From positions 3,840,001 to 3,904,000 of the forward strand of contig OZ219747.1 of assembly GCA_964291265.2 (NCBI GenBank): a stretch of DNA of 64,000 nucleotides, written 5' to 3'. Position numbers and translations under genes: made by a program. Source of the stretch: Alphaproteobacteria bacterium. Lineage in GTDB: Bacteria; Pseudomonadota; Alphaproteobacteria; SP197. Positions 1 to 64,000 of the stretch are shown one piece after another (position 1 is the stretch's first letter; each line of letters opens with the position of its first letter). The notes beneath the pieces were generated by a model. That model made no database searches and had not been told where the DNA came from. It saw nothing but the letters and a program-made list of their open reading frames with translations.

Positions 1-1095
1 GCGTCTCTCGAAGTAGGGACCGACCTTGCGCACGTGGCCAGGAATGTCCTCGCGCTCCATGATCTCGATGTTCTTCAGTCCGGCAACGCAACACACCGGA
101 TGGCCCGAATAGGTAAAGCCGGTGGTAAAGAGCGCTCCGTCGGCCTGCGGCGTGGAGAGGACATCGTAGACCTCCTGGGACACGATGGTCGCCGACAACG
201 GCTGATAGCCCGAACTGATGCCCTTGGCCGACGTGATCATGTCCGGAACGATCCCGAAGACCTCCTCTGAGGCAAAGAAGTGACCGAGCCGACCGAATCC
301 GGTCACCACCTCGTCCGAGATGTAGAGGATCTCATGGGTCTTGCAGACTTCGAACATGCGCTTGTGATACCCCTCCGGAGGGACGATCACGCCACCTGCG
401 CCCATGATGGGTTCGGCGATGAAGGCGCCGATGTTCTCGGCGCCGACGTCCTCGATGCGCTTGCAAAAGTCCTCGATCAGCCAGTCGCAGAATTCAGCCT
501 CGGTCATGCCCTGCGGGCGCCTGTAGGTGTACGGGCAAGCGACATGCACCACCATCTCGTCGGCCTGATCGAAGCCGATCTTGTCGTAGGCGATGCCGGT
601 GAGAGCTGCCGCCATGTAGGTCATGCCATGGTAGGCATCGATCCTGGAGACAATCTTCTTCTTGCCGGGGCGGCCGAGATTGTTCCAGTAGAAGTGGACA
701 AAACGCACAGCCGTGTCGTTGGCCATGGAACCGCCCGTGCCGAAGAACATGTGATCGAGGGTTCCCGGCGTCAGGGAAGCGATCTTGGCGCCGAGAAGGC
801 CCGCCGGCGGGGTCGAGAGATGGTGAAACGGCGAATAGTAGGGAATGGCGCGGACCTGTTCGGCAATCGCCTCGGCCATCTCCTCGCGGCCATAGCCGAT
901 GTTGACGCACCACAGTCCGCCGATACCGTCGATGAACCGGTTGCCGTGGCTGTCGTAGACATGGATTCCGTCGGCCTCGGCCATGATCTCGGAACCCTTG
1001 TCGTCCCACCGGGAGAAATCCGTCCACGGATGAATGACGTGGTCGTGGTCCTTCTGCCACAGTTCATTGGCGTCGTACCTGGTGTTCCTCAGCAT
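1..1095 (-). CDS. Class III PLP-dependent aminotransferase (omega-amino acid/polyamine type), runs off window edge
   Basis: Not in ORF track (no stop in window). Translated by hand from ATG at 1095 (RBS GGAAGG): MLRNTRYDANELWQKDHDHVIHPWT...DGIGGLWCVNIGYG...FIAEPIMGAGG...SDEVVTGFGRLG...SAKGISSGY (PLP Lys). Confidence 0.92.
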   Translation of the reverse strand, partial: MLRNTRYDANELWQKDHDHVIHPWTDFSRWDDKGSEIMAEADGIHVYDSHGNRFIDGIGGLWCVNIGYGREEMAEAIAEQVRAIPYYSPFHHLSTPPAGLLGAKIASLTPGTLDHMFFGTGGSMANDTAVRFVHFYWNNLGRPGKKKIVSRIDAYHGMTYMAAALTGIAYDKIGFDQADEMVVHVACPYTYRRPQGMTEAEFCDWLIEDFCKRIEDVGAENIGAFIAEPIMGAGGVIVPPEGYHKRMFEVCKTHEILYISDEVVTGFGRLGHFFASEEVFGIVPDMITSAKGISSGYQPLSATIVSQEVYDVLSTPQADGALFTTGFTYSGHPVCCVAGLKNIEIMEREDIPGHVRKVGPYFERR

Positions 1096-1195
1096 GGTGT
1101 CCTTCCTTTACCGATCGGGAGCCGTCGTTGGCGCACCTTCTCAGTTGTAGACCAATCGGCGTTGTCGGGAAAGCCGCGGTACCAGCGGATCATCG

Positions 1196-2578
1196 TCACA
1201 TGACGCTCTCCTGGAAGATGCGCAGGCGGTTGCGGAACCGGGCGACGAGGAGCAGCGACGCACCCGTGGTGGCAACAGCGAGACCGGCCCAGATTCCCTC
1301 GCCTTCCCAACCGAACCAGAATCCGAAGGCAGCGGCACAGGGAAGACCGAGACCCCAGTTGGTGGCAACGCTGTAGGCCATGGGGACCGCGGTGTCCTTC
1401 AGTCCCTGCAGCGCGCCGCGTGCGGTGATCTGCACGGCATCGCTCAGCATGAAGACGGCGGCCACGCTCAGCAGGCTCGCGGCAAGGCCCAGGGCTTCGA
1501 CGTTGGCGGGATCAGCGGCGTCGAGAATGAGCGACGACAGTTCGGTTCCGAAGAACCAGAAGGCGATGACAGGCGCCAGGACCGTGATTCCCGAAAGCAC
1601 CACCGTCATCCAGCCGGAACGGGCCGACAGCTGCGGGCTGCCGGCACCGGCGCCGTGGCCGACACGCACCGCCGCTGCCTGGGCGAAGCCGACCGGAATC
1701 ATGAAGACAAAGGCATAGCACTGGGCCGTCACCGCGTGGGCGGCGAGCATCTGCGTTGATATCAGACCCATCATGATCGTGGTGACAAAGAAAAGTCCCA
1801 TCTCGCCGATTTCCGTGACGGCGATCGGCCCGCCGAGGAAGGCGACTTCCTTCATCACGCGGCGGTCGAGGCGCCAGAAGCAGCCCAGCAGGCGGTAACG
1901 GCGCAGACGCCGGTCGGCATGCACGAACCAGAGAAGGGCGCCGAACATCGCCCAGTTGACGACGACACTGGCAACGCCCGCGCCCACCAGGCCAAGTTCG
2001 GGGGCGCCGAGCTTGCCGAACATGAAGGCGTAGTCGAGAAGGGCGTTGAGGGCGATGGCATGGACCGTGACCACGACGATCGCCCTGGGCCTGGCATGGG
2101 CGGCAAGGAATTCACTCAAGACAACGAACCACAGGGAAGGCAGCAAACCCCAGACCATGACCCGCAGATAGGACTCGCCCAGGGCGGTGATGACCGGATC
2201 CTGGCCAAACAGGACGAGGGTCGGCGAGGCATGCCAGGCAAGGGTCGCAACGATTGCCGCAAGGGGCAGGCACAACCAGGACGCGTTGCGCACCACCGGG
2301 CGGATCGCTTGGTAACGGCGAGCCCCCAAGTGCTGGGCCATGATCGGGGTCGCCCCTGTGAGCACCCCGATCGCGAACGCCACCATGACCCAGTAGAAGT
2401 CCCGCGCCAGGGAACCGGCAGCGATGGTCTCGGTGCCGATGCGTCCCATCATGATGACGTCCGTCGCCATGATCGCCATGTGCGCGAGGTGCGTCAGGAT
2501 GAGCGGAACCGCAAGACGCACGATGGCTTCCGCCTCGCGCCAGCTGGAAGCGATTCTCTCAGGCGAGTGTATCGTCAT
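1196..2578 (-). CDS. MATE family efflux transporter
   Basis: 460 aa, about 12 hydrophobic segments; motifs LAVPLIL, DVIMMGRIG, FGKLGAPELGLVGAGVA, GALQGLKDT. Confidence 0.9.
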   Translation of the reverse strand: MTIHSPERIASSWREAEAIVRLAVPLILTHLAHMAIMATDVIMMGRIGTETIAAGSLARDFYWVMVAFAIGVLTGATPIMAQHLGARRYQAIRPVVRNASWLCLPLAAIVATLAWHASPTLVLFGQDPVITALGESYLRVMVWGLLPSLWFVVLSEFLAAHARPRAIVVVTVHAIALNALLDYAFMFGKLGAPELGLVGAGVASVVVNWAMFGALLWFVHADRRLRRYRLLGCFWRLDRRVMKEVAFLGGPIAVTEIGEMGLFFVTTIMMGLISTQMLAAHAVTAQCYAFVFMIPVGFAQAAAVRVGHGAGAGSPQLSARSGWMTVVLSGITVLAPVIAFWFFGTELSSLILDAADPANVEALGLAASLLSVAAVFMLSDAVQITARGALQGLKDTAVPMAYSVATNWGLGLPCAAAFGFWFGWEGEGIWAGLAVATTGASLLLVARFRNRLRIFQESVM

Positions 2579-3134
2579 CGCGTGACCGTCGTTGCCTCAT
2601 CAGAACGTCTTCACCCTCGAGCCACGCCAGATCCTCCCCGGTCCGGGCGATGTCGCGGTCGAGCCATGCCAGGAATCCGGGGTCCTCGCCTTCCATGTGG
2701 CGGCGCAGATTGACAAGGCGCGCCCTCTCGCTCCTCAGGGTATCGCTCAGCACCTCGGCCAGCCGCCCCTGTCCCGTTGCATCGAGGAGGCGAAAGAAGC
2801 GAATCTTGAGAGCCACCATGAGCCTCGAAGAGGCACTGGAAACTCTCACCGGAGCGAGCATGAGGCGTTCGAGTTCCTCGCGCCCCCCGGGCATCAACGT
2901 CACCTGGGCACTGCCTGGATCCTCGCTCTCGCCCCCGATTTCGACCAGACCTTCAAACCGCAGGAGTTCGATGGAGGACGACATGACATCGACGGGTGAC
3001 GCACCGTAACTCGTGGCAAACAGGCGCACCATGGTGGCAAGGGTGGCGTAGTCCGTCGGACCCCTGCTGGCGAGGATTCCCAGAGCCGCGAGACGCAGGC
3101 CTTCAACGGGAATCAGGACGCGGTCGCGCTGCAT
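2559..3134 (-). CDS. Conserved hypothetical protein, winged-helix (PadR-like) N-terminus
   Basis: LRLAALGILAS...SSIELLRFEGLV...GREELERLM; overlaps MATE start; start chosen at ATG 3134. Confidence 0.65.
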   Translation of the reverse strand: MQRDRVLIPVEGLRLAALGILASRGPTDYATLATMVRLFATSYGASPVDVMSSSIELLRFEGLVEIGGESEDPGSAQVTLMPGGREELERLMLAPVRVSSASSRLMVALKIRFFRLLDATGQGRLAEVLSDTLRSERARLVNLRRHMEGEDPGFLAWLDRDIARTGEDLAWLEGEDVLMRQRRSRDDDTLA

Positions 3135-3243
3135 GGGACGATTCATAGGCCAGCGATGAACGTGTCTCAACGCTCCACGAGGACGAGCCGGGGACTTGAC
3201 GCCCGTTGCAAGGCATTGGACAAGGCCCTCGCCAGGTCAAGCA

Positions 3244-4494
3244 ATGGGAGCAGGACTCATGGACATCTGTGCGCTGGGCGAGAAGCCACCCCTCGGAGAG
3301 GTTCCGGATCGCATGCACGTCTTTTGCGTGCGCCAGGACCATTTCGGCGCGCCGCGGGACGCCTGGCGGAGAGAGATCATCGACGTCCCCGATATCGCTG
3401 AGGACGAGGTTCTCGTCTACAACATGGCGACCGGCATCAACTACAACAATGTCTGGGCGGCACTCGGCTATCCCATCGATGTCATCGCCGTGCGCCAGAA
3501 ACAGGGCGAGCCGGAGGATTTTCATGCCGGCGGCTCGGACTGTTCCGGTATCGTCTGGAAGGTGGGTTCCGCCGTCACCAACGTCAAACCGGGCGACGAG
3601 GTCGTGGTTCATTCGGGCTGGTGGCCGGCTGACGACCCGTGGGTGCAGTCAGGACGCGATCCCATGCTGGCCGAAACCACGCGCATCTGGGGCTATCAGA
3701 CCAACTACGGCAGCTATTGCCAGTTCGCCAAGGCCCAGGCCCACCAGTGCCAACCCAAGCCGAAACACCTGTCGTGGGAGGAGGCGGGCTGCTACCTGCT
3801 GTGCGCCTCGACCGCATACCGCATGCTGATGGGCTGGCCTCCCAACACCGTGGAGGAAGGCGACGTGGTTCTCGTCTGGGGAGCTGCAGGCGGCCTTGGA
3901 TCCTATGCCATGCAGATCACCAGGGCCATGGGCGGACGCGCCGTCGCCGTCGTCTCCGACGACAGCAAGCGCCAGTTCTGTCTCGACAACGGCGCCGTCG
4001 GCGCCATCAATCGCAGGGATTTCGATCACTGGGGGCCGATGCCGGATACGTCGAGCCCTGAGTACGGTGCCTGGGTCAAGGGGGCCCGCGCCTTCGGCAA
4101 GGCCATCTGGGAGGCCGTGGGCGAGCGGGTCAGTCCGCGAATCGTCTTTGAACACCCGGGCGAATCGACCCTGCCGACCAGCGGATTCGTCGTCGCCACC
4201 GGTGGCATGGTGGTCATCTGCGCCGGGACCACCGGTTACAACATCACCATGGACCTGCGCTACCACTGGATGCGCCAGAAGCGACTCCAGGGGAGCCATC
4301 TTTCCAACGACGAGCAGGCGGCGGCGGTCAATCAGCTGATGATCGATCGCCGGATCGATCCCTGTCTCTCGCAGACATTCACCTTCGACGAGATCGGCCA
4401 TGCACACCAGCTGATGCATGACAACACCCATGCTTCCGGCAACATGTCCTGCCTCGTCAACGCGACCGAAGCGGGCATGGGACGTTCCACCTGA
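3244..4494 (+). CDS. ccrA: Crotonyl-CoA carboxylase/reductase
   Basis: [71 protein letters not shown] are Ccr signatures; start may be 3244 or 3259. Confidence 0.93.
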
Positions 4495-4513
4495 CCGTCG
4501 CCGACATTCGGGA

Positions 4514-5680
4514 TCAGGAGCCGGCCTGAGCCAGCCGTCTGGCGATGACGGGCATCGTGTCTGCCTCCAGATTGGCGAAGGCGAGGCGGATGTAGTCCTC
4601 CTGGTCGGGACCGAACCAGCTGCCGGGCAACGTCAGGAGACCGTCCTCCACCGCCAGGGCACGAGCCACCTCGACCGCAGCCGTGCCCCGAAACGGATGA
4701 CGGACATAGGCAAAGTAGGCGCCGGCGCTCACCAGTTCCCAGGCCAGGTCGTCACGGGTGCAGGCGCGTGCGAGCGCCTGCGCCCGTTCGCCCATGACCC
4801 CGGCATTGTGGCGCCGCCAGGACTCGAGATGGCGGATGCCGTAGAGCGCCGCTTCCTGACCCAGATGGGGCGGTGAGATCTGAATGCAGTCGCACACCTT
4901 CTCGAGGGCGCCCTGCAGGCGGCCGCCTGCCACCACCGCGCCAACGCGATACCCGGTCAGGCAGTAGACCTTCGAGAAACTGTAGAGATGCACCAGGGTG
5001 TTGCGCCACCGCTCGTCCGTGAAAAGTTCGTGCGGGCGGACGCCGGGAGAGAGAAAGTCGCGGTAGGTCTCGTCGATCACGAGAGCGCACCCCGCCTGCC
5101 TTGCCACCTCGAGAAATCCATGGATAACCTCGGGTGGATAGAGGGCGCCCGTCGGATTGTTCGGCGTGACGAGAACAATGGCTCTCGTCCTTGCGCTGAC
5201 AAGGCGACGGGCCTCGTCGGCATCCGGCACGCCTTCGCGATCCGGGCGAAAACCGAGAGGCACGACGGAGATCCCCAGCATGCGCGCCGTCATCTCGTGA
5301 TTGAAATACCAGGGCACGGGCAGGATGACCTGGTCCCCCTCCCCCGCCAAAGCCAGCATGCTGTTGAAGAACGCCTGGTTGCATCCGGCGGTGATCATGA
5401 CATCCCCCGCATCGACATCACCGCCGTAGAGAGCGTTGATGTCCTCCGCCAGGGCCTCCCTCAGGGGCGGCATGCCGAAAATGCCGGTGTAGCGGGCCGT
5501 CAACCCGTCGCGCGCCCGTTCGGCCACGTGAGCGAGAAGCTCGTCGGGCGGAGGGGATGCGGGAACCGCCTGACAGACATCGATGAGAGACTCCGCCTTC
5601 TCGACGCCTTCGACCCACGTCCAAGCCTCAGGAATAGGCGGCGCCTGGACGATATCGACCCTGTTGTTCGTCTTATACAT
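4514..5680 (-). CDS. Class I/II PLP-dependent aminotransferase
   Basis: ITAGCNQAF, VTPNNPTG, DETYRDF, SFSKVYCLTGYRVG. Confidence 0.9.
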   Translation of the reverse strand: MYKTNNRVDIVQAPPIPEAWTWVEGVEKAESLIDVCQAVPASPPPDELLAHVAERARDGLTARYTGIFGMPPLREALAEDINALYGGDVDAGDVMITAGCNQAFFNSMLALAGEGDQVILPVPWYFNHEMTARMLGISVVPLGFRPDREGVPDADEARRLVSARTRAIVLVTPNNPTGALYPPEVIHGFLEVARQAGCALVIDETYRDFLSPGVRPHELFTDERWRNTLVHLYSFSKVYCLTGYRVGAVVAGGRLQGALEKVCDCIQISPPHLGQEAALYGIRHLESWRRHNAGVMGERAQALARACTRDDLAWELVSAGAYFAYVRHPFRGTAAVEVARALAVEDGLLTLPGSWFGPDQEDYIRLAFANLEADTMPVIARRLAQAGS

Positions 5681-6207
5681 CCCCCGCACTCCCCGTCGCG
5701 TCCTCCCATGATCCGCCGGCCCCGCCTCTCGTCAAGCCGGATCGATCGGCTGACACGGGCTCGACTTCCCCTCCAGTCGCCCCTCGAGAGTTGCGAGTTC
5801 TTCCAGGAAGTTCGCGCGGTCGAAGTGGAATCACCGAGAAAGAGAAGAGACAGGGACAGTGCTTGACCTCCCGGCACGCTGATGGTGACTGCTTGAGCGC
5901 ATACCTTCGTCGCTTGAATGGCGCATCAGGATGCACAGGAATGGCATGGGTTCCTCGCGCAAGCTTGCGGACCACCTGGATGGCAGGTCCCATGCCTGGG
6001 TTCGGGAGAGCACATCTCGGGAATTCGACCGGTCCCGGCGCTTCACGCGAACCTGACGGGTGGGCCCGCCTGATCGCCGGTCCGTCGGCAGGGAAACCCA
6101 AGGCAACCGGGTGGCAGGGAAGGATTGCGCCGACCGGCAGGAGTGGAGTTGCCAATCGCCGGGTCTCGTTGTCATGATGGTCCGGAGTATCGCGGGGGCC
6201 CTGACGC

Positions 6208-7347
6208 ATGACCGAGTCCGGCATCACTCTCGGGATCGAGGAAGAGTTCTTTCTCGTCGATCCCGCAACACGGGACATTCTCAACGACCCCGATCCCGCC
6301 ATCTTTGCCGCATGTGAGGAGGCAGCCGGACCGCACCGCGTGGTGCGCGAGGCCCTGCGCACGCAGATCGAGACCAACACGAAGGTCTGCGAATCCGTGG
6401 CGGATCTCCGCGAGGCACTGAAGCAAACGCGGCGCCTGGTCATCACCACGGCCGAACGGTACGGGACGGCAATCATGGCCTCGTCCACCCACCCCTTCGC
6501 GTCGTGGTCGCAGACGGACGTGACGCCGAAGGAGCGCTACAGGACGTTTTCCGCCATGCTCCAGGGATTGCTCAACCGCCTTCTGATCGGCGGCATGCAC
6601 ATCCACGCCGGGTTCGGTGACGCCGACGAACGCATTCGGGTGATGACGGCGATGCGCCGCTATCTGCCGGTCTTCCATGCCCTGTCCGCGTCATCACCCT
6701 TCAGCGATGGACACGAGACGGGATTCCGGTCCTGGCGCCTCGCTCTGTTCAGCGGCCTGCCGCGCGTCGGCATTCCGGCACCGCTGTGGTCGGCCAAGGA
6801 CTACGAGAGTCTCCTCGACCAATACCGGAACATGGGTTTCATCAGCAACGGCAGCGAACTGTGGTGGGACATCCGCCCGTCCCACGCCTATCCGACCATC
6901 GAGATGCGCATCTGTGATGTATGCACGCGGATCGAGGACGCCGTCACCATCGCCGCGCTCTATGCATCCCTGGTGCGCCGGCTGCTGCGGCAGTCCCGCG
7001 AGGGCACGCTTCCCGACGAACCGCTGACCGAAGTCATCACCGAGAACCGCTGGATCGCTCATCGCTACGGCGTGCTGGCCTTCCTCGGCAACATCGAGGC
7101 AGCCCATGGCCGGCTCGACATCGCCGACGCGACCCGAAGCCTCGTCGACGATCTCGCCGACGATGCCCGGGCGCTGGGCTGCGAAGACGAGGTCCGCCGG
7201 GCCATGGCCATCATCGACCACGGCAACAGTGCCGACCGCCAGGTCGACCTCTGGCGCCTGCGCCGGCTGGAAGGAATGGACCGCATGGAGGCCTTCCGGG
7301 CGGTCGTCGATCATGTCATCGGCGAGACCCGGGAGGGAACATGTTGA
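6208..7347 (+). CDS. Carboxylate-amine ligase (YbdK/GCS2 family glutamate--cysteine ligase)
   Basis: TLGIEEEFFLVD, SSTHPF, GMHIHAG, SASSPF, LWWDIRP, TIEMRICD. Confidence 0.92.
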   Translation: MTESGITLGIEEEFFLVDPATRDILNDPDPAIFAACEEAAGPHRVVREALRTQIETNTKVCESVADLREALKQTRRLVITTAERYGTAIMASSTHPFASWSQTDVTPKERYRTFSAMLQGLLNRLLIGGMHIHAGFGDADERIRVMTAMRRYLPVFHALSASSPFSDGHETGFRSWRLALFSGLPRVGIPAPLWSAKDYESLLDQYRNMGFISNGSELWWDIRPSHAYPTIEMRICDVCTRIEDAVTIAALYASLVRRLLRQSREGTLPDEPLTEVITENRWIAHRYGVLAFLGNIEAAHGRLDIADATRSLVDDLADDARALGCEDEVRRAMAIIDHGNSADRQVDLWRLRRLEGMDRMEAFRAVVDHVIGETREGTC

Positions 7348-7398
7348 TGGCGGTGCAGACATGATGTGAAATAGGCATGCGGGAGTGAGGGGAGGATC

Positions 7399-8184
7399 AT
7401 GGGCCGAGACACACTGAAGGACCTGGGGGCGACGCGAACGCTCACCCTCGGGCACTATGTCGGGGAGTTTGCGGCCGCCCCCGGCATCGGTCACATCGTG
7501 AAGAACGCCGGCGCCGAGTTCGTGTTCCTCGACATGGAACACTCCGGCATGGGTTTCGAAACCCTCGCCGCTGCCCTGCGCTATTTCGAGGCGGCCGATA
7601 TGCCGGTGGTCGTGAGACCGGCAGCGAAGACGTACGAGCATGTCGCAAGGGCGCTCGATGCCGGGGCCGAGGGCCTGGTGCCACCCATGATGGGGAGCGC
7701 CGCGGAGTGCCGGCGTGTTCTCGACTTCATGAAGTATGCTCCCGATGGCACGCGGGGCGTTGCCCTGGGCATCGCCCATGACAACTACACCGGTGGTGAC
7801 GTCATGGCCAAGCTCCAGGCGGCCAACGACAAGACCAGTCTCTTTGCCCTGATCGAGACCCGCGAGGGAATCGAGAACGTCGAGGAGATCGCCGCCATCG
7901 ACGGCGTGGACTGCCTGTGGGTCGGGCACTTCGACCTGTCATCGTCCCTCGGTGTCCCGGGCCAGTTCGACCACCCGGAATTCGCCCGCGCCATCGATGC
8001 CGTCATCCGGGCAGGCCGCCGTCAAGGCAAGGCGCTGGGCCGCATGTCGATGAGTATCGAGGAGTCCGCGATCCTCGCCCGACAGGGCTTCGACATGATC
8101 GCCTATTCGGGCGATGTCTGGCTGCTCGGCGCCGCCCTGAAGTCCGGTATCGACAGTATTCGCGCACAGTCCGTGAGGGGATGA
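7399..8184 (+). CDS. HpcH/HpaI family aldolase
   Basis: FLDMEHS, ALDAGAEG, LIETREGIENVEEIAAIDGVD, VGHFDLSSSLG. Confidence 0.9.
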   Translation: MGRDTLKDLGATRTLTLGHYVGEFAAAPGIGHIVKNAGAEFVFLDMEHSGMGFETLAAALRYFEAADMPVVVRPAAKTYEHVARALDAGAEGLVPPMMGSAAECRRVLDFMKYAPDGTRGVALGIAHDNYTGGDVMAKLQAANDKTSLFALIETREGIENVEEIAAIDGVDCLWVGHFDLSSSLGVPGQFDHPEFARAIDAVIRAGRRQGKALGRMSMSIEESAILARQGFDMIAYSGDVWLLGAALKSGIDSIRAQSVRG

Positions 8185-9236
8185 CGATGTCACGTTTCCG
8201 GGTCGCGTTGAGCAATGACTTCCAGAATCCGGACGGGACTCCGGCCTATCCGATGTTCGATCTTGCACCGCTTGAGAACGACCCGGACATCGATGTCTTC
8301 TATGCCCCGGTGGTCGACAGCGTTGTGCCGGCCTCATCGCTCGGAGAGACCGATGCGCTGATCCTCCTCGGCGCCCGCTTCACCGATGAGAGCGTGCCCG
8401 AAGGCGATCGCCTTTCCATGCTGGCACGCTTCGGCGTGGGCTATGACAATGTCGATGTCGCGGCATGCACCGACAATGCCATTGCCGTCGTCATCACGCC
8501 CGATGGCGTGCGCCGACCGGTGGCTGTCGCGGTGCTGACATTCATCCTGGCGCTGGCCGGCAAGCTCTTCGTCAAGGACCGCCTGACCCGTGCCGGGCCT
8601 GATGGCTGGGCCGAACGCGCCGCTCACATGGGCACCGGCCTCGTCGGCCGCACCCTGGGACAGCTTGGCATCGGCAACATCGGCGCCGAAGTCTTCCGCG
8701 TAGCGCGACCCTTCGACATGACCTTCATCGCCCACGATCCCTTTGCCGACCCGGCGGTTGCCGCTGAACTCGGGGTCGAGCTGGTGTCCCTTGACGACCT
8801 CTTCAGGCGCTCGGACTTCCTGTCGATAAGTTGTCCGCTCAACGACGAAACCCGAGGCCTGGTGGGTGACCGCCTCATCGGCCTCATGAAGCCCACGGCC
8901 TCGCTCATCAACACCGCGCGGGGACCGGTGGTCGACCAGGCTGCTCTCACCCACGCCCTGATCAACGGCGTGATCGCCGGGGCCGGTCTCGACGTCTTCG
9001 AGGACGAACCGACATCTGCCAGCGAGACCCTGGCGACGCTCGACAACGTCATTCTCACACCGCATGCACTGTGCTGGACCGATCAGTGCTTTGCCGGAAA
9101 CGGCGCGGCGGACATCCGCGCCGTCCTTGCGGTCAAGCGCGGGGAGGAACCTTCGGGGATTGTCAATCGCGAGATCCGCGGCCATGACCGATGGCGGCGG
9201 CGCCTCGCGGACTACCAGGCGCGGTTCGGTGAGTGA
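8181..9236 (+). CDS. D-isomer specific 2-hydroxyacid dehydrogenase
   Basis: RFGVGYDNVD, GIGNIG Rossmann motif, INTARG, GLDVFEDEP, TPH; ATGA overlap with aldolase stop. Confidence 0.9.
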   Translation: MTMSRFRVALSNDFQNPDGTPAYPMFDLAPLENDPDIDVFYAPVVDSVVPASSLGETDALILLGARFTDESVPEGDRLSMLARFGVGYDNVDVAACTDNAIAVVITPDGVRRPVAVAVLTFILALAGKLFVKDRLTRAGPDGWAERAAHMGTGLVGRTLGQLGIGNIGAEVFRVARPFDMTFIAHDPFADPAVAAELGVELVSLDDLFRRSDFLSISCPLNDETRGLVGDRLIGLMKPTASLINTARGPVVDQAALTHALINGVIAGAGLDVFEDEPTSASETLATLDNVILTPHALCWTDQCFAGNGAADIRAVLAVKRGEEPSGIVNREIRGHDRWRRRLADYQARFGE

Positions 9237-9301
9237 ACACGCCGACGCGTTGCAGCCCGGAACATCGGGCTGCATGCAAACCAGACGAGGAGGCTAGCAT
9301 C

Positions 9302-10747
9302 ATGTCGTTACCGGGAAGCAGGCGCCTGCAGGGCGTCGCTTTCGGCCTTGCCCTCGCGGCAGCAGCAGGAACCGCTTTCGCCCAGAGCGCAGCGGACCGG
9401 GCGGTCGAGACGGCCAAGCAGTACGCCGGAGAGACTCTCAACATCACCTGGGAGGCGGGCCTGCAGGCCCTGGATCCCCTCAATCACTCGGGTCCGATCT
9501 GGGAGGAACTGACCGGGGTCAAGATCAATGTCATCGAGATCCCGATCAACGAACTCTTCACCAAGACCATCGCCGAGCACCGCGCCGGAACGGGGGCCTA
9601 CGACATGCTCAATGTCGTTCCGGCCTGGATGCCCGACATGGTCGAGGCCGGGGTGCTCGAACCACTCGATTCCTACATCGACAAGTATGGCTACCGCGAA
9701 GAGTTGCAGGACATCGCACCGACCTATCGCGACAACCAGATGACCTACGGCAACCGGATCTACGGTCTGCCCGATGACGGTGACGTCTTCCTGCTCTACT
9801 ACCGGACCGATCTCTTCGGCGACGAAGCCAACCAGGCGGCCTTCCACGAGGCCTATGGGTATGACCTGGCGCCTCCGAAGACCTGGGACGAGTTCTACGA
9901 CATCTCGAAGTTCTTCACCGATACCGGAGGCGGCGATCTCTACGGGTCGGCGCTGATCCTCTCGCCCGGCCTCGTGCACTACCTCTACGAGATGCGGCTG
10001 AGGACCGCCGGGGCAAGGTTCTTCGATCCGGAAACCATGGACGCGCAGATCAACAGCGACATCGCGGTTGCCGTACTCAAGGACATGGTGCGCCAGCTCG
10101 ACAACATGCCCGCGGGAGCGGCCGGCTGGGGTCCCATCGAGGTTCTCAACGCCTGGCTGGCCGGCGAACTTGCGATGCAGATCTGGTGGCCGCCGCCAGG
10201 ACGCTGGTCGGCGGGGTACGGTGTCGACACGGAAGCGCTTTCCTGGCTTCCCGAGTCGACCATTGCCGGCAATGTCGGTTACGCGCTGCCGCCTGGCGGG
10301 CACTCCGAACTCGCCGCGGGTTTTGCGCTGTGCGTGTCGTCGAATTCCGGGAAGAAGGAACTCGCGTACCTGTTTGCGCAGTGGCTCAACAGCCGGGACT
10401 TCAGCATCTCCCGGGTCACGCTTCCCTTCGCGCTGCGTGATCCCTTCCGCACGTCCCATTTCAACAGCGACGAGTACAAGGCACTGTGGCCGGCGGCCGA
10501 GGACTACCTTGCCGCACTCGAAGACGCGGCGGAGACCGGGCTTCTCGATCTCTCGATCATCGACACCTTCGCCTACGAGGAGTCGCTGACCCGTGCCGTT
10601 GTCGCGGCGCTGTCGGGTCAGGATGCGCGCACGGTTCTCGACCAGGCGGCCGCAGAATGGAACGAGATCACCGAGGAGATCGGTATCGACGATCAGCGGG
10701 AGGCCTACCTGGTCTGGTCGTCCAAGCCGGGCGCCTATCCGAACTAG
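9302..10747 (+). CDS. Carbohydrate ABC transporter substrate-binding protein
   Basis: RBS GAGGAGG; signal peptide ending AFA; YGLPDDGD, LYYRTDLF, PPKTWDEF. Confidence 0.88.
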   Translation: MSLPGSRRLQGVAFGLALAAAAGTAFAQSAADRAVETAKQYAGETLNITWEAGLQALDPLNHSGPIWEELTGVKINVIEIPINELFTKTIAEHRAGTGAYDMLNVVPAWMPDMVEAGVLEPLDSYIDKYGYREELQDIAPTYRDNQMTYGNRIYGLPDDGDVFLLYYRTDLFGDEANQAAFHEAYGYDLAPPKTWDEFYDISKFFTDTGGGDLYGSALILSPGLVHYLYEMRLRTAGARFFDPETMDAQINSDIAVAVLKDMVRQLDNMPAGAAGWGPIEVLNAWLAGELAMQIWWPPPGRWSAGYGVDTEALSWLPESTIAGNVGYALPPGGHSELAAGFALCVSSNSGKKELAYLFAQWLNSRDFSISRVTLPFALRDPFRTSHFNSDEYKALWPAAEDYLAALEDAAETGLLDLSIIDTFAYEESLTRAVVAALSGQDARTVLDQAAAEWNEITEEIGIDDQREAYLVWSSKPGAYPN

Positions 10748-10754
10748 TCCGGCA

Positions 10755-10797
10755 GACGTGGCGGCCGGAATGCCGGGGACAATCCGGCCTCCACGTC
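10755..10797 (+). other. Intergenic stem-loop after the SBP gene (likely mRNA-stabilising or attenuating hairpin)
   Basis: GACGTGGCGGCCGG ... CCGGCCTCCACGTC imperfect inverted repeat. Confidence 0.45.
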
Positions 10798-10816
10798 ATG
10801 GGGCGTTGTCCATGTC

Positions 10817-11728
10817 ATGAGCGTCCGATCCGGACCAGGCGAGGTCTCGGCCCTCGATCTCTTTGCCGACAGGCATTTCCGCTGGCTGATTGTTTGGCCG
10901 GCGATCCTCGTCCTGCTCCTTGTCGGCCTCTTTCCGGTGATCTATTCGCTGATCGTCAGCTTCCAGAGGATCACCCGTCGTGTCACCGACACCTCCTTCC
11001 ACGGATTCTACAACTACGAACGCCTGCTCGGGGATGAACGATTCTGGGATGCGGTGTTCAACACCGCCACCATCACCATCATCGCCCTGCCGCTACAACT
11101 GATCTTCGGCCTGGCCCTCGCCCGCCTGTTCCTCGACAGTTTTCCGGGCCGCCAGATCCTGATCGCCGTCGTCCTGCTGCCGGCCGTCATCGCGCCGTTC
11201 GTCTCGGGCGCCATCTGGCGGCTGATGTTCGACAACATCTTCGGTTCGGTCAACGAGATCGTGCGCCTGATCGTTGGCGACTTCGACCTCATCTGGCTCG
11301 TCAACAGCGACCCGGTCGTCGTCTTCAGCACCATTCTCATCGCCGAGATCTGGCAATGGACGCCGTTCATGTTTCTGATTCTTCTGGCGGCGTGGACCAA
11401 CGTGGACCGCTCCCAGATCGAGGCCGCCGAAATCGATGGCGCATCGGGCTGGAGGACCTTTCGACACATCGTGCTGCCCGCCATCCGCCCGGTCATCTTC
11501 GTTGCGCTCACGATCCGCGGCCTCGATCTCGTGCGCTTGTTCGATGTCGTGTGGGGACTGACGCGCGGCGGGCCTGGCAACATGACCGAGACCATCACCA
11601 TCTATGCCTACATCAAGGGATTCGAGATGTTCAACATCTCGCTCACCGCGGCCTTCACCTTCACGGTCATCATCGCGCTTTCCCTTCTCATGATGATCGT
11701 GCTCAGGCGGGTGGCCATCACGGCATGA
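10817..11728 (+). CDS. Carbohydrate ABC transporter permease
   Basis: WQWTPFMFLILLA, EAAEIDGAS (EAA motif). Confidence 0.92.
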   Translation: MSVRSGPGEVSALDLFADRHFRWLIVWPAILVLLLVGLFPVIYSLIVSFQRITRRVTDTSFHGFYNYERLLGDERFWDAVFNTATITIIALPLQLIFGLALARLFLDSFPGRQILIAVVLLPAVIAPFVSGAIWRLMFDNIFGSVNEIVRLIVGDFDLIWLVNSDPVVVFSTILIAEIWQWTPFMFLILLAAWTNVDRSQIEAAEIDGASGWRTFRHIVLPAIRPVIFVALTIRGLDLVRLFDVVWGLTRGGPGNMTETITIYAYIKGFEMFNISLTAAFTFTVIIALSLLMMIVLRRVAITA

Positions 11729-12570
11729 GGAAGCAGCGCGCCTGGTACCGGCGGCGCGACCGCGGGGCGACCGCGTCGCGCATGGCAGCCGCCCTGCTGA
11801 TCGCCATCGCCTTCGCCTTTCCCGTCTATTGGCTCTTCATCATGGCGATCAAGACACCGGAGGAGGTCTTCGCCTCGCCTCCGGTGTGGTGGCCCTCGAC
11901 GTTCAGCCTCGAGAATTTTTCCGTCCTCTTCCGCGACGGCGACGTCATCGCCATCTGGAACAGCATGGTGATCGCCGGCTGCTCGACAGTCATCGCCATG
12001 TTCCTCGGCACCGCCGCCGCCTACAGCATCGCCCGCTATCGCACCGGAGGCGACAATCTCGCGATCTGGATCATCTCGCAGCGCATGATCCCGCCAATCG
12101 CCATCGCCTTTCCGGTGTTCCTGCTCTACGCGTTCGTCGGCCTTGTCGACACCTACCTCGGCCTGATCGTGCTCTACACCGCCTTCAATCTCCCCTATGT
12201 CATCTGGATGATGCGCGGCTATGTCGAAGACGTCCCTCTCGAACTCGAGGAGAGCGCCCTTGTCGACGGACTGAATCGCTGGCAGATGCTGTACCGGGTG
12301 GTGTTCCCCATGGTGCGCACGGGGATGTTTGCCACGGCTGTCTTCACCTTCATCTTTGCCTGGAACGAGTTCCTGTTCGCGCTCATCCTGACGCGCACGG
12401 ACGTCACAACCTTCCCGGTCCAGCTCAGCCACTACTTCGGACAACAACAGCTGTTCTGGGCCAAGATCGGCGCCATGTCGGTTCTGGGCACCATTCCCGT
12501 CTTCCTGACAGTGGCGATGGCCCAGCGCCTGCTGGTACGGGGCATGTCACTGGGTGCGGTGAAGGGGTGA
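11725..12570 (+). CDS. Carbohydrate ABC transporter permease
   Basis: ATGA overlap; [26 protein letters not shown] end. Confidence 0.92.
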
Positions 12571-12571
12571 C

Positions 12572-13678
12572 ATGAGCGATCTGACACTCAGCGACGTGCA
12601 CAAGTACTACGGCGACGTCCATGCCGTGAGGGGCGTCAGCCTCGACGTTGCCGAGGGCGCCTTCACCGTGCTGGTCGGGCCGTCAGGGTGCGGCAAGTCA
12701 ACCCTGCTGCGCATGATCGCCGGGCTCGAGGAAATCGATTCCGGCGACATCGTCATCGGCGGCCGGGTGGTGAACCGGCTGCGTCCCAGGGACCGCGACA
12801 TCGCCATGGTGTTCCAGAACTATGCTCTCTATCCCTACCTGACGGTCTTCGACAACATCGCCTTCGGCCTGAGGGCACACCGCGTCAGCGAACCGGATGT
12901 CGCCCGACGTGTCCGGGAGACTGCCGCCATGCTCGGTATCGCGGACCTCCTCGAACGCCACCCACGCCAGCTCTCCGGCGGGCAGCGCCAGCGGGTGGCC
13001 ATCGGGCGCGCCATTGTGCGCGATGCCGGACTCTTCCTCTTCGACGAGCCTCTCTCGAATCTCGATGCGCAGCTGCGCGACGAGATGCGCGCCGAACTCA
13101 AGCGCCTTCACCAGGACATCGGCAAGACCATGATCTATGTCACCCACGACCAGATCGAGGCCATGACGCTGGCCGACCGCATCGTGCTTCTCAACGAGGG
13201 CCGGATCGAGCAGGAAGGCGCGCCTCTCGATCTCTTCGAACGCCCGCGCACACGCTTTGTCGCCGGTTTCCTCGGCTCTCCGCAAATGAACTTCATCCAT
13301 GCGACCGCCACGAGGGACGGGGCCGTTGCCGGCTTTCGCCTCGATGCCGGGAACACGCTCTCCCTGGAGCACGCTCCCGCCGCCATCACCGATGGCAAGG
13401 CGGTCGTGCTCGGCATCCGGCCCGAACACTTCAGCCGCGACGACTCCAGGCCGCACTGCCAGCCCCTCGACGTGGTGATCGACCTTGTCCAGCCCACGGG
13501 AACCCGCACCCATATCCAGTTCCCGGTCGGCGGCCGGCAGGTGACGGCGGAACTCGGGGCTCACGATGTCGAGCCCCCCGGCACCCGTGTGCGTCTCATG
13601 GTCGACATGCGACGCCTGGTGCTGATCGATCCCTCAACCGATCGTGTGATCGACATGGAAGGAGGTCGTGGACCATGA
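12572..13678 (+). CDS. Carbohydrate ABC transporter ATP-binding protein (MalK/UgpC-like)
   Basis: [30 protein letters not shown]. Confidence 0.95.
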
Positions 13679-15669
13679 GTGATGAACCATCTCCGGGAGT
13701 ACGGCTCTGCGGCACCGACGAGACGCCGCCCGAAGAACGACGGCTGAAGGCGGGACCACTCGAGGCCGTCCTGGACCAGGGAGCCCTGCGCAACATCACC
13801 ATCGCCGGGCGCGAGGCAATCCGGGGAATCGCCTACGTGTTGCGCGACCGGAACTGGGCGACCCCGATCCCTGCGATCCATGATCTCGATGTGACCGAGG
13901 ACGACACGGGATTCCTTGTGACATACCGCGGCAGCCATGAAACCGGCGACGAACGCTTCTCGTTCACCGCCCGCATTCTGGCCGCGCCCGACGGCGCCCT
14001 CGAGTTTTCTGTCGAGGCCTGTCCGGCGACCGACTGGGTGACCAACCGCACGGGCTTCGTCGTCCTTCATCCCGTGGACGGAGTCGCCGGTGAGCCGGTC
14101 ACCGTCACCCACACCGACGGGCTCACCAGCGAGGAGCGGTTCCCCGATCTCATCTCCCCTACCCAGCCCTTCTTCGACATCCGGTCGATGACGCACCGGG
14201 TCTCCGGGTCCCTCACCGTCACCTGCACCATGGAAGGAGATGCCTTCGAAGCCGAGGACCAGAGAAACTGGACCGACGCTTCCTACAAGACCTATATCCG
14301 ACCACTCTCGAAACCCCGTCCCTACGTCATGAAGGCCGGCGTGAAGAATCGCCAGCGCGTGAGCCTCAGAACGGACGGTGTGCCGGATGGCGGGACCGGC
14401 ACGGGCGATCACGTGGTGGTCACGCTTGTCCAGGCGAGCACCCGGCGCATGCCGTTGATGGCCCTTGCCTGTGATCCCGAAAACGTGGACGACGCCTTCG
14501 GCGCCCTGGAGACGATGCGCCTGGCCGGTGCCCGCAGGCTGTGGTGCCACCACGACCCGTCGCGCGGTCATGACGCCGACGACATGGCCCGGCTCGTCCG
14601 CCTGGCATCAGCGATCGGCGCGGACCCCGTCCTCGAGGCGGTGTTGCCCCTGCAGTCCCCCGACGGCCGGTTCAGCAACGATCCCGCCTTGCTCGAGGCA
14701 GAGGTCCAAGCCCTGCGCACCGCCGCGGCGAGCCATGCCTTCACCCATATCGCGGCTTCGCCGCTTGCCTATCACAAGAGCTACCAGCCCTCGGAGACCT
14801 GGCCCGACGTACCGTCTTGCGACATGATTTGCAGGTGTCTGCGCGAGGCCTTTCCCGACGCCGCCATCGGCGGAGGCATGCACAGCTACTTCACGGAACT
14901 CAATCGCAAGCCTCCGCCCGACGAGGCCATCGATTTCATCACCCATACCACGTGTCCGATGGTCCATGCCGGGGACGACCGGAGTGTCATGGAGAGTCTC
15001 GAGGCCCTGCCCTCGGTGATGCGTTCAGCCATGGCCCTGGCGCCGGGCAAGCCCTATCTGATCGGCCCATCGGCCATCGGCATGCGCTTCAACCCCTATG
15101 GAGCGGCTCCAGTCGACAATCCCGACAACCGGCGACTCGCCATGGCCAGGGTCGATCCGAGACAGCGCGGGCTGTTCAATGCCGCCTGGCTCGTCGGCTA
15201 CATCGCTGCGGCCTCGGCGCACGGACTCGACGGCCTGTGCCTGGCGGCTCCGACCGGCGCCTTCGGTCTCGTCCACCGGCGTCAGGCCTGGCACCAGCCC
15301 TGGTACGATGACAACGATTCCCGAACCCTCGTCTACCCCGCTTTCCATGTCTTTCGTGACGTGGCGCGTCACGGCGGATGCGCCGTCGTGGACGTGGCTG
15401 CGTCCGATCCTGCCAGGGTAAGGGCCATCGCCTTCGAGGATGACAGGGGTCCGGTCCTGTGGCTTGCCAATCTCACGCCCGCCCCCCAGGGCGTCACCGT
15501 GAAGGGCTTGCCGCATGACCAGGCGGCCGCGTCGCATGGCAACATGGAGACCTTCACCTCCCTTGCCCGGGATCCTCTTGCCATGTCATCGGCCAACGCC
15601 AGCCCGGTCGATCCCTCCTCGATCATGCTCGGAGCCTATGGCGTATGCCGCCTGTCGGTCTTCGCCTGA
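13675..15669 (+). CDS. D-apionate lactonase (ApnL)-like protein
   Basis: ATGA overlap at 13675; [52 protein letters not shown] recalled as ApnL-family motifs. Confidence 0.7.
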
Positions 15670-15762
15670 CAGGGGCGCCGTCCAAGGGATCGGACAACAC
15701 GGCGCCCGTCGTTCACGACCCGGTCGTCGCCGCCCCTGTCGTGGCGGTCCAACGCGTTGCCG

Positions 15763-17229
15763 TCACCGCCCTTCGGAGGCCCGTGCCGCGATCGGACGCC
15801 AGCGGCGGCCGTCCCGATGCACCAGCATCAGTGCTTCCTCGGGACCTGCCGACAGGCTTTCGTAGGCATGCGGCGGGCAGGGGCCGCTCCCGGCGACGGT
15901 GACGGCACGGTCGATCCAGCGCCACGCGGCCTCCACCTCGTCACGGCGCATGAACAGTGTCTGATCGCCACGAATGACGTCGAGCACCAGGCGTTCGTAG
16001 GCATCGGGCATGGTCAGGCCCTGGCGTTCAAGGGTGTCCGCGAAGGTCATGTCGAGCGGCGTGCCGATCAGGCGCATGCCTCCCGGTCCCGGTTCCTTGA
16101 TGGTGAGGCCCAGGGTGATCCCCTCGTCGGGCTGCAGCCTGATCGCCAGGACATTGGGAGCCATGGCACCGGCGGCCGGTGGAAAGATCGAGTGAGGAGC
16201 GTCCTTGAACACGACGGCGATCTCGGACATCCGTGCCCGCAGTCTCTTGCCGGTGCGCAGGTAGAACGGCGTCCCGTTCCAGCGCCAGTTGGCGATCTCC
16301 GCGCGCAGGGCCACGAAGCTCTCGCTCCGGGATTCCGGGTTGCCGACGTCCTCCAGATAGCTCCCCGTTCCTTCGCCCCCGAGATAGCGTCCGCACACCA
16401 TGTCGACGGGGTTCTCCAGCGGAGCGAGGCTGAGCAGCACCTTGAGTTTCTCGTCACGTACCGCATCCGCGCTGAATGTTGCCGGAGGTTCCATGGCGAT
16501 CAGACAGAGCAGCTGCAGCAGGTGATTCTGGACCATGTCGCGCAGGGCGCCGGTCTTGTCATAGTAGGCGCCACGCCCTTCGACACCGATCCGTTCGGCG
16601 ACAGTGATCTGGACGTGATCGACATGGCGCGCATTCCAGATCGGTTCGAACAGTGCATTGGCAAAACGCAAGGCCATCAGGTTCTGGACCGTCTCCTTGC
16701 CGAGATAGTGATCAATCCGGTAGACCTGCCGCTCGCCGAAGAGTGAGGCAAGGGTGCGGTTCAGCATTTCGGCGCTGGCAAGATCGCTCCCCTGGGGCTT
16801 TTCGACCACCAGCCGGGTTTCCGGAGTCCGGCAACCGGCGGCCACCAGGCGTTCACTCACCGGCACGAAGAGGTGCGGCGCCACGGCCAGGTAGAAGGCT
16901 CTCACGCGCCCGTCGTCATCGAGCCTCGAAGCAAGCGTCGCCCAGCCCTCCTCATCCGTCACGTCCATCTTCACGTAATCGAGCATCGCCAGAAAGTCGC
17001 CGACGCCATCTCCGCCTGCGTGTTCCTGCACGGCGCCGGAAGCCAGAGCGCGGTAGCCGTCAACGCCGACATCGCGGCGCCCGGTGGCGATGATTCTCGT
17101 GCCCGGCAGAATCTGCCCGGCGCACATGCGATGGTAGAGAGCGGGCAGCAGCTTGCGCCGCGCGAGATCGCCCGTGCCGCCAAACACCACGAGATCGAAG
17201 GGTTCGACCGGAATCACCCGACCCGCCAT
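15763..17229 (-). CDS. zwf: Glucose-6-phosphate 1-dehydrogenase
   Basis: FGGTGDLARRKL, RIDHYLGKE, RDMVQNH, YLRTGKR. Confidence 0.96.
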   Translation of the reverse strand: MAGRVIPVEPFDLVVFGGTGDLARRKLLPALYHRMCAGQILPGTRIIATGRRDVGVDGYRALASGAVQEHAGGDGVGDFLAMLDYVKMDVTDEEGWATLASRLDDDGRVRAFYLAVAPHLFVPVSERLVAAGCRTPETRLVVEKPQGSDLASAEMLNRTLASLFGERQVYRIDHYLGKETVQNLMALRFANALFEPIWNARHVDHVQITVAERIGVEGRGAYYDKTGALRDMVQNHLLQLLCLIAMEPPATFSADAVRDEKLKVLLSLAPLENPVDMVCGRYLGGEGTGSYLEDVGNPESRSESFVALRAEIANWRWNGTPFYLRTGKRLRARMSEIAVVFKDAPHSIFPPAAGAMAPNVLAIRLQPDEGITLGLTIKEPGPGGMRLIGTPLDMTFADTLERQGLTMPDAYERLVLDVIRGDQTLFMRRDEVEAAWRWIDRAVTVAGSGPCPPHAYESLSAGPEEALMLVHRDGRRWRPIAARASEGR

Positions 17230-17699
17230 GGTCACCCTCCCTGCGGCCAGGACCGTGCGAGTTCGTGACGCCGCGGTGAATCGCCACCGGAGCGCGAGAC
17301 GGTGATGACCGCCGCCCTGACGCCGGGGCCGAGAGCCTCCTTCATCGAAACGGCATCGAAGGTTTCAACGATGTCGAGATGATCGACAGAAGCGACCAGA
17401 ACGGCGACGAAGCGCCGACTTGCTCTCGCTGCGCCGCGTTCCCGTCTCGCCGCCGAGAAGCCGGGTCCGATGGACCTTTCGCTGCATGACGGTCCGTCAC
17501 CGGGTACGAGCCTGCTCAGGTTCTCATGCGGCGCATTGCCGGTACAGCCCGGAGCGATGAGTTCCTGCATGCGAACGCGCCGACGGTTGCCAAGCTCGAT
17601 CATGACTGAACAACGATCGGGATCAAGCATGGCGAGCGAGCCTTTCAGTCTCCCGTCCGCTGGGCATGGGTCGATCAGGCGTCACCCGGTGACGGAGCA

Positions 17700-17978
17700 C
17701 CCATCACGTCGGGGTGTGGTCAACAGGTGCTCTCCGGCATCCACGACGACGGCATCGGCCATGTCGTTGAGCGTTCACCATGGCCTTGAGGGGCAGGATC
17801 GCGTTCAGCTTCATCCTGAAGGCGTCGTCGCGCTCCTCTCCGATGCGACGGGCGGGCATCGGCAATTGACGCAGCCCGGGCACAGGGCACTGAGCCGGAT
17901 CTGCGGCGCCAGGCCAAGGACAGCGGCTCATCCGATCCCCGTTGCCGCGACAGTGACAATCGCAATGTTCCTTGTCAT
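17700..17978 (-). pseudogene. Internally deleted SDR family oxidoreductase remnant
   Basis: MTRNIAIVTVAATGIG*AA (degenerate TGxxxGIG) joined directly to LAPQIRLSALCPG (C-terminal RVNxxxPG motif), then frameshifted ILPLKAMVNA..DMADAVV..DAGEHL. Confidence 0.6.
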
Positions 17979-18038
17979 GCCTCATTGCCCCGGTCCCGTG
18001 CCAACATGAAGCGTCCCGGCGTGGCATTCCACCGCCAC

Positions 18039-18653
18039 TCAATAGACAACCGGGAGAGGATCGAGATCGCGCCAGAGATACCAGGTTGCCACGGTACGCC
18101 ATGGACGCCAGGCCGCTGCACGGGAATGTACCGCATCAGGCGAGCGCTCGCAGCCGTAGATGGCCGCCACGGAGCGCTGCAGTCCGATATCCGCGACCGG
18201 CAGGACATCGAGGTCGCCCGCCGCGAATATGAGGACCATGTCGACGGTCCAGGGGCCCACGCCCTTCAAGGCAAGCAGTCGCCGGCGGATGTCCTCCGAC
18301 TGCGATGGAATGTCCTGCCACGCGACCACGACGTTGGCGGCGGCGGCAATGCTGCGCACCTTGTTGCGGGTGAGGCCGTGCCCCTGCATGGTGGCGGCGT
18401 CCATCCGGGCGACGTCCCGCGGGGTGATTGCCGCGAGATCCCGCGTGAATCGATTCCAGATTCTCTCGGAAGCCAGGACGGAGATCTGCTGACCGACAAT
18501 GGCCCGTATCAGGGAGCGGAAGAGGTCGCCGTGCGGTTCGAGACGTTCACCGGGATAGCGTTCGATGACAGCGGCAAGGCGGGGATCGCGACGGCACAGC
18601 TTTCCGGCAGCCCGCCACCAGGTGTCGGCAAACCTGCCGGGTTCGTTCAGCAC
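18039..18653 (-). CDS. DNA-3-methyladenine glycosylase (AlkA/HhH-GPD family)
   Basis: RAIVGQQIS, LKGVGPWT (HhH), LPVADIGL, WRPWRTVA; GTG start inferred. Confidence 0.88.
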   Translation of the reverse strand: MLNEPGRFADTWWRAAGKLCRRDPRLAAVIERYPGERLEPHGDLFRSLIRAIVGQQISVLASERIWNRFTRDLAAITPRDVARMDAATMQGHGLTRNKVRSIAAAANVVVAWQDIPSQSEDIRRRLLALKGVGPWTVDMVLIFAAGDLDVLPVADIGLQRSVAAIYGCERSPDAVHSRAAAWRPWRTVATWYLWRDLDPLPVVY

Positions 18654-18676
18654 GGTGCGGCGCCTATACTCGGACC

Positions 18677-19966
18677 ATGATGATCGCTCGTCTTGTTCTC
18701 GCGACGGCCCTGGTCCTGACGGCGCCCGCCCGGCCGGACGACACCGGATTTCTTGCCGGCTGGCAGGCAGTCGCCGAACGGCGCTACGAGGATGCGCGGA
18801 CCGCCTGGACGAAGAGTGCCGACGGGGGCAATGTGGACATTCAGTACTACCTGGCCCGGCTCCATGAATCAGGTCTCCTCGGCGCCGTCGACATCGACAG
18901 CGCCATCGGCTGGCACCGCGAAGCGGCAGGGCGGAATCTGCCCGCGGCGCTGGTGGCTCTCGCACATCATAGGCTGCAGGCGGACCCGCCGGAAACAGCT
19001 GCGGCCATCGACCTTCTCACCCGTGCCGCCAACCTGGACTTCCCGCACGCTCAGCAGAGCCTCGCAAGCCTCTACGAGCGGGGCGTCCAGGGCGTCCCGC
19101 AACCCAACCTCGCCATCCAGTGGTACCGTCTCGCCGCCCGCCTGGGCCTACCGGAGGCACAGTACGGCCTGGCGCGCCTTTCGGCCGCCAACACGGACGA
19201 CAGCGCCAGCCTCGAACAGGCGCTGGCCTGGTACCACCGGGCGTCCGCGGCCGGACTCGCCGAAGCCGACAACAACCTGGCCCACATATATGAACAGGGA
19301 CTTGGCGTTGCCCGTGATCCGGAGAGGGCTGTCGCCCTCTATCGCCGGGCGGCTGACAAGGGGCTGGCCGTCGCCCAGAACAACCTCGGCATCATGCTGC
19401 AGTACGGCCATGGCACTCCGGTCGACCTGGCGGCCGCGGCCGCGGCCTACGGCGCCGCGGCACGGGCCGGATACGCCTTCGGCCAGATCAGCTTCGCCAC
19501 CTGCCTTGCCAACGGCACCGGCATCGACAGGAACCCCGTCGAGGCCTACGCCTGGCTGGTCGCAGCGGCCCGGGGCCATGACCGGAGCGCCCGCAGGGTG
19601 GCGCGGGAATTCATGGAGAGCCTGGCGAGCGTCCTGGATTCCGCGGACCGTCGCCGCGCCATGCTGCGCGCCGGCAGCCTGGCAAGAGCGCCGGAGAAGG
19701 AAGCGCACATTCACCTACCTCTTCCCGGGAGCTTGGGCGCCCCCGTGGTCGCGGCCCAGAGGTATCTCGCGTTGCTTGGCTATCTCGACGGAGCGGTCGA
19801 CAACATGGCCGGGCCCATGACGAGGGAATCCATCAGGGCCTTTCAGAAAGCAAGGGGACTCGAGCCCGACGGGATGATCAGCAACGAACTCGTGACCCTG
19901 CTCGAGAATGCGGCCATGATCCTGCTTCGGCCGAACACCGGGAGGAATCACCGTGCCAGGCATTGA
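18677..19966 (+). CDS. Secreted SEL1-like repeat protein with C-terminal peptidoglycan-binding domain
   Basis: Signal peptide; repeats such as AQNNLGIMLQYGHG, ADNNLAHIYEQGLG; C-terminal LGYLDGAVDNMAGPMTRESIRAFQKARGL. Confidence 0.85.
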   Translation: MMIARLVLATALVLTAPARPDDTGFLAGWQAVAERRYEDARTAWTKSADGGNVDIQYYLARLHESGLLGAVDIDSAIGWHREAAGRNLPAALVALAHHRLQADPPETAAAIDLLTRAANLDFPHAQQSLASLYERGVQGVPQPNLAIQWYRLAARLGLPEAQYGLARLSAANTDDSASLEQALAWYHRASAAGLAEADNNLAHIYEQGLGVARDPERAVALYRRAADKGLAVAQNNLGIMLQYGHGTPVDLAAAAAAYGAAARAGYAFGQISFATCLANGTGIDRNPVEAYAWLVAAARGHDRSARRVAREFMESLASVLDSADRRRAMLRAGSLARAPEKEAHIHLPLPGSLGAPVVAAQRYLALLGYLDGAVDNMAGPMTRESIRAFQKARGLEPDGMISNELVTLLENAAMILLRPNTGRNHRARH

Positions 19967-20954
19967 ACTCAGCTACCTGTCCGGCTCCGATGTCCGCGCC
20001 CTGGAGATGACGCCGGACGAGATCCTCGACGCCATCGAGGACAGCCTGTCGGCGCAGGGGCGCGGCGAAACCGTCATCGAGCCGCGCATGCATCTCGTGG
20101 CGGACGAGGCATTCCGTGGCCACTTCAACGTCCTGCGCGGCTACATCGCGCCCATCGGCATAGCCGGCGTCAAGGTGGTGGGCGACTATATCGACAACTA
20201 CCGCAAGGGACTGCCCTCGGAAATGGCCCTCGTCAACCTGTTCGACGCCAGGACCGGCATGCCGCGGGCGCTCGTCGACGGCACCGCGATCACGGACATG
20301 CGCACCGGCGCCCTGACGGCGCTTGGCGCCAAGTACCTTGCCCGCTCAAGTCCGCGCAGGCTCGGCCACATCGGCGCCAGAGGGAGTTCCTACTGGAACG
20401 TCCGCCTGCTCGATCACCTGTTCGACTTCGCGGAGATCCGCGTGCACTCGCGGCGGGCGGAGAGTCGCGAGGCCTTCGGCGAACGGCTGACGCGGGATCT
20501 CGGCAAACCCATCATCGTCACCGACGACTGGCAGAGCTGCCTCGAGGGCACCGACATCCTGGTGGAAGCTTCCCGGCTTGACGGGCCCCAGCCTCTCCTG
20601 AAGACCGCGTGGGTAGAGCCGGGAGCGCTTGTCATACCCTACGGCACCATCAGCGCCGTCGAGGACGACCTTGCCGACGTCATGGACAAGATCGTCGTCG
20701 ACCACTGGCAGCAGTGCCTGGTTGGCCCCTTTGGCTGTCTGAGGCGCCATGTCGATTCAGGCCGCATCACGGCCGAAACCATTCACGGCGAGATCGGCGC
20801 CATCTGCGCCGGTCTCACCGGCGGTCGGGACAGCGACGACGAGAGAATACTCTTCTGGCACCGCGGTCTCTCGACATCCGACATTGCACTCGCCTGGGCC
20901 ATGCTCGCCAAGGCCGACAAACTGGGAGTGGGGACCCTCCTGCCCTACGCCTGA
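19953..20954 (+). CDS. Ornithine cyclodeaminase / mu-crystallin family protein
   Basis: GVKVVG, ITDMRTGA, GHIGARG, GEIG...GRDSDDERI. Confidence 0.88.
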   Translation: MPGIELSYLSGSDVRALEMTPDEILDAIEDSLSAQGRGETVIEPRMHLVADEAFRGHFNVLRGYIAPIGIAGVKVVGDYIDNYRKGLPSEMALVNLFDARTGMPRALVDGTAITDMRTGALTALGAKYLARSSPRRLGHIGARGSSYWNVRLLDHLFDFAEIRVHSRRAESREAFGERLTRDLGKPIIVTDDWQSCLEGTDILVEASRLDGPQPLLKTAWVEPGALVIPYGTISAVEDDLADVMDKIVVDHWQQCLVGPFGCLRRHVDSGRITAETIHGEIGAICAGLTGGRDSDDERILFWHRGLSTSDIALAWAMLAKADKLGVGTLLPYA

Positions 20955-21005
20955 CCGGCATGCCATCCACGAGTTTTCATCGCCTTTGGGGGGCCACGGA
21001 GCGTT

Positions 21006-21677
21006 TCAGCGCTTCCTTGCGATGGTGAGGCCATCTCCCGTGGGCACCATGGCCATGTCGACCCGATCGTCGGCGCCGACCTTCTCGTTGACGGCGCGAA
21101 TCGCACAGGTGTCCACCGACTGATCACTGTCATCGATCACGGCGCCGCCCCACAGGACATTGTCGATGAGGATCAATCCACCCCGGCGGACGAGAACGAG
21201 GGCACGCTCGTAGTAGGTGTCGTAGTTCTCCTTGTCGGCGTCGATGAAGGCGATGTCGAACGACCCCGCGCGACCTTCCGCAACCAGCCCTTCCAGGCTC
21301 TCCACCGCCGGAGCCAGACGCAGGTCGATGCGCTCGGCGACACCCGCCTCGGCCCAGTAGCGGCGGGCGATCGCTGTCCATTCCTCGCTGACATCGAGGG
21401 CGACGAGAGAGCCTCCGTCCCCCAGCGCCCGCGCGACGCACAGACTGCTGTAGCCGGTGAAGACGCCGACTTCCAGCGCGTTCCGGGCCCCGATCAGGCG
21501 TGTCAGGAGAGCCATGAACTGTCCCTGGTCCGGCGCGACCTGCATGTCGCTCCAGCCTGTCTGCAGGGTTTCCTCGCGAAGGCGGCGCAGGATGTCATCG
21601 TCACGCACGGTGGTGCGCACCATGTAGTCGTAGAGATCGTCGGCGAGGCCCGCCGTCTTGCGGGTCATTTCGGACAT
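21006..21677 (-). CDS. Class I SAM-dependent O-methyltransferase (COMT/CCoAOMT-like)
   Basis: LEVGVFTGYS, FIDADKENY, DNVLWGG, GDGLT. Confidence 0.92.
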   Translation of the reverse strand: MSEMTRKTAGLADDLYDYMVRTTVRDDDILRRLREETLQTGWSDMQVAPDQGQFMALLTRLIGARNALEVGVFTGYSSLCVARALGDGGSLVALDVSEEWTAIARRYWAEAGVAERIDLRLAPAVESLEGLVAEGRAGSFDIAFIDADKENYDTYYERALVLVRRGGLILIDNVLWGGAVIDDSDQSVDTCAIRAVNEKVGADDRVDMAMVPTGDGLTIARKR

Positions 21678-22735
21678 TCCCCTTCATCGTTGTCATTCTC
21701 GAGGTGGGCGATGTTGCCATCATCGGACATCAGGATAGCGATCGGACGCGTCTGCCGGAACTGGGCGAAGATGATGAGAGCCATGACCGTGATCGGCACG
21801 CTGAGGAACATGCCGATGATACCCCACAGGCTGCCCCACAGGGCCAGTGAGAGAAGGATCACGAGCGGACTGAGCTTGAGGGTGCGCCCCATCATCCGGG
21901 GTTCGATGACATTGCCCGTGACGATCTGCGTGGCGCCCAGCAATGCCGTCACGATGAGGAAGGGCGCCAGGGGTTCCGCGAACTGCGCCAGGGTCAACAG
22001 GGCCGGAAACACAAACCCGAGGATCGAACCGATAGTCGGGATGAAGTTCAGAAAGAAGATCAGCACCGCCCAGAACTCCGCGAGATCAAGTCCGACGGCC
22101 TTCATGACGATCCACGAGACGACGCCCGTCACGACGGACAGCAGGCTCTTGACCCAGAGGTAGGTGCGAATATCGGAATTGATCCTGGAGATGACATGGC
22201 TTGTGCGGACAATTCTGCCGGCATGGCCGCCGAGCAGGGCGTTGAGCTTGGAGGCAGCGTGCCCCTGCTCCACCAGAAGGAAGGAGAGATAGACCAGGAC
22301 GATGCCGACATTGCCGACGAAGCTTGCCATTCCGGAAGCGAGCGAGGTGACGAGACCGGCAAGGTCGACCCGGCTGCGGATCTCGCCGATCGTCGGCAGT
22401 TCGGCAACGCCGAAGAAGGCGGCGGCGTTGCCGAAGTGCTGCACGAGGTTGGCCTGATAGAGTGGCGCGGCGTCCACCACGGCGTTGGCGTTGGCAAGGG
22501 TCAGGTCGACCAGCACGGCGACGAGGGCCATCACCGTGGCAACGGCAAGAACGAGGGTGAGCCAACCGGGGCGGGCACCCGCACGGGCGTAGGCCTGGCG
22601 CAGCGTGGCGATGAGGTACCACAGGACGACAGCGACGACGAAGGGGAGGATGAGCGCGCGGCCCTCCACCACGAGCCACAGCGAGAACCCCGTGACTGCA
22701 GCCCACAGTACAATGGCCGGGAGACCCTTCGTCAC
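21665..22735 (-). CDS. AI-2E family transporter
   Basis: LNFIPTIGS, GNVIEPRMMG, WGIIGMFLSVP. Confidence 0.9.
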   Translation of the reverse strand: MTKGLPAIVLWAAVTGFSLWLVVEGRALILPFVVAVVLWYLIATLRQAYARAGARPGWLTLVLAVATVMALVAVLVDLTLANANAVVDAAPLYQANLVQHFGNAAAFFGVAELPTIGEIRSRVDLAGLVTSLASGMASFVGNVGIVLVYLSFLLVEQGHAASKLNALLGGHAGRIVRTSHVISRINSDIRTYLWVKSLLSVVTGVVSWIVMKAVGLDLAEFWAVLIFFLNFIPTIGSILGFVFPALLTLAQFAEPLAPFLIVTALLGATQIVTGNVIEPRMMGRTLKLSPLVILLSLALWGSLWGIIGMFLSVPITVMALIIFAQFRQTRPIAILMSDDGNIAHLENDNDEGECPK

Positions 22736-22916
22736 GCCGCCTCACCTCCCTGAGCCGCACACGGTCACTCAACGGCACCATTCACCATCAACTGCACCGC
22801 TTGCAAGGGTTTTGGGTTGACATGATGCGGCATCCCCAAGATTCTGAGTCCATGGCAAGGACTCTGGAATCGTGCCGGAGTGCCAGTGAATCAATCAGAG
22901 GGAAGGATCAACCATC

Positions 22917-24563
22917 ATGGTACACCCCTACTACAGCAATCTGCAGGAGCAGCTTGCAGAAGGACGGCTCGAGCGCCGCGAATTCGTGCGCTATTCGGCC
23001 CTGCTGGGTGTGTCCGCCTCGACAGCCTACGCTGCGGCGGGTCTCATCAGCGGCGAGGATTTCGCACCCCGCGCCGTGGCTCAGGACAAACCCACCGGCG
23101 GCACCATGCGCATCGGCATGCGTGTCTACACCATCAACAATCCGCATACGTTCTCTTGGGTCATCGACTCCAACATCGTCCGCCAGGTCTGCGGCTATCT
23201 CACCCGCACCGGCACCGACAATGTCACCCGCCCCGACCTTCTCGAAGGCTGGGAAGTATCCGATGACCTCCTGACCTGGGATCTGAAAATTCGCCCGGGC
23301 ATCATGTGGCACAGCGGCCGCGCCTTCACCTCCGAGGACGTCGCGTGGAACCTGCGCCGGGTTCTCGACCCCGAGTCCGGTTCATCGGTTCTGGGCCTCA
23401 TGAAGGGCTACATGATGAACGACGAGGGCAGCATGCTGTGGCGGGACGACGCCGTCGAGGCCGTCGACGATCACACCGTCCGCCTCAACACGCGTGCCAA
23501 GAACATCGCCATCCCGGAACACCTGTTCCACTATCCCCTTCTGATCCTGGATCCCTCTGAAGACGGCGTGTTCGGCGTCGGCTCCAACGGGACGGGCCCC
23601 TTCAGGCTCGTCGAGCACGTGGTGAGCGAAATCTCGATTCTCGAGAACGCCGGCAGCGCGACGTGGCATCGGGAGGGACCCTACCTCGACCGTCTCGAGT
23701 TCATCGACCTCGGCGACGACCCTTCCGCCGCCATCGGCGCCATCGCGTCGGGTCAGGTGGACGCCGTTGACGCCGGGGATGTCGTTCAGCTCGACGCGTT
23801 CAAGGCCATGGCTGACATCCAGGTCAACGCCCAGACCACGGCACAGACGGCGGTGGTTCGCGGTCAGGTTGACGCGAAGCCGTTCGACGATCCCAGGGTA
23901 CGCGTCGCACTGCGCCTTGCTGTCGACACGCCCTCGATCCTCGAGGCGGCGCACCGCGGCGTCGGTTCCCCCGCCGAGCATCACCACGTCTCGTCCATTC
24001 ATCCCGAGTATGCCGAACTGTCGTGGATGGGACGGGATGTGGCAGCGGCGAAGGACCTTCTCGCAGAAGCCGGATATGCCGATGGCCTCGATCTCGAGAT
24101 CGCCTGCAAGAAGGATCCGGCATGGGAGCTTCTTGCGGTCCAGACCATGGTCGAGCAGTGGAAGGAGGCGAACATCAACGTCGCCATCAACCTCATGCCG
24201 TCCGACCAGTTCTGGGATGTCTGGGACAAGGTTCCTTTCGGCTTCACCTCGTGGACACACCGTCCACTCGGCTTCATGGTGCTCGGACTTGCTTACAGGA
24301 CGGGGGTGCCATGGAACGAGAGCCACTACGCCAATCCGGAGTTCGACGCGCATCTCACCGAGGCCGAAGGCATCCTCGATGTCGACGAACGGCGCAAGGT
24401 CATGGCCAAGCTGCAGACCATCATGCAGGAGGACGGACCGATCATCCAGCCGGTATGGCGTGGCGTCTACAACGTCCAGAACTCGAGGGTGAGGGGCTAC
24501 GGGATGCATCCCACCACCTACATCTTTGCCGAGGAACTGGCGATCGAAGCCGCGGAGTCCTGA
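22917..24563 (+). CDS. ABC transporter substrate-binding protein, family 5 (peptide/nickel), Tat-like N-terminus
   Basis: ERREFVR, NGTGPF, KPFDDPRVRVA, WNESHYANPEFD. Confidence 0.9.
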   Translation: MVHPYYSNLQEQLAEGRLERREFVRYSALLGVSASTAYAAAGLISGEDFAPRAVAQDKPTGGTMRIGMRVYTINNPHTFSWVIDSNIVRQVCGYLTRTGTDNVTRPDLLEGWEVSDDLLTWDLKIRPGIMWHSGRAFTSEDVAWNLRRVLDPESGSSVLGLMKGYMMNDEGSMLWRDDAVEAVDDHTVRLNTRAKNIAIPEHLFHYPLLILDPSEDGVFGVGSNGTGPFRLVEHVVSEISILENAGSATWHREGPYLDRLEFIDLGDDPSAAIGAIASGQVDAVDAGDVVQLDAFKAMADIQVNAQTTAQTAVVRGQVDAKPFDDPRVRVALRLAVDTPSILEAAHRGVGSPAEHHHVSSIHPEYAELSWMGRDVAAAKDLLAEAGYADGLDLEIACKKDPAWELLAVQTMVEQWKEANINVAINLMPSDQFWDVWDKVPFGFTSWTHRPLGFMVLGLAYRTGVPWNESHYANPEFDAHLTEAEGILDVDERRKVMAKLQTIMQEDGPIIQPVWRGVYNVQNSRVRGYGMHPTTYIFAEELAIEAAES

Positions 24564-24580
24564 GGCACCGCCGACATGTC

Positions 24581-24612
24581 GGACGCAAGGGGCGCTCAGG
24601 CCCCTTGCGTCC
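24581..24612 (+). terminator. Probable intrinsic terminator
   Basis: GGACGCAAGGGGC-6nt-GCCCCTTGCGTCC, 13-bp stem followed by a T-rich tract. Confidence 0.7.
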
Positions 24613-24627
24613 ACTTGTCTTTCGTTC

Positions 24628-24653
24628 CAATCACCGCGTGACCGAACGCTTAC
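24628..24653. repeat. Solitary IS66-type terminal inverted repeat
   Basis: CAATCACCGCGTGACCGAACGCTTAC, reverse complement of the GTAAGCGTTCGG... ends at 28372 and 37612. Confidence 0.75.
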
Positions 24654-24960
24654 GGCGACCCTGTGCCGGGTCGCCCGCACCATAGAAGACTACGCTCGCA
24701 GGAAAGTGCGGGAATCCCTTCGCTTGGTGATTGTTTGGCGACCGGCCCGGCAACCCTGCTGTGCCGAGCACACAGGGAGTTCCTATGCGTATCTCAGCTA
24801 TCGCGGCCGTATTGGCCGCCCTGTTCCTCATTTCATGTGGCGGAGGGGGAGGTGGCGGGATGGCCGTTGGGCCTGTTCCTCGGGGGCAGATTCCGCCTAC
24901 GCCTCGTGTTCCTTCACCGGACGCCAGCGATAACCGATACGCCATTCACCCCGGCCTAAC

Positions 24961-26910
24961 CTGAAGTTCCAGAACCGATCAGACGTATCGTTATGAATGT
25001 ATTGACGTTTGAAAAAATCGGGTGTGTCGCTACTGGGAACGCTGCAGGCGTATGCCGAGGTAGTCCAGGGCCTTTTTCTGGAGCGGCGTGGGCCGCGTGG
25101 TGACCTGGAAGGGTTGGGCGCCCGCAAGGCGGGGCGCCACGGTGTTGCGGGTGATGGTCGCGAGATCATCGAGGAGGGTGCGGAAGCTGTGCACCGGATC
25201 ACCCCCGTGTGTCCTCTTGGTTGCCGCCTTGGCCCGGGCGCTCGCCGAGACTTCTGCCGGCGCCACGACGGACGGCCGCCGGGCCTCGGCGCCTTCGGCA
25301 TCCTCGTCGTCGAACAGCATGGGCTTCAGTTTCTGGCGCATGTGCCATTCAACGTAGTAGGCGAGCATGCACAGGAAGACATGGGCGCGGACCCGGGGTT
25401 CGGTGCGGTGGTAGACGGGGCGGACCTTCAGATCCACGGTCTTCAGGTTGCGGAAGGCCCGTTCCACCGAACTCAGCCGCTTGTAGGCGCGCACCGTGCC
25501 GGGACCGTCGAGCTCGCTCTGCGGCAGGCTGGTGCGGATCACGTAGAGGCCGTCGAGCCTGGCCTCGGCGGCGATGGCAGCCTCATCGCGCCCATAGGTG
25601 AAGACACCCTCGTCGTCGATGGACCACGTGAAGTGCTTCGCCATCTTGTACTTGCCGATGACCTTGCCGACCCTCTCCCCGATCTTGTCGGCACCCTTGA
25701 GACGGCGCTTGTCGCGCCGTGTCGCTGCGGCGATCGGTTCAAGCAGGGCCTCGGTGGCCTCGAGCAGTTCCTGGCGCTTGCGGGCCCGGTCCTCGGCCAG
25801 CAGGGGGTTGCGGCAGACCATGAGGCGTTCGCCGGGATACGCATCGCTGGTGATCTCCACCAGGTCCCTCTCGTCGAAGAGCGACATCTCGACGTCGCCG
25901 GCCTCCACAAGGGCGCGGATGGCCGGTCCCCTCAAGGCGCTGATCCAGTCCAGGCCCGCAGGCTTCACCTCCTCGCGTATGCGCGCCTCGGTCAGCATCC
26001 CCCGGTCTCCCACCAGCACCACCTTCGCCAGGGAGAAGCGCTCCTGCAGCGTGGTGATCTGTGATGCCACCGTCCCGGGGTCCGCCGTGTTGCCGGGGAA
26101 CACTTCCACCGACACTGGACAGCCGTCCCGATCGCACAGAAGGCCGAACTCGATCTGCAGCTTGCCCTTCTTGCCATCCCGGGAATGACCCCTCCTTGCC
26201 AGGGGACACGCTCTCCCCTCCATCCATGCCGAGGTCAGGTCATAGAGCACCAGGCAGCCCTCTTCGAGGCGCCGCTTCGCCAGGGACCGCTCGATCCTCT
26301 CCTGACGCTCCAGGAGCCAGTCCATGGCGCCGTAGAGGGCGTCCTCGTCCATCTCCGCATCGAGGACCTCGCCCAGGGTGCTGACCGCCGTGGCCTCGGC
26401 CAGCCCCCTGGCCGTGGCCAGCTTCGAGGCGGGCTCGAGGATGCGTGCCACGATCATGGCCAGGACCTGATCGCGCTCAGGCGAGGGCTTCGGGTCGATC
26501 AGCCTGTCCAGTCCCAGCTTCTTCAGGGTTCCCAGCACTGCGGCGACATGCCCATGGGGTAGGGAGCGGACGATGTCGAAGGCGTCGTCACGACCGACGA
26601 GGGGTTCGTTCTTCAAGAACCGCCGCAGGGTCTCGACCTTTTCCATGGGCCAGGAGGAGAGATTGGCGATGGTGCGCTTCTTGACCTTGCCGTTCTCGCG
26701 CCATCCCTCTCGCAGGAGGACGGCGGGGGGTGAGTTACGGTTGGGGACGATGTCTACGTACATGGCAACGTATATGGGGGCGTAAGCCCACCGTGTCAAG
26801 GGAAAACTTCGCCGTTACATGGGAACATTCTCGCGCCATCATCGCGCTATTTTGCCAACACAATCAACCGGTTATCGTGACTCTGCCGCTGAAATCGTCC
26901 GGAACTTCGG
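24961..26910 (-). mobile_element. IS1634 family insertion sequence (1950 bp)
   Basis: Ends CTGAAGTTCCAGA / TCCGGAACTTCGG (11 of 13 inverted match); 6-bp TSD CCTAAC at 24955-24960 and 26911-26916. Confidence 0.93.
25030..26763 (-). CDS. IS1634 family DDE transposase
   Basis: MYVDIVPNRNSPPAVLLRE, LYDLTS, GHSRDGK, VGDRGM, VERAFRNLK, AHVFLCMLAY; intact frame. Confidence 0.95.
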   Translation of the reverse strand: MYVDIVPNRNSPPAVLLREGWRENGKVKKRTIANLSSWPMEKVETLRRFLKNEPLVGRDDAFDIVRSLPHGHVAAVLGTLKKLGLDRLIDPKPSPERDQVLAMIVARILEPASKLATARGLAEATAVSTLGEVLDAEMDEDALYGAMDWLLERQERIERSLAKRRLEEGCLVLYDLTSAWMEGRACPLARRGHSRDGKKGKLQIEFGLLCDRDGCPVSVEVFPGNTADPGTVASQITTLQERFSLAKVVLVGDRGMLTEARIREEVKPAGLDWISALRGPAIRALVEAGDVEMSLFDERDLVEITSDAYPGERLMVCRNPLLAEDRARKRQELLEATEALLEPIAAATRRDKRRLKGADKIGERVGKVIGKYKMAKHFTWSIDDEGVFTYGRDEAAIAAEARLDGLYVIRTSLPQSELDGPGTVRAYKRLSSVERAFRNLKTVDLKVRPVYHRTEPRVRAHVFLCMLAYYVEWHMRQKLKPMLFDDEDAEGAEARRPSVVAPAEVSASARAKAATKRTHGGDPVHSFRTLLDDLATITRNTVAPRLAGAQPFQVTTRPTPLQKKALDYLGIRLQRSQ

Positions 26911-28153
26911 CCTAACGGCAGCGGACGCCAAGCGCTCACCGATTTACCGCACCGGGAACCTGCTGCGGGTCGGCGTCGATCAGGGAGCGGGGCCGGAGGG
27001 GCTGCAAAAGACGACCGTCCCTGGTATCGCGAACGTCGAAATCGGCTACGGGAGACTCGATGACGGCGCGGGCGCCGCGAACCTTCAAGCCTATCTGTCT
27101 TCGGTCTCAGGATATTCCGGCCTGTCCCGGCGTGTGCCCGGCTACGAGGTCCGTGTCATCGGGTCTTCAACGGCGGAAGAGCGCGCCCGCGTCCTGGCGG
27201 CCGTCCAGCTCGTCAACGCCGCGCTCCCTGAAAACGCAAAGCTGAGCGTCGGAGCGCCGCTTACCGATTTCAGCCTCAAGCACACAGTCGATTCCGGCGG
27301 CAAATATTTCGGCGCCGGTCAGGAACTGCCGAACACGATCCATGTCGAGTTCGTCCCAGAAAACGAGTTCCATGGCAGGGACAGGGGGGCCGCAGCAACG
27401 TCATGGGGCGAATACATACTCCTGTCGCGCGGTAGCTTTCAGGCGTATGCCGATGAACGCTCAGCCGTGATCCTGATCGCCCACGAGTTTGTCCATTCGC
27501 TCGGGATAGGCGGACATGTCTCGGACAGCTTCGACACGATCATGGAAGCGAGCAACAGGGTTTATGACTTTGCTCAAGGCGAGCGCCAGCCGGCGTCCCT
27601 GCTGTATCCGATTGACCGGGAGGCGATGCGGGCGCTCTACGGGCGGCTTCTGGATAGTGCCGACCCGCAACAGCTCGGGCCGTGGTCCGGCATGTCCGAA
27701 CACTTGTTCGTCAGCAACGAACATGGCGCTTTCGGCGTTGCCATGCGCAACCGCTATGCCGAACCGTGGGCCTACGGAACCGCCCCGGCCTCCAACTTGG
27801 CATCAAACCGACAACTGTCCGGCGCCGCCGCTTGGACCGGGGTCCTGGTCGGCTTTACGCCAGAGGCGGAGCGCGTAGCGGGCAACGCCGGCATCGCCGT
27901 GAATCTTGCGAGCATGGACGGGACGGCCACATTCACCGATCTGGCAACAATCGAGGACAGCGGGCTGACGGCGCAATGGAAGGACGGCGATCTGCGCTAC
28001 ACCATCGTGGTGCAGGGCAACACGCTTCGGGAGACTGGCGGCGATGCCGGGCGCCTGACCGGGATCTTCGCCGGGCGCTCGCACGAAGCGGTCGGCGGGA
28101 CTTTGGAGCGGGTCGATCTGACGGCGGCGTTTGGAGCCGTCCGGTAGCCGCCA

Positions 28154-28191
28154 GACGCCCCGAGGGTTCCGTTCCTCCCCCTCGGGGCGTC
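28154..28191 (+). terminator. Hairpin downstream of the lipoprotein gene
   Basis: GACGCCCCGAGGG ... CCCTCGGGGCGTC, 13-bp stem; no U-tract. Confidence 0.5.
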
Positions 28192-28248
28192 CCCCGTGGT
28201 ACAATGAGGCACGGCTGGCGTGAGCCGCCGAAAACTGGAGATACCGAC

Positions 28249-28371
28249 ATGGACGAGACAGAGAAGCGCCCGCGTGGCCGACCCGTAGAGTATCCGTTGC
28301 CGGAGCCGATCCCGGACACTCCAGAAACATCATGCGCGCGATCCTCGCGACGCCGCCGAAGCGCGAAGATG
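28249..28371 (+). pseudogene. Small Pro-rich protein remnant, frameshifted and truncated by an IS66 end
   Basis: RBS GGAG; MDETEKRPRGRPVEYPLPEPIPDTPE, continuing after a frameshift as NIMRAILATPPKRED. Confidence 0.5.
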
Positions 28372-29380
28372 GTAAGCGTTCGGTCAAGCGGTGATTGTTG
28401 GTGATATTCACCGGTTGAGGATGCGTTTGGGAGGCGGTTCGCTGTCGGGTCCGAAGACGATGGGCTCGGGCTGGCCCGGCTGGTGCCTGGGTGGCGGCAG
28501 GATGATGAGGCCGTCGTGGTGCATGGCCAGAAAGGGGCGTCCTGATCCACGACTGCTGGGCTGCCTACATGGGCTACGATCAGTGCCGCCACCAACTGTG
28601 CGGCAGCCATCTCCTGCGCGAACTGACCTTCGTCGTCGAGTCCAACGGCTACCGCTAGGCGCGACTGATGAAAAGCCTGCTGCGCGAGGTCTCCCGCAGG
28701 GTCAACAAGAGCGCATCCAAGACCTTGAACGAGGCCGACCGCCGGGCCGTGCGCAAGCGCTACCGCACCATCCTCACCCAGGGCGCCAGGGAACTGCCCG
28801 ACATCCCGCCACGGACGATGAGGAAAACGGGGACGCATCGCAAAGTCCGACGCGCACAACCTGCATGAACGTCTCGTGAAACACGAGAAGTCCGTCCTGC
28901 GCTTCATGAAGGACCCCAACGTCAGTTTCACCAACAATACCGGAGAGCAGAAGATCAGGATGACAAAGGTCAAGATCAAGGTGTCCGGATGTTTCCGCAC
29001 CATGCTCCACGCCAAAGCATGGTGCCGAGGCTCAAACTACCTCACCGCCATGGACGCACTCGGCTACAACCCTCTCGTCGCCATCCAGATCGCCCTCGAC
29101 GGAAAGGCCGTAGACATCCTCAACGAGCACTACGGACAACCAGACCCCAACAAGGGGTGAGTAGTTACAACACAAGGTGCATTCGCGCATGGGTACATTG
29201 TGAGCCTGACGAATCCGACAAATAGCGCAAAATCAACGAGTTGTTGTGAATGTCAGCAGGAATTCGTCCGGAACTTCGGCATAATCGAGACCAGGCCGAT
29301 TTACCAGTCCTTTCTCAGACAATAGTCAGCAAGCCCCAAACCAACCAAAATCAGCCATCACCGCACGGCCGAACGCTTAC
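28372..29380. mobile_element. Collapsed IS66-family relic with nested remnants of a second IS66 (ISBst12-like) and an IS1634 end
   Basis: Both ends match the ends of 37612-40494; internal transposase fragment, TGAGTAGTTAC end and 16-nt copy of the IS1634 end; no TSD visible. Confidence 0.82.
28532..29160 (+). pseudogene. IS66 (ISBst12-like) transposase C-terminal fragment
   Basis: GVLIHDCWAAY..HQLCGSHLLREL..; premature stop and frameshift; FTNNTGEQKIRMTKVKIKVSGCFR; followed by GTAGTTAC terminus (29161-29168). Confidence 0.82.
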
Positions 29381-29567
29381 TCTCCACCAGGCCGGCTGCG
29401 CGGCGTTGACTGCCCGTCCGCCCTGCGGTCATGCTTCCGTGGCGCCTGCCGCCGCCAGCGATGCGCAAGCCGTTGCATGGAACAATGTCCCGCAGGCCGC
29501 GGCAGGCACGGGGCCGCGGGGCGTCCGCCCGGTCAAGGGGATGACAGGCAGTCGTGGTGCACGCCTA

Positions 29568-30128
29568 TCAGGGCCAGAGATCGGCCAGGCTGAAGGTGAT
29601 GGCCTCGAAGGGAGGAACGCTGACGGGGTCATCGTCCTTGAGCGAGGCGATCAGCAGCCACTGGCCGTCCCGGAGTTCGAAGGCCTCCAGACCGCTGGCG
29701 AGGGGATCGACGAACCAGAGCCAGGAAACGCCTTCGCGGGCATAGATCGGCCGCTTCTCATGCAGGTCGGTCTTGCGGGTTCCGGGGGAGAGCACTTCGC
29801 AGACCCAGTCCGGCGCGATCGCGAACCAGGCGGTGTCGGGATAGTCGGGCATTCGCTCCCGGCGCCAACCGGCCAGATCGGGCACGAGGACATCGTCGCA
29901 GAGGTGCAGTTCCGGCTCGTCGATGATCCACCAGCCGCCCGGCCCGACGGAGTCGTAATCGAAGGGGCCTCCGATCTTGACGCCGAGCGATGAACCAGCG
30001 CGTGCGTGGCGTGGGGCAGGCCGGGGGTGCGTGTGGAGCGCGCCGTCGATCACCTCGGCGACCATGTGGGCCGGGGCGTTCAGCACGTCCCGGTAACCGG
30101 CGCGGCTTTCCTGTTTCAATGCCTGCAT
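29568..30128 (-). CDS. Uma2 family (DUF820) PD-(D/E)XK endonuclease
   Basis: AEVIDG, EPELHL, VPDLAGW, PDWVCEVLSPGT, WLWFVDP. Confidence 0.9.
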   Translation of the reverse strand: MQALKQESRAGYRDVLNAPAHMVAEVIDGALHTHPRPAPRHARAGSSLGVKIGGPFDYDSVGPGGWWIIDEPELHLCDDVLVPDLAGWRRERMPDYPDTAWFAIAPDWVCEVLSPGTRKTDLHEKRPIYAREGVSWLWFVDPLASGLEAFELRDGQWLLIASLKDDDPVSVPPFEAITFSLADLWP

Positions 30129-30374
30129 GGGGAGGCGCTCCTTTCCGAAACGAAACTACATGCCGGCGGGACCGGAGTCTTCCCCGGTATCGTGCCGGAC
30201 CTGCGGTCATCCGGTGACCGGACCGGATCAACCGAGGCGTTTGCCATCCCTTGTCAAGGGATCCCGCCATGATAAAATGACTGCAGGCGTTCAACCAAAC
30301 GGTGACGATGATGACAGTGCCAACGACGCATTGCTGCTGGACACGCCTCCATTCGTTCAGTGCTGTCATCACCC

Positions 30375-30400
30375 CAATCACCGCTTGACCGAACGCTTAG
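30375..30400. repeat. Solitary IS66-type terminal inverted repeat (terminal base mutated)
   Basis: CAATCACCGCTTGACCGAACGCTTAG; 25 of 26 identical to the reverse complement of 28372-28397. Confidence 0.72.
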
Positions 30401-30850
30401 CCTTTTTCCTGAAGGCTTGAGGAACCCGGCTGCGAACACCGGTACACCGGAACGGGAGCTCGAGGAGCGAGACGGCTGGGTCGTAGCCGGTCTCCGGGCC
30501 CTGCCTGGCACTCGGCACCGAGCCGGATGGGACAGGACCTGCAGCGCTCGCGCCTTCGACCCGCAACCGCTTGGCCGGCCGCAGACGCTCCCGGGACCGG
30601 GTCAGGCGCGAACCGAGACGGTCGAGGTCGACATCCCGCACCGGTACCCAGGACTCGTCCTGCCGTTCAGGGGATGGCGCGTCAGGTGGGGGCGGCGGCG
30701 GTTCGCTGCGGGGGATGTCCGGACAACGAGGGAGGAACAACGTGCCGCACCGGAAGGGAATCACGGAACGTATCGCTCACCATCCCGGAACCGGGCGAAG
30801 TTGGACCACGTACTTCGGCTCAAGGCGCAACCAGTGCGTCGCCTCACAGG

Positions 30851-31177
30851 TCATCGCTCATCCGAGTCGATGATGAAACGGTACCGGGCGAGATCGACGG
30901 TTCCGTGGGCATCCATCGCGATGCCTTCGTGTCTCAGGAGATGTTCCTGCTCGTCGGCGCCGATGGAGCGGCCATGGCTGCGACTCGCCTGACCCCGTGT
31001 GTTGATCACCCGCCACCAGGGAAGCAGTGGATCGCTGCAGCAGGCGAGTGCATAGCCGACCCGGCGAGCGCGGCCCGCACATCCGGCGGCCCGTGCGACA
31101 TCACCATAGGTCATGACCCTGCCCTCGGGAATCCGGCGGACAATGGCGTAGTAGGCATCGTATTCCGTTGATGTCAT
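30851..31177 (-). CDS. Alkyltransferase-like (ATL/YbaZ) MGMT-family protein
   Basis: IPEGRVMTYGDVA, ARRVGYAL, PWWRV (Trp in place of the catalytic Cys of PCHRV). Confidence 0.88.
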   Translation of the reverse strand: MTSTEYDAYYAIVRRIPEGRVMTYGDVARAAGCAGRARRVGYALACCSDPLLPWWRVINTRGQASRSHGRSIGADEQEHLLRHEGIAMDAHGTVDLARYRFIIDSDER

Positions 31178-31179
31178 GG

Positions 31180-31911
31180 TCAACCGATCCCGGCGAGAAA
31201 GGGAAATGTCTCCAGCAGCCACCAGGCCATGGCCGACACCCAACCCGCCAGCATGGCGATGCCCATGGCAACGAGAGCCCCTCCGGCGATGATCTGCAGA
31301 CGATGACCGAACCGGCCCAGTCCTCCCATGTGGCGCACAAGGACACCGGTAAAGAGGGCGGCGCCAAGGAACGGCAGTCCCAGTCCGAGAGCATAGACGG
31401 CCAGCAGGGCGACGCCGCCGGCGGTCGTCGTCTTGGTGGCGGCGATGGCAAGGATGCTCCCGAGGACCGGCCCGATGCACGGGGTCCAACCAAAACCGAA
31501 CGCGACGCCAAGGACATAAGCCGCCCCTGCCCTGCCATTGCCCAAGGCCGGATGAAACCTGAAATCGCGCTGCAGGAACGGCAGGCGCACCATACCCATC
31601 ATCAACAGGCCGAAGAGGATGACGATGACGGCCGCAATGTCGACGAGAAGGACGCTGTGGCGCAGGACAAGGGCGCCGGCAGCGGTCGCACCGGCTCCCA
31701 ACAGCACGAACACGCTCGAGAAGCCGAGAACGAACATGAGACTGGCTGCCATGATTGCCGGTCTGCGGTTCTCCCGTTGCGCGAGATCGTCGACAGAGAC
31801 GCCGGCGACATAGGAGACATAGGCCGGTACCAGGGGAAGAACGCAGGGTGACAGGAACGACACGATACCGGCGGCAAGGGCGACCGCCAGCTCTACCCCG
31901 TGGATCTCCAT
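31180..31911 (-). CDS. ccdA: Cytochrome c biogenesis CcdA / DsbD transmembrane domain protein
   Basis: SFLSPCVLPLVP, GWTPCIGPVLG. Confidence 0.9.
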   Translation of the reverse strand: MEIHGVELAVALAAGIVSFLSPCVLPLVPAYVSYVAGVSVDDLAQRENRRPAIMAASLMFVLGFSSVFVLLGAGATAAGALVLRHSVLLVDIAAVIVILFGLLMMGMVRLPFLQRDFRFHPALGNGRAGAAYVLGVAFGFGWTPCIGPVLGSILAIAATKTTTAGGVALLAVYALGLGLPFLGAALFTGVLVRHMGGLGRFGHRLQIIAGGALVAMGIAMLAGWVSAMAWWLLETFPFLAGIG

Positions 31912-32465
31912 CAGGGTGCGTCGGCCACCGCGGCTTCAACGAGAGGCATGATCACGGCCAGCGCCTCGTCTGTGTCCCACTGCGCTTCGCCGACCAGTTG
32001 CGCCACGACGTTCCCGCGATGATCGACGAGAAAGGTCGTCGGCAGGCCAAAGAGCCGCATGGAACGCGCCAGCTTCATGTCCGGATCACGCTGGATCGTC
32101 AGGTGACCAAGTCCGTGTTCATCATGGAAGGCCTTGATCTTCTCTTCGCTCGCCCTGTCCATCGCCATGGTGATGACAGCGAGATGGCTGCCGGCATGAA
32201 GCGCCGCGAGGCGGTCAAGCGAGGGCAACTCCTCGATGCAGGGTGGACACCATGTCGCCCAGAAGTTGAGCACGATGACCTTGCCCCTGTACTCGCCAAG
32301 AGTACCGGATCCGCCGCCCTCGATCAGATAGGAGGTCTCCGGCACCTGGAAAGGAGAATCGAGCCAGGCCAGGGTGTCGAGGGCCGTCGCCGGTTTCACG
32401 CCGACCGCAAGGCAGAACAGGGCCGCCTGGCTCCACCAGATGACCGGCCGCCATGGTGTGATCAC
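31911..32465 (-). CDS. TlpA-like periplasmic disulfide reductase
   Basis: LNFWATWCPPC, GLPTTFLVD; GTG start overlaps upstream stop. Confidence 0.87.
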   Translation of the reverse strand: MITPWRPVIWWSQAALFCLAVGVKPATALDTLAWLDSPFQVPETSYLIEGGGSGTLGEYRGKVIVLNFWATWCPPCIEELPSLDRLAALHAGSHLAVITMAMDRASEEKIKAFHDEHGLGHLTIQRDPDMKLARSMRLFGLPTTFLVDHRGNVVAQLVGEAQWDTDEALAVIMPLVEAAVADAP

Positions 32466-32995
32466 GATCCGGCTCCCGTGATCATGGGCAGCATGTCGCG
32501 GCGCCATGCATCCCGTGTGAGGGGCCCGACATGCTTGTAGACAATGACGCCGCCGGCATCCACGACGAAGGTTTCGGGAACTCCCCGCACACCCCACTCC
32601 ACGCCTCCCCTGCCGTCGACGTCGGCAACGGTCGCGGTATAGGGATTGCCATGGCGGTCCAGCCACGCAGACGCCGCTGCGGGATCGTCCCTGTAGGCCA
32701 GACCGAATATCCGCGCCGCTCCGCCGGCCGCAATCTCCATCAGCAGGGGATGTTCGTCACGACAACTCGCGCACCAGGAAGCGAAGACATTGACCAGTGT
32801 GGGCTCTCCCTTGAAGTCCTGCGACGTGAAGGGCGGTCCGTGGCCCTTCACGGCAGGCAGAACGATCGCAGGCGCCGGATCCCCGATGAGGGCCGACGGC
32901 ACGTGGGACGGGTCGCGCCCGAGACCGATCGCCAGTGACGCGGCAAGGGCGGCGAAGACCAGAAACGGAACCGCATGCCGCAATCGATGACGCAC
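32462..32995 (-). CDS. DsbE/CcmG thiol:disulfide interchange protein
   Basis: PSALIG, NVFASWCASC, GVPETFVVD. Confidence 0.9.
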   Translation of the reverse strand: MRHRLRHAVPFLVFAALAASLAIGLGRDPSHVPSALIGDPAPAIVLPAVKGHGPPFTSQDFKGEPTLVNVFASWCASCRDEHPLLMEIAAGGAARIFGLAYRDDPAAASAWLDRHGNPYTATVADVDGRGGVEWGVRGVPETFVVDAGGVIVYKHVGPLTRDAWRRDMLPMITGAGS

Positions 32996-33013
32996 CTTCG
33001 CCTCCCCCTCACC

Positions 33014-34195
33014 TCATCCACCGGGCAGTGTGGCGGCGAATCCGGCCATGCGAGCCCCGGCGCGGCGGAGATCGTCGTCGGACGCCGTCAACGACAGTCT
33101 GACAAAACCGGCGGCGGCACGACCGAAACTCTCACAGGCCAGAACGGCAACACCGGCTTCCTCGAGCAGCCTCCAGGAAAAATCCATGGAGGAGAGACCC
33201 GTGGCGCGCACATCGATCATCATGAAACAGGCGCCCTGGGGCCTGACGACGGAAAGATTGCCGCAGGGGGCCAGACTCTCGCACATCAGATCGAGACGTT
33301 CCTGGTAGCGCCGCGTCATCTCCCCGACCTCGGGGTAGTCCCCGCGAACCGCCTCGGTGGCCGCAGTCTGGATGAATGTCGGCAATCCGTAGTGGATCGC
33401 CAGCGCCAGATTGTACATATGCCTGGCAAATGCCACGGGGGCCACTGTCCAGCCGACACGCCATCCTGTCATCGCATGAGACTTGGAGAGGCTGTCAATG
33501 ACGACACAATGCGACGCCATGCCCGGAAGGCTGCAGGGGGAGACATGCCGGCGGCCATCGAAGAGAGTCCGGCTGTAGACCTCATCGCTGACAAGCCACA
33601 GGTCGTGAGCCCGGCAGAGATGCGCCAGCCCTTCGAGTTCGTCCGGGCCAAGGGCAGCTCCCGTCGGGTTGTGCGGCGTGTTGATCAGAACCACCCGTGT
33701 TCTCGGGGTGATGGCCGCCGCCACATCATCGGCATCGAGATGGAACGCTCGTTCGGGGCGCAGGGGAATGCTGACCAGCGTGGCGCCGCTGGCCTGGACC
33801 ACCGAGTCATAGGTCACGTAGCAGGGCTGCGGCACCACCACTTCGTCGCCGGGCTGGGCAAGGCACATGATGGCTCCGAAGAGCGCACCCTGGGCGCCGG
33901 GTGTCACGGTGACATTCTCCCAAGTGACATCCGTTCCGGTGTCACGGGCATGCCTGTCGGCAATGGCGCGCCTCAGCTCCCTGGCGCCGTCCACGTCCCC
34001 ATAGTGGGTGTCGCCCCGAGAGACACTCTCCACCAGGGCATCGACGATACCGGGAGGCGTGGGAAAGTCGGGATCGCCGATACTGAGGAGGATGACGTCA
34101 CGTCCGCAACGACGCCGTTCCAGGGCACGGGCATGAATATCCCAGGCCCGCGATCCCTCGTTCTCGAGGCGCGCAATCGTGGCGCTGTACCGCAT
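33014..34195 (-). CDS. Class I/II aminotransferase (AruH-like)
   Basis: AWDIH, LSIGDPDF, NTPHNPTG, SDEVY, SLSKSHAMTGWRVG. Confidence 0.88.
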   Translation of the reverse strand: MRYSATIARLENEGSRAWDIHARALERRRCGRDVILLSIGDPDFPTPPGIVDALVESVSRGDTHYGDVDGARELRRAIADRHARDTGTDVTWENVTVTPGAQGALFGAIMCLAQPGDEVVVPQPCYVTYDSVVQASGATLVSIPLRPERAFHLDADDVAAAITPRTRVVLINTPHNPTGAALGPDELEGLAHLCRAHDLWLVSDEVYSRTLFDGRRHVSPCSLPGMASHCVVIDSLSKSHAMTGWRVGWTVAPVAFARHMYNLALAIHYGLPTFIQTAATEAVRGDYPEVGEMTRRYQERLDLMCESLAPCGNLSVVRPQGACFMMIDVRATGLSSMDFSWRLLEEAGVAVLACESFGRAAAGFVRLSLTASDDDLRRAGARMAGFAATLPGG

Positions 34196-34237
34196 CGCTT
34201 CCCTGGCATTCGCCCGCAGGCTGAGGATTGCGGTGGC

Positions 34238-35335
34238 TCAGGCGGTCAGCAGCAGGGCCGAGTCTTCATGCCAGGTCAACCAGACACGTTCATGGTGCTG
34301 GCCAACGGCGGAGAGTTGACGCTCGGCATTCTGGGCGGCGACGGCGATCGGCTCCTCGCGCCCATCCACGGTGACATAGTAGTGACTGCGGTCGCCGAGA
34401 TAGGCCGTTGCCTGCATCGTGCCGGTGACCATGTTCCCTGTCTCTTCCGGTGCAGAGAAGGTCAACTGGAACTTCTCGGGGCGTATGGCGACGGTGATCG
34501 GTCCCGCCTGGGGCGCCTCGACACCGGAGGCCGTCGAGCGGACGGTCCCCAGACCTTCCGCATCGACAATGGTACTGTCACCCTCCCGGCCCTTGATGGC
34601 GCCTTCGAAGAGATTGATTGTACCAATGAAATCCGCCACTTCCTTCACCTGCGGCACCTCGTAGAGCCGGGTCGGTGAATCGATCTGCAGAACCTTGCCA
34701 AGCGACATGACCGCAATGCGGTCGGACATCGTCATGGCTTCTTCCTGATCGTGGGTGACGAACACGAAGGTGATGCCGACATCGCGCTGGAGAGCCCGCA
34801 ACTCCAGCTGCATCTGTTCTCGCAGCTTCTTGTCAAGAGCACCAAGCGGCTCATCGAGCAACAGCACCTTGGGCTGTTTGATGAGAGCGCGAGCCAGGGC
34901 GACGCGCTGGCGCTGACCACCGGACAGCTGATGAGCACCGCGGGCACCGTACCCGGGCAGCTTGATGAGATTGAGCATCTCGTCCACCCGCCGGTCAATC
35001 TCCGCCTTGGAGAGGCCCGACTTGCGCATGCCGTAGGCGATGTTCCGGTTGACGTTGAGATGCGGAAAGATGGCGTAGTTCTGGAACACCATGTTGACCG
35101 GACGATGGTGCGGCGGCACTCCGGCCTGCGGCTGGCCATCGATGAAGATGTTGCCCAAAGAGGGTTGTTCGAAACCTGCCAGCATCCTCAGCAGGGTCGT
35201 CTTGCCGCACCCGGAGGCGCCGAGAAGGGAAAAGAACTCTCCCTCGCCGATGTCGAAGGTCACATCATCGACAGCCTTGACGCTGCCGAAGTGTTTCGAC
35301 GTGTTTCTCATCGAGATGTAGTCGTCACGTGCCAT
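34238..35335 (-). CDS. Polyamine-type ABC transporter ATP-binding protein (PotA-like)
   Basis: [28 protein letters not shown]. Confidence 0.93.
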   Translation of the reverse strand: MARDDYISMRNTSKHFGSVKAVDDVTFDIGEGEFFSLLGASGCGKTTLLRMLAGFEQPSLGNIFIDGQPQAGVPPHHRPVNMVFQNYAIFPHLNVNRNIAYGMRKSGLSKAEIDRRVDEMLNLIKLPGYGARGAHQLSGGQRQRVALARALIKQPKVLLLDEPLGALDKKLREQMQLELRALQRDVGITFVFVTHDQEEAMTMSDRIAVMSLGKVLQIDSPTRLYEVPQVKEVADFIGTINLFEGAIKGREGDSTIVDAEGLGTVRSTASGVEAPQAGPITVAIRPEKFQLTFSAPEETGNMVTGTMQATAYLGDRSHYYVTVDGREEPIAVAAQNAERQLSAVGQHHERVWLTWHEDSALLLTA

Positions 35336-35395
35336 GAGCCCTGTCCGTCATGATTGCAAGGTGAAACTGTACCAGGCCATTCCTCCGCAATCCGG

Positions 35396-36301
35396 TCAGA
35401 TTGCCGACCCGCTCTGCGGGCCGACACCGCGTCTGCGCAACACCTCGGCGACAGTCACGATGAAGAACGAGAAGATCAGGATAGTGGCGCCAAGGGCGAG
35501 CACCATCGGCAGTCTGCTCGGAAAGCGCAGCTGACTCCAGATGTAGACCGGAAGCGTCGCCTCGTTGCCCGCCAGGAAGAATGCCAGGATGAACTCGTCG
35601 AAGGAGATGGTGAAGGTGAGAAGCAGGCTCGCCAGAATGCCCGGCCAGGCAAGCGGCAGGGTGACCCGGAAAAAGGTCCGGACCGGTCCCTCGCCAAGGT
35701 CGAGCGACGCTTCCTCGAGGTTCTTGTCAAAGCCTTCGAGACGGGACATCAGCACCAGCATGGCAAACGGCACGCTGACCAGCGTGTGCGCGAGTCCGAT
35801 GGTGTAAAGGGAGAGTTCCATCCCCACCATGTTGGTGATCACCAGCAACGAGATGCCGAGAATGATGCCCGGCACCACCAGGGGCAGCATGATGAAAGCC
35901 GTGATGGCACCCTTGCCAGGCATCACGTAGCGCGTCATGGCCTTGGCCGCGAACAGCCCCAGGACCGTGGAGAGAACCGCAACGGCGCCCCCCACCTTGA
36001 CACTGTTGGCGAGGGCATCGAGCAACTGCTGCGTGTTCACCATGTCGCCGTACCACTCGAGGGAGAAACCCTTGAGCGGAAAGGCGACGTAAATGGAGTC
36101 GTTGAACGAAAACAGCGGCAGGAACAGCACCGGAATGTACAGGAAGGCGAGATACCATACCGCGTAGAGGAACATCGGTGCCTCGGCGGTCCAGTGATAC
36201 CCCTCGTGCTTGGAGGCGAAGTACTGCGGCACTTCCTCGCCGCGTTGATCCTGTGCGGCCTTTCGAGCCGTCAGGCTCCCCTGGGCGGTTGTGTCGGTCA
36301 T
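35396..36301 (-). CDS. Polyamine-type ABC permease (PotC-like)
   Basis: FSFNDS, LEEASLDLG, SFDEF. Confidence 0.9.
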   Translation of the reverse strand: MTDTTAQGSLTARKAAQDQRGEEVPQYFASKHEGYHWTAEAPMFLYAVWYLAFLYIPVLFLPLFSFNDSIYVAFPLKGFSLEWYGDMVNTQQLLDALANSVKVGGAVAVLSTVLGLFAAKAMTRYVMPGKGAITAFIMLPLVVPGIILGISLLVITNMVGMELSLYTIGLAHTLVSVPFAMLVLMSRLEGFDKNLEEASLDLGEGPVRTFFRVTLPLAWPGILASLLLTFTISFDEFILAFFLAGNEATLPVYIWSQLRFPSRLPMVLALGATILIFSFFIVTVAEVLRRRGVGPQSGSAI

Positions 36302-37236
36302 GCGGATTTCGCCCTTCCGCGGGTCGTCGTGACAATGAAGACGACCACCAGGAAGGCAATCATCAACATGACTATCACCGACAGCGCCGCACCCAACGGC
36401 CAGTTGTTGGCCTTGCCGAACTGCGACTGGATGATGTTGCCGATCATGATGCCTGTCGTCCCGCCCACAAGGCGCGGCGTGACGTAATCGGCAACGGTCG
36501 GGATGAAGACCAGGAGGCCCGCCGCGATGACGCCGGGAAGCGACAGAGGCCAGGTCACCCGCCAGAAGCGCTCCGCAGGTGTGTCACCCAGATCGGTGGC
36601 GGCCTCGAGGTAGGATCTGTCGATCTTCTCCAGCGACACGTAGATGGGAAGAATGGCGAAGGCGGCCCAGGCGTGCGCCAGGGTCAGCACCACAGCCGTG
36701 GGATTGTAGAGCAGGAACTGCAGGGGTTCGTCGATCAGGCCGACGCTGATGAGCCCCGAGTTGACGACACCGTTGTACCCGAGGATGACCTTCCAGGCGA
36801 AAACGCGAAGCAGATAGCTCGTCCAGAATGGCACGGTGATGAGAATGAGCCAGACCAGCTTGTTGCTCTTGACCTTGAAGGCGATGAAGTAGGCCATCGG
36901 GTAGGCGAGGATGATGGTCGCAAAAGTGCAAAAGAGCGACATCCTGACCGACTTCATGATCAGGGCGACATAGATCGGCTTCTGGAAGAAGGCCTCGTAG
37001 TTGGCAAGCGTGAACGTCCTGTCGATGTCCAGATAGTTCTGGGTCCAGAAGCTGTAGGTCACCAGCATGAACACCGGCAGGCACATCAGCATGACCATCA
37101 CCAGCAGGGTCGGTGACAGCAGGGTGTATCCCCTGATCCACTCGTAGCGCAGGAACAGGGCGTTCACGCGGAAGATCAGGGAAGTCTGCCGCGTATCCCG
37201 ATAAGCAAGGGTCCGAGCACTGTCCGTCATTGCCAT
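36298..37236 (-). CDS. Polyamine-type ABC permease (PotB-like)
   Basis: PFWTSYLLR, YLEAATDLG, NWPLGAA. Confidence 0.9.
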   Translation of the reverse strand: MAMTDSARTLAYRDTRQTSLIFRVNALFLRYEWIRGYTLLSPTLLVMVMLMCLPVFMLVTYSFWTQNYLDIDRTFTLANYEAFFQKPIYVALIMKSVRMSLFCTFATIILAYPMAYFIAFKVKSNKLVWLILITVPFWTSYLLRVFAWKVILGYNGVVNSGLISVGLIDEPLQFLLYNPTAVVLTLAHAWAAFAILPIYVSLEKIDRSYLEAATDLGDTPAERFWRVTWPLSLPGVIAAGLLVFIPTVADYVTPRLVGGTTGIMIGNIIQSQFGKANNWPLGAALSVIVMLMIAFLVVVFIVTTTRGRAKSA

Positions 37237-37470
37237 GGTGCCTTAAATGCCTCCCTCGGCGATTCAGCGCAGTGCTCACCCATAGCACACACTCCGGCCC
37301 CTCTGCCACCCCGGAATCTTCCCCGGCCGCAGGGAAGCTGCGGAACTTCCTGTCTGCCTCCGGCAAGGCCAGGAGCGGGAACTCATCGCCGAGGCGGCCA
37401 CTGCCGCGCCGCCATCGGCCGAATGCGTTGCGTGGCAACCACCGGAACTCTCTTCAACCCCGGCTGACCG

Positions 37471-37533
37471 ACATCCCGGTTGAGGCATGGATGTTCACGT
37501 ACATCCCGGTTGAGGCATGGCTGTTCACGTACA
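37471..37533. repeat. 30-bp tandem duplication
   Basis: ACATCCCGGTTGAGGCATGG(A/C)TGTTCACGT x2 plus ACA; one mismatch. Confidence 0.9.
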
Positions 37534-37647
37534 CGGGCCTTCGCGCGGCGTGCGCGATCAAGGCCCATTTGGCAAGGAAGGGCTGGCGGCCCTTGCCATG
37601 GCTCCTTGTCGGTAAGCGTTCGGCCACGCGGTGATTGTTGGTGATAT

Positions 37648-37955
37648 TCACCGGTTGAGGATGCGTTTGGGAGGCGCACCACGTGGCGGTTCGCTGTTGG
37701 GTCCGAAGACGATGGGTCCGGGTCGGGTTGCTCGTCGTTGGGGTGGCGGCAGGGTGATGAGGCCGTCGCGGTGCATGGCCAGAAAGGCGACATTCGCCAT
37801 CATGTTCTTGAGGCCCCGTCGGGCTTGTATCAGCCGGTCTCGCGGCAGAAGGCGCGGGCGATGGCCGCACGGGTGGGGTGCTGGGTGATCAGGGAGCGCA
37901 ACAGCGCCATCTCGTGCGCGGTGAAGTCACGGCCGTCGTAACGGCACTCGATCAC
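37648..37955 (-). pseudogene. Truncated passenger gene resembling the N-terminus of DUF4338 (DruA-like) proteins
   Basis: GTG overlaps the transposase stop; RYDGRDFTAHEMALLRSLI..FCRETG*YKPDG/GLKNMMANVAFLAMHRDGLITLPPP..PGPIVFGP; family assignment from recall. Confidence 0.6.
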
Positions 37956-40396
37956 CCCGGTTCCATGAGGTCCCTTCGACGCTCCGGGGTCATCGACCAT
38001 GGCAGCCACGGGTCGAGGTCATCCGGCGGCTTGCCGCCGTTCTGCGCGCAGGCCTCAAGCCACTCATGAAGCCAGCGCCGAACATTGATGTTGTTCATGG
38101 CAAGGGTGCCGATGACCGAGTACATGATGGCGGTGAAGGCGGCGCCTTCCTCGCTGTCGGAGCCGAAGCTCAGCTTTCTCGCGGTCACCGCACCCCGGAG
38201 GGTTCTCTCGGCAAAGTTGTTGTCCATGGGCACCTGGGGATGGTCGACAAAGACGCACAGTCCCTCGCGGTGACGGATCAGGGAACGCAAGGGCTTCGCT
38301 TCGCGTGCACCCTCGGGCAAGGCGTCGAGTTCCTCCTGAGCCTGCCTGAACAGCGCCTCGACAGCCGCACGAAGGTCCTTCTGCAGGGCATTGAACCTCG
38401 CTGACTGACGCTTGCGTGCGGGATCGTAGTGCTTCAGCCGTTGCCCATTCAGTGTGTAGATCAGCGCGATCCTGTCGAGCCACTTGTCGCACCACTCTTC
38501 CAGCCCCTCTTGGCCTGCCGCAGCCTCGATCACATCGCGCCTGGAGTGCGCCCAGCAAAGGCAGAGGATCACCTTGCCATCAAGCTCACGCTCCAGTTTC
38601 CTGTAGACCACGTAGCGGTCGCAAACAAGGAAGACGACACCTTCGGTGGAGGCGAACAGCACCATGGCCACCCGGGTGCTGCGTGACGGGTCGATAAGGA
38701 AGAAGACGGAGTCGGCGCTGACCGCGGTCCACAGCCAGGCCTTCTGCGAGCGCCCCGAGGCCTTGAGGGACTGGATGCGCCAGCTGGTCTCGTCGCCGTG
38801 GCGCACCGTCAGCCGGTTCTGATGATCGAGGATGGCCTGAGCGAGAGGCGCGAACATCGGCGTCATCTTCTTCATGCCGCCAGCGATCGTTCCCGGCGCC
38901 ATCGGCAGTCCCTGGTCTTCCAGCCATCGCGAGACCCGGCGCAGGGGACGCAAGCAGGCGAAGCGCTCATAGAGCACGCATGCCCAGACACTGATGCCGA
39001 AGGGGGTATTCGCAAGCAAGCGCAAAGGTGGCGGCGCGATGATCTCCGCAGGCGCCGACGAACACTGACAACCACGGCGCCAACGCCCACGTTCAATCCG
39101 CCGGATATGAGCCTTGACATGGACCTCCATGATCGAGGTCTCGTGGCTGCCGTTGGCCACATAGGGCTCGCCGCAACACGGGCACGTGCGCTGCGATGCC
39201 GGTGGATCATGGCGTTCGTGCTTCTCCTTGAGCTTCGGACGCGGAGTGCGCCCGTGGCCGCTCTTGCCGGGTTGCTGACCCCGCTTGTTCCCGGTGCCTT
39301 CCTTCTTCTTCCGTTTCTCGCTCTTCGACCCGAAGCGCGCCGTCGCGTGCTTGGCACGCGTCCCGCGGAGATTCCTCAGCTCGCTCGCCTGTTCAGCGTT
39401 CTTGAGCTTCAGAGCGTCCCTTTCCCGCTCCAGCGCCTCCGCTCGGGCCTGTCCACGCTTCACCTCCCGGCGAGCCTCCTTGAGCTGATCACGAGTGCGG
39501 TCGAGATGAAACTTGAATGTGCCCGCACGGGCACGGGCAGAATTCTTCGCACGGCGCAGGTCAGACGCGGTAGGGATGCGCATTGCTGCGCACCCCCCGC
39601 GCAGATCCGGACGTGGACGTTAATCCATCCGGCTCCTACCTCGGGTACTGGACGGCAAACCACTGGACTAGCCTGCGGCTTCCCGTATCCGATCCGCCGC
39701 CTGTGGCACGCTTGCCCGACACTGCGTTCGGTGCGTGCTTTAGCGTCCCGGATTCCCCTTGGTTGAGGCCCTTTCCTCCAGCGACTCCGCAGAAGCTAAC
39801 GCTTCCTTGTTCGCCGCCTTCACAGGTACTACGGCCTCATCCGACTTCTTCAAACCGTACATCATAGGCTTCGGTTTTCTCCTTCCCCATGCGGTCCCGC
39901 CACAACCGGCGGGACGGTTTGAAGATCTCCCAGGGTCCCAACAGAAGGCGTGCGGACGTGCATGGGTTCTCTGACACCGCGGGGCTCGCCGACATCTCAC
40001 CAAATCGATGCCTGCGATGTTGCCTTCGACCAATGCGAAAGCCTCGGCACCCCGGATGATAGCTTTTTCGGTGCTCATTAGCCCTGCCCATCCGTACCGC
40101 TACCGACGCTTCGCCTGCCCCCTCGCGGGAACCGACGCACGGCTCGCGGAGAAACGTGGTTTGGTTACTCCTTCGTTCCAGGGGACTTTCACCCCCTACC
40201 TTCCGCCAGTTCGCCTGGCACACCGCATACGCGCTTCCGCCGCATCCGCACGAACCCGCTCCGCCTCATAGAGCGCACGCCAGTCAGGCGCCTCGCATGA
40301 CAAGGCCACTGACGCCCGACATAGGCCGTCACCACCTCCCGTCAGCTGCTGTGTCGCTCCGCGCGTCTCGGCAAAAGTCTTCATGGCCTCGACCAT
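37952..40396 (-). CDS. IS66 family transposase, split by a group II intron: join(40396..40224, 39563..37952)
   Basis: Spliced length 1785 nt (594 aa), junction EARMR|DLRRAK; CPCCG zinc knuckle; HGDET, CDRY, CWAHSRR, NNFAER catalytic motifs intact; alternative start 40384. Confidence 0.88.
39564..40223 (-). ncRNA. ORF-less group II intron (IIB type, tentatively bacterial class E-like), 660 nt
   Basis: 5' GTGTGCCAGG; D5 GAGCCGGATGGATTAACGTCCACGTCCGGATC with AGC triad; D6 GGGGGTGCGCAGCAATGCGCATCCCTACCGCGTC with A 8 nt from the end; EBS1 CGCAT complementary to exon end ATGCG. Confidence 0.92.
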
Positions 40397-40697
40397 AATC
40401 GAGACCAAACGAGTTTACCAGCACTTTCTCAGACGATAGTCAGCAAGACCCAAACCAACCAAAATCAGCCATCACCGAACGGCCGAACGCTTACCCTTGT
40501 CGTGAGTGCTTGCGCGGTTCCCCGGAACGGCCATCACCCCGCAGGGATGCCCGCGATCTCCGAGGTCATCGCGGTCGCGTTGCAACGATGAGCATCCCGG
40601 CGCAGCGCCGTCTGCCGCCGGGCCTCTCCGTGGCGCCATCGAGGGACTGGTCCGTCGAGTCCTTCGACGATGCGGTGATCCGGATAGAGGAAACGGT

Positions 40698-40772
40698 CTT
40701 GACAGGGGAGAACGCGCCCACCATGTGTGTTGGCACTCGACATCAGCGAGTGCCAACACACATGGTGGGCGC
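40698..40772 (+). promoter_or_regulatory. Sigma32-like promoter and CIRCE operator of the first groESL
   Basis: CTTGAC at 40698; TTGGCACTC-N9-GAGTGCCAA at 40730-40756 inside a 26-bp perfect inverted repeat. Confidence 0.85.
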
Positions 40773-40805
40773 CGGTCCCGCCACTCACGAAGAGGAAGAG
40801 AGCTC

Positions 40806-41090
40806 ATGGGTTTCAGACCGTTGCATGACCGTGTTCTCGTGCGCCGTACTGACAGCGACGATGTGTCCACGGGTGGGATCATCATCCCTGACACTGCCAG
40901 GGAAAAGCCGATGGAAGGCGAAGTGATTGCCGTCGGACCGGGAGCACGTGACGACCGCGGCTCCGTTCAGCCCCTCGATGTCGCCAAGGGTGACCGGGTG
41001 CTGTTCGGCAAGTGGTCAGGCACCGAAATCAAGATCGACGGCGAGGAACTCCTCGTCATGAGGGAATCCGACATCATGGGTGTTCTCTAG
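40806..41090 (+). CDS. groES: Co-chaperonin GroES (copy 1)
   Basis: [25 protein letters not shown]. Confidence 0.97.
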
Positions 41091-41120
41091 GGCGACAGCC
41101 GCTCTGCACCCGCACCCTAA

Positions 41121-42809
<1,689 letters not shown>

Positions 42810-42838
42810 CCCTCCAGTTCACCGAACTCCCTCCAGCG

Positions 42839-42870
42839 GGGGGCCGTGGCATGGCCATGGCCCCCTTTTT
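42839..42870 (+). terminator. Intrinsic terminator
   Basis: GGGGGCCGTGGC-ATG-GCCATGGCCCCC followed by TTTTT. Confidence 0.85.
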
Positions 42871-42981
42871 CTTGTGCGGAACCTGTGCGGACAAGCGCCA
42901 GCGAACAAGCGGCATGCCCGGCAGACCGTCGTCGGTCTCCGGGCATCCAACCGCAAGGCGACAGCGTTGGCCCCGGACGGA

Positions 42982-43338
42982 TCAGATCAGGCGGTTGGCC
43001 GTGCGCAGGAAGACGGCGAGCGTGCAACCGGTCCGGGTGGTCGATGAATGAACCGTGCCCGGCCGGAACGACACGAAGTCCCCCTGGCGGAAGACGCTGC
43101 CGTCGTCATCGATGAGCTCACCGTCGACCACGAGAAAGTCCTCGTGGCCGACGTGCTCATGAGGGAGTGACGAGCAACCTGGTTCGAGGCGCAGCAGATA
43201 GGATCCGCACCCGGTCTCGGGATCGAGACTCATGTTGATCCACGACAGCCCGGGAATGGCCTCACCGTAGCGGTCATAGGGCACAAACTCGGTGAAATCG
43301 TCGCCGCGCCGGACGATGCGGCGGGATTCATCCGTCAT
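42982..43338 (-). CDS. ChrR-like cupin domain protein
   Basis: PHEHVGHEDFLVVDG, FRPGTVHSS, GC. Confidence 0.8.
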   Translation of the reverse strand: MTDESRRIVRRGDDFTEFVPYDRYGEAIPGLSWINMSLDPETGCGSYLLRLEPGCSSLPHEHVGHEDFLVVDGELIDDDGSVFRQGDFVSFRPGTVHSSTTRTGCTLAVFLRTANRLI

Positions 43339-43348
43339 CGCGCCGCTG

Positions 43349-44206
43349 TCACTCGAACGAGACCTCGACACGCCGGTTGCCCGGGTTGCGTACGCCGTCA
43401 CCGGTCTCGATCGCCGGCATGGCCTCGCCGTACCAATCGAGAACCATGATCGAGGGATCGATTCCTGCTCCCGTCAAGTGGGCCGCGACCGCCTCCACAC
43501 GCTCCCTGGAGAGATCCAGGTTGAAGCCGTCGTCTCCCGAGGTGTCGGCGTGCCCGGCGAGCGCGATGGAGGACGGCTGCTGGCGCACGGCCTCCGCCAC
43601 GACTCCTTCGAGAAACCCTGTCGCAATCTCCGAAAGCTCCGCGCTGTTCCAGGCAAAGTAGACGACAAACTCAGTTTGCGGCGCGGGTTCCGGCTCGACA
43701 TGGAGGAGTTCTTCCATGGCCGCGTAGAAGGCATCGCGACACGACGCCATCTCGGCTTCCTGGTGGGACGCGATCGGGCCAGGATGAGGGGGGCCTTCTT
43801 CGGCCTCCTCGATCCAGCAGTCAAGACTCGTCTGTGCGCGGGCCGCGGCCTGCGGACGCTCAACCCTGCCGCCTGCCTCCAGTTCGGCCATCAGGTTCGC
43901 CCGTTCGCCGACGAGAAGGTCCATCGTTTCCGCCGAGTCGATGCGCCATTTCGTGGGATCCCACGGTTCTACGGCAACACCCTGCGCCGCCATCTCCGCC
44001 CTGTCGCGGAATGCCGAGGCATCGACCCGGTCGTAGTACGCCGTTTCCTTGCGTGCGAGGTCCACGTAGCCTTCGTGAAGATGCTGGAGAAATGGGTCAT
44101 CCGCAACGGTCATTCCGGCGACACGATCAATCGATGCCGGTGTGCCGCACCCGGCCATAAGAAGCGCCGCCGCGCCTGCGAACAGCATCCCGGAAATCTT
44201 GCCCAT
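43349..44206 (-). CDS. OmpA family lipoprotein
   Basis: Lipobox MAGC; VYFAWNSA, GHADTSG, LSRERV, NRRVEV. Confidence 0.88.
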   Translation of the reverse strand: MGKISGMLFAGAAALLMAGCGTPASIDRVAGMTVADDPFLQHLHEGYVDLARKETAYYDRVDASAFRDRAEMAAQGVAVEPWDPTKWRIDSAETMDLLVGERANLMAELEAGGRVERPQAAARAQTSLDCWIEEAEEGPPHPGPIASHQEAEMASCRDAFYAAMEELLHVEPEPAPQTEFVVYFAWNSAELSEIATGFLEGVVAEAVRQQPSSIALAGHADTSGDDGFNLDLSRERVEAVAAHLTGAGIDPSIMVLDWYGEAMPAIETGDGVRNPGNRRVEVSFE

Positions 44207-44448
44207 GTTTGTTCCCTCGTCGTCCTGACCACGCTCTAGGCCACACCCAGGCGCCCTATTGACATTGTTCAGTGGTCATTGTCACGCGAAGTCTACCATG
44301 AACGCTTCACGACAGTGTGGCGGTATGGTGGTTTTATCCCCAGATGGCAGACCGAAGCCGCCTGGCGCCGGGCGCAACGCACTGCCGAGGCACGGCAGAC
44401 GAGTCGCGCACGCCGCGCCCGCCGTGACGCGCCGACCCTCCTCACGCA

Positions 44449-45789
44449 TCAGGACGACGACTGGCGCGCCGTGATCGCCAGGGCATGGGCATCAAATCCT
44501 TCATAGTCCGCCAGAACTCGGGTAGCGGGAGCGAGGGCATCGTGTCCGGCAGGGGTCAGTTCGGCAACGGACTGGCGCTTGAGAAAGTCCATGACCCCGA
44601 GCGCGGACCGGCTTGCCGCCCTGCCACCGGTGGGCAGCACCGCGTTGACGCCGATCATGTAGTTCGCCATGGAGAACGGCGCATCTTGACCCAGGAGGAT
44701 CTCGCCGGCATTGCTGATGGCATCAAGCCATGCACGGGGGCGCCGGCTGGCTATCTGCAGGTGTTCGGGGGCGAAGGCATTGACAAAATCAAGCGCATCC
44801 CCGGCATCCCGAGCCACGACAAGGCCGCCATTGGCACCCAGCGCCGCACAGGCGCAGCGCCGACGTTCCCGGGACAGAGTCTCGAGGTGCCCGTCAAGGG
44901 CAACGGCCACGGCCTCGGCGAAATCGTCGTTCCAGGTCACCAGGAATACGGTTGAGTCATCGCCGTGTTCGGCCTCGATGAGAAGATCGAGAGCCACACG
45001 GCCGACGTCCGCGGTATCATCGGCGAACACCACGGCCTCCGAGGGCCCCGCTGGCGGTCCGGGCTCGATGTAGTCCGCGCACAAGATCATGGCCGCGCCA
45101 ACCCAGGGTGAGCCGGGTCCGACAATGCGCACGCAACGGGGCACGGTTTCCGTACCGAAGGCGACGGCAGCGACAGCCTGGGCGCCTCCGGCCAGGCACA
45201 CTTCCTCCACTCCCGCCGCCCGGGCCGCCACCAGGGTTGCCGGATCACAACACCCACCCGGCCCCGGCGGCGTCACGATCACCACCTTCTTCACCCCGGC
45301 GATGACCGCCGGGATGGCCGTCATGAGAGCTACCGAAGGAAATGCACCCTTGCCGCGCGGCACGTAACAGGCAACGGAATCAATCGGCACATGGCGTTCT
45401 CCGGCCATGACTCCGGGCCGGACCTCGACCATGTCGAGAGTCGCCGGACGCTGCCTTTCGTGTACGACACGGATGTGGTCTGTCGCCATGTCAATGGCCT
45501 CAGCCACCTCGTCCGGAACGTTCCGGCGTGCCCGGGTGAAATCCTGCGGCGTCACTCTCAGTTGTTCCTTCGACATGGGAACACCATCGAATTCTTCCGC
45601 AAGTCTTATCAGAGCCCGGTCACCCTGCTCGCGCACCGCCTCGACGATGGGACGCGCTCGCTCCACATGACGCGCCATGTCAGGCGCATGACGCACCATG
45701 AGGGCGTCGCGCCGTGCCTGCGACAGGCTCGCCAGACGCAGGATGCGCGGCACGGCAGGAGGAAGAACCGGCTCAGCCAAGGCTGTCAT
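44449..45789 (-). CDS. hisD: Histidinol dehydrogenase family protein
   Basis: CYVPRG, GGAQAVAA, GPGSPW, AGPSE, EAEHG, APEHL, LPTGG; divergent, substrate not certain. Confidence 0.8.
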   Translation of the reverse strand: MTALAEPVLPPAVPRILRLASLSQARRDALMVRHAPDMARHVERARPIVEAVREQGDRALIRLAEEFDGVPMSKEQLRVTPQDFTRARRNVPDEVAEAIDMATDHIRVVHERQRPATLDMVEVRPGVMAGERHVPIDSVACYVPRGKGAFPSVALMTAIPAVIAGVKKVVIVTPPGPGGCCDPATLVAARAAGVEEVCLAGGAQAVAAVAFGTETVPRCVRIVGPGSPWVGAAMILCADYIEPGPPAGPSEAVVFADDTADVGRVALDLLIEAEHGDDSTVFLVTWNDDFAEAVAVALDGHLETLSRERRRCACAALGANGGLVVARDAGDALDFVNAFAPEHLQIASRRPRAWLDAISNAGEILLGQDAPFSMANYMIGVNAVLPTGGRAASRSALGVMDFLKRQSVAELTPAGHDALAPATRVLADYEGFDAHALAITARQSSS

Positions 45790-46174
45790 CCGTCTCCGGA
45801 TCGATGCCCAGTTCGGCAAACACCTTGCGGGCAACGCGGAAGCTCTCGACGCCGGCGGGCATGCCGCAATAGACGGCGATCTGCATCAGGGTATCACGCA
45901 ACGCCGCCAGGGTGACGCCATTGCGCAGGGCCCCTCTGAAGTGCAGCTCGAACTCGTGCATGCGTCCGGACGCTGCCGTCATGCACAGGTTGTTGAGACT
46001 GCGCTGGCAGCGGTCGAGACCTTCTCCGCTCCAGATCTCTCCCCAGCAATAGGTGGTCAGCAGATGCTGGAAACCGGCGTTGAACCGATCCGCTCCGTTG
46101 ATCGCCTTGTCGACGTAATCGACCCCGAGGACGTCACGCCGGATGGCCAGTCCCTTCTCATACATCTCGCTCAT
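45773..46174 (-). CDS. Carboxymuconolactone decarboxylase family protein
   Basis: GLAIRRDVLG, YCWGEIWS, HFRGALRNG, YCGMPAG. Confidence 0.88.
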   Translation of the reverse strand: MSEMYEKGLAIRRDVLGVDYVDKAINGADRFNAGFQHLLTTYCWGEIWSGEGLDRCQRSLNNLCMTAASGRMHEFELHFRGALRNGVTLAALRDTLMQIAVYCGMPAGVESFRVARKVFAELGIDPETDDSLG

Positions 46175-46226
46175 GGCACTCTTCCGGTGATGGACATTTT
46201 TGCGTCCTGTTGCGAGGGGGAAGCAG

Positions 46227-47315
46227 TCAGGCCTGATCGGCAAACAGTCCGGCAAGGGATGCGGCACTGGCTCCGCACAGGCCCCGCTCGGTGATCAACC
46301 CGGTCACGAGTTCGGCCGGAGTGACATCAAAGGCCGGGTTCTCCGGTATCGTTGTCTCGGGCGCAATCGCGACCGATCCCATGGTCCCGTCCTCCGCACG
46401 GCCGGTGACGGTTGTCACTTCGCCGCCACTGCGTTCCTCGATTGGTACGGCATCACCGTCCATGAGGCGCCAGTCGACGGTCGGTGACGGCAGTGCGGCA
46501 TAGAACGGCAGACCATGCCGATGTGCCGCCAGCGCCTTGAGGTAGGTTCCTATCTTGTTGCAGACATCGCCCGAGGCGGTGACACGGTCGGCTCCGGTGA
46601 TGGTCATGTCGACCCGGCCGGTGCGCATGAGATGTCCGGCGGCGTTGTCGACCACGAGGGTGTGCGGCACCCCATGCTGTGCCAGCTCCCATGCGGTCAG
46701 CGACGCACCCTGGTTTCTCGGACGCGTCTCGGAGACCCAGATATGAACGGGAATTCCGGCGTCATGGGCCTTGTACACCGGCGCCAGGGCGGTACCCCAG
46801 TCAACGGTGGCCAACCAACCGGCATTGCAGTGGGTCAAGATCTGAACCGGCCGGCCGGTGTCCTCGTGATGGTCCTTCAGGATAGCCATGCCGTGCTCGC
46901 CGATTGCCTCACAGGTCGCCGCATCCTCATCGCAGATCTCGCGGGCAAGAGCGTAGGCCTCGTCCTCACGGACATTCCGGTCAAGCGTGGTCAGTCTGGC
47001 GAGCACGCGTTCGACCGCCCATCGCAGGTTGACCGCCGTCGGCCGGGTCGCCAGCAGGGTCCGGGCTGCCTCGTCCATGGACGCATCCGATGCATCGCGT
47101 CTCATCGCAAGCGCCATGCCGTAGGCGGCAGTGGCGCCGATCAGTGGCGCCCCTCGCACCAGCATGGCGCGGATGGCATGGGCCGCATCTTCGAGGGTCA
47201 CGAGGGCCGTCGTCACGAACCGGTGCGGCAGACAGGTCTGGTCGATGACAATGACCGTCCTCTCATCATCGGCGACCTGGATCGAACGCCAGACAACACC
47301 GTCGATCTTCATCAC
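46227..47315 (-). CDS. mtnA: S-methyl-5-thioribose-1-phosphate isomerase
   Basis: MLVRGAPLIG, RPTAVNL, LTHCNAGWLA, ETRPRNQG, NKIGTY, NPAFDVTP. Confidence 0.95.
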   Translation of the reverse strand: MMKIDGVVWRSIQVADDERTVIVIDQTCLPHRFVTTALVTLEDAAHAIRAMLVRGAPLIGATAAYGMALAMRRDASDASMDEAARTLLATRPTAVNLRWAVERVLARLTTLDRNVREDEAYALAREICDEDAATCEAIGEHGMAILKDHHEDTGRPVQILTHCNAGWLATVDWGTALAPVYKAHDAGIPVHIWVSETRPRNQGASLTAWELAQHGVPHTLVVDNAAGHLMRTGRVDMTITGADRVTASGDVCNKIGTYLKALAAHRHGLPFYAALPSPTVDWRLMDGDAVPIEERSGGEVTTVTGRAEDGTMGSVAIAPETTIPENPAFDVTPAELVTGLITERGLCGASAASLAGLFADQA

Positions 47316-47835
47316 GATCCCCCGAAGCTGCGCCCGGCAGACCTGGCGACATCGATCCGGCGGAGCGGATGGCGCGGAACGTCACGCGGTCCACCGGGAC
47401 GCGACCGGGTCTGCGGTCCGTCGAAGGACCGGCATGTGAGACCGGGGGTCCTGATGGTGACATGACCAAGTCCCCAGACGATCATGGCCAGCATTCCCTC
47501 CGTGATGGTGGCGAAGTCTACTCCAGACCTGCAACCAGTGCACAACCGGATCATCGACCTGCCAGGACCATTGCGTTGTCGCGATCGGCGGTGGACAACC
47601 GCGTCAGTGGCCGTTCCTGAAGTTGGTGGCACCTTCTCGAGGTCGGAACCGGCATATCGACAACGAAATCCGGTCTCGAATGGGCCTCCAGATCTGCCTA
47701 CGACGCCCCCTCGTCGGACGAAACCGGACAAAAGAATAGTGCTGATCGACCTGCAGTTGACTTTGGGGCGTCGATCGCAGACTTTCCGGCGCCTTCAATG
47801 ATGATTCTCCTGCCCTCACCGATGCCTCATCGACC

Positions 47836-48714
47836 ATGACGGCCGCCCGTACCATCCGCCTCGGTCTTCCCAAGGGCCGCATGCAGGACAATCTCCATGC
47901 CCTTCTCGAGGATGCGGGCATTCACATTCGTTCGGGACGCGCCACCAGCACCCGCGACTATCGGCCGGCGATCTCGCTGCCGGATTTCGATGCCAAGCTT
48001 CTCAAGCCCCAGAACATCGTCGAGATGCTCCACATCGGCAGCCGCGACATCGGTTTCACCGGCCGGGACTGGGTGATCGAGAAGGAAGCCGACCTTGTCG
48101 AACTCGTCGACACCGGACTCGATCCGGTCGAACTCGTCGCCGCGGCGCCCGTGAAGATTCTGCGGGACGGGCGATTGCCCGACCGTCATCTTGTGGTGGC
48201 GAGCGAGTACGAGCGCCTGACCCGCTCGTGGATTGCCGAAGCCTCACTCGACGCCACCTTCGTACGCTCGTACGGAGCCACCGAGGTGTTCCCGCCGGAG
48301 GACGCCGACTGCATCATCGACAACTCGGCCACCGGAGCCACACTGCGCGCCAACGGACTCGAGACCGTTGCCTCCATCCTGACGTCGTCGACGTGCCTCT
48401 TCGCGCATCCGGCAGCCCTTGACGACGCCAACAAGCGCAACGCCATCTCGAGTTTTTCGATGATGATCCGTTCGGTCATCGATGCCAGACGGCGGGTGAT
48501 GGTCGAAGTGAACGTCACAGCCGATTGCCTCGAACCGGTCGTTTCCAGCCTGCCCTCCATGCGCGAGCCGACCATCTCGCCGCTTCACGGAAACAGCGGC
48601 TACTCCGTCAAGGCCGCCGTGCCACGCGACAGGCTGGCGCGTATCATTCCGCGCATCAAGGCGATGGGCGGCTCCGACATCGTTGTCAGCCCCATCAGCA
48701 ATATCGTGGCATGA
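47836..48714 (+). CDS. hisG: ATP phosphoribosyltransferase, long form
   Basis: LPKGRM, GFTGRDW, YGATE, IIDNSATGATLRANGL; C-terminal regulatory domain (PTISPL). Confidence 0.93.
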   Translation: MTAARTIRLGLPKGRMQDNLHALLEDAGIHIRSGRATSTRDYRPAISLPDFDAKLLKPQNIVEMLHIGSRDIGFTGRDWVIEKEADLVELVDTGLDPVELVAAAPVKILRDGRLPDRHLVVASEYERLTRSWIAEASLDATFVRSYGATEVFPPEDADCIIDNSATGATLRANGLETVASILTSSTCLFAHPAALDDANKRNAISSFSMMIRSVIDARRRVMVEVNVTADCLEPVVSSLPSMREPTISPLHGNSGYSVKAAVPRDRLARIIPRIKAMGGSDIVVSPISNIVA

Positions 48715-48744
48715 GGCCGCGGGCCATCGGAGCACGGGAGAATC

Positions 48745-49332
48745 ATGATGGAACGCGTTGCGACAGTCAGCCGATCGACCCGCGAAACCGTCGTGACGGT
48801 TACCGTCAATCTTGACGGCACCGGCCAGAGCGATGTCGTGACCGGACTGAGATTTCTCGACCACCTCCTGGATTCCCTGACGCGGCACAGCCGCATGGAT
48901 GTGGCGCTTCACGCCGAGGGTGACCTGGATGTCGACGATCATCACACGGCGGAAGACTGTGCTCTGACGCTCGGCGCGGCCGTCGACGAGGCTCTGGGGG
49001 ACAAGCGCGGCATCCGCCGCTTCGCCGATGCCCATGTACCGCTCGACGAAGCCGTGGCAAGGGCGGTGATCGATCTTTCCGGACGCCCGTTTGCCCATGT
49101 CGATCTGGACCTCAGGCGCGAGCGCATCGGCGATACGGCGGCGGAGATGATTCCGCACGTTCTCTCGAGTTTCGCCATGGCCGGGCACCTCACGCTTCAT
49201 GTCGACGTGTTGCGCGGCATCAACGACCACCATCGCGCCGAAGCGGCGTTCAAGGCGGTCGCTGTCGCCCTGCGCCAGGCGGTCGCCCTCGATGATCACG
49301 ACGAGATTCCGAGCACGAAGGGACGCCTGTGA
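48745..49332 (+). CDS. hisB: Imidazoleglycerol-phosphate dehydratase
   Basis: FLDHLL, DDHHTAED, NDHHRAEA, PSTKG. Confidence 0.95.
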   Translation: MMERVATVSRSTRETVVTVTVNLDGTGQSDVVTGLRFLDHLLDSLTRHSRMDVALHAEGDLDVDDHHTAEDCALTLGAAVDEALGDKRGIRRFADAHVPLDEAVARAVIDLSGRPFAHVDLDLRRERIGDTAAEMIPHVLSSFAMAGHLTLHVDVLRGINDHHRAEAAFKAVAVALRQAVALDDHDEIPSTKGRL

Positions 49333-49934
49333 CCGTGCCCGAGGTCGTGGTCTGCCGCACGGGAACGGCCAATCTTGCCTCGGTCCTCGCTGCACTCAGA
49401 CGTGCCGGCGGCGTGCCCCGCACCGGCCGCTCGGCCGACGACATCCGGACGGCTACCCATGTCGTGCTGCCTGGCGTGGGGACCTTCGGCGCCGCCATGG
49501 ACACGCTTCGCGACAGCGGGACGGACGTGGCCCTGAAACAGCACATGGAGAGCGGGAAGCCGCTTCTCGCCATCTGTGTCGGATTCCAGCTCCTGTGCCG
49601 TTCCAGCGAGGAATCCCCGGGCGTCACCGGCCTTGGCCTTGTCGATGACGGGGTGACGCGGTTTCCCGCAGGGGTGCGGGTTCCCCAGTTCGGCTGGAAC
49701 AGTCTGGCGCCCGAGAGCGGCTGCAGGGCGCTCGTCGCCGGCCATGCCTACTTTGCCAACTCCTATCGTCTCGAGCGCGCTCCCCGGGGCTGGCATGCCG
49801 CCATGGCGGACCATGGCGGACCCTTCGTTGCGGCACTGGAACGCGACGCCCTTGTCGCCTGCCAGTTCCATCCGGAACTATCCGGTTCCTGGGGCGCGGC
49901 ACTGATCGGCCGCTGGCTGGCCATGCCATGTTGA
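49329..49934 (+). CDS. hisH: Imidazole glycerol phosphate synthase, glutaminase subunit
   Basis: LPGVG, ICVGFQ, QFHPE. Confidence 0.93.
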   Translation: MTVPEVVVCRTGTANLASVLAALRRAGGVPRTGRSADDIRTATHVVLPGVGTFGAAMDTLRDSGTDVALKQHMESGKPLLAICVGFQLLCRSSEESPGVTGLGLVDDGVTRFPAGVRVPQFGWNSLAPESGCRALVAGHAYFANSYRLERAPRGWHAAMADHGGPFVAALERDALVACQFHPELSGSWGAALIGRWLAMPC

Positions 49935-50713
49935 CTGCACGGGTCATCCCCTGCCTCGACGTCGACGCCGGGCGCGTCGTCAAGGGCATCCGTTTCCAGG
50001 GGTTGAAGGACGCCGGCGATCCGGTGGAACGGGCCACGGCCTACGAACGACAGGGTGCCGACGAGATCGTCATGCTTGATGTGTCGGCAACACCGCGAGG
50101 CAGGCACAATGCCCGCGACGCCGTGGCAGCGGTGCGCCAGGACCTGGCCATTCCACTTACCGTGGGCGGTGGCGTCAGGTCGGTCAACGACGCCCGTGCC
50201 CTGCTCGAGGCCGGAGCGGACAAGGTCGCGGCCAACACCGCCGCTGTTTCGAGACCGGAACTCCTCGCGGAGATGGCCAGCAGGTTCGGGCGCCAATGCA
50301 CCGTCGTTGCCATCGATGCAGCCGCCCGTGGTAAAGCCTGGGAGGTCGTCACCCTGTCGGGCCGCCAGCGCACGGGCATGGATGCCGTCCACTGGGCCGT
50401 CAGGGCGGTCGAACACGGCGCCGGCGAAATCCTGCTGACCAGCTGGGATCGAGACGGGACCCGTTCGGGCTACGAGACCAGGCTCATCGCCGCCGTGGCT
50501 GCCGCCGTACCGGTTCCGGTCATCGCTTCCGGCGGCGCCGCCTCACCCGGCCATCTCGTGGAGGCCCTCAGACACGGCGCCGACGCGGTGCTGGCCGCCT
50601 CCATCTTCCACGAGTCCGACTACACGGTCGGTGACGTCAAGCAGGCCATGGCCGGAGCGGGCATTCCGACACGACCGTGTCCCGAGCACGAACACCGGGG
50701 AACACACCCATGA
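49928..50713 (+). CDS. hisF: Imidazole glycerol phosphate synthase, cyclase subunit
   Basis: RVIPCLDV, VVKG, GADE, GAGEILLTS, DRDGT, LAASIFH. Confidence 0.95.
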   Translation: MLTARVIPCLDVDAGRVVKGIRFQGLKDAGDPVERATAYERQGADEIVMLDVSATPRGRHNARDAVAAVRQDLAIPLTVGGGVRSVNDARALLEAGADKVAANTAAVSRPELLAEMASRFGRQCTVVAIDAAARGKAWEVVTLSGRQRTGMDAVHWAVRAVEHGAGEILLTSWDRDGTRSGYETRLIAAVAAAVPVPVIASGGAASPGHLVEALRHGADAVLAASIFHESDYTVGDVKQAMAGAGIPTRPCPEHEHRGTHP

Positions 50714-51957
50714 TCATCCCGTCGATCGACCTGTCGAATGGCCAGGCCGTGCAGCTTGTCGGTGGCAGGGATCCTCGCATCGAGGCCGGTGATCCCCGGC
50801 CGATTGCCGAGCGCTTCCGCCTGGCCGGGGAGATCGCGGTCATCGACCTCGACGCCGCCCGCGGGACCGGTCACAACCACGCTCTCGTCGAGGAGCTCGT
50901 GCGCATGGCCCCCTGCCGGGTCGGGGGCGGTATTCGGGACATCGACACGGCACGGCACTGGCTCGATGCCGGTGCCCGCAAGGTCATCCTCGGGACCGCG
51001 GCCACTCCGGAGATTCTCTCTCGCCTGCCGCGCCAGCGCGTCATCGTCGCCCTCGATGCCCTGCATGACGAGGTGGTCACCCACGGCTGGACAACACGGA
51101 GCGGCGAGACCGTGGTGGCCGGGATGGCACGGCTGCGCGGCCTTGCCGGCGGCTTTCTCGTCACCTTCGTCGAGCGCGAGGGGAAAATGGAAGGAACGGA
51201 TCTCGACCGCGCCCTTGCCCTCGCCGGGGCGGCAGGCGATGCCCGCCTGACGGTGGCAGGCGGATTCACCAGCCCCCTTGAAATCGCCACGGCCGATCGT
51301 GCCGGCATCGACGCCCAGGTCGGAATGGCGCTCTATTCGGGAGCCCTTCACCTTGCCGATGCCATTGCCGCGCCGCTGGCAAGCGACAGACCGGATGGCC
51401 TGTGGCCGACCGTCGTGGTGGACCTGCACCAGCGGGCCCTTGGGCTGGCGTGGTCGGATGCCGAGAGCCTGCGCGCCGCCGTCGAGCGGAAGGCAGGTGT
51501 CTATCACTCTCGCACCCGGGGGCTGTGGATCAAGGGTGAGACATCCGGCGCCACACAGGATCTGCTGAGGATCGACCCCGACTGTGACCGCGATGCCCTG
51601 AAGTTCACCGTGCGCCAAGCGGGCAGCGGCTTCTGTCACCTCGGAACTCCGACCTGCTGGGGGGGCGACTCGGGCCTTCCGGCCCTTGTCCGCGTTCTCG
51701 CCGACCGCCTGGCGGACGCTCCCGCCGGCTCGTACACCGCCCGGCTCCTCAGCGAACCGGCGATGCTCGAGGCAAAGCTCCTCGAGGAAGCCGGAGAACT
51801 GGCCCGGGCCGGGACACGGGCCGATGTCATCCACGAAGCGGCCGACGTCATCTTCTTCGCCCTGGTCGCCGCGGTCCGTGCCGAGGTGGACCTCGCCGAC
51901 ATCGAAGGAGAACTCGACCGCCGGGCCCTCGCCGTTACAAGGCGCTCGGCCACCTGA
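50710..51957 (+). CDS. HisA-like / HisI / HisE fusion protein
   Basis: N-terminal IPSIDL..DLDAA..VGGGIR (HisA/HisF barrel); KGETSG..DCDRDA..FCH..TCW (HisI); KLLEEAGE..HEAADV (HisE); ATGA overlap with hisF. Confidence 0.88.
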   Translation: MIIPSIDLSNGQAVQLVGGRDPRIEAGDPRPIAERFRLAGEIAVIDLDAARGTGHNHALVEELVRMAPCRVGGGIRDIDTARHWLDAGARKVILGTAATPEILSRLPRQRVIVALDALHDEVVTHGWTTRSGETVVAGMARLRGLAGGFLVTFVEREGKMEGTDLDRALALAGAAGDARLTVAGGFTSPLEIATADRAGIDAQVGMALYSGALHLADAIAAPLASDRPDGLWPTVVVDLHQRALGLAWSDAESLRAAVERKAGVYHSRTRGLWIKGETSGATQDLLRIDPDCDRDALKFTVRQAGSGFCHLGTPTCWGGDSGLPALVRVLADRLADAPAGSYTARLLSEPAMLEAKLLEEAGELARAGTRADVIHEAADVIFFALVAAVRAEVDLADIEGELDRRALAVTRRSAT

Positions 51958-52000
51958 AGGCACGGCGTCCCAAAAAATTGTCTTTGCCGGCATTCTCCCC

Positions 52001-52065
52001 CTTGAACTCGCCGGTCTGCCTCCTACATCACTGTTGGCACTCTCATCCGGTGAGTGCCAACAGTG
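52001..52065 (+). promoter_or_regulatory. Sigma32-like promoter and CIRCE operator of the second groESL
   Basis: CTTGAA (52001) ... CCTACAT (52022); TTGGCACTC-N9-GAGTGCCAA at 52034-52060, extended by CACTG/CAGTG. Confidence 0.88.
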
Positions 52066-52107
52066 CTTGAACCCGAAAGGAATCACATTCATACAGGAGG
52101 TTGCAAC

Positions 52108-52395
52108 ATGGCATTCCGTCCGTTGCACGACCGCGTTCTGGTTCGCCGCCTTGACAGCGACGAAGTCACCGCGGGCGGCATCATCATTCCAGACACTGCC
52201 AAGGAAAAGCCGATGGAAGGCGAAGTCGTCGCCACCGGCCCTGGCGCTCGCGACGAGTCCGGTGCGATCCAGGCGCTCGACGTCAAGGCGGGTGACCGGA
52301 TTCTCTTCGGCAAGTGGTCTGGCACCGAGGTCAAGATCGATGGCGACGAACTCCTCATCATGAAGGAGTCCGACATCATGGGTGTCATCGAGTGA
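52108..52395 (+). CDS. groES: Co-chaperonin GroES (copy 2)
   Basis: RBS AGGAGG; [23 protein letters not shown]. Confidence 0.97.
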
Positions 52396-54069
<1,674 letters not shown>

Positions 54070-54094
54070 ACGTACCATCAGGGTGTGTTCCGAC

Positions 54095-54127
54095 GGGAGC
54101 CGCGGCGGATGCCGCGGCTCCCTTCGT
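54095..54127 (+). terminator. Probable intrinsic terminator
   Basis: GGGAGCCGCGGC-GGAT-GCCGCGGCTCCC, 12-bp stem; weak U-tract. Confidence 0.7.
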
Positions 54128-54147
54128 TCCGGCTGCGGGAGTCGTCC

Positions 54148-55806
54148 ATGACGTTCGACCACGACACCGAGTTCGTCATCGTCGGTTCCGGATCAGCCGG
54201 CTCGACCCTCGCAAACCGGCTCTCCGCCAATCCGGTGCACCGGGTTCTGGTGCTCGAGGCCGGACCGATGGACCGCGGCCTCTTCAGCTGGATGATTCAC
54301 ATGCCGACGGCCTTCGCCTGGCCGTTGCGCGACGATCGCTTCAACTGGTTCTACCACACCGAACCGGAGCCCGCGCTCAACGGCAGGGTGATCCACTGCC
54401 CGAGGGGCCGTGTGCTCGGCGGATCGAGTTCCATCAACGGTATGGTCTACATTCGCGGCCATGCCCTCGATTACGACAAGTGGGCACAGCGCGGCTGCCG
54501 CGGCTGGTCCTACCGCGACGTTCTGCCTTATTTCCGGAGAGCCGAAACCCACGAGAACGGGAGCGACGACTACCACGGTGGCAGGGGGCCTCTCCATGTC
54601 ACCGCCGGGCGCCTCGGGAGCAACCCGCTGCATCGGGCCTTCACGGCGGCGGCCGTCGAGAGAGGCTACGCCGAGAGTTCCGACCTCAACGGCTTTCGCC
54701 AGGAGGGTATCGGGGCCATGGACCGCACGACCCGCAACGGAAGGCGCTGGAGCACGGCGACGGCCTACCTCAGGCCGGCGCTGCACCGGGCCAATCTCTC
54801 GCTTGCCACCCGGGCGCTCGTGACCCGCGTTCTCTTCGAGAACGGGCGAGCGGTGGGCGTCGAATACACACACCGCAACAAGGTTCTCAGGGTTCGCGCC
54901 ACGCGCGAGGTCATTCTCGCGGGAGGCGCCATCAACTCGCCCCAGGTCCTGCAGCTCTCCGGCATCGGCCACGCCGACCGCCTTTCCGGTCTCGGCATCA
55001 CGCCTTGTCACGACCTGCCCGGAGTGGGAGAGAACCTGCAGGACCACCTCGAGGTCTTCGTGCAGCACGAATGCACGGAACCGGTCAGTCTGCTGCGCCA
55101 CCTGACACCCCTTGGCAGGCTGAAGGTCGGCCTCAGGTGGTTCCTCGCGAAATCCGGGCCGGCCACCACCAATCACATGGAATCGGGCGGATTCATCCGC
55201 AGTCGGGCCGGCATCGAACATCCCGACATACAGTTCCATTTCCTGCCCATGGCCATGACCTACGACGCCTTCAACGTGAACCGCGTGCACGGTTTCCAGG
55301 CGATGGTCGACATGATGCGGCCACTCTCGCGGGGATATGTGCGGATCCGCAGCACTGATCCGCGCGAGGCGCCCGAGATTCTCTTCAACTACCTCAAGGA
55401 ACCCGGGGACGTGCGATGCCTCGTGGACGCTGTCCGCCTGACCCGGGAGATCCTTGCCTCGAAGGCCTTCGACCGCTACCGCGGCCAGGAGATCTGGCCT
55501 GGAGAAGACCGGCAGACCGATGAGGAACTCGAGGCATGGATTCGCGCGACCTGCGAATCGAGCTACCACCCTTCCTGCACCTGCGCCATGGGGAGTGTTG
55601 TCGACTCGGAACTGAAGGTCCGTGGCATCGAGGGCCTGAGGGTGGTGGACGCCTCGGTCATGCCCGACATCGTTTCGGGCAACCTCAATGCCCCCGTCAT
55701 CATGATCGCGGAGAAGGCCAGCGACATGATTCTCGGGCACCCTCCACCCGATCCATCAGAGGCCCCGGTGTGGGTTCACCCCCGGTGGGAAACACACCAG
55801 CGCTGA
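54148..55806 (+). CDS. betA: Choline dehydrogenase (GMC oxidoreductase)
   Basis: GSGSAG, PRGRVLGGSSSINGM, GENLQDHLE, YHPSCTC, GNLNAP. Confidence 0.85.
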   Translation: MTFDHDTEFVIVGSGSAGSTLANRLSANPVHRVLVLEAGPMDRGLFSWMIHMPTAFAWPLRDDRFNWFYHTEPEPALNGRVIHCPRGRVLGGSSSINGMVYIRGHALDYDKWAQRGCRGWSYRDVLPYFRRAETHENGSDDYHGGRGPLHVTAGRLGSNPLHRAFTAAAVERGYAESSDLNGFRQEGIGAMDRTTRNGRRWSTATAYLRPALHRANLSLATRALVTRVLFENGRAVGVEYTHRNKVLRVRATREVILAGGAINSPQVLQLSGIGHADRLSGLGITPCHDLPGVGENLQDHLEVFVQHECTEPVSLLRHLTPLGRLKVGLRWFLAKSGPATTNHMESGGFIRSRAGIEHPDIQFHFLPMAMTYDAFNVNRVHGFQAMVDMMRPLSRGYVRIRSTDPREAPEILFNYLKEPGDVRCLVDAVRLTREILASKAFDRYRGQEIWPGEDRQTDEELEAWIRATCESSYHPSCTCAMGSVVDSELKVRGIEGLRVVDASVMPDIVSGNLNAPVIMIAEKASDMILGHPPPDPSEAPVWVHPRWETHQR

Positions 55807-56031
55807 GTCCCGAACCCCACCCAAGTGCATGCGCACCGGCATATCCGGAAGATGCATGCCATGGCTGCGAGCCAGTCGACGAATGCCGCTTTCTGCAGAT
55901 TGGCATGGCTGCCTGTCGGTCAGCACGCCAGCCGCAGGGCGCGAGTGCCTTCGTGTTTCTGTCGCCGAACAACCCGGAAAGGCCGCAATCTCAGACGTCC
56001 TGACCTCGTTCTTCAGCCGGTCGAAGAAGCG

Positions 56032-57105
56032 TCAGACCATGTCGAGGGACTCACGCACCCAGCGCTGGAGGATGGCAATCGAGTGCTCGCTCATCACGCC
56101 GCCCCGGGGATTGACGACGAGCGGACCCGGTTCGTAGTGACCGCTCTCGAGGCCACGCTGAACCGATTCCACGATGTCGATATCCTCCGCCAGGGTGGTT
56201 TCGCGGTCGAGCCGCGCCAGTTGGCGGGCCGTCGCGTCACTCGCGTCATGGCGTCCATACCAGCCACGGCGCACCGTGACCGTGGCATGACTCGTTGCTT
56301 CCCAGTGGAAGGTGTTGAGAAGACTCCCGGGGTAGACCTGGAAGGAACAGGTCGGCCACAGATACCAGGAACTGTAGGACAGGGCTCCAGCATCCGAGGC
56401 ATCGACGTCGTAGGTCATGAAGTCGGACCGTGCGGCGAAGGTCGTATGCCTGAGGCAATGACCCTGCGGCCGGATGTCGTAGCTGTCGGGATCGAGGACG
56501 CCACTGGACAGCGTCGGATGACGCAGTTTGCAGTGGTAGCACTCGTTGTAGTTCTCCACCGAGACCTTCCAGTTGCAGGCTTCCTCGACCACCACCTCGT
56601 CCACGGGCCGCAGATCGTCGATGAAGGGCACCAGGCCACGCAGTTCCTCCTTGACGCCGGGGTACCAGTCTTCCATTGGAAGCGCCTCGCGATCGGGGTT
56701 GACGAAGACAAAGCCGCAGAACACTTCGCAGCGAACCTCTCCCAGGCGGATCGAGCCGGCATCGAAACACGGCACGTCATCACTTCCCGGGGCACTCTTG
56801 AGATCACCGTCGAGGTCATAGCACCAGCCGTGATAGGGGCAGGTGATGAGTCTCCTGTTGCCCTTGCCGGCAAGGAGCTCGTGACCCCGGTGCCGGCAGA
56901 CATTGTGGAAGGCCTTGACCGCTCCCGAAGGGTGGCGGACGGCCATGACTGCCTCCCGGACGACATAGTCTCCGGGGCGGGGCAATTCGGACTGATGGCA
57001 GACGAGTCGCCAAGTGTGGCCGAAGATCTTCCTGCGCTCTTCCTGGAAGATGCCGTGATCGGTGTACCAGCGGGCACCCAGGGCCCGTTGCAGTTCACTG
57101 GTCAT
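56032..57105 (-). CDS. Rieske non-heme iron oxygenase alpha subunit (carnitine/choline monooxygenase-like)
   Basis: CRHRGH...CPYHGW Rieske motif; NWKVSVENYNECYHCKLRH; EDIDIVESVQRGL. Confidence 0.88.
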   Translation of the reverse strand: MTSELQRALGARWYTDHGIFQEERRKIFGHTWRLVCHQSELPRPGDYVVREAVMAVRHPSGAVKAFHNVCRHRGHELLAGKGNRRLITCPYHGWCYDLDGDLKSAPGSDDVPCFDAGSIRLGEVRCEVFCGFVFVNPDREALPMEDWYPGVKEELRGLVPFIDDLRPVDEVVVEEACNWKVSVENYNECYHCKLRHPTLSSGVLDPDSYDIRPQGHCLRHTTFAARSDFMTYDVDASDAGALSYSSWYLWPTCSFQVYPGSLLNTFHWEATSHATVTVRRGWYGRHDASDATARQLARLDRETTLAEDIDIVESVQRGLESGHYEPGPLVVNPRGGVMSEHSIAILQRWVRESLDMV

Positions 57106-57205
57106 GGGCCGACTCCACCCTCGTCGTGGTTCCTGTCATTCCGTAATGTATGCGCTTTCATCTCGACAGGTGAACCTCTCCCCTGATACAAACTGCTCGT
57201 GTGGC

Positions 57206-57281
<76 letters not shown>

Positions 57282-58344
57282 GTTCTTTCAAGGGCTTGGA
57301 CACAGGCGCCCAAGTCCTGTTCTCTTCGGGCAAGTACGGGGCGATACACGATGTATCCGGGCGGAAGCCGCCGCTGCCGGTGGGCTGTCGCCAGCTTGTC
57401 CGTCCGACCCTGCCTGCTTGTCGGAGTTGGACATTGTCCGGCAGGGGATTCGTCCGTGAACTGGATCCGGACTTTGCGAATCGGTCCGGGTCTTGACAAG
57501 TCAAGCGCGAACGTCTCTCGGAGTCGATGCCAACGTATGGCAGCTACCCCATGTGGCCTCGACAACAGGCCATTGGGTGCTTTCCTTCCCTGATCTCACC
57601 AAGATGCCTCTTGTTGAACAGGGCGCGTCGGCCTGGCGGTCAGGCGCATGCCTGAGCGCAGTGTGGTGGTGCTGGCCGACGCTCGTTGACGAACCCCGGG
57701 GATTTCCGGCAACACCCGCGTCCATGGCCATCAAGGGTCCGCTTCGCATCAGGTGTCGGGAGTGGTCCACCTTGAGGACAACAACACCCTGCATGAAGAT
57801 TCCTCCTGTCGTGGGGCAGCGGGTGGAAGCGGAAACCGGCGGACAGCCGGGGCCCGTGAACCCCGAGAGGCGCGCGCTCCATGCTGCTGTTCGTCCCCGG
57901 CCAGGCCGGGTCCATCGCGGAGTGCGGTGGCGCTGGTCGGGCACGGTTTGGCAACGGGCTCGATGACGCCGCACTGCAAGGTCCTCGTCGCCCATGTCCA
58001 CCTGCTCGCATCATCGTGCACCCACGCGCCGGACCACGCACCCGTCCGACGGTCACGACAGGCTCAACACGCATGTCGCGGGATGAGCAGGCACAGTGAC
58101 TCGAGAGAAATCCTGATGCGAGGAGTGACAATGACCCTGAGTCATGAACCGTTCCATGACGCCACCTCGCCGCATGGATGGGTTGGCGACGGGGAGGGCA
58201 CCATCTGCTGAAGGGCCTCGATCGAAACCTTCGGGCCAGCCAGCGCGAGCTGCGTGCAAGAGTCGCATCGTCGTGCCTGTTCACGGCGCTCGCTCAGAAG
58301 CGGTGTCGCTTGGCGTCCGGGTGCCATCTCGAGGTGAGACATCT

Positions 58345-59514
58345 TCACATGAGACCGGTGGTGTGGCGCGGGACCTCCGTGTCGCGGTGCACATGGACGT
58401 TGGCGATGAGTCCGAAGGCCATCATCAGGGTCAGCATGGCCGTGCCGCCGAACGACACCAGGGGCAGGGGCAGGCCGACGATGGGAATCAGTCCGGTCAC
58501 CATGGCAATGTTGGAGAAGACGTAGAGAAAGAAGGTCGACACGATTCCCAGCGCCAGCATTCGGCCGAACTGGCTGCTGCTTCGTGACGCGACCCCGACG
58601 CCATAGAGCACGATAAGGCAGTAGAGAAGGATGAGACCGAGGGCGCCGATCAGTCCCAACTCCTCGGCGAGCATGGTAAAGATGAAGTCGGTGTGTTTTT
58701 CGGGCAGGAAATTCAGCTGGCTCTGCGTGCCGTTGAACAGGCCCTTGCCCCACACGGCTCCCGAACCGAGAGCGATTTTCGATTGCTGGATGTGGTAACC
58801 GGCACCCAGGGGATCAAGGCTGGGGTTGAGGAACGTCAGCACACGGTCCCTCTGATAGGGCAGGAGCGTATCCCAGACCACCGGAGCCAGGCCCACGATG
58901 GCGGAAAACCCGGCGACGAACCAGCGCTTGCGGACGCCGGCAAGGAACATCAGCGTGAGGCCACCAGCAACCATCAGGAGACCGGTCCCGAGATCCGGCT
59001 GGCGGACCACCAGGATCGAGGGCAGGAGGATGAGGATCAGTGGAACCGGCAGGCTGGTCCATCGCCGCGCAACATTGAGCGCCAGGCTGTGATAGTAGCG
59101 GGCAAGCGCCAGGATCACGGCAAACTTCATGAGTTCCGATGGCTGGAACTGGAACGTCATGCCGCCAAGCGTGATCTGAATCCAGCGTTGCACGCCGATG
59201 CCGCTGATCCCCGGAATCGCCATGGCGAACAGCAGGGCAAGCGCTCCGGCGTAGATCAGGTAGGCCCACCGGTGCACGTGTCTGATGTTGATCACGGCGA
59301 TGGCGAGAAAGAGAAGCATCCCTGCGCCGAAACGCAGAAGCTGGGGCAGTGCCCATGGTCTCCACTCGCCCCCTGCTGCCGAATAGAGCATCAGGACCCC
59401 GAAGCCGGCGACCAGAGCCAGGAGAAGGAGCAGACCCCCGGCCATGCTGGCGAGTTTGCCGCCGACAAGACGGGGGCCGCTGGCAAGGGAGTTGGGCGAC
59501 ATCGCGACCATCAC
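58345..59514 (-). CDS. rodA: Rod shape-determining protein RodA
   Basis: QPSELMK, QPDLGT, GYHIQQSKIALGSG, PEKHTDFIF. Confidence 0.95.
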   Translation of the reverse strand: MMVAMSPNSLASGPRLVGGKLASMAGGLLLLLALVAGFGVLMLYSAAGGEWRPWALPQLLRFGAGMLLFLAIAVINIRHVHRWAYLIYAGALALLFAMAIPGISGIGVQRWIQITLGGMTFQFQPSELMKFAVILALARYYHSLALNVARRWTSLPVPLILILLPSILVVRQPDLGTGLLMVAGGLTLMFLAGVRKRWFVAGFSAIVGLAPVVWDTLLPYQRDRVLTFLNPSLDPLGAGYHIQQSKIALGSGAVWGKGLFNGTQSQLNFLPEKHTDFIFTMLAEELGLIGALGLILLYCLIVLYGVGVASRSSSQFGRMLALGIVSTFFLYVFSNIAMVTGLIPIVGLPLPLVSFGGTAMLTLMMAFGLIANVHVHRDTEVPRHTTGLM

Positions 59515-61355
59515 GCGGCCCCCGACACCGCGTCGCCGGTGTTCCAGCGGACCGACTGGCGCCTCTGCGCCTCACGCAGCACATCGCGCACCACAGGCGC
59601 CGCGGAGCCGGACCCGGCCCCCCCGTGATCAACGATTGCGGCGGCGACGTAACGGGGTTCGTCGAGTGGCGCATAACCGACGAACAGCCCATGGTCCCGT
59701 TCTGCCCAGGGTATGTCCTCGTCGTTCGAGCGCCCTTCCCGTTCTGCCTTCCTCAGACGACGCACCTGGGAGGTGCCGGTCTTGCCCGCCATCTCCATGC
59801 CCTTGTCCCGGATCCTTGCCTTGTAGGCCGTCCCCCCGGTACTGTTGACCACCTCGACCATGCCCTGGCGTACGATCTGCAGGTGAGCGGAATCGACATC
59901 AAGGGCGGCAAAGTCAGGCACCTCCTTGTCGGCGGGATGGCGCACCAGCCGCGGTGTCACCCGAAACTCCCCGTTGGCGATACGCGCCGTCATGAGCGCG
60001 AGCTGGAGAGGCGTGGTGAGGACATCACCCTGACCGATACCGACATTGATCGTGTCACCGCCGTACCACGGCACGCCATAGACGGCCCGTTTCCAGGCTA
60101 CGGTAGGAACCAGGCCCGTCCGTTCCCCGGTGAGCTCGATCCCGGTCGTCTCTCCAAGGCCGAACCGCCGGGCCATGGCAGCGATCCGGTCTGCACCGAT
60201 GAGATGGGCCACCTCGTAGAAGTAGACGTCGCACGATGCCTTCAGGGCATCGATGAGATCCATCCAGCCATGCCCCCAGTGCCGCCAGCACCGGAAGGTC
60301 CGGTCGCCCAGGGTGAAGCTCCCGGGACAGTGGAATGTTGTCTCAGGCGTCACCGCTCCGGCTTCCAGTGCCGCCAGGGCAACGATCATCTTGAACGTCG
60401 AGGCTGGGGGGTACTGGCCGGCAACGGGCTTGTTGAGCAGGGGCGAACGGGAATTGTTGAGCAAGGCCTGCCAGGCATCCCCGGTCAGTCCGATATTGAA
60501 CACGTTGGGATCGAAACTCGGAACCGATGCCAGGGTGAGCACATCGCCATTGCGGGCATCAAGAACGACCACGGACCCCGTCTGATTCTCCATCCGGCGC
60601 ACGGCAAACTCCTGGAGCGTCATGTCGATGGTAAGGCGGATGTCCGAACCTGGATCATCCTCGCGGCGCTCGATCTCCCGGATGACGCGTCCCACGGCAT
60701 TGACCTCGACCTGGCGTGTGCCCGGCGTTCCCCGCAACTGCTGCTCGTAGACCTTCTCTATTCCCGTCTTGCCCGTGCGGAAACCGGGGAATTTCAGCAC
60801 CTTGTCGCCTTCGAGTTCGGCTTGTGACACTTCGCCGACATAGCCTGAAACATGGGCCACGAGGTCAGCAAAGGGATAGTGGCGATGCGGAACCGTCTCG
60901 ATGACAATTCCCGGCAACATCGGCAGGTTCACTTCGATGCGCGCCACCTCCTGCCAGGACAGGTTCTGACGCACGGTAACGGGGATGAATCCCTCCTGAA
61001 CTCCGGTCTTGCGCAGCACCTTCGCCATGGCGCCGCCATCAAGCTCGATGAGAGTGGCGATGCGTTCGAGCGTGATCTCGACATCGTCGGTCTGCTCGGG
61101 TGTCATGATCAACTGGTAGGTGGGGCGGTTGACTGCAAGGCCCTCGCCAAACCGGTCAACAATCAGACCGCGGCGGGGCGGCAACAGGCGGATACTGATG
61201 CGATTGTCATTGGACAGCCGCTGATAGCGCGCCGCATCGACAACCTGGAACTCGTAGAGGCGCCCGGCCAGGGCAGCGATCAGCAGTCCCTTGACGCCAA
61301 AGAGGACGAGCGACCGGCGGTTGACCAGGGTTCGCTGCTCGAAGTCCTCACGCAT
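59511..61355 (-). CDS. mrdA: Penicillin-binding protein 2
   Basis: STFK, SCD, KTGT motifs; mre operon context. Confidence 0.95.
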   Translation of the reverse strand: MREDFEQRTLVNRRSLVLFGVKGLLIAALAGRLYEFQVVDAARYQRLSNDNRISIRLLPPRRGLIVDRFGEGLAVNRPTYQLIMTPEQTDDVEITLERIATLIELDGGAMAKVLRKTGVQEGFIPVTVRQNLSWQEVARIEVNLPMLPGIVIETVPHRHYPFADLVAHVSGYVGEVSQAELEGDKVLKFPGFRTGKTGIEKVYEQQLRGTPGTRQVEVNAVGRVIREIERREDDPGSDIRLTIDMTLQEFAVRRMENQTGSVVVLDARNGDVLTLASVPSFDPNVFNIGLTGDAWQALLNNSRSPLLNKPVAGQYPPASTFKMIVALAALEAGAVTPETTFHCPGSFTLGDRTFRCWRHWGHGWMDLIDALKASCDVYFYEVAHLIGADRIAAMARRFGLGETTGIELTGERTGLVPTVAWKRAVYGVPWYGGDTINVGIGQGDVLTTPLQLALMTARIANGEFRVTPRLVRHPADKEVPDFAALDVDSAHLQIVRQGMVEVVNSTGGTAYKARIRDKGMEMAGKTGTSQVRRLRKAEREGRSNDEDIPWAERDHGLFVGYAPLDEPRYVAAAIVDHGGAGSGSAAPVVRDVLREAQRRQSVRWNTGDAVSGAA

Positions 61356-61356
61356 G

Positions 61357-61896
61357 TCAGCCTGAACCGGCAACCTCCCGCGCGGCAAGGGACAGGAGAC
61401 CCTGACACCACGCGAGGAGTCGGTAGACCACCGGGAACAGGGCCACCGTCAACAGGACCTGGAAGACATGGACAAGCAAACCGGGGGTGGACCACAGATA
61501 GAGAGCAGCCAGCATCCAGTCAATGATCGCCGCGGCCGTGAGCACGAATGCATACTCGGCCCAGACGATATGGAAGGACTTGCGCAGGAAGTAGCGGCGG
61601 CGCATCAGGACGCCATGGCGCACCATGACAAGGACGAGAGCCGTGATGCCGAGCGGCAGCCCGGTCATGAGGTCCGCAACGATGCCGAGAAAGAAGGCGG
61701 AACCGTAGCCGAAGAGATCGGGGCGGTAGACAGTCCAGAAAATGACGGCAGTCACCCCGAACCGCGGGACCACATCACCAACATGACCGAAGTAGAGCGG
61801 TGTCGAGGTGATGAGCACCAGAGCGACGCCAGACACCATGGGCAGGAATGATGCCCCCCGGTGCTTCAGATTTCCTCGCCAGTCCTCGATCACCAC
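61357..61896 (-). CDS. mreD: Rod shape-determining protein MreD
   Basis: Hydrophobic; FWTVYRPDL, DLMTGLPLG; lies between mreC and mrdA. Confidence 0.85.
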   Translation of the reverse strand: MVIEDWRGNLKHRGASFLPMVSGVALVLITSTPLYFGHVGDVVPRFGVTAVIFWTVYRPDLFGYGSAFFLGIVADLMTGLPLGITALVLVMVRHGVLMRRRYFLRKSFHIVWAEYAFVLTAAAIIDWMLAALYLWSTPGLLVHVFQVLLTVALFPVVYRLLAWCQGLLSLAAREVAGSG

Positions 61897-62750
61897 AACG
61901 GTTCCAGCATCCCGGCCTCGCGTGTCTTCTGCATGAGTCCGGGCAATGTGTAGTCGAGCACGCGTACATGCTCGATGCGGGCAGGGTCGACGAAGGGTGT
62001 CACGTGGGGAAGACCGCCCTGTGAACCGGTCACAACCCCGACAGGAATGCCAGGAGGCAGCATTCCTCCATCTCCTGAAGTCACGAGGCGCTGGCCGACA
62101 TCAATGGTGCCGGCCAATTCCGTGAACAACAACGACAGGACGCGCGAATTGTCGCCGCTGACGATGGCGGGCCTGCGACTGGATTCGAAGACAACGGGAA
62201 CACGGCTGTTGAGATCGGTGAGCAGCAGAACCCTGCTGCTGTGCCGCGCCGCCTCCGTGATTCTGCCGACAAGTCCATGGGTCGCAACCACCGCCTGCCC
62301 CACCCTGACGCCGTCACGGGTTCCGGCGTTGAGAACCGCCGTCCTGACGAACGTTCCGCTGGATTGACCGACTATGCGGGCCGTGACGAAGGCCGAGCGC
62401 GGTTCGGCGACACTCGAGAGGAGTTCACGGAACTCGTGGTTCTCGGCCAGCAGCTGGCGTGCCGTTGTCTGCCAGTGCATCAGGCGCGCGTTTTCGCGGC
62501 GCAGTCTTTCGTTCTCGGCCGCAACATCGAGCCAGCCGCTGACTGAGTTCACCACCGCGTTGACTGCCGATACCGGGCGGGAGGCCACATCGATGACGGG
62601 AGCCAGGACATCCAGGGTGACCGTGCGAGCATCCGTGACCCAGGAATTGTCCGTTCGACTCATGAAGATGAAGGCGAAAGCAGCGACGACAAAGAAGGGT
62701 AGTGCAAAGCGTTGAGTGGTCTGTCGGTTGAGCAGGACTAGCTTCAGCAT
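61890..62750 (-). CDS. mreC: Rod shape-determining protein MreC
   Basis: TM plus coiled coil ENERLRREN; GLVGRI, LLTDLNSRVP, VTSGDGG. Confidence 0.93.
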   Translation of the reverse strand: MLKLVLLNRQTTQRFALPFFVVAAFAFIFMSRTDNSWVTDARTVTLDVLAPVIDVASRPVSAVNAVVNSVSGWLDVAAENERLRRENARLMHWQTTARQLLAENHEFRELLSSVAEPRSAFVTARIVGQSSGTFVRTAVLNAGTRDGVRVGQAVVATHGLVGRITEAARHSSRVLLLTDLNSRVPVVFESSRRPAIVSGDNSRVLSLLFTELAGTIDVGQRLVTSGDGGMLPPGIPVGVVTGSQGGLPHVTPFVDPARIEHVRVLDYTLPGLMQKTREAGMLEPLW

Positions 62751-62785
62751 GCGTCAATCACCACCTCGTCAATGCGCAGCGTCCA

Positions 62786-63898
<1,113 letters not shown>

Positions 63899-64000
63899 TC
63901 AACACCGGCTGACAACCATACAACCATGTACCCTTCATATCACGATCGGCCGCCACATTCGAACGCAATCAGGTCAAGGCCGGTCAATTTCGCGCCTTGT

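Follow-up and report, generated by a model that had tools for sequence, protein, structure and literature searches.

A HisA-HisI-HisE fusion protein encoded in an alphaproteobacterial his operon and its probable relationship to the N-terminal part of fungal His4

The fungal protein His4 combines an N-terminal region with HisI, HisE and HisD domains. Fani et al. 2007 (PMC1963479) found neither a homologue of the N-terminal region (160–220 residues) nor a His4-like protein in prokaryotes, and they present His7 of S. pombe as consisting of the N region and HisIE only (417 aa). The alphaproteobacterial DNA analysed here (64 000 nucleotides, hereafter the window) contains a gene for a protein of 415 aa whose length and layout come very close to those of this split fungal form. 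The initial annotation of the locus took this gene for a fusion of a HisA/F-type barrel with HisI and HisE and suggested that the N region may derive from such an architecture. The comparisons described below lead us to conclude, with a probability of roughly 0.8, that the fusion is one polypeptide likely to catalyse steps 2–4 of histidine biosynthesis, that its operon was probably gained by horizontal transfer, and that its family would be ancestral to the front two-thirds of the N region-HisIE module of fungal His4, in which the barrel would have decayed into a probably non-catalytic domain.

The fusion ORF extends from the ATG at 50710 to the TGA ending at 51957, without an internal stop (Table 1). 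Its three-domain composition is borne out by Pfam, with all matches exceeding the curated cut-offs: His_biosynth at aa 1–213 (E = 2e-40), PRA-CH at aa 246–317 (4e-23) and PRA-PH at aa 325–405 (4e-15); every motif of the window protein quoted in the initial annotation is found in the translation. The closest solved structures in a PDB sequence search are PriA/HisA for aa 2–221 and Shigella HisIE for aa 225–404. The fusion shares the folds and most of the active-site residues with HisA/PriA (TIGR00007; PDB 1vzw, 4gj1, 5a5w) and HisIE (NF002747; 6j22, 7bgm) but differs from both in that the domains are joined, a Glu occupies the acid position of the barrel, the sequences form separate clades, and the scores are below the family cut-offs, namely 135.5 vs 228.95 bits for HisA (TIGR00007), 73.9 vs 306 bits for PriA (TIGR01919) and 116.9 vs 187 bits for the canonical bifunctional HisIE (NF002747). 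An assembly artefact is ruled out by the presence of an intact, stop-free, full-length fusion in 22 of the 24 genomes of the same family (one of the other two is frameshifted, and one lacks the gene). The possibility that the barrel is a HisF is ruled out as well, given the separate hisF gene directly upstream, the NCBIfam scores and the barrel tree.

Table 1. Positions of the his genes in the window and of the domains encoded by the fusion gene.
Feature	Position in the window	Strand	Basis
Divergent HisD-family gene, single copy in the genome	44449..45834	-	TIGR00069 above cut-off
hisG (long form, regulatory domain at the C-terminus), opens the operon	47836..48714	+	PF01634 and PF08029
hisB, monofunctional IGP dehydratase	48745..49332	+	PF00475
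hisH, overlaps hisB and hisF	49329..49934	+	TIGR01855 above cut-off
hisF, stop overlaps the start of the fusion (ATGA)	49928..50713	+	TIGR00735 above cut-off
hisA-hisI-hisE fusion gene, 415 aa	50710..51957	+	ORF, Pfam/NCBIfam domains
HisA-type (beta/alpha)8 barrel, aa 1-222	50710..51375	+	PF00977; closest solved structures PriA/HisA
HisI phosphoribosyl-AMP cyclohydrolase core, aa 246-317	51445..51660	+	PF01502
HisE phosphoribosyl-ATP pyrophosphohydrolase core, aa 325-405	51682..51924	+	PF01503; TIGR03188 above cut-off

The HisI part contains the conserved motifs SR (267–268, corresponding to SRS), WIKGETS (273–279, WxKGETS), DCDRD (291–295, D-C-D-x-D), Cys309-His310 and Cys316, and the HisE part contains the Glu/Asp metal cluster, with Glu359, Glu360, Glu363, Glu376 and Asp379 invariant in 239 of 239 homologues. 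All the metal and phosphate residues described for the plant enzyme MtHISN2 in PMC8102479 are present in both domains. In the barrel, the counterparts of the active-site residues are Asp7, Asp46, GGGIR (72–76), GT (95–96), Asp116, Trp127, Glu155, Glu157, AGG (183–185) and Gly205, which are invariant or nearly so in all 239 full-length homologues among the 241 proteins compared; the elements conserved across the fused barrels, GGGIR, GT, AGG and Gly205, cover the two phosphate-binding motifs. A predicted model of one family member (P0122) superimposes on PriA/HisA with an rmsd of about 2. Asp7, which we take to be the catalytic base of HisA (the titles of PDB entries mention D7N and D176A variants), is present in 239 of 239 homologues. 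The initial annotation pointed to the Glu in the TFVEREG motif where Asp is usual, and the alignment agrees: Glu157 falls opposite the Asp of TDIAKDG in PriA, in what is presumably the general acid position of HisA (Asp176). This column holds Asp in 20 of the 20 canonical standalone HisA, and Glu in all 239 fusion homologues as well as in 24 of the 26 divergent members, so that the fusion lacks the catalytic acid Asp of HisA; Phe also replaces the conserved Asp of HisA four residues before the acid position. The same Glu is found in 15 of 15 standalone HisA of Gemmatimonadota, and in the five genomes of this phylum that were checked, such a Glu-type protein is the sole HisA.

Of 14 other genomes, 13 encode no full-length His-type barrel other than HisF and the fused one (completeness is known for five of the 14, at 91–100%, and one, G467, has a partial third match). 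Because the active-site residues are invariant and the fused barrel is the sole HisA candidate in these genomes, the fusion is likely, on sequence grounds, to be trifunctional and to carry out histidine steps 2–4 in one polypeptide. As judged from the conserved residues, the HisE helical bundle would remove pyrophosphate from PR-ATP at a Mg site formed by Glu360, Glu363, Glu376 and Asp379, and the barrel would convert ProFAR to PRFAR by an Amadori rearrangement in which Asp7 serves as the base and Glu157 takes the part of the acid, usually an Asp. PRFAR would then be handed from the barrel to HisFH, encoded just upstream.

The genes of the operon are arranged in the order hisG-hisB-hisH-hisF-hisAIE, with the fusion last and the final three junctions overlapping; groES-groEL come next. 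Promoter and terminator scans at the locus gave no usable signal. In the genome, which is 100% complete and consists of 2 contigs, no further copies of HisI or HisE were found, so that the fusion supplies the only ones; no hisZ scores above the cut-off, and hisC is located away from the operon. The HisD-family gene lies 2 kb upstream of the operon on the opposite strand, and its motifs are not those of the HisD type usually associated with this operon. The genome also encodes a second, standalone HisA-like protein (C2:36811-37491), which scores higher than the fused barrel with TIGR00007 (172.8 bits) and, in the barrel tree, falls among alphaproteobacterial HisA on a branch of length 1.73.

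Outside the host family, the fusion is rare in the class. It was detected in none of the 16 other class genomes drawn together with the 24 family genomes, and in a draw of 301 class genomes, it was present in eight, including four of the 297 outside the family. In the homologue search, 7873 of the 7998 scored candidates passed E 1e-20; the best 120 of these, 63–93% identical to the window protein, all contain the three Pfam domains. The closest database relatives are labelled Alphaproteobacteria, and full-length relatives that are 57–65% identical occur in Myxococcales, Phycisphaerales, Longimicrobiales and Fimbriimonadia. Among the best 120 longer homologues listed, 111 are proteins of 806–950 aa with an added HisD (A-I-E-D), assigned, where named, to Myxococcota, Gemmatimonadota and Phycisphaerae, and the remaining nine are larger or other fusions, mostly from eukaryotes, including the 1682-aa protein of Acanthamoeba. 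The his operon with the same gene order is found in four other phyla, Myxococcota, Planctomycetota, Gemmatimonadota and Armatimonadota, mostly in the form G-B-H-F-AIE-D with at least one gene between G and B; in a Pirellulaceae operon, a hisC-type gene lies in this interval. The mean identity of the window hisG, hisB and hisH products to those of the foreign operons is 58.5, 56.6 and 51.4%, respectively, vs 32–43% to the canonical proteins; hisF hardly discriminates between the operon types (60.9 vs 55.4%). Since the operon occurs in several other phyla, it was likely acquired sideways by this alphaproteobacterial family, with displacement of the native his genes.

The fusion as such is widespread and already in print. 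Trifunctional PRA-PH/PRA-CH/ProFAR isomerase proteins were noted by Witek et al. 2021 (PMC8102479) in some Gammaproteobacteria and Spirochaetia, with a similarity network that sets them near fungal HIS4, and HisA/F-HisIE fusions were noted in four archaeal assemblies (PMC11237513). These proteins have the same three domains as the window protein, which differs in its occurrence in an alphaproteobacterial family; in the available portions of both papers, the architecture takes up one sentence, with no mechanism, assay or link to the His4 N region. Thus, the reading in the initial annotation needs correction in that the architecture is not special to this alphaproteobacterium: the family is wide, and here the gene looks acquired.

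The window protein shows the traits of this family, namely A-I-E in one ORF, the TFVE(R/K/V)EG motif and membership of a shared clade in the trees of both domains. To place fungal His4 relative to the family, sequences were collected with a profile built from 38 A-I-E-D proteins of bacteria, which yielded His4 from Mortierellaceae, Mycena, Blastocladiella, Zancudomyces, Melampsora, Cladochytrium and Ascoidea, together with a choanoflagellate N-I-E-D protein; motifs equivalent to the HisIE motifs of the fusion are present in this fungal set, which does not include S. cerevisiae His4. In all three HisIE trees (FastTree with 142 rows, a quick IQ-TREE with 84 rows and a careful IQ-TREE with a subset of 46 of these rows), the fungi and protists fall within the fusion family, and the split between the family and canonical HisIE has an SH-aLRT of 98 in the quick tree. 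The careful tree contains three nested supported branches: that setting the family off from canonical HisIE (99/89), a second one (100/98) and the innermost one (100/93), which includes both the window HisIE and that of fungal His4. Grouping of the fungi with canonical HisIE is rejected by the AU test (p-AU 0.0005). Hence the domain-wise phylogeny, which the initial annotation proposed as a check, came out in favour of the link, the fungal HisIE being placed within the fusion family rather than among the ordinary HisIE of proteobacteria. In the barrel tree, the protist barrels are likewise within the fusion family (SH-aLRT 97), and in the trees of both domains, divergent members from bacteria split off more deeply than the eukaryotes; branching within the core clade of the family is poorly resolved.

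The eukaryotic relatives include the heptafunctional His protein of Acanthamoeba castellanii, the origin of which Rice et al. 2018 (PMC6029752) left open. The A-I-E module of this protein (P0152, 1682 aa) is 54% identical to the window protein over 99% of the query, retains TFVEREG and lies in the order of the operon, H-F-A-I-E-D. It differs in being eukaryotic and in the fusion of the module to HisH, HisF, HisD and HisG.

For the N region of fungal His4, the evidence comes from profile comparison. A profile of 45 fungal sequences, 30 of them from Mortierellaceae, aligns only to positions 79–221 of the family barrel, up to the HisI junction. The match to barrel profiles of the family, built from two independent sets, has a probability of 96.9–97.2 and E-values of 1.8e-10 and 4.4e-11, compared with 1.6e-6 for ordinary HisA (a set that includes one HisF row) and 3e-4 for HisF; all reversed-profile controls have E-values of 0.07 or worse. 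When the junction is trimmed and the HisF rows are taken out, the ranking is unchanged (8e-9 and 1.5e-9 for the family barrels, 2.9e-6 for HisA, 5e-4 for HisF), and it is also kept without Mortierellaceae, with a weaker match (7e-6 to 3e-8, or 3e-6 to 6e-6 after trimming). A single-sequence HMM search of the fungal N regions with the family barrel stays at the noise level (best 11 bits), and a database search with a Mortierellaceae N region retrieves 30 Mortierellaceae among 5129 candidates and no bacterial match, so that the barrel link is invisible to ordinary searches. A literature search covering main texts and few subscription journals brought up no paper in which a HisA barrel is recognized in the N region of His4.

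The predicted structure is compatible with this connection. No solved structure of His4 is among the PDB sequence-search matches, and a search of the ESM Atlas gave one match at 0.76, below the reliability level. AlphaFold2, run with an alignment of 40 fungal sequences that contained no HisA and without templates, predicts residues 1–206 of Mortierella His4 as eight beta-alpha units with pLDDT about 90. With this model, Foldseek places PriA, HisF and HisA first among the barrels, and VIA-align, run against 48,161 chains, gives the highest score to HisA 4gj1 (Z 16.2; 184 residues aligned at an rmsd of 2.5). Hexulose-phosphate synthase (15.4) and HisF-LUCA (15.2) follow within 1 Z; with scores tied to this extent, the fold alone cannot pick HisA. 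The structural comparison suggested in the initial annotation thus returned a predicted TIM barrel with HisA as the best match, tied with two other barrels.

Compared with the barrels of the bacterial family, the fungal barrel appears to have lost its active site. All 45 fungal N regions lack the phosphate-binding motifs GGG[IVL]R and G[TS]AA; in the Asp7 column, 19 of them have Asp and 17 have Asn. Graded intermediates of this decay are represented by P0359, P0363 and the choanoflagellate protein P0246. A parallel case is a Pirellulaceae operon whose barrel has shrunk to a remnant of 136 residues and whose genome carries a second, canonical hisA; fungi have a separate isomerase, His6 (PDB 2agk). 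Taken together, the profiles and the model make it likely that the N region of fungal His4 is a decayed copy of the HisA barrel of this fusion family. The derivation offered in the initial annotation is accordingly sustained as far as profile and predicted-fold homology to the family barrel are concerned, but not for the window protein itself, which is not a sister of the eukaryotic sequences.

The C-terminal part of His4 has a different history. The window ORF stops after HisE and lacks the HisD domain of fungal His4. The bacterial A-I-E-D proteins have the appearance of a complete His4. Their HisD domains carry the motifs YAPGGR[FY]PLPS and QAEHD, in common with the amoebozoan and choanoflagellate proteins; the fungal motifs are enterobacterial, YVPGG[TS]A[VI]LPS, QAEHG and GDYASGTNH. 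In the HisD tree, the fungi group with the enterobacterial-type HisD (SH-aLRT 97) and the remaining sequences group together (97). Placement of the fungi with the A-I-E-D-type HisD is rejected (p-AU 1.5e-6) in an AU test that involved 26 of the 42 rows under LG+G4, with the group defined after the motifs and the tree had been seen. By these comparisons, the fungal HisD is of the enterobacterial type and comes from a source other than that of the N region and HisIE; hence His4 is a chimera. Descent of His4 over its whole length from bacterial A-I-E-D proteins is ruled out because the HisD differs, by its motifs, the tree and the AU test alike.

Two other readings of the eukaryotic connection have to be considered. 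The N domain of His4 could be a TIM barrel of another origin, derived from HisF or unrelated, that was independently fused to HisIE and resembles HisA only in a generic way, as might be suspected from the structural Z-scores of several barrel families within 1–2 units of each other, the weak sequence signal outside Mortierellaceae and the noise-level single-sequence HMM scores. The profile ranking, however, favours the family barrel over ordinary HisA and HisF by 4 to 7 orders of magnitude, and the structural motifs L-D-x-G and P-x-x-R, shared by both, line up at corresponding positions (Gly in 44, Pro in 42 and Arg in 44 of the 45 sequences). In addition, the alignment extends to the boundary with HisI, the neighbouring HisIE falls within a family whose members have this barrel, and the intermediates named above (P0359, P0363, P0246) bridge the two states; we consider such a separate origin improbable. 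Less credible still is that the donor, for instance the mitochondrial ancestor, was near this alphaproteobacterial form, or that the family spread from eukaryotes to bacteria. The host is an alphaproteobacterium and the core-clade branching is unresolved, which would leave room for a donor of this kind. Against it stand the scarcity of the fusion among the class genomes outside the family (4 of 297), the position of the window HisIE in the tree next to another alphaproteobacterial copy and a Planctomycetes-labelled one (97/87), not to eukaryotes, the persistence of a relic native HisA, recognizable in the barrel tree, and the divergent bacterial members that lie below the eukaryotes. The alphaproteobacterium thus looks like a recipient of the operon, not the donor to eukaryotes.

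The reading of the fused barrel as a step-4 enzyme has a competitor of its own, namely that the barrel is structural or weakly active and that the standalone HisA-like protein catalyses this step. The Glu in place of the acid Asp could be taken this way, as could the higher TIGR00007 score of the standalone gene and its occurrence in most members of the genus. In the standalone protein itself, however, the first catalytic Asp (the Asp7 position) is substituted by Glu (PTIEI), and its branch is very long; the gene is kept in a genome without hisF, hisD or the fusion (G009) and was not found in two genomes that have the operon (G003 and G006). The substitution of Asp7 and the persistence in G009 make a role as a pathway enzyme unlikely, and a non-working fused barrel is further at odds with the 13 of 14 other genomes that lack an alternative HisA and with the invariant active-site residues. 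We assign this possibility a small chance, if slightly more than to a separate origin of the His4 N domain, and retain the trifunctional fusion as the preferred reading.

A history consistent with these observations can be outlined. An operon of the form G-(C)-B-H-F-AIE-D would move among bacterial phyla and, in this alphaproteobacterial family, would have replaced the native his genes, with the native HisA left behind as a fast-evolving orphan. A copy of the operon may have entered eukaryotes and undergone further fusion there, as in the Acanthamoeba protein (H-F-A-I-E-D-G). In fungi, which have the separate His6, the barrel fold would have been kept and the active site lost, and HisD would have been taken from an enterobacterial-type gene. 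Fungal His4, accordingly, resembles the fusion in that its HisIE lies within the fusion family and its N region is predicted to be a homologous barrel, and differs in the missing phosphate-binding motifs of the barrel and in its enterobacterial-type HisD, the window protein having no HisD at all. We lean, with reservations, towards a fuller version in which His4 is a three-way chimera: a dead HisA barrel and HisIE from a mobile G-C-B-H-F-AIE-D operon that would have entered eukaryotes early and become fused into the amoebozoan and choanoflagellate megaproteins, with HisD swapped later for the enterobacterial type. Under this version, the barrel of His4 would have been retained as a pseudo-enzyme for a structural or a regulatory purpose, and the bacterial family, with the window gene among its members, would constitute an isomerase subfamily that uses Glu instead of Asp as the acid.

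The enzymatic steps are textbook knowledge and the fusion is common, so that the gene alone amounts to a little-described variant, of value as an intact reference for the origin of the His4 N region. The histidine synthesis of fungi is not known to have a human counterpart, and the identity of the N domain of His4 is therefore of some practical interest. The comparisons propose a specific origin for the His4 N region and for the Acanthamoeba megafusion, and they open up direct tests, namely barrel deletions in fungal His4 and an assay of a HisA that may employ Glu as its acid.

The core fusion of the HisA barrel with HisI and HisE is joined to varied partners in the database proteins P0166, P0189, P0202, P0228, P0242, P0243, P0245 and P0359, the fusion types among which include HisH-HisF-HisA-HisI-HisE-HisB, HisA-HisI-HisE-HisG and HisA-HisI-HisE-HisD with additional domains. 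The barrel is eroded in the Arcella protein of this set, which carries an aminotransferase-like extension at the C-terminus, and the HisH, HisF and HisA parts are all eroded in P0359. In Pirellulaceae, the decayed barrel on the HisIE of one his operon is a bacterial parallel to the decay of the barrel in fungal His4; this genome encodes a canonical hisA at a separate site (locus L095). Glu at the general-acid position of the barrel is found outside the fusion as well, namely, in the standalone HisA of Gemmatimonadota (15 of 15 sequences, L027–L041).

Features in and around the his operon of the window and at related loci
Feature	Location	Strand	Remarks
groES-groEL, first of two pairs	window 40806-42719
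groES-groEL, second of two pairs	window 52108-54069
Divergent HisD-family gene	window 44449-45834	-	sole HisD-family gene of the genome (G000)
mtnA (methylthioribose-1-phosphate isomerase) and carboxymuconolactone decarboxylase-family gene	window 45773-47315	-	between hisG and divergent hisD
Orphan HisA-like gene	L002 1441-2199 = G000 C2:36811-37491	-
Pirellulaceae his operon	L026 2801-9054		hisG, hisC-like:hisB fusion, hisH, hisF, decayed-barrel HisIE, hisD

Compared with E. coli HisD, the divergent HisD differs at three positions that we take to be metal ligands: the Gln of QAEH is replaced by Glu, the Asp of GDY by Asn, and the His of NHVLP by Ala. This gene is linked to the his operon in most members of the genus, so that either it encodes a functional HisD whose metal site is altered, or histidine biosynthesis lacks its last step. 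The two intervening genes are on the same strand as the divergent hisD. The two groES-groEL pairs lie 11 kb apart and encode proteins that are 78–80% identical.

The orphan HisA-like gene is conserved in the genus. Its product, in which the first catalytic Asp is replaced by Glu, forms a long branch among the alphaproteobacterial HisA in the barrel tree and is a candidate for a repurposed native HisA. In G009, a 99% complete genome of the same genus, this gene is retained, with hisF and hisD lost; the search of this genome yielded no match to the fusion, hisF or hisD. In another relative from the genus, G018, the fusion is broken over two frames (C1:3582880-3584119). Together, the split fusion in G018 and the absence of the fusion, hisF and hisD in G009 point to the possibility that histidine synthesis is being lost at present.
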